This document shows positions 1 to 16,440 of a stretch of DNA of 16,440 bases, piece after piece. The DNA is from a bacterium. GTDB taxonomy: Bacteria > Zhuqueibacterota > Zhuqueibacteria > Oceanimicrobiales > Oceanimicrobiaceae. A program made the translations under genes and the position numbers. The stretch covers positions 1 to 16,440 of the forward strand of contig JBHHXT010000103.1 of the NCBI GenBank assembly GCA_046757165.1, written 5' to 3'. The notes beneath the pieces were generated by a model. The model did no database searches, was not told the DNA's origin, and saw only the letters and a program-made list of their open reading frames with translations. How positions within the stretch are numbered: position 1 is the first letter of the stretch; each line of letters opens with the position of its first letter.

Positions 1-137
1 ACACCGACGCGATGGTGTTTGGCATTCAGTTCTTGCCATTTTCCAATTTCTATCAAATCCGTCTAACGGCAGAATACCGCCTGGGAATGCGTGGATTAGG
101 CGACAGATTGATCGCAGGCTTGCAGTTCGCTTTCTGA
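1..137 (+). CDS. 3' end of a probable outer-membrane beta-barrel protein (partial, 5' end outside the window)
   Basis: The frame starting at nt 3 is open to TGA at 135-137 and reads TDAMVFGIQFLPFSNFYQIRLTAEYRLGMRGLGDRLIAGLQFAF*. Alternating hydrophobic strands and a terminal Phe fit a BamA beta-signal. Not listed in the ORF track. Confidence 0.65.
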   Translation, partial: TDAMVFGIQFLPFSNFYQIRLTAEYRLGMRGLGDRLIAGLQFAF

Positions 138-217
138 TTTGAACGGGTTCATGCCGGCCGGGCAGCGCGCCCGGGCCCGCAAGCATTCTTTCTGGTACCA
201 AAATTTAGGAGGCTTAG

Positions 218-970
218 ATGAAAAAGTTCACAAAGACATCAATCAACGGAGTCGTCACGACGATGGCGACCCTGTTGCTGGCTTCCGTCACGCTGGCCGC
301 CACAGGCGACAGCGGGTCTGATTACACCGCGACAGACCTCGACAACGGCGGGTCGATCACCGGTACGATTCGCTTTGCCAGCGACTTGCCTGATCTAAAA
401 GACATAAAAGTCAGCAAGGACAAAAAGGTGTGCGGTAAACACCGGGCCGATGAGTCACTGGCGGTTAATCCAGAAAGCAAAGGTCTGAAAAATGTTGTGG
501 TCTACTTGCGAAACGTGAAGACAGGAAAAGAATGGATTGACCCCGAAACCGCGCCAACCATGGATCAAAAGGGTTGCAGGTTTTCTCCACGCGTGTTGGT
601 CGTCGCCGCCGGAGAAAAGCTCAACATGCTGAACAACGATGGCATTCTGCACAACATCCATACCCGCAGTCGAATCAATCGAGAGTTGAACAAAGCGCAG
701 CCGAAATTCCTGAAGAAGATAAAGATCGGGTTTGACGAGCCGGAATTTGTGAAGGTCACCTGCGACGTTCACAACTGGATGACGGGCTGGATCGTGGTGG
801 CGGCAAACCCCTATTATACTGTCACGGACGCAAGCGGACGATTCGAGCTGACCAACATCCCGCCGGGCACCTATGAGCTCGAAATCTGGCAGGAAAAGCT
901 CGGACAGCAGAGGCGACAGGTAGAGGTGAAAGCAAGTGAAGTGACAACCGTGAATGCCGAGTTGAAATAG
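218..970 (+). CDS. Secreted cupredoxin-like protein with a carboxypeptidase-regulatory-like beta-sandwich domain
   Basis: AGGAGG RBS upstream; N-terminal signal peptide; motifs DQKGCRFSPRV, N-D-x-x-x-HN (NDGILHNIH) and C-x2-H-x2-M (CDVHNWM), resembling a type-1 copper site; C-terminal TDASGRFELTNIPPGTYELEIW repeat-type motif. Confidence 0.8.
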   Translation: MKKFTKTSINGVVTTMATLLLASVTLAATGDSGSDYTATDLDNGGSITGTIRFASDLPDLKDIKVSKDKKVCGKHRADESLAVNPESKGLKNVVVYLRNVKTGKEWIDPETAPTMDQKGCRFSPRVLVVAAGEKLNMLNNDGILHNIHTRSRINRELNKAQPKFLKKIKIGFDEPEFVKVTCDVHNWMTGWIVVAANPYYTVTDASGRFELTNIPPGTYELEIWQEKLGQQRRQVEVKASEVTTVNAELK

Positions 971-1002
971 GCGCTCGCCTGATACGTCTGGTGGTTCTGG
1001 AC

Positions 1003-1038
1003 AGCAGCCTGGGAGATTCTCTGCCAGGCTGCTTTTTT
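1003..1038 (+). terminator. Rho-independent terminator
   Basis: Perfect 10-bp stem AGCAGCCTGG (1003-1012) / CCAGGCTGCT (1024-1033) running into a T tract, 32 nt after the 970 stop. Confidence 0.85.
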
Positions 1039-1120
1039 GTTTCATCGGCTTGAAATCCCCCAATGTGTCTTAAAGATTTGCGCCTGGTATTGTACCCGAT
1101 GCCGTGGCTTGCGTTTTTCT

Positions 1121-1149
1121 TTGCATTTTCAGGCAAGATTTAGTATACT
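1121..1149 (+). promoter_or_regulatory. sigma70-type promoter for the lipoprotein gene
   Basis: TTGCAT (1121-1126), 17-nt spacer, TATACT (1144-1149); lies after the terminator and 34 nt before ATG 1184. Confidence 0.7.
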
Positions 1150-1183
1150 TGTTGCGATCATCCGAATTCTACAGGAAGTCAAA

Positions 1184-1891
1184 ATGAACCAGATGGGACT
1201 GGCGTTCGTGCTTGTTCTTTCGCTGGCGTTTTCCTGCTCGCCGACGAGCCGCGCCAATAGGAAGCCCTACGAAGACGATGTTCTGCGGCACGCGACGCTC
1301 GCCGTCGCTCCACTCGCCGCGCAGCCGCAATTCCTCACCTCTGAGGAAAACGCCGGCGAGTTCGTCCTGACCATGCCAGCGGAGATTTATCGCTCCTATT
1401 TTGAAGAAGGGCTTGCCCTCTCGCTGCAATCACGTGCAAAGTTTGAAACCATACGCCCGGCCATGTTCAAATCCGCGCCGTCGCTGCAGCCACGAATTCT
1501 GCCCACACAAGATGACAGCTTTATCAGCCTCAACCTGCCGACCGAGCCCCTGGAGTTCGATTCTCTGGCGGCCGATTTTACGTTGTTCCTCGAGGATGTA
1601 CGCGCGGAACTGACGCGGGAAAATGTGGAGCAGGGGGACCCGCGCAGGTCGATTTCCGGCTCCAGAAACGGGACCCCGCAGCCGCCGTTTTCCAGGGCCG
1701 CTGCAGGCCCGATTCTGTTCGTGCAAACCGCACAGTTTGCCTTCATCGATAATCACACCCACGAGCTGGTTCACTACGGCACCGCTCGCAGCGCGACGGT
1801 CTGGCAGGAGGAGATGCCCGAGTTTCTGCTCAAGAGTGCGCTCGATGACCTGGCCAAGATGCTCTTGTCGGGCACCTCCTTCATAAAGTAG
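1184..1891 (+). CDS. Hypothetical lipoprotein
   Basis: Start moved from 1037 to ATG 1184, downstream of the promoter and an AGGA RBS. N-terminus MNQMGLAFVLVLSLAFSC is a hydrophobic segment ending in a lipobox-like Cys. No family recognised. Confidence 0.7.
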   Translation: MNQMGLAFVLVLSLAFSCSPTSRANRKPYEDDVLRHATLAVAPLAAQPQFLTSEENAGEFVLTMPAEIYRSYFEEGLALSLQSRAKFETIRPAMFKSAPSLQPRILPTQDDSFISLNLPTEPLEFDSLAADFTLFLEDVRAELTRENVEQGDPRRSISGSRNGTPQPPFSRAAAGPILFVQTAQFAFIDNHTHELVHYGTARSATVWQEEMPEFLLKSALDDLAKMLLSGTSFIK

Positions 1892-2014
1892 GACATGCGA
1901 TACCCTTGTGCCCCACAGGCACGCTGTGCAGGCGGACACCCTTTTCCGGGCTGAGTTATGGAACAAGGTTCCGTTCAGCATGCACGCCAGTATCATGACG
2001 AATCGGGAGGGATC

Positions 2015-2779
2015 ATGTTACGAGCGATTGTCCACCCTGTCTCGCCCCGGATCACAGAGTGTGAGCTGACCCACCTGGAAAGAACGCCGATCGACCCCAA
2101 GCTGGCCGCGCAGCAGCATCAGGCGTATTGTGCCCTGCTGCGGGACCTCGGGGTCCAGGTCGTCGAATTGAGTGCGAAAGAGGTCTTCCCTGATGCTGTT
2201 TTCGTCGAGGACACGGCCGTCGTCTTCGATGACGTCGCGGTCAGCACCAATATGGGCGCGGCCTCGCGCCGTGGAGAAGTTGCGGCGGTTGAAGCCGTGC
2301 TGAGCAAGCACCGGTTGCTCGCACGTGTCCAGCCGCCGGCCACTCTCGAGGGCGGCGATGTCGTGCTGATCGGCAACACAGTGTTTGTCGGCAGAACCGG
2401 GCGCACCAACAACGCCGGAATTCGAGCGTTGCGGCACATTTTGCAGCGATTTGACTACCACGTTCTGACGGTCGAAACCCGGGGGTGCCTGCACCTCAAA
2501 TCGGCCGTTACCGCCATCAGTGAGCGCTCCCTGCTGGTCAATCCCGATTGGGTCGATCTGACGCCCTTTTCCGATTTCAATGTTATCACCGTCGATGAAA
2601 GTGAGCCCCGGGCCGCCAATGCCTTTTACCTCGAGGAAACCGTGTGCTTGCATGCCGGCTTTCCCAAAACCGTTGCGCTGTTGCGCGAGTTGGAGTTCAA
2701 GGTCGCCACGGTCGATATCTCGGAGTTCCTCAAGGCAGAGGGCGGGCTCTCCTGCTTGAGTATTCGTTTTCAAGCTTGA
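2015..2779 (+). CDS. ddaH: N(G),N(G)-dimethylarginine dimethylaminohydrolase (amidinotransferase/pentein superfamily)
   Basis: Motifs FPDAVFVEDTAV, RRGEV, LEGGDV, LHLKS and C-terminal KAEGGLSCLS with the catalytic Cys. GGGAGG RBS at 2005-2010 favours ATG 2015 over 1958. Confidence 0.88.
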   Translation: MLRAIVHPVSPRITECELTHLERTPIDPKLAAQQHQAYCALLRDLGVQVVELSAKEVFPDAVFVEDTAVVFDDVAVSTNMGAASRRGEVAAVEAVLSKHRLLARVQPPATLEGGDVVLIGNTVFVGRTGRTNNAGIRALRHILQRFDYHVLTVETRGCLHLKSAVTAISERSLLVNPDWVDLTPFSDFNVITVDESEPRAANAFYLEETVCLHAGFPKTVALLRELEFKVATVDISEFLKAEGGLSCLSIRFQA

Positions 2780-2802
2780 CATTCTACGAATTCCTTTGAA
2801 AG

Positions 2803-2951
2803 ATGGAACACGGATGAAACGGATTTAGCGGTTCGGAACGGAATGGACGTAATTTTGATTGACGTAATGTGTCGAAGCAGAGGAGTTTTTTGGTTTTCAC
2901 CCAAGATCAGATCGGTGTAAATCCGTTCAATCCGTCAAATCCGCGTTCCAT
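2803..2951. repeat. Long imperfect inverted repeat (REP/REPIN-like) with 9-bp ACGGAT-periodic arms
   Basis: Left arm ATGGAACACGGATGAAACGGATTTAGCGG; the reverse complement of the right arm is ATGGAACGCGGATTTGACGGATTGAACGG. An AT-richer spacer lies between. Confidence 0.8.
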
Positions 2952-3045
2952 TCGGCGCATGGCTGAGCGCGACTGATGCCTTTCCGGCTGCTATTTTCGT
3001 TGAGCACTGGAGGGCGTTTTCAACGTTAAATTTTTATTGAGATCG

Positions 3046-3074
3046 TTGAAATTTACGCACAATTTTCTTATATT
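3046..3074 (+). promoter_or_regulatory. Candidate sigma70-type promoter
   Basis: TTGAAA (3046-3051), 17 nt, TATATT (3069-3074), with an AT-rich upstream tract. Confidence 0.55.
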
Positions 3075-3220
3075 CAATGTTTGACTTGAAGAGGGGATGA
3101 AGCCCTTTCACCGAGACTGGCTCTTCGGTTCTGGATGAGACAGAGTGTGCGGATTGAGACTGATTTTTCTTCAAGAATCTGAAGTCAAACCCTAGCGCGG
3201 CAAAGCCGCATGAAATTATG

Positions 3221-3331
3221 AACCGCAAAGACGCAAAACCCGCAAAGGTTCCAATTTTAAGAGACGGGCTCTAACGATGAGTGAATAATCTATCATATTA
3301 TGACCTTTGCGTTCATTGCGTCTTTGCGGTT
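3221..3331. repeat. Inverted repeat (REP/REPIN-like) with CGCAAA-periodic arms
   Basis: AACCGCAAAGACGCAAAACCCGCAAAGGT (3221-3249) versus ACCTTTGCGTTCATTGCGTCTTTGCGGTT (3303-3331): 25 of 29 positions complementary. Confidence 0.85.
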
Positions 3332-3398
3332 TAATTTTCTTGCAAAAAAATGCAAAAGCTCGGCGCTAATACTATAAATAAAGAAAGGAAGTCGTTGT

Positions 3399-5276
3399 AT
3401 GGCAACCAAAACCAAAACCCAAAAGAGCACGCAAGAGTTCGAGTACAAGGCGGAAATGAAGCAGCTGCTTCATTTGATCGTGCATTCGCTCTACACGCAC
3501 CCGGAGGTTTTCTTGCGGGAGCTGATTTCGAACGCCTCGGATGCCCTCAACAAGATTCGGTTCAGGATGCTGACCGACACCGACGTCCTAGACCCGGACG
3601 CAGACCTGACCATCAAGATCGAGCTCGATGAAAAAGAGCAAACCCTGTGTATTGAGGATAGTGGCATCGGCATGACCCGGGACGACTTGATCAACCGAAT
3701 CGGCACCGTCGCCAGCTCCGGGACGATAGAATTTCTGAAGCAGATGGAAAAACTGGACAAGCCGGTGGATGCCAACCTGATCGGGCAGTTCGGCGTCGGG
3801 TTCTATTCGGTGTTCATGGTCACCGATGAAATCACCGTCGAAACCCGTCATGCAAACAAAGGCTCCAGAGGGTACCGCTGGCGTTCAGACGGTCAGGGCA
3901 AGTTTACTATCGAGAGAATCGACAAGAAAACGCGCGGCACGAAAGTTTTTTTCAAGCTCGAGGAGCAGCACAAAGACTTCAGCCAGGCCGTCCGCGTCAA
4001 GAGTATCATCCAGAAGTACTCCAACTTCGTGGACTTTCCCATCTTCGTAGACAAAGAGGAAGTCAACCGGGTCAGCGCGCTCTGGCACCGCAATAAAGAC
4101 GACATCAAGGATGAGGAGCTGACCGAATTCTACAAGTTTGTCTCCAACGATTTCAGCCCGCCTCTCGGGCACCTGCATCTCTCCATTGAAGGGGCGGTGA
4201 ACTTCAAAGCCCTGATTTTCATTCCTGAGACTGCGCCGCCGCTGATGTTCAAGGAGTACCTCGAGAAGTCGCTCCACCTTTACTCCAGCAAAGTCTTTAT
4301 TCAGGATGATTGCCAGGAGCTGCTGCCGGAGTACTTGCGCTTTTTGCGCGGTGTGGTCGATACCGAGGACCTGCCGCTCAATGTTTCGCGCGAGGTGACG
4401 CAATCCAGTCCGGTCATGGCGAAAATCAAAAGCATTCTGACCAAGCGCTTCCTGGGTTTTCTGCAGGAGTGGGCGAAGAGCGCTCCGGCGAAATACAAAA
4501 AATTCTACAACAACTTCGGTCCCATGTTCAAGACGGGCGTTAACACGGATTTTGCCAACAAAGACAAGATCATCGAGTTGCTGCGTTTTGAAAGCACCCG
4601 GACAGGGAAAGACGAGCTGACCTCGCTGAAAGAGTACGTCTCGCGCATGCAGGAGGGGCAAAAGGAGATTTACTATCTCACCGGCGAGCATCGTGAAATC
4701 ATCGAGCGCAATCCGAACCTGGAGTACTTCAGGAAAAACGACCTGGAGGTGTTGTTGTTCTCAGACCCCTTCGATGTGTTCATGATCCCTGGCTTGACCG
4801 AATATGACAAGAAACCGCTGAAATCCATCGACAAGGCAGATCTCGAGCTGAAGGAGGATAAAGGCGATGGCCAGGAGGCGCTCGGCAAAGACCTGGCCGA
4901 CTCGCTGATCAAAGTTTTCAAAGAAACCCTGGGCGACAAAGTGGAGGACATCATCGCCTCGAGACGGCTGGTCGACTCAGCGGCAACCCTGGTGGTCGGC
5001 AAAGAGGGCATGGATAAGCAGATGGAAAAGATGATGAAGATGATGAACCAGGAGTATGCCGGCTCCAGGAAGATCCTGGAGCTCAATATGTCCCATCCGC
5101 TCATCAAGAATCTCGGGAGCCGGCTCATTGCAGACGCCAGCGATCCGATTTTGCGCACCAGTATCTTGCAGATTTACGAAGGCGCACTGCTGATCGAAGG
5201 CAATTTGACCTCGCAAACAGATTTCGTCAAGAGGATGACAGAGTTGATGGTGGAGGCGACGAAGCGAGAAACATGA
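3399..5276 (+). CDS. htpG: Molecular chaperone HtpG (Hsp90)
   Basis: Hsp90 signatures SLYTHPEVFLRELISNASDA, DSGIGMT, IGQFGVGFYSVFMV, LLPEYLRFLRGVVDTEDLPLNVSRE and ILELNMSHPLI; 625 aa. Confidence 0.98.
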   Translation: MATKTKTQKSTQEFEYKAEMKQLLHLIVHSLYTHPEVFLRELISNASDALNKIRFRMLTDTDVLDPDADLTIKIELDEKEQTLCIEDSGIGMTRDDLINRIGTVASSGTIEFLKQMEKLDKPVDANLIGQFGVGFYSVFMVTDEITVETRHANKGSRGYRWRSDGQGKFTIERIDKKTRGTKVFFKLEEQHKDFSQAVRVKSIIQKYSNFVDFPIFVDKEEVNRVSALWHRNKDDIKDEELTEFYKFVSNDFSPPLGHLHLSIEGAVNFKALIFIPETAPPLMFKEYLEKSLHLYSSKVFIQDDCQELLPEYLRFLRGVVDTEDLPLNVSREVTQSSPVMAKIKSILTKRFLGFLQEWAKSAPAKYKKFYNNFGPMFKTGVNTDFANKDKIIELLRFESTRTGKDELTSLKEYVSRMQEGQKEIYYLTGEHREIIERNPNLEYFRKNDLEVLLFSDPFDVFMIPGLTEYDKKPLKSIDKADLELKEDKGDGQEALGKDLADSLIKVFKETLGDKVEDIIASRRLVDSAATLVVGKEGMDKQMEKMMKMMNQEYAGSRKILELNMSHPLIKNLGSRLIADASDPILRTSILQIYEGALLIEGNLTSQTDFVKRMTELMVEATKRET

Positions 5277-5678
5277 ACTGGCCAGCGTGCGACCGATGGA
5301 GTGGCCGCCGAGTAAAAAAAATGTTAACAAGGTTTAATAGCGCCTGCGGAACTCCACCAGAAAGGACAGGGTAAGTTTCATGTTATCATTTTGTCATTTC
5401 TTCAGTGCAGCGAAAAGGAGGTGGTCATACTTAATGAGATTCACAAACGTTGTTCTCAGTAGTCTCACTGCCAGCGATTGTCCTGTTTATTTGCTTAGCA
5501 TCCTTCCCCCCTCTGCAATATTTTCCATCGTGGATGATTTTCTATAGCTTGCTTCGCGGCCCAGATCCTATTTCTTGACTCGCGTATTCACATTGATTCA
5601 TGTTCTGTAAGGCATTCCTGGCGACTCAGGATATCACTTTGCGGTGTTTAGTTACTCACCAGGTAGGAGGTGTTGGCT

Positions 5679-7073
5679 ATGGAAGCGTTGGTCATTGCAG
5701 CGGGCATGGGCAGGCGCTTGAACCACCGAACTTCACCAAAACCCCTCGCCCGCCTGCTCGGTCTTAGTCTTATCGAGAGAACCATCCATGTTGCGAAGCA
5801 GGCTGGAATTACCGGATTCAAAATTGTGGTCGGATACCAGGGTACACGGATTATGCAGACGCTCGGCACAGGAGCGAAATACGGCAACACCATCGACTAC
5901 ATTCACAATCGGGCGTGGCCGAAAGGCAACGGAACGTCCGTGCTGGCCGCGAGGTGCGCTATCGAGCCCCCTTTTGTGCTGCTGATGGCCGACCACCTGT
6001 GCGAGGAAAGCCTGCTCGCTGACTTGATCAAGTGCCAGGTACGAGAGGGCGAGTGTGTCCTGGCCATTGACCGAAATCTTAAAAGCAGCCATTTCAGCCT
6101 GGATGATGTGACCCGGGTTCATGCTGAAAATGGGCTGGTGACCCGGATCGGCAAAAGCGTCCACCGGTACAACGCGCTGGATACCGGGTTTTTTTTGTGC
6201 TCGTCTGCTATTTTCGACGCCCTGGAGCGCACCGTCGCCCGGGGACGTTACGATCTGTCGTCCGGCAACCAGATTCTGGCGGACATGAGCGCGCTCCGCA
6301 CGCTGGACGTGACGGGTAAGCTCTGGATCGATGTCGACGACGAGGTGGCTTACCGGAAAGCCCGGCGCATCCTGCTCGACAGTCTGGTCAAGCCCACCGA
6401 CGGGCCGGTCTCGAAACAATTGAATCGCAAGATCTCGGCAAGAATCTCAGCTTTGCTTTCGAGCCTGAAGGTCACGCCCAATCACTTGACCGTGTTCAGC
6501 TTCGTGGTCGCAGCGATTTCTGCGTTCTGTTTCTTTCAGGCAACCCCACTGTGGATCATGGTGGGCGGCGTACTGGCACAGATTTCCTCTATCCTCGATG
6601 GCTGCGACGGGGAAATCGCACGGCTCAAGTTTCAGCACAGTTTCTTCGGCGCGTGGCTCGACCGGGTGCTGGACCGGTATGCGGATGGCTTGATCCTTCT
6701 GGGCATGAGCTATGCGGTCTGGCATCATTCTTCGAACCCAATGGTCTGGCTGGTGGGCGGGCTGGCTCTGATGGGGACGTTCATGAATAGCTACACCGCG
6801 GTTGCGTATGACAAGCTGCTGGCAAGGCGGGCGGCCAAAAGAAAATTCACCTTCCGGATGGGCCGGGACGTGAGACTCTTCGCCATTTTCGTCGGCGCTG
6901 TTTTTAACCAATTGTGGGCGATACTCGTTGGCTTGATGCTGATCACAAACTTCGAGTCGATTCGTCGCTTGTTCGCTTTGAGGCATGTACCGCCAGGCCG
7001 TCAGATCACTGGAAAACGCGTTGCTAAAGATTATCTCCCGCTCGGAGGTGCCGGAGGATTTAGCACACGCTGA
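5679..7073 (+). CDS. Bifunctional NTP transferase / CDP-alcohol phosphotransferase, IPCT/DIPPS-like (di-myo-inositol-phosphate pathway type)
   Basis: N-terminal IAAGMGRRL...PKPL nucleotidyltransferase motif with MADH, DTGFF and WIDVD; linker DGPVSKQLNRKIS; TPNHLT; full CDP-alcohol phosphotransferase motif DGCDGEIAR-x8-GAWLDRVLD; about 6 TM segments. AGGAGG RBS supports ATG 5679. Confidence 0.85.
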   Translation: MEALVIAAGMGRRLNHRTSPKPLARLLGLSLIERTIHVAKQAGITGFKIVVGYQGTRIMQTLGTGAKYGNTIDYIHNRAWPKGNGTSVLAARCAIEPPFVLLMADHLCEESLLADLIKCQVREGECVLAIDRNLKSSHFSLDDVTRVHAENGLVTRIGKSVHRYNALDTGFFLCSSAIFDALERTVARGRYDLSSGNQILADMSALRTLDVTGKLWIDVDDEVAYRKARRILLDSLVKPTDGPVSKQLNRKISARISALLSSLKVTPNHLTVFSFVVAAISAFCFFQATPLWIMVGGVLAQISSILDGCDGEIARLKFQHSFFGAWLDRVLDRYADGLILLGMSYAVWHHSSNPMVWLVGGLALMGTFMNSYTAVAYDKLLARRAAKRKFTFRMGRDVRLFAIFVGAVFNQLWAILVGLMLITNFESIRRLFALRHVPPGRQITGKRVAKDYLPLGGAGGFSTR

Positions 7074-7557
7074 AGATGTTAGGAAGTGGGTGATTCGACT
7101 CCACAAGCGGGCCAGCACCGCGCTCAAAGTCGCGGCCCTGGCCCACGATGTGGAGCGCGCCCTGCCGACTCGAAAAGTGCACCGCCGCGATTTCTCCGAT
7201 TACGACGCGTTCAAACGCGCTCATGCTGCCAACAGCGCCCGAATTGCAGACGAGCTCATGGTGGCGTTTGGTCTGGCACCGCCGTTCCGGGCTCGGGTTC
7301 GCTTCCTGATCGAAAATCACGAGCACGGCGGTTATGCCGATAATGAACTGCGTGTGCTGAAAGACGCCGACGCCCTCTCCTTTTTTCATATCAATTTGCC
7401 GCTCTACGCCCAACGTCATCAGTCAGATGAAGTCTGGTTCCGCATAAAATGGGGATATGCCCGCCTGTCCGAGCACGCCCGGAAAATGGTGCACTCACTC
7501 GCATATGACGATGACAGGCTGAATGAGTATCTGACCAGAATGCGACAGACGGTCTAA
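6985..7557 (+). CDS. HD-domain metal-dependent phosphohydrolase-like protein (DUF4202-like)
   Basis: Ordered HD-superfamily motifs HAEDV, ALAHDVER, HAANSA, IENHEHGG and LKDADALSFF. Overlaps the upstream CDS by 89 nt. Confidence 0.75.
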   Translation: MYRQAVRSLENALLKIISRSEVPEDLAHAEDVRKWVIRLHKRASTALKVAALAHDVERALPTRKVHRRDFSDYDAFKRAHAANSARIADELMVAFGLAPPFRARVRFLIENHEHGGYADNELRVLKDADALSFFHINLPLYAQRHQSDEVWFRIKWGYARLSEHARKMVHSLAYDDDRLNEYLTRMRQTV

Positions 7558-7680
7558 CCTGGATTTCCCCCATCCACCTCCGGACTTGTTGGGACAGGCG
7601 GTTCATCTCTTGTTTCCCTTCGAAGGTTTTGGGCGGCTTGCAGTTTGTGATGAACACCGGGGGTGCCAATCGAAGCAGTT

Positions 7681-7735
7681 GACGCTGAAAGTGTCCGACA
7701 ACACAGCCCAGGGTTGAGCGTATGCGAACCCTGGG
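7681..7735. repeat. REP-like palindromic element
   Basis: Small hairpin GACGC-TGAAA-GTGTC (7681-7695) followed by a perfect 9-bp stem CCCAGGGTT (7707-7715) / AACCCTGGG (7727-7735). Confidence 0.6.
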
Positions 7736-7782
7736 AAAGGGAAAAGATCTATAAAAACAATCCCGTAGGCAGTACAAATCTG

Positions 7783-7811
7783 TTGACGTTTTGCCCGGTT
7801 TTCGATAAGTT
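7783..7811 (+). promoter_or_regulatory. sigma70-type promoter directly abutting a start codon (probable leaderless mRNA)
   Basis: TTGACG (7783-7788), 17 nt, TAAGTT (7806-7811), 5 nt, ATG 7817; no Shine-Dalgarno sequence. Confidence 0.6.
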
Positions 7812-7816
7812 GTGCC

Positions 7817-8770
7817 ATGTTTGAAAAAATCAAAGCCGCGCGGGAGCGTTTGCGCGGCCAGGCTCATGTGACTCCTGTGATGACTTCCCGCACCCTGAAC
7901 GACCGGGTCGGGGCAGAGATTTTTCTGAAATGCGAGAATTTTCAGCGCGTCGGGGCGTTCAAATTTCGCGGCGCCTACAACGCGATTTCACAGTTGACCC
8001 GGACGCAGAAGGCCGCTGGCGTGTTGACCTACTCCTCCGGCAATCATGCCCAGGCGGTGGCGCTGTCCGGCAGGCTGCTCGGCGTCAAGACGACCATCGT
8101 GATGCCGAACGATGCCTCGGCGATCAAACGTGCGGCCACCGAGGCTTATGGGGCGACCATCATCGAATACGATCCGCTGCAGGCCACGCGTGAGGACCTG
8201 GCGCAAGTGGTCAACCGGGAGCGGGCCTTGACGCTCATTCCGCCGTATGACCACGAGGCGGTCATTGCAGGGCAGGGCACCGCAGCCCTGGAGCTGTTCG
8301 AACAAGTCGACGGCCTGGACATGGTGCTGGCGCCGTGTGGCGGCGGTGGGCTGCTCAGCGGAACGGCGGTCGCAGCGAAGTACCTGCGTCCGGGCTGCAA
8401 GGTCATCGGTATCGAGCCGGAGCTGGCGGACGATGCCACCCGCTCCTTCCACAGCAAAACCCTGCACACGGTCCACAACCCGCCCACCATCGCCGACGGA
8501 ACGCGTACGCCCTACCTGGGGCAGCTCACCTTTCCCCTTGTGCTGCAATACGTGGACGACATGAAAACCGTCTCGGAGGCGGCCATCGTGGAGGCGGTGC
8601 GTTTCCTTTTCACCCGTTTGAAGCTGGTCGTCGAGCCTTCTGGCGCACTGGGCATTGCTGCGCTGCTCAGCGGTGCGGTTGCGCCAGGCAAGCGCACCGG
8701 GGTCATCATCAGCGGCGGGAACATCGACGGTGAGACGATGGCCATGATCTTAAAAACGGCGCAACCCTAG
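7817..8770 (+). CDS. PLP-dependent fold-type II Ser/Thr dehydratase-family enzyme (threo-3-hydroxy-L-aspartate ammonia-lyase / serine racemase-like)
   Basis: LKCENFQRVGAFKFRGA (PLP lysine), YSSGNHAQA, GQGT, CGGGGLLSG, TIADG, VEPSGA and SGGN. At 317 aa it has no C-terminal ACT regulatory domain, so it is not biosynthetic IlvA. Confidence 0.9.
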   Translation: MFEKIKAARERLRGQAHVTPVMTSRTLNDRVGAEIFLKCENFQRVGAFKFRGAYNAISQLTRTQKAAGVLTYSSGNHAQAVALSGRLLGVKTTIVMPNDASAIKRAATEAYGATIIEYDPLQATREDLAQVVNRERALTLIPPYDHEAVIAGQGTAALELFEQVDGLDMVLAPCGGGGLLSGTAVAAKYLRPGCKVIGIEPELADDATRSFHSKTLHTVHNPPTIADGTRTPYLGQLTFPLVLQYVDDMKTVSEAAIVEAVRFLFTRLKLVVEPSGALGIAALLSGAVAPGKRTGVIISGGNIDGETMAMILKTAQP

Positions 8771-8824
8771 TCCTCGTTCAAATACGAACCCCTCGATGGG
8801 TTGTCCAAAGAGGTTGCGAGATAT

Positions 8825-8966
8825 GTAACGGGGCTGTCCAAAAAGTCGAAAACGAGCGATGATTTGTCATTCCTGCGAAAGCAGGAATCCATAAAAATCA
8901 ATAGGTTATAGATTCCCGCTTTCGCGGGATGACACGAAGAGCGGGCTTTTGGGACAGCCCCGCTAC
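8825..8966. mobile_element. Nested REPIN/MITE-like element
   Basis: Outer imperfect inverted repeats GTAACGGGGCTGTCCAAAAAGTC and GGCTTTTGGGACAGCCCCGCTAC enclose two inverted REP hairpins, TGTCATTCCTGCGAAAGCAGGAATC (8865-8889) and GATTCCCGCTTTCGCGGGATGACA (8911-8934). No transposase in the window. Confidence 0.75.
8896..8908 (+). promoter_or_regulatory. IHF consensus site at the centre of the REP doublet
   Basis: AATCAA-TAGG-TTA is an exact match to WATCAANNNNTTR. Confidence 0.55.
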
Positions 8967-8986
8967 TAGCTAGAGCCTCAACGAGT

Positions 8987-9008
8987 CACAACATGAATGT
9001 TGTGTTAC
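8987..9008. repeat. Palindrome ending in GTTAC (REP-like)
   Basis: CACAACAT-GA-ATGTTGTG is a perfect 8-bp inverted repeat followed by TTAC, the same architecture as the 9075/14307 repeat. Confidence 0.55.
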
Positions 9009-9074
9009 ACGACTTTGCCGGCTTCTGAGACATCCCCTTCCCCACCTGAACCTGACCACGAATTGGCCGCGATT

Positions 9075-9101
9075 TCGCTAGCAAGATGCTTGCGTTACTT
9101 T
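9075..9101. repeat. 27-bp palindromic repeat, left copy
   Basis: TCGCTAGCAAGATGCTTGCGTTACTTT is 26/27 identical to 14307-14333, in the same orientation. Confidence 0.9.
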
Positions 9102-9420
9102 CACTCCGAGCCTTGATAAGCTGTCAAGCCCCCTCGAGTGTCATTTATGATGCTTTCCCACCTGAGCCTGGCGCACCCACACCGGACCTTGCGCCCGGGA
9201 TGGCAACTGCTCGACTCCGCTCTCCGGCACTCGGAAAATCATCCCCGCTGATGAGAAAATCCCGCCGTCATGTAACGTTTCGTTACGTCTCGTTTTTTTG
9301 CATGTGTAGCGTTTTGTGAGTCGTTGGCTTTGGCAAAGCATCGCCGGCGAAATGTGGTTATGTTGATAAGTGTTGTTAAAACAAGTTAATAGATCTGGTT
9401 CGATAGCTGCCTTTACTTTG

Positions 9421-9435
9421 TGGCACACCTTTTGT
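9421..9435 (+). promoter_or_regulatory. Candidate sigma54 (-24/-12) promoter for the four-gene operon
   Basis: TGGCAC-ACCTT-TTGT has a perfect -24 box and correct spacing, but GT instead of the consensus GC at -12. Confidence 0.4.
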
Positions 9436-9508
9436 GATACAGGCAGACCAAATTCATGATAATGAAGATGACTGGAAGCTCAAAAGTGGATGAGGATGCG
9501 TTCCGAAC

Positions 9509-10408
9509 ATGATAAGCAAACTGACAGACAACACAAGCATGGGTGCCCCCAATGGGAAGACACATCGCGTCAAAGCAGAGATGATAGTTCTCGGCGTCGT
9601 GCTTCTTGGGTTTCCCCTTCTCCTGATGGCGCTGAAACTATTTCCATGGCAAGGAGCCTCGGCGATGGCCGGGATGTTTTCTTTGAGCAGGTTGCCTCTA
9701 CCGATTCTTCCTCACGTTCAGCGACTGATGTTGATGTCGCTGGGTGCGGTCATCGTGGTCATATTCCGGCTGACCCTTGGCATTCGAGTTCTGGGCCCGG
9801 TACGCCCCATTCTGATCGCGTTAGCCTACCAACTAACGGGCTTTGTGGTAGGCACGGTTTTTCTTGTATCCGTCATGATTATCATTGCGATGATACGCCC
9901 GCTGCTCAGGTCAGCCGGAATGCCTTATTTTGCGCGCATTGCCATTGTCTTGAGCCTGGTCGCACTTATGGTCCTGATCGTTTTGGAAATAGGTCTGGCC
10001 ATAGGCATGGATGAGTGTCTGCGGGTCGGCCTTCTGCCGGTGGTTGTTTTGACTTTTGCCGCCGAGGGGTTTGCCAAGACCCTTTACAAAGAAGGCCTCA
10101 AATCGGCAGTCTGGCGGGCGCTGATGACCATCATTGTCGCCGTTTTGATCTACGAGCTGACTAACTTTCCGGGAATGCATGAATTTGTCCTACGTTTTCC
10201 TGAGCTGCTGCTTATTCAAATCGGCTTGATCTATTTGGTTGGACGCTGCTGTAAATTCCACGCGCTGGAGTTTGTCAATCCAAAGCCAAAGCCCAGGAAA
10301 TCAAGAACCGGAAAAAGGACAAGGAGAAAGGTGAACCAGGAAAAGCACGTGCCCTTCTCCGATGGATCGTCTCTTTTGCTTGGTGCGAGTAACGCAAACT
10401 TATCTTGA
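9509..10408 (+). CDS. Multi-pass membrane protein of the 7TM_transglut family, without the usual inactive transglutaminase domain
   Basis: Segments RLTLGIRVLGPVRPILIALAY, GLLPVVVLTFAAEGF and FPELLLIQIGLIYLVGR resemble the family motifs as I recall them (R-x2-IG-x-x-TFGTFxPxLIALAF, LFPMVILTxxIER, FPELLL...GRY). About 8 hydrophobic segments and a basic C-terminal tail. Start uncertain (9509, 9539 or 9581). Confidence 0.78.
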   Translation: MISKLTDNTSMGAPNGKTHRVKAEMIVLGVVLLGFPLLLMALKLFPWQGASAMAGMFSLSRLPLPILPHVQRLMLMSLGAVIVVIFRLTLGIRVLGPVRPILIALAYQLTGFVVGTVFLVSVMIIIAMIRPLLRSAGMPYFARIAIVLSLVALMVLIVLEIGLAIGMDECLRVGLLPVVVLTFAAEGFAKTLYKEGLKSAVWRALMTIIVAVLIYELTNFPGMHEFVLRFPELLLIQIGLIYLVGRCCKFHALEFVNPKPKPRKSRTGKRTRRKVNQEKHVPFSDGSSLLLGASNANLS

Positions 10409-10440
10409 ACCCTAACTTACTTCAACAGGAGGACTTCGAA

Positions 10441-11508
10441 ATGAAGGTGGCGGTTGTTCGGAATCGGAAAAATGAAGGCATCATCAACAAGTTCGGTAGA
10501 AAGAGTCCCGAGACTTATGGCAAGAAATCAGTGGTGAGGGTGATGGATGCGTTAAACGCTGGCGGACACGAGATCAGCGTCATGGAAGGGGATATGTCCT
10601 TGTTCCAGAATCTGCAAGAATTCATCCCGCCTGACAGGACTGGTTGCCCGACGGGCCTGGTCTTCAATATGTCTTACGGCATTCAGGGGGACTGTCGTTA
10701 TACCCATGTGCCCGGGATGTTGGAGATGGCGGGGATTCCGTACATCGGCGCCAATCCTCTGGGCCATTCCCTGGCGCAAGACAAAGTGATCACCAAAATC
10801 CTGTTGCAGAGCGCGGGTATTCCAACTCCGAAAATGTGTGTCATGCAAACGCCGGACAGGGGGGCCGCACAAGGGCTGCGCTATCCGCTGGTGGTCAAGC
10901 CGCGCCATGAATCGAGTAGTTGCGGCCTGCATCTGGTTCACGAGTACGACCAATTAGTGACCGCTGTTCTTTCGGTGACGGCGCAATTCCAGCAGGAAGC
11001 GCTGGTGGAAGAATTCGTCCAGGGACGGGAATTTTGTGTGGGCGTTCTCGGCAACGAAGCGCTCGAGATTCTCCCCTTTGTCGAGCTGGACTTCAACGGC
11101 CGCGCCAATCCGCTGTTGACGCGGGATGACAAATTTCACAAAACAATCGACGAGCCCCGCAAGCTCTGCCCGGCACCGGTCGACTATGACCTCGAAAAAC
11201 GCGTCAAAGACATCGTCGAGCAGACCTTCCGGGTTTGCCACTGTAAGGACTTTGCCCGCGTGGACTTACGTGTCGATCCCTTTGGCAACCCTTATGTGCT
11301 GGAGATCAATTCCATGGCCTCACTCGGCCAGGGCGGGTCGTTTGTGCTGGGCGCCAGAGGCGCCGGATACTCCTTTGACAGCCTGATCAATCGTATTGTG
11401 GATATCGCCTGCAGCCGTTACGGGCTACGCACGGAACAGCCCATGCTGGGCATTCCCAAGGGCCAACCCCCCTGCAACATTCAACCTCGACATCACCTGG
11501 CAGCCTGA
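10441..11508 (+). CDS. ATP-grasp ligase, D-Ala-D-Ala ligase-like fold but non-canonical (probably not the cell-wall Ddl)
   Basis: LEMAGIPYIG, QDKVITK, YPLVVKPRHESSSCGL, LVEEFVQGREFCVG, ARVDLR and VLEINSMASL. Lacks Ddl GGxSxEHxVS and LHGxxGEDG. AGGAGG at 10427-10432 supports ATG 10441. Confidence 0.88.
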   Translation: MKVAVVRNRKNEGIINKFGRKSPETYGKKSVVRVMDALNAGGHEISVMEGDMSLFQNLQEFIPPDRTGCPTGLVFNMSYGIQGDCRYTHVPGMLEMAGIPYIGANPLGHSLAQDKVITKILLQSAGIPTPKMCVMQTPDRGAAQGLRYPLVVKPRHESSSCGLHLVHEYDQLVTAVLSVTAQFQQEALVEEFVQGREFCVGVLGNEALEILPFVELDFNGRANPLLTRDDKFHKTIDEPRKLCPAPVDYDLEKRVKDIVEQTFRVCHCKDFARVDLRVDPFGNPYVLEINSMASLGQGGSFVLGARGAGYSFDSLINRIVDIACSRYGLRTEQPMLGIPKGQPPCNIQPRHHLAA

Positions 11509-11511
11509 ACG

Positions 11512-12888
11512 ATGTCAGATTTGAACTTTAGATCGTTGGTTAGCGCCCTGGCCATCATGGCGATGTCGGGTCCGGCGAGCTCCGGCACGAAGGACTCTTT
11601 GGAAGTCAAGGGTCAAGAACGGCTTGAAAGACAAGGCCCCGTCCTTGTCTCCACCATCGAGCAGCGTCGGCCATCCTGGGGACAGAGATCAAAAGGATCG
11701 GCCCCCGCACCTGGATTATCCAAACGCAGATCAACCTTGATCAAGCTTGCCGGAAAGATCAAGTTGGTCAACAACACGCGTGTTGCGGACATTCCTGAAG
11801 AAGAAGTGTCCGGCCGCACCAGGCGCTATCTCAAATTGCAGACAACTGTTCGGGCACGCCTGTCCAAACATCTGCGCGGTTACGGTCGCATCGAGTTTTT
11901 CTGGCGCGACCGGTCCCGGGCGGACACGGGATCTTCTTCCTGGCACAAAGTCGATTTTGCCGTCCGGGACCTCTATTTCTCTCTGCGTGGGCTGGCCGGC
12001 GTGCACGGGCTGCGATTCCGGGTGGGCCGGCAACGATTCCGCGACCGGTTCACCTGGCTGATGGACAGCCGCCTGGACGCGCTGCAACTCAGATACAGGA
12101 GAAAAGGGCTGAGTTTGTCCTTTGCCGTGAGTAAGAAATTAGGCCAGGCTGTGACCAACCGCGATCAATTGCACGCCATCGGCAATGTCCACCTTCGCGT
12201 TGTTCCAGGCTTGCATGCCACTTTCTTTGCGATCAAGGAAATCGATCAACGTCAAGGGCGGGACAATCCGCTTTGGCTGGCCATCCAGACGCACGGCAAA
12301 TTCTCCAGGTTTGAATGGTGGGCACAAGCAGCAAGATATTCAAGCCAGCGCGGCGAAATTGCCTATCGAGGATACGGCGTGGACTCCGGTGTCATCATCC
12401 GACTGCTTTCGAAACGAAGCGGACCGTTTGTCTCCTACCACTTTGCTTACGGCTCTGCAGACGACAAGGAGACCGAAACCGTGCGAGAGCGGTTCAGACA
12501 GCCGCAGCTCCAGCTCAATTATTACCGCCACGGCGGACCGAAAAGAAGCTACTACTACGGCTCCCTGCTCACCCCTGAGCTGTCGAATCTAAGATTTCAA
12601 GCTTTCGGCCTGGGCTATGTTTTCTCGCAGCACTTCTCTATCCAGGGGACCTGGCGCAGCTATCGCCAGGTGAACGCTTCCGAAACGATTCGCAGCAACA
12701 GCCTCGGTCTCTCACCAGAGGGGCTCGATAGTGGCTTAGGAAATAGCGCCGAGGGGCTTTTGTCTTGGTTCCTGCGGAAGCGTTTACAGCTTTCTTTGGC
12801 AGGGGAGTGGTTTTTCCCGGGGCCTGCCTTTGCCTCCGGAACGACCCCGCTCTTCGGACTCCGCAGTGAGCTGCTTTTTTACTTTTGA
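11512..12888 (+). CDS. Alginate-export-family (AlgE-like) outer-membrane beta-barrel porin
   Basis: Signal peptide; amphipathic beta-strands; motifs VGRQRFRD-x3-WLMD-x2-DA, AYGS...FRQPQLQLN and YYYG-x4-PELSNL resembling AlgE; C-terminal LRSELLFYF beta-signal. Confidence 0.78.
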   Translation: MSDLNFRSLVSALAIMAMSGPASSGTKDSLEVKGQERLERQGPVLVSTIEQRRPSWGQRSKGSAPAPGLSKRRSTLIKLAGKIKLVNNTRVADIPEEEVSGRTRRYLKLQTTVRARLSKHLRGYGRIEFFWRDRSRADTGSSSWHKVDFAVRDLYFSLRGLAGVHGLRFRVGRQRFRDRFTWLMDSRLDALQLRYRRKGLSLSFAVSKKLGQAVTNRDQLHAIGNVHLRVVPGLHATFFAIKEIDQRQGRDNPLWLAIQTHGKFSRFEWWAQAARYSSQRGEIAYRGYGVDSGVIIRLLSKRSGPFVSYHFAYGSADDKETETVRERFRQPQLQLNYYRHGGPKRSYYYGSLLTPELSNLRFQAFGLGYVFSQHFSIQGTWRSYRQVNASETIRSNSLGLSPEGLDSGLGNSAEGLLSWFLRKRLQLSLAGEWFFPGPAFASGTTPLFGLRSELLFYF

Positions 12889-12904
12889 ACATGAGGAATA
12901 ACAA

Positions 12905-14278
12905 ATGCACATGCACCGGTATCACTCAGAACAGAACGCCAACCAGGACCATCATTATCGGTCCTATTCACTCCATAATTTTCAACAGCTTCCGCAGATC
13001 CAAAAGTTGAGTGCGCAGCAGCGGTTTGAAATGGAAGTTGTCGGTCGAGTTCTCCCTTTCAAGACAAACAACTATGTGGTTGACGAGCTCATCAATTGGG
13101 ATGCGGTGCCGCACGACCCGATTTTCAATCTGACCTTTCCTCAACGGGAGATGCTCCAGGCAGCGCATTTCGACCGCATGGCGCGGGCACTTAAAGAAGG
13201 CAAAAGCAAAACCGCCATCAATTCTCTGGCCAATGAAATTCGCCTGCAGCTCAATCCGCATCCGGCCGGGCAAACGGAACACAACGTACCCCGCCTCAAT
13301 GGCAGGAAACTCGTCGGCCTCCAGCATAAATACAAAGAAACGGTGCTGTTTTTCCCGAGCCAGGGGCAGACCTGCCACGCCTATTGCTCATATTGCTTTC
13401 GATGGCCGCAATTCGTCGGGTTGGATGCGCTGAAATTCGCCCGTCGAGAAACCCAATCCTTGCGCTCTTATCTGAGACAGCACCCGGAAGTCACTGACGT
13501 GCTGTTGACCGGCGGCGACCCGATGATCATGAACGCTCGCTTGCTTCGGACCTATCTCGTGCCCCTTCTGGAGGATACCACTCTGGCCAGCCTGCGCAGC
13601 ATCAGAATCGGCACCAAGTCCCTGTCCTTTTGGCCGTACAAGTTTATCGATGACCCGCAGGCCGATGAAATACTCTTCTTGTTTCGCAAAATCGTAGACT
13701 CCGGCAAACATCTGGCGATCATGGCGCATTTCTCTCATCCGCGGGAGATGTCAACGGATGCGGTTCGACGGGCGATACGAAGCATTCGGGCGACGGGAGC
13801 GGAGATCAGAACGCAAGCCCCGATCCTGCGGCACATCAATGACAACGCTGAGGATTGGGCGGAGATGTGGCAGCAGCAGGTGCAGCTGGGCTGCGTCCCT
13901 TACTACATGTTCGTCGTTCGGGATACCGGCGCACAACATTATTTCGGCGTGCCTCTGGTTGAAGCCTGGCAAATATTTCGAGAGGCATTCCAAAGCGTGA
14001 GTGGGCTGGCCAGGACGGTGCGCGGCCCCAGCATGTCGACGACGCAGGGCAAGATCCAGGTCGTCGGGGTCAATGAAATCAACGGTGAAAAGGTCATTGT
14101 GCTCAACATGTTGCAGGCGCGTGACCCCGCTCTGGTCAATCAACCCTATTTTGCCAGATATGATGAAAAAGCCATCTGGATCGATGATCTGGAGATTATC
14201 TCGGACGTTCGCCCGCGAGCAAAATCAGCACAAAAGAATGGCCAGGCGATCAATTATGAGGGTCGGCTCGCCGCCTGA
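12905..14278 (+). CDS. KamA-family radical SAM/PLP amino-acid 2,3-aminomutase (lysine 2,3-aminomutase-like)
   Basis: GLQHKYKETVL, CxxxCxxC cluster motif (CHAYCSYCFR), DVLLTGGDP, IRIGTK, HFSHPRE, IND, PYYMF and a GK (STTQGKIQV) where the PLP lysine is expected; GAGGA RBS. Substrate not determinable by eye. Confidence 0.92.
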   Translation: MHMHRYHSEQNANQDHHYRSYSLHNFQQLPQIQKLSAQQRFEMEVVGRVLPFKTNNYVVDELINWDAVPHDPIFNLTFPQREMLQAAHFDRMARALKEGKSKTAINSLANEIRLQLNPHPAGQTEHNVPRLNGRKLVGLQHKYKETVLFFPSQGQTCHAYCSYCFRWPQFVGLDALKFARRETQSLRSYLRQHPEVTDVLLTGGDPMIMNARLLRTYLVPLLEDTTLASLRSIRIGTKSLSFWPYKFIDDPQADEILFLFRKIVDSGKHLAIMAHFSHPREMSTDAVRRAIRSIRATGAEIRTQAPILRHINDNAEDWAEMWQQQVQLGCVPYYMFVVRDTGAQHYFGVPLVEAWQIFREAFQSVSGLARTVRGPSMSTTQGKIQVVGVNEINGEKVIVLNMLQARDPALVNQPYFARYDEKAIWIDDLEIISDVRPRAKSAQKNGQAINYEGRLAA

Positions 14279-14306
14279 GCTTGTTTCAATGCGGGTGGAA
14301 AAGCGG

Positions 14307-14333
14307 TCGCAAGCAAGATGCTTGCGTTACTTT
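14307..14333. repeat. 27-bp palindromic repeat, right copy (may double as a terminator)
   Basis: TCGCAAGCAAGATGCTTGCGTTACTTT contains the perfect stem CGCAAGCA / TGCTTGCG followed by TTACTTTTT, 28 nt after the aminomutase stop. Confidence 0.9.
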
Positions 14334-14345
14334 TTGTCGTGAATG

Positions 14346-14370
14346 GTTCCAACGCTCGGAGTTTGGGAAC
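14346..14370. repeat. Degenerate REP-like hairpin
   Basis: GTTCCAACGCTCGGAGTTTGGGAAC, an imperfect GTTCC...GGAAC palindrome in the convergent intergenic region. Confidence 0.4.
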
Positions 14371-14670
14371 GAGGGGACCCGTACCAGGTGCTGCTGGAGC
14401 TCGAGGCCCTGGACGAGCAAGAACTCGAACGCGCGATGCGTTGTGGAGCAAATGCTGAAACATCGAATTGAACTGTCAGGTTGTTTTCGGATCGTGAAAA
14501 AATATACGCGAGATTCACTGTCGTTGAAGCGTATGCCGGAGTTTTCCTGGGCCAAGGTGGGCGTTTTTTCAATCAGAAAAACTCAGTGATGTGTTGGACG
14601 TTCAGACCGTGTCGATGTTCGTGTACCGCGAACACCGCCCGCTCTTGCAAGTGGTTTCATTCGGTTCAAA

Positions 14671-16440
14671 TCAGGCAGTCACGGTTCCGGCAGCGCTGGA
14701 ACGATGGACCAGAAAGACGCCCAATGCCGCCACCGAAATCGTTGTGAGGACGACGAGCGGAGAAACAGGCGCCTCGCCCGTGAGCCAGCCGAAATGTGCT
14801 CCAAACTCCGGGTAAGACAAGATCAGCACCGCCAGGCCATTGTTGAGCGAATGGCCGATGATGGAAAGATAAATCGACCCGGTTTTGTAGACGATGAACG
14901 TGAAGTACAGACCGACCAGCGCGGTGGGAACGAGACGGAAAATGTGGATGTGGAAAATCCCGAACAAAATCGCAACGCTCAGGACGGCAACTGTCGGGGA
15001 CATCCGCTCTTTAAGAGACGACAAAAGGAGACCCCGAAAAAGAAGCTCCTCACAAATTCCGGGTGAAACAGCAAAAACGAACAACCCAAGTGCAGGATGT
15101 ATTCCCGTACTCTGCAGATTCAATAGTTTCTCCATAACCTCGCCGATCCTGGCCGATTCTGGAAACAGTTTGACTTGCAGTTGAGCAACCCAAACGGTTA
15201 AGGCCAGCCCCGCAAGGGTAATCAATAGCGTTCCCAGCAAAGCCATGGCGGAGAAACCTTTTAAACAGAGAGCTGTGCGATAATTCACTTTGTTGTACCA
15301 GATGGCCAGCACGACCGGCAGGAAGATCAACAGCCACTCCGTGATGAACAGGCCCCAATGTTTCAACCGCAACTGCGCCAGCGGGGCCAGATAAAAAAGC
15401 AAGACCAGGATGAAAGAGAGCACAAGCATCGCGTTCGCCGGCTGCAAGACGTGCTCGGGTGTGATTTCCGACCGGCGGAACGAAAACTGCCAGCCCTTCC
15501 TTTCTGCAAAGAGGATTTCTTCGGCATTGAAGAGCTTTGAAAAAATCAGAATCGCCAGAAACGCGAACACGGTGTTGGATAGAAAGACTGCAAAAACCAG
15601 TTCCGTGGTCATCGTCTGTAGCAGCACCTCTTTGAACAGCAAAGCCACATTGAGGATGGGAATCAACGCCAGGAAATGTGTCAACTCGATGCCCGGAGCT
15701 AAAGCAAAGAACGCGGGCATCATAAGAACAAGGTAAAACGGCGTGATGAGGTTCTGGGCGTCCTTGAAAGAACGAGCAAAAAGACTGATGGACAGCATGA
15801 GCGCGCTGATAAATAAAGCCAGTGGCACGATGGCGAGGAAGAGGATGAGCACCACAAGGGGTGAAAACGCAAGCTCCAGCTTTCCGGAAAGCACGCCCAA
15901 GTGAATAAACCCGACAGAATAGGCAAGTGACATGGAAAACAAATTGAGAAATCCCGTTATGCATGCAACAGTGGAGACGGTGAGAAACTTGCCGAGCAGA
16001 AGCTCCTGCCGCGAGACTGGAACCGTTAGAATGGTTTCCAGCGTCCCCCGCTCTTTCTCACCGGCGGTCAAGTCGATGGCTGGATACATTGCGCCCAACA
16101 TCAGCGTGACGATGAGCAACAGCGGGATGATGAACCCAAGCACCATGCCGCCCATGCGAGCCGGACTGGCTGTGTTGACCTCTCTGACGCCGATGGGATC
16201 CAGCACAGCCAGATCAACCGCTGCTTCCCGCAACATGCGTTCTTGCAGGGTCCTCTTATAGATTTGCACAACGTTCTGCAGCCGCTCCCTCGCCAGACGG
16301 GAACGGTCCATGGCCGCATCAAAACAGATAAAAAGCGAGTCCAGGGATGCGAAGCGTTTGATTTCCAGATACGCCTGGATCGTCCCCGCCTTATGGCGGC
16401 ACTGCGAACGCTACGAACAAACGATTCCATGAATAATGCA
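14671..16440 (-). CDS. NatB-like ABC-2 permease fused to a CPBP (CAAX/Abi) intramembrane metalloprotease domain; 5'-partial, with an apparent frameshift near 16390
   Basis: Permease motif YPAIDLTAGEKERGTLETILTVPVSRQELLLGK and FARSFKDAQ; CPBP motifs GICEELLFRG, FGIFH and HSLNN. The frame stays open upstream of 16311 as far as a TAG at 16411-16413. Confidence 0.85.

Follow-up and report, generated by a model that had tools for sequence, protein, structure and literature searches.

Locus layout and flanking DNA

The window, the whole stretch of DNA analyzed here, is a 16,440-nt contig segment in which 14 ORFs were scanned with Pfam; the genome it comes from is 99.98% complete and 0.02% contaminated. 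An ORF scan finds four co-oriented genes, which encode: (i) a stand-alone seven-helix (7TM) membrane protein, (ii) a Ddl-like ATP-grasp ligase, (iii) an AlgE-like outer-membrane β-barrel and (iv) a divergent KamA-family aminomutase (Table 1). The gaps between them are 32, 3 and 16 nt, in agreement with the initial annotation. The ligase start is placed at ATG 10441, where homology to relatives begins, the longest ORF starting at TTG 10405; the true 7TM start may lie a few codons downstream of 9509.

Table 1. Features of the four-gene cassette and its flanks
Feature	Coordinates	Strand	Basis
MITE-like dispersed repeat, ~140 nt	8823..8962 (approximate ends)		genome-wide blastn with 8771-9508
27-nt hairpin repeat, upstream copy	9075..9101	+	direct repeat D1, 96% identical to 14307-14333
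Weak sigma-70-like promoter match	9434..9463	+	9/12 matches; 46 nt 5' of the 7TM start
Stand-alone 7TM_transglut membrane protein, 299 aa	9509..10408	+	PF14402, E 5e-26
Ddl-like ATP-grasp ligase, 355 aa	10441..11508	+	PF07478, E 5.6e-32, 111 bits
AlgE-like outer-membrane β-barrel, 458 aa	11512..12888	+	PF13372, E 1.6e-10
Divergent KamA-family radical-SAM aminomutase, 457 aa	12905..14278	+	TIGR00238, E 8e-34
Downstream copy of the hairpin repeat, terminator-like (T-rich tail)	14307..14333	+	repeat and hairpin scan

The non-coding DNA 5' of the 7TM gene, put earlier at about 740 bp, spans 738 nt (8771-9508), has no plus-strand ORF of at least 80 aa and gives no match in an Rfam search; a 95-aa minus-strand ORF (9141-9428) lies within it and is without a Pfam match. 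Much of this gap is dispersed repeat. Copies of the ~140-nt element that are 84-92% identical over 104-141 nt are found by blastn on at least six other contigs (C52, C135, C63, C5, C262 and C30), and further shorter copies lie elsewhere in the genome. The sigma-70-like match is at chance level, with 3 sites in the region versus 2.9 expected from shuffles. The downstream hairpin reported earlier, at 14308-14326 and 30 nt past the KamA stop, is terminator-like and has an 8-bp stem; its repeat family has an 18-nt core found 19 times in the genome. A gene for a bifunctional di-myo-inositol-phosphate synthase is located in the window 2.4 kb upstream.

The four cassette proteins

The family assignments of the initial annotation hold for all four proteins when examined by HMM. 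The 7TM protein passes the PF14402 gathering score (92.1 bits versus a cut-off of 25, residues 56-255) and is without a transglutaminase domain. The RloB model (NF052267) scores it at 71.9 bits versus a cut-off of 900, matching only model positions 300-499 of 508, and full-length RloB-like proteins (~500 aa, with PF14400) are ~30% identical to it. An AlphaFold2 model (pLDDT 84.8) is all-helical and has no significant match among solved transporters (Foldseek best E 0.9; VIA-align best Z 7.3, within noise). The C-terminal tail is predicted to be cytoplasmic and is rich in Lys and Arg (11 R+K versus 2 D+E). As the C-termini of 7TM homologs are not conserved, the tail is unlikely to be a tagged substrate.

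The ligase shares the ATP-grasp fold with E. coli DdlB (PDB 1IOW/2DLN) and retains K215, R255, D257, E270 and N272 (5/5 identical in a phmmer alignment to 1IOW), which are presumably the ATP/Mg and transition-state residues. By contrast, it has F, G and S where DdlB has Y216, S281 and L282, which we take to bind D-Ala, and some of its relatives are fused to 7TM or M20 domains. Its N-terminal domain, the region with DdlB E15, does not align to DdlB. The enzyme thus appears active, with an intact ATP-grasp catalytic set and an altered substrate loop. A role as the housekeeping Ddl is rejected on the basis of this changed D-Ala2 loop, the scores below all Ddl NCBIfam cut-offs (best NF002378, 159.6 versus 243; TIGR01205, 140.4 versus 245.65) and a separate Ddl-like gene on C255 of the same genome (29% identity). 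Ligase domains 45-48% identical to that of the cassette are found in Nitrosopumilaceae archaea. Ddl-type ligases usually yield dipeptides, not polymers. The expectation that a 7TM_transglut protein would have a RimK-like partner is correct as to the ATP-grasp class and incorrect as to the type, the ligase being Ddl-like.

The barrel passes the PF13372 gathering score (40.8 bits versus 25.2), and its N-terminus resembles a signal peptide. Foldseek with the structure model (pLDDT 83.6) returns AlgE structures (PDB 3RBH, 4AFK and others) as the best matches (TM 0.72, E 5e-22; next family 8e-13); the top 16 rows are all AlgE, at TM 0.68-0.72. Both lines of evidence agree with the AlgE-like porin call. 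The protein is strongly basic (pI 10.8, 72 R+K versus 37 D+E), a composition shared with AlgE; it differs from AlgE in that identity is only 17% and the cargo here would be a peptide, not a polysaccharide. Unlike alginate secretion, the cassette is without an Alg8/Alg44-type glycosyltransferase, AlgK and AlgX. The statement that no glycosyltransferase is present in the operon extends to the whole window, where Pfam finds neither a glycosyltransferase nor a TPR scaffold; by contrast, a second AlgE-like barrel of the genome (C37) closes an operon with a family-28 glycosyltransferase, an NAD epimerase/dehydratase and a DUF2334 protein.

The KamA homolog matches TIGR00238 below its curated cut-off (117 bits versus 199.2) and is also far below the cut-offs of five specific models (e.g., AblA, 103 versus 525; Glu 2,3-aminomutase, 82 versus 650). 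Pfam finds no family at E <= 0.01 and, hence, no LAM_C domain. The KamA-like call stands nonetheless. The copy has the CxxxCxxC motif for [4Fe-4S]/SAM: C157, C161 and C164 are invariant in 20/20 aligned subfamily members and align with the motif of lysine 2,3-aminomutase (PDB 2A5H). Similarly to lysine and glutamate 2,3-aminomutases, R166 aligns with R134 of the lysine enzyme. A candidate for the PLP lysine (presumably Lys337 of the Clostridium enzyme) is the invariant K383, which has the expected spacing of 16 residues from the point where the HMM alignments end, 2A5H chain residue 321. The main difference from the lysine enzyme is an invariant R339 that aligns with D293; the expected Asp330 position, judged by offset only, is an invariant Ser376. 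Asp293 and Asp330 are taken here to be the residues that bind the lysine ε-ammonium group. The predicted substrate of the KamA copy is an acidic amino acid instead of lysine, as suggested by one aligned residue and the roles of the corresponding residues in the lysine enzyme.

Conservation and gene neighborhoods

The order 7TM-ligase-barrel-KamA, preceded by a γ-glutamyltranspeptidase (GGT) gene, is found in two sister genera (G013:C236 and G012:C18) and on one metagenome contig (L091), where it is kept at 52-79% protein identity; co-occurrence of the four genes, proposed as a check in the initial annotation, is thus observed. A paralogous cassette on C42 of the source genome has the order GGT-7TM-ligase-barrel and is without KamA. 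On G013:C593, the last 0.9 kb after the ligase contain no barrel gene and, on the other strand, an ORF with a heavy-metal-resistance domain. GGT leads four of the seven close cassette copies; the window copy is without it. The GGT homolog is cytoplasmic: it lacks a signal peptide, and its GETTH catalytic motif is present. The packing of the genes, the terminator-like hairpin, the repeated order and the clade formed by the cassette KamA copies support the four genes as one conserved unit. This 7TM type is rare, being found in 3/167 genomes of the phylum, all of one family, and at only two metagenome loci; hence, the conservation could partly reflect shared descent.

Natural fusions of the 7TM protein to the ligase, with the ligase domain C-terminal, include P0321 (622 aa), a single ORF of L092, and the proteins of L105, L106 and L107. 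These fusions support a functional coupling in which the 7TM-ligase pair is the probable core of the system. HlyD adaptors are parts of exporters. All three fusions in the phylum to which G167 belongs (its seed record carries the label Acidobacteria) have a gene for an HlyD-type membrane-fusion protein directly upstream, which points to export, and no barrel, GGT or KamA gene is found within ~9 kb of them. Judging from these adaptor genes, the 7TM protein looks like an export component.

The KamA subfamily is a separate and very widespread clade of bacteria and Thaumarchaeota whose members are mostly stand-alone. The cassette is present at only one of the 80 best KamA genome loci, while MscS-type channel genes adjoin the subfamily at 30 of the 80, mostly in Thaumarchaeota. 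KamA occurs in 10/41 relatives versus 5/41 for the ligase subfamily, mostly independently of the ligase, and was not found in G030 (93% complete), which has a ligase-M20 fusion. The cassette KamA copies form their own clade (support 99/95), which leaves out the stand-alone KamA encoded in the source genome. With the subfamily this widespread, mostly alone and so seldom beside the cassette, KamA appears to be an add-on rather than the core of the system. Ligase-M20 peptidase fusions related to the cassette ligase are also followed by GGT; in L087, GGT, an FGase-family amidohydrolase and MscS come after the fusion, and a Nitrosopumilus locus (L049) has the same set beside MscS and KamA.

Comparison with known systems

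The nearest described system is RloBC of the Pseudomonas aeruginosa rloABC operon, in which a PF14402 protein has an ATP-grasp ligase as its partner (PMC11957051). Mutants without the secreted proteases have a hypo-osmotic defect, which is rescued when rloB or rloC is deleted, and rloB/rloC mutants are changed in cell shape, ampicillin sensitivity and biofilm (PMC11957051). In Shewanella, disruption of an RloB homolog raises membrane-vesicle output (PMC12096838). The cassette resembles RloBC in the gene for a PF14402 seven-helix inner-membrane protein beside that of a cytoplasmic ATP-grasp ligase, in a companion hydrolase for acidic peptides and in a link, putative for the cassette, to osmotic and envelope phenotypes (PMC11957051). 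It differs in that the 7TM protein is without the periplasmic inactive-transglutaminase domain of RloB, the ligase is not RimK-like, and an AlgE-like barrel and KamA are added. No retropepsin (the RloA-type secreted protease) is matched by Pfam in any of the 14 window ORFs scanned; the sister cassettes have the cytoplasmic GGT instead. The combination had been described as without a known counterpart. It is not wholly unknown, since RloBC provides an earlier predicted 7TM/ATP-grasp system that has been analyzed genetically; judged by sequence, the novelty is that of a variant, with a Ddl-like ligase, no transglutaminase domain and an added barrel and aminomutase.

The poly-γ-glutamate systems PgsBCA and CapBCADE, the latter with the secreted GGT-family enzyme CapD, are found in monoderms, use a ligase of the Mur-ligase family (PgsB/CapB) and have no outer-membrane barrel. 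They share with the cassette an amide ligase, small membrane proteins, a GGT-family enzyme and a monomer modifier (a racemase there, an aminomutase here), and the analogy drawn earlier to poly-γ-glutamate is strengthened by GGT at the head of the close copies. By contrast, the only ligase that the cassette encodes belongs to the ATP-grasp class, PF14402 has no relationship to PgsC or PgsA, and the cassette GGT has no signal peptide.

Proposed function and alternatives

The cassette is tentatively viewed, at somewhat below an even chance, as a system for the synthesis and export of an anionic (β-)glutamyl oligomer or polymer. The cytoplasmic Ddl-like ligase would condense glutamate and/or β-glutamate into the anionic chain, with the KamA-type aminomutase as the supplier of the β-amino acid; the product would be passed to the 7TM inner-membrane protein and exit via the basic AlgE-like outer-membrane barrel. 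Anionic glutamyl chemistry is suggested by the invariant R339 in place of Asp293, the GGT gene at the cassette head and the basic character of both the barrel and the 7TM tail. The substrate would be Glu or β-Glu; transport direction and product length are likewise inferred. An envelope or osmotic role may be proposed by analogy with Pseudomonas RloBC and from the osmolyte and MscS genes adjoining relatives. Of the synthesis-and-export scheme put forward initially, the conserved unit, the 7TM-ligase coupling and the AlgE-like fold are upheld, and the central place of KamA is not. Several findings weigh against the synthesis-and-export reading favored here: cassette composition varies (no GGT in the window, no KamA on C42, no barrel within 0.9 kb on G013:C593), the GGT is cytoplasmic, unlike CapD, the 7TM model matches no solved transporter significantly, KamA is largely uncoupled from the ligase, and Ddl-type ligases normally make dipeptides.

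The same dipeptide habit and the cytoplasmic GGT would fit a compatible-solute module, which is somewhat unlikely overall. In such a module, KamA would form free β-glutamate, the ligase would make a small β- or γ-glutamyl dipeptide osmolyte that GGT recycles, and the 7TM protein and barrel would be only valves for release and re-uptake at osmotic shifts. The MscS-type genes beside KamA, the ligase-M20 loci with GGT, amidohydrolase and MscS (L087, L049) and the di-myo-inositol-phosphate synthase gene in the window favor this reading, as does the 730 mM β-glutamate inside Nitrosopumilus maritimus (PMC8269262). However, 7TM-ligase fusions in several lineages, placed behind HlyD adaptors, have the layout of coupled export and not of a soluble pool; an AlgE-type barrel would be unusual as a small-solute valve, and MscS is absent from the 7TM-type cassettes seen. 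Rather less probable is envelope modification, in which an amino acid, perhaps β-Glu, would be attached by the ligase to a membrane-bound or periplasm-destined acceptor such as a lipid head group, wall precursor or protein tail; presenting or flipping this acceptor would fall to the 7TM protein, and the barrel would be unrelated or accessory. While the Ddl-like fold and the Pseudomonas and Shewanella mutant phenotypes agree with such a role, the cassette has no conserved gene for an acceptor, the unconserved 7TM C-termini make a poor tagged substrate, and Thaumarchaeota, which to our knowledge have no murein, also encode homologous ligase domains.

It is quite improbable that KamA and/or the barrel are chance neighbors of a unit consisting of the 7TM-ligase pair only. 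Variable cassette composition, the single cassette among the 80 best KamA loci and the fusions of the G167 phylum without barrel, GGT or KamA nearby would be explained, but the same order on four contigs at 52-79% identity and the distinct clade of the cassette KamA, apart from its stand-alone paralog, would not. The slimmest chance is assigned to uptake and catabolism of external γ-/β-glutamyl peptides, with import by the barrel and 7TM protein, cleavage by GGT and conversion of β-Glu to Glu by KamA. In favor are the hydrolytic nature of GGT, the reversibility of the aminomutase reaction and the catabolic role of KamA in clostridia; against this direction, HlyD adaptors belong with exporters, and no partner of the 7TM protein is more conserved than the ATP-consuming amide ligase, to which it is even fused. 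Synthesis and export of a glutamyl product is, thus, the preferred reading, and the cassette may provide a chemical lead on the poorly understood envelope ligase systems.

Organization of the locus

The cassette consists of four co-oriented genes encoding a 7TM protein, a Ddl-like ATP-grasp ligase, an AlgE-like barrel and a KamA-family aminomutase, and resides on a contig (C103, 16,440 nt, which the window spans from end to end) of a 6.09 Mb metagenome-assembled genome that is 99.98% complete and 0.02% contaminated. The layout described in the initial annotation is confirmed in its details: (i) the ORF coordinates give intergenic gaps of 32, 3 and 16 nt, (ii) the ~740 bp of upstream non-coding DNA corresponds to 738 nt with no + strand ORF of at least 80 aa, and (iii) the hairpin following the cassette is present and terminator-like.

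Features of the cassette and its surroundings
Feature	Position	Strand	Remarks
7TM ORF	9509-10408	+	
Ligase ORF	10441-11508	+	longest ORF from 10405, homology only from 10441
Barrel ORF	11512-12888	+	
Aminomutase ORF	12905-14278	+	
Terminator-like hairpin	14308-14326		T-rich tail; 3' of cassette
Hairpin repeat, two copies	9075-9101 and 14307-14333		
MITE-like element, ~140 nt	8823-8962		in leader; copies on several other contigs
Dimethylargininase-like gene	1958-2779	+	score below its cut-off
Bifunctional inositol-1-phosphate cytidylyltransferase / di-myo-inositol-phosphate synthase gene	5670-7073	+	2.4 kb upstream of cassette
PLP enzyme gene	7817-8770	+	above threo-3-hydroxy-L-aspartate ammonia-lyase cut-off (482 vs 452)
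ABC-2 permease-CPBP (Rce1-like) intramembrane protease fusion	14671-16311	-	convergent with cassette; NF041647 583 bits, cut-off 435

The hairpin belongs to a dispersed repeat with an 18-nt core that occurs 19 times in the genome, mostly embedded in a longer conserved unit of ~60 nt, and another copy lies in the leader. The 27-nt direct repeats are ruled out as the ends of a mobile cassette since the element is dispersed genome-wide. A decayed gamma-glutamyltranspeptidase (GGT) gene in the leader is also rejected, as tblastn with three GGT proteins yields no match below E = 4 within positions 8771-9508. An Rfam search of the leader/cassette region up to E = 1 reveals no riboswitch or other RNA, a tRNA scan finds none, and a promoter scan of the cassette region performs no better than on shuffled sequence. 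The sequencing runs that carry the locus are four DNA runs, all of one study labelled hydrothermal vent metagenome; no RNA run is listed. Di-myo-inositol-phosphate synthases are encoded by compatible-solute genes typical of thermophiles; the homolog of the window scores 288 bits against NF041135, below the cut-off of 580, and has a paralogue of 37% identity on contig C32.

Conservation of the cassette

The four genes co-occur in other genomes. The gene order GGT-7TM-ligase-barrel-KamA is retained in two sister genera (G013:C236, the contig of locus L003, and G012:C18) and in a metagenome locus (L091), but the copies vary, the type is rare and KamA is mostly found elsewhere. Contig C42 of the source genome bears GGT-7TM-ligase-barrel, with the 7TM protein, ligase and barrel 68%, 69% and 58% identical to those of the window, and G013:C593 has 7TM-ligase alone, the 0.9 kb left on that contig containing no barrel. 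Of the seven close copies, four have GGT, five the barrel and four KamA. A receiver-only response-regulator gene immediately follows the cassette in L091 (8501-8944, same strand) and on C42 (locus L081, 6848-7294, opposite strand) and is absent from the window.

The 7TM cassette type is rare. Its profile matches 4 of the 167 genomes of the source phylum (three cassette carriers of one family and one genome with an RloB-type protein), a metagenome scan yields two loci, and a protein search recovers ~13 clusters at 49% identity or more, the next being ~34 clusters of stand-alone 7TM proteins at 32-43%. The RloB-type protein of the source phylum is classical (529 aa, N-terminal domain plus 7TM; locus L111, G095:C434, 3942-7392), and its neighbours encode an ATPgrasp_ST/RimK-like ligase and an M14 zinc carboxypeptidase in place of retropepsin.

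Protein families of the cassette

The family assignments of the initial annotation hold for the 7TM protein (PF14402, 92 bits), the barrel (PF13372) and the aminomutase, the last being a KamA-family radical-SAM protein that scores under all cut-offs and has no detectable LAM_C domain. The ligase is confirmed as an ATP-grasp enzyme that is Ddl-like (PF07478, 111 bits); it is not a member of Ddl, as it falls below every curated Ddl cut-off.

Against the NCBIfam RloB model, the 7TM protein aligns only with the C-terminal 7TM region and, thus, is without the inactive-transglutaminase domain. AlphaFold2 predicts its structure confidently (pLDDT 84.8), and its C-terminal tail has 11 Arg/Lys versus 2 Asp/Glu residues. 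A Foldseek search of the model against the PDB gives nothing at E ≤ 0.001 (best 0.9), and a wide VIA-align comparison reaches a best Z of 7.3, with RnfA/NqrE and ALMT at 6.8-6.9, all within helical-bundle noise.

The barrel model (pLDDT 83.6) matches AlgE structures with an E of 5e-22 and a TM of 0.72, the next family being nine orders of magnitude behind, and the protein is strongly basic (pI 10.8). A second AlgE-like barrel of the source genome (contig C37; locus L114, 6129-10922; PF13372, 108 bits) has an N-terminal DUF5666 and closes an exopolysaccharide-type operon that includes a family-28 glycosyltransferase, an NAD epimerase/dehydratase and DUF2334, with a TPR protein adjoining.

Coupling of the ligase to the 7TM protein

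Alignment of the ligase to E. coli DdlB finds K215, R255, D257, E270 and N272 retained, whereas positions 216, 281 and 282 are occupied by Phe, Gly and Ser, and the N-terminal domain is unaligned. A distinct Ddl-like gene, 29% identical to the ligase, is located on contig C255. With 1326 proteins at E ≤ 1e-30, the ligase belongs to a large family, and many relatives of 55-61% identity are from Planctomycetota, Verrucomicrobiota, Acidobacteriota, Eisenbacteria and Gammaproteobacteria. One of these relatives (P0321) fuses a 7TM part to a C-terminal ligase, and 7TM and ligase also share a single ORF at locus L092. Among 401 sampled genomes of another phylum (that of G167, whose seed record bears the label Acidobacteria), PF14402-type matches are found in six, three of which are 7TM-ligase fusions; the ligase search of the same sample yields one match at E ≤ 1e-60, the ligases of 55-61% identity lying outside it. 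The existence of natural fusions shows that the 7TM protein and ligase can be expected to work together, with the ligase predicted to be on the cytoplasmic side.

All three fusions of the G167 phylum have a gene for an HlyD-family membrane-fusion protein directly upstream, and no GGT, barrel or KamA is detected within ~9 kb of them. HlyD adaptors are exporter partners; thus, their position upstream of the fusions, together with the AlgE-like barrel of the window cassette, supports export as the proposed direction of transport.

Aminomutase

Cys157, Cys161 and Cys164 of the aminomutase are invariant, and Arg166 aligns with Arg134 of lysine 2,3-aminomutase. The invariant Arg339 aligns with Asp293 of lysine 2,3-aminomutase, which binds the side-chain amine of lysine; a basic residue at this position argues for a substrate that is probably acidic. 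Glutamate 2,3-aminomutase has a Lys/Asn signature. The control genomes contain no bona fide TIGR04368 enzyme, and a literature search found no paper on glutamate 2,3-aminomutase.

In a maximum-likelihood phylogeny covering 31 KamA sequences, the cassette copies group as a clade (support 99/95), with the stand-alone KamA copy of the source genome outside. Neighbourhoods were surveyed for the 80 best genome loci of at least 600 confirmed KamA stretches. All four cassette genes occur only in L003 among these 80, and a ligase-like match is near KamA in four of them; KamA is, therefore, mostly independent of the cassette. Similarly, ten of 41 relatives carry KamA and five the ligase subfamily, and one genome (G030) has the ligase with KamA not found. 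An MscS-like gene, divergent in orientation, adjoins the KamA subfamily in 30 of the 80 best loci (one cluster member was Pfam-scanned), and a ~480-aa protein, read as glutamine-synthetase-like without a domain scan, adjoins KamA in 14 of them. The second KamA gene of the source genome (67% identity) is alone on contig C18, where it is flanked by a gene for an S58 peptidase and, in convergent orientation, one for a class I/II aminotransferase (locus L082, 4871-9765). S58 is the DmpA/BapA family, whose members include beta-aminopeptidases.

GGT and a second cassette

The same ligase occurs in a second architecture (42-47% identity) as a fusion to an M20 peptidase. GGT follows the ligase-M20 fusion in two bacterial loci (L087, G030:C1; L088, G007:C147) and in a Nitrosopumilus MAG (L049). 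An FGase-family amidohydrolase comes after GGT in L087 and L049, and the L088 contig ends right after GGT. In L087 an MscS-type channel gene follows the FGase gene, and in L049 the set is beside an MscS gene and a KamA gene. The ligase-M20/GGT set is a second conserved cassette common to bacteria and Thaumarchaeota; it is present in three of five thaumarchaeal genomes probed, and its adjacency to KamA is not constant. Seven aligned GGTs all carry the GETTH or GDTTH catalytic motif, and a signal peptide is predicted in none (0/7). Glutamate-type chemistry is well supported as the predicted chemistry of the cassette, and beta-glutamate is a plausible, though optional, substrate of the ligase.

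Proposed function and relation to known systems

The best reading, held tentatively and somewhat short of probable, is that the conserved cassette makes and exports an anionic product, namely a (beta-)glutamyl oligomer or polymer. Its chief competitor is a cytoplasmic module for osmolyte peptides, equipped with valves. Three things speak for the osmolyte module, which is nonetheless judged unlikely: the cytoplasmic location of GGT, the presence of MscS and osmolyte genes nearby (the di-myo-inositol-phosphate synthase gene among them) and the tendency of Ddl-type enzymes to make dipeptides, their usual products. A more specific version of the export reading, considered unlikely as a whole, is synthase-dependent secretion of a beta-peptide. 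Here, beta-glutamate would come from glutamate 2,3-aminomutases of a new clade, the membrane-docked ATP-grasp enzyme would polymerise it, and poly-(beta/gamma)-glutamate would be extruded through a 7TM channel and then the AlgE-type barrel. If true, this would be the first beta-amino-acid exopolymer independent of the ribosome and of NRPS, and for the first time a product of an Rlo-type 7TM/ATP-grasp system would have a chemical identity.

Among known systems, RloBC of Pseudomonas comes closest, and the cassette has its working logic in common with it. Searches of the literature on inactive transglutaminase, ATP-grasp and 7TM proteins returned only Rlo and membrane-vesicle papers as relevant. 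The 7TM protein is not a member of RloB, the ligase is outside Ddl, the aminomutase is outside lysine 2,3-aminomutase, and the cassette as a whole is neither an alginate nor a PgsBCA system. The earlier view that no described system has this combination is qualified by the logic in common with RloBC; the proposed analogy to poly-gamma-glutamate synthesis survives as a similarity in working logic and not as PgsBCA identity. 7TM_transglut/ATP-grasp pairs are widespread, and those of Pseudomonas have been linked to tolerance of osmotic stress, sensitivity to antibiotics, biofilm and cell shape (PMC11957051). To such a pair the cassette adds a recognisable exit pore and two genes that narrow the chemistry, the aminomutase with its basic distal substrate site and the GGT of the sister cassettes. 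KamA and GGT together provide a testable guess at the product of a poorly understood kind of 7TM/ATP-grasp system.

Related genes outside the cassette

A very widespread KamA clade includes Thaumarchaeota loci (L004-L065), has 60-76% identity between bacteria and archaea, and carries Arg at the Asp293 position. Nitrosopumilus maritimus contains 730 mM beta-glutamate (PMC8269262). No paper that assigns the archaeal gene emerged from literature searches on aminomutase together with Nitrosopumilus or beta-glutamate, and the widespread KamA clade may be a candidate source of beta-glutamate in ammonia-oxidising archaea.

In another genome (locus L089, G028:C22, 5594-9320), a canonical lysine-2,3-aminomutase-type gene with LAM_C is beside two tandem Ddl-like ligase genes, and the set adjoins a sigma-54 two-component pair as well as genes for carbamoyl-phosphate synthase. 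Seven genomes of the class have tandem ligase pairs.
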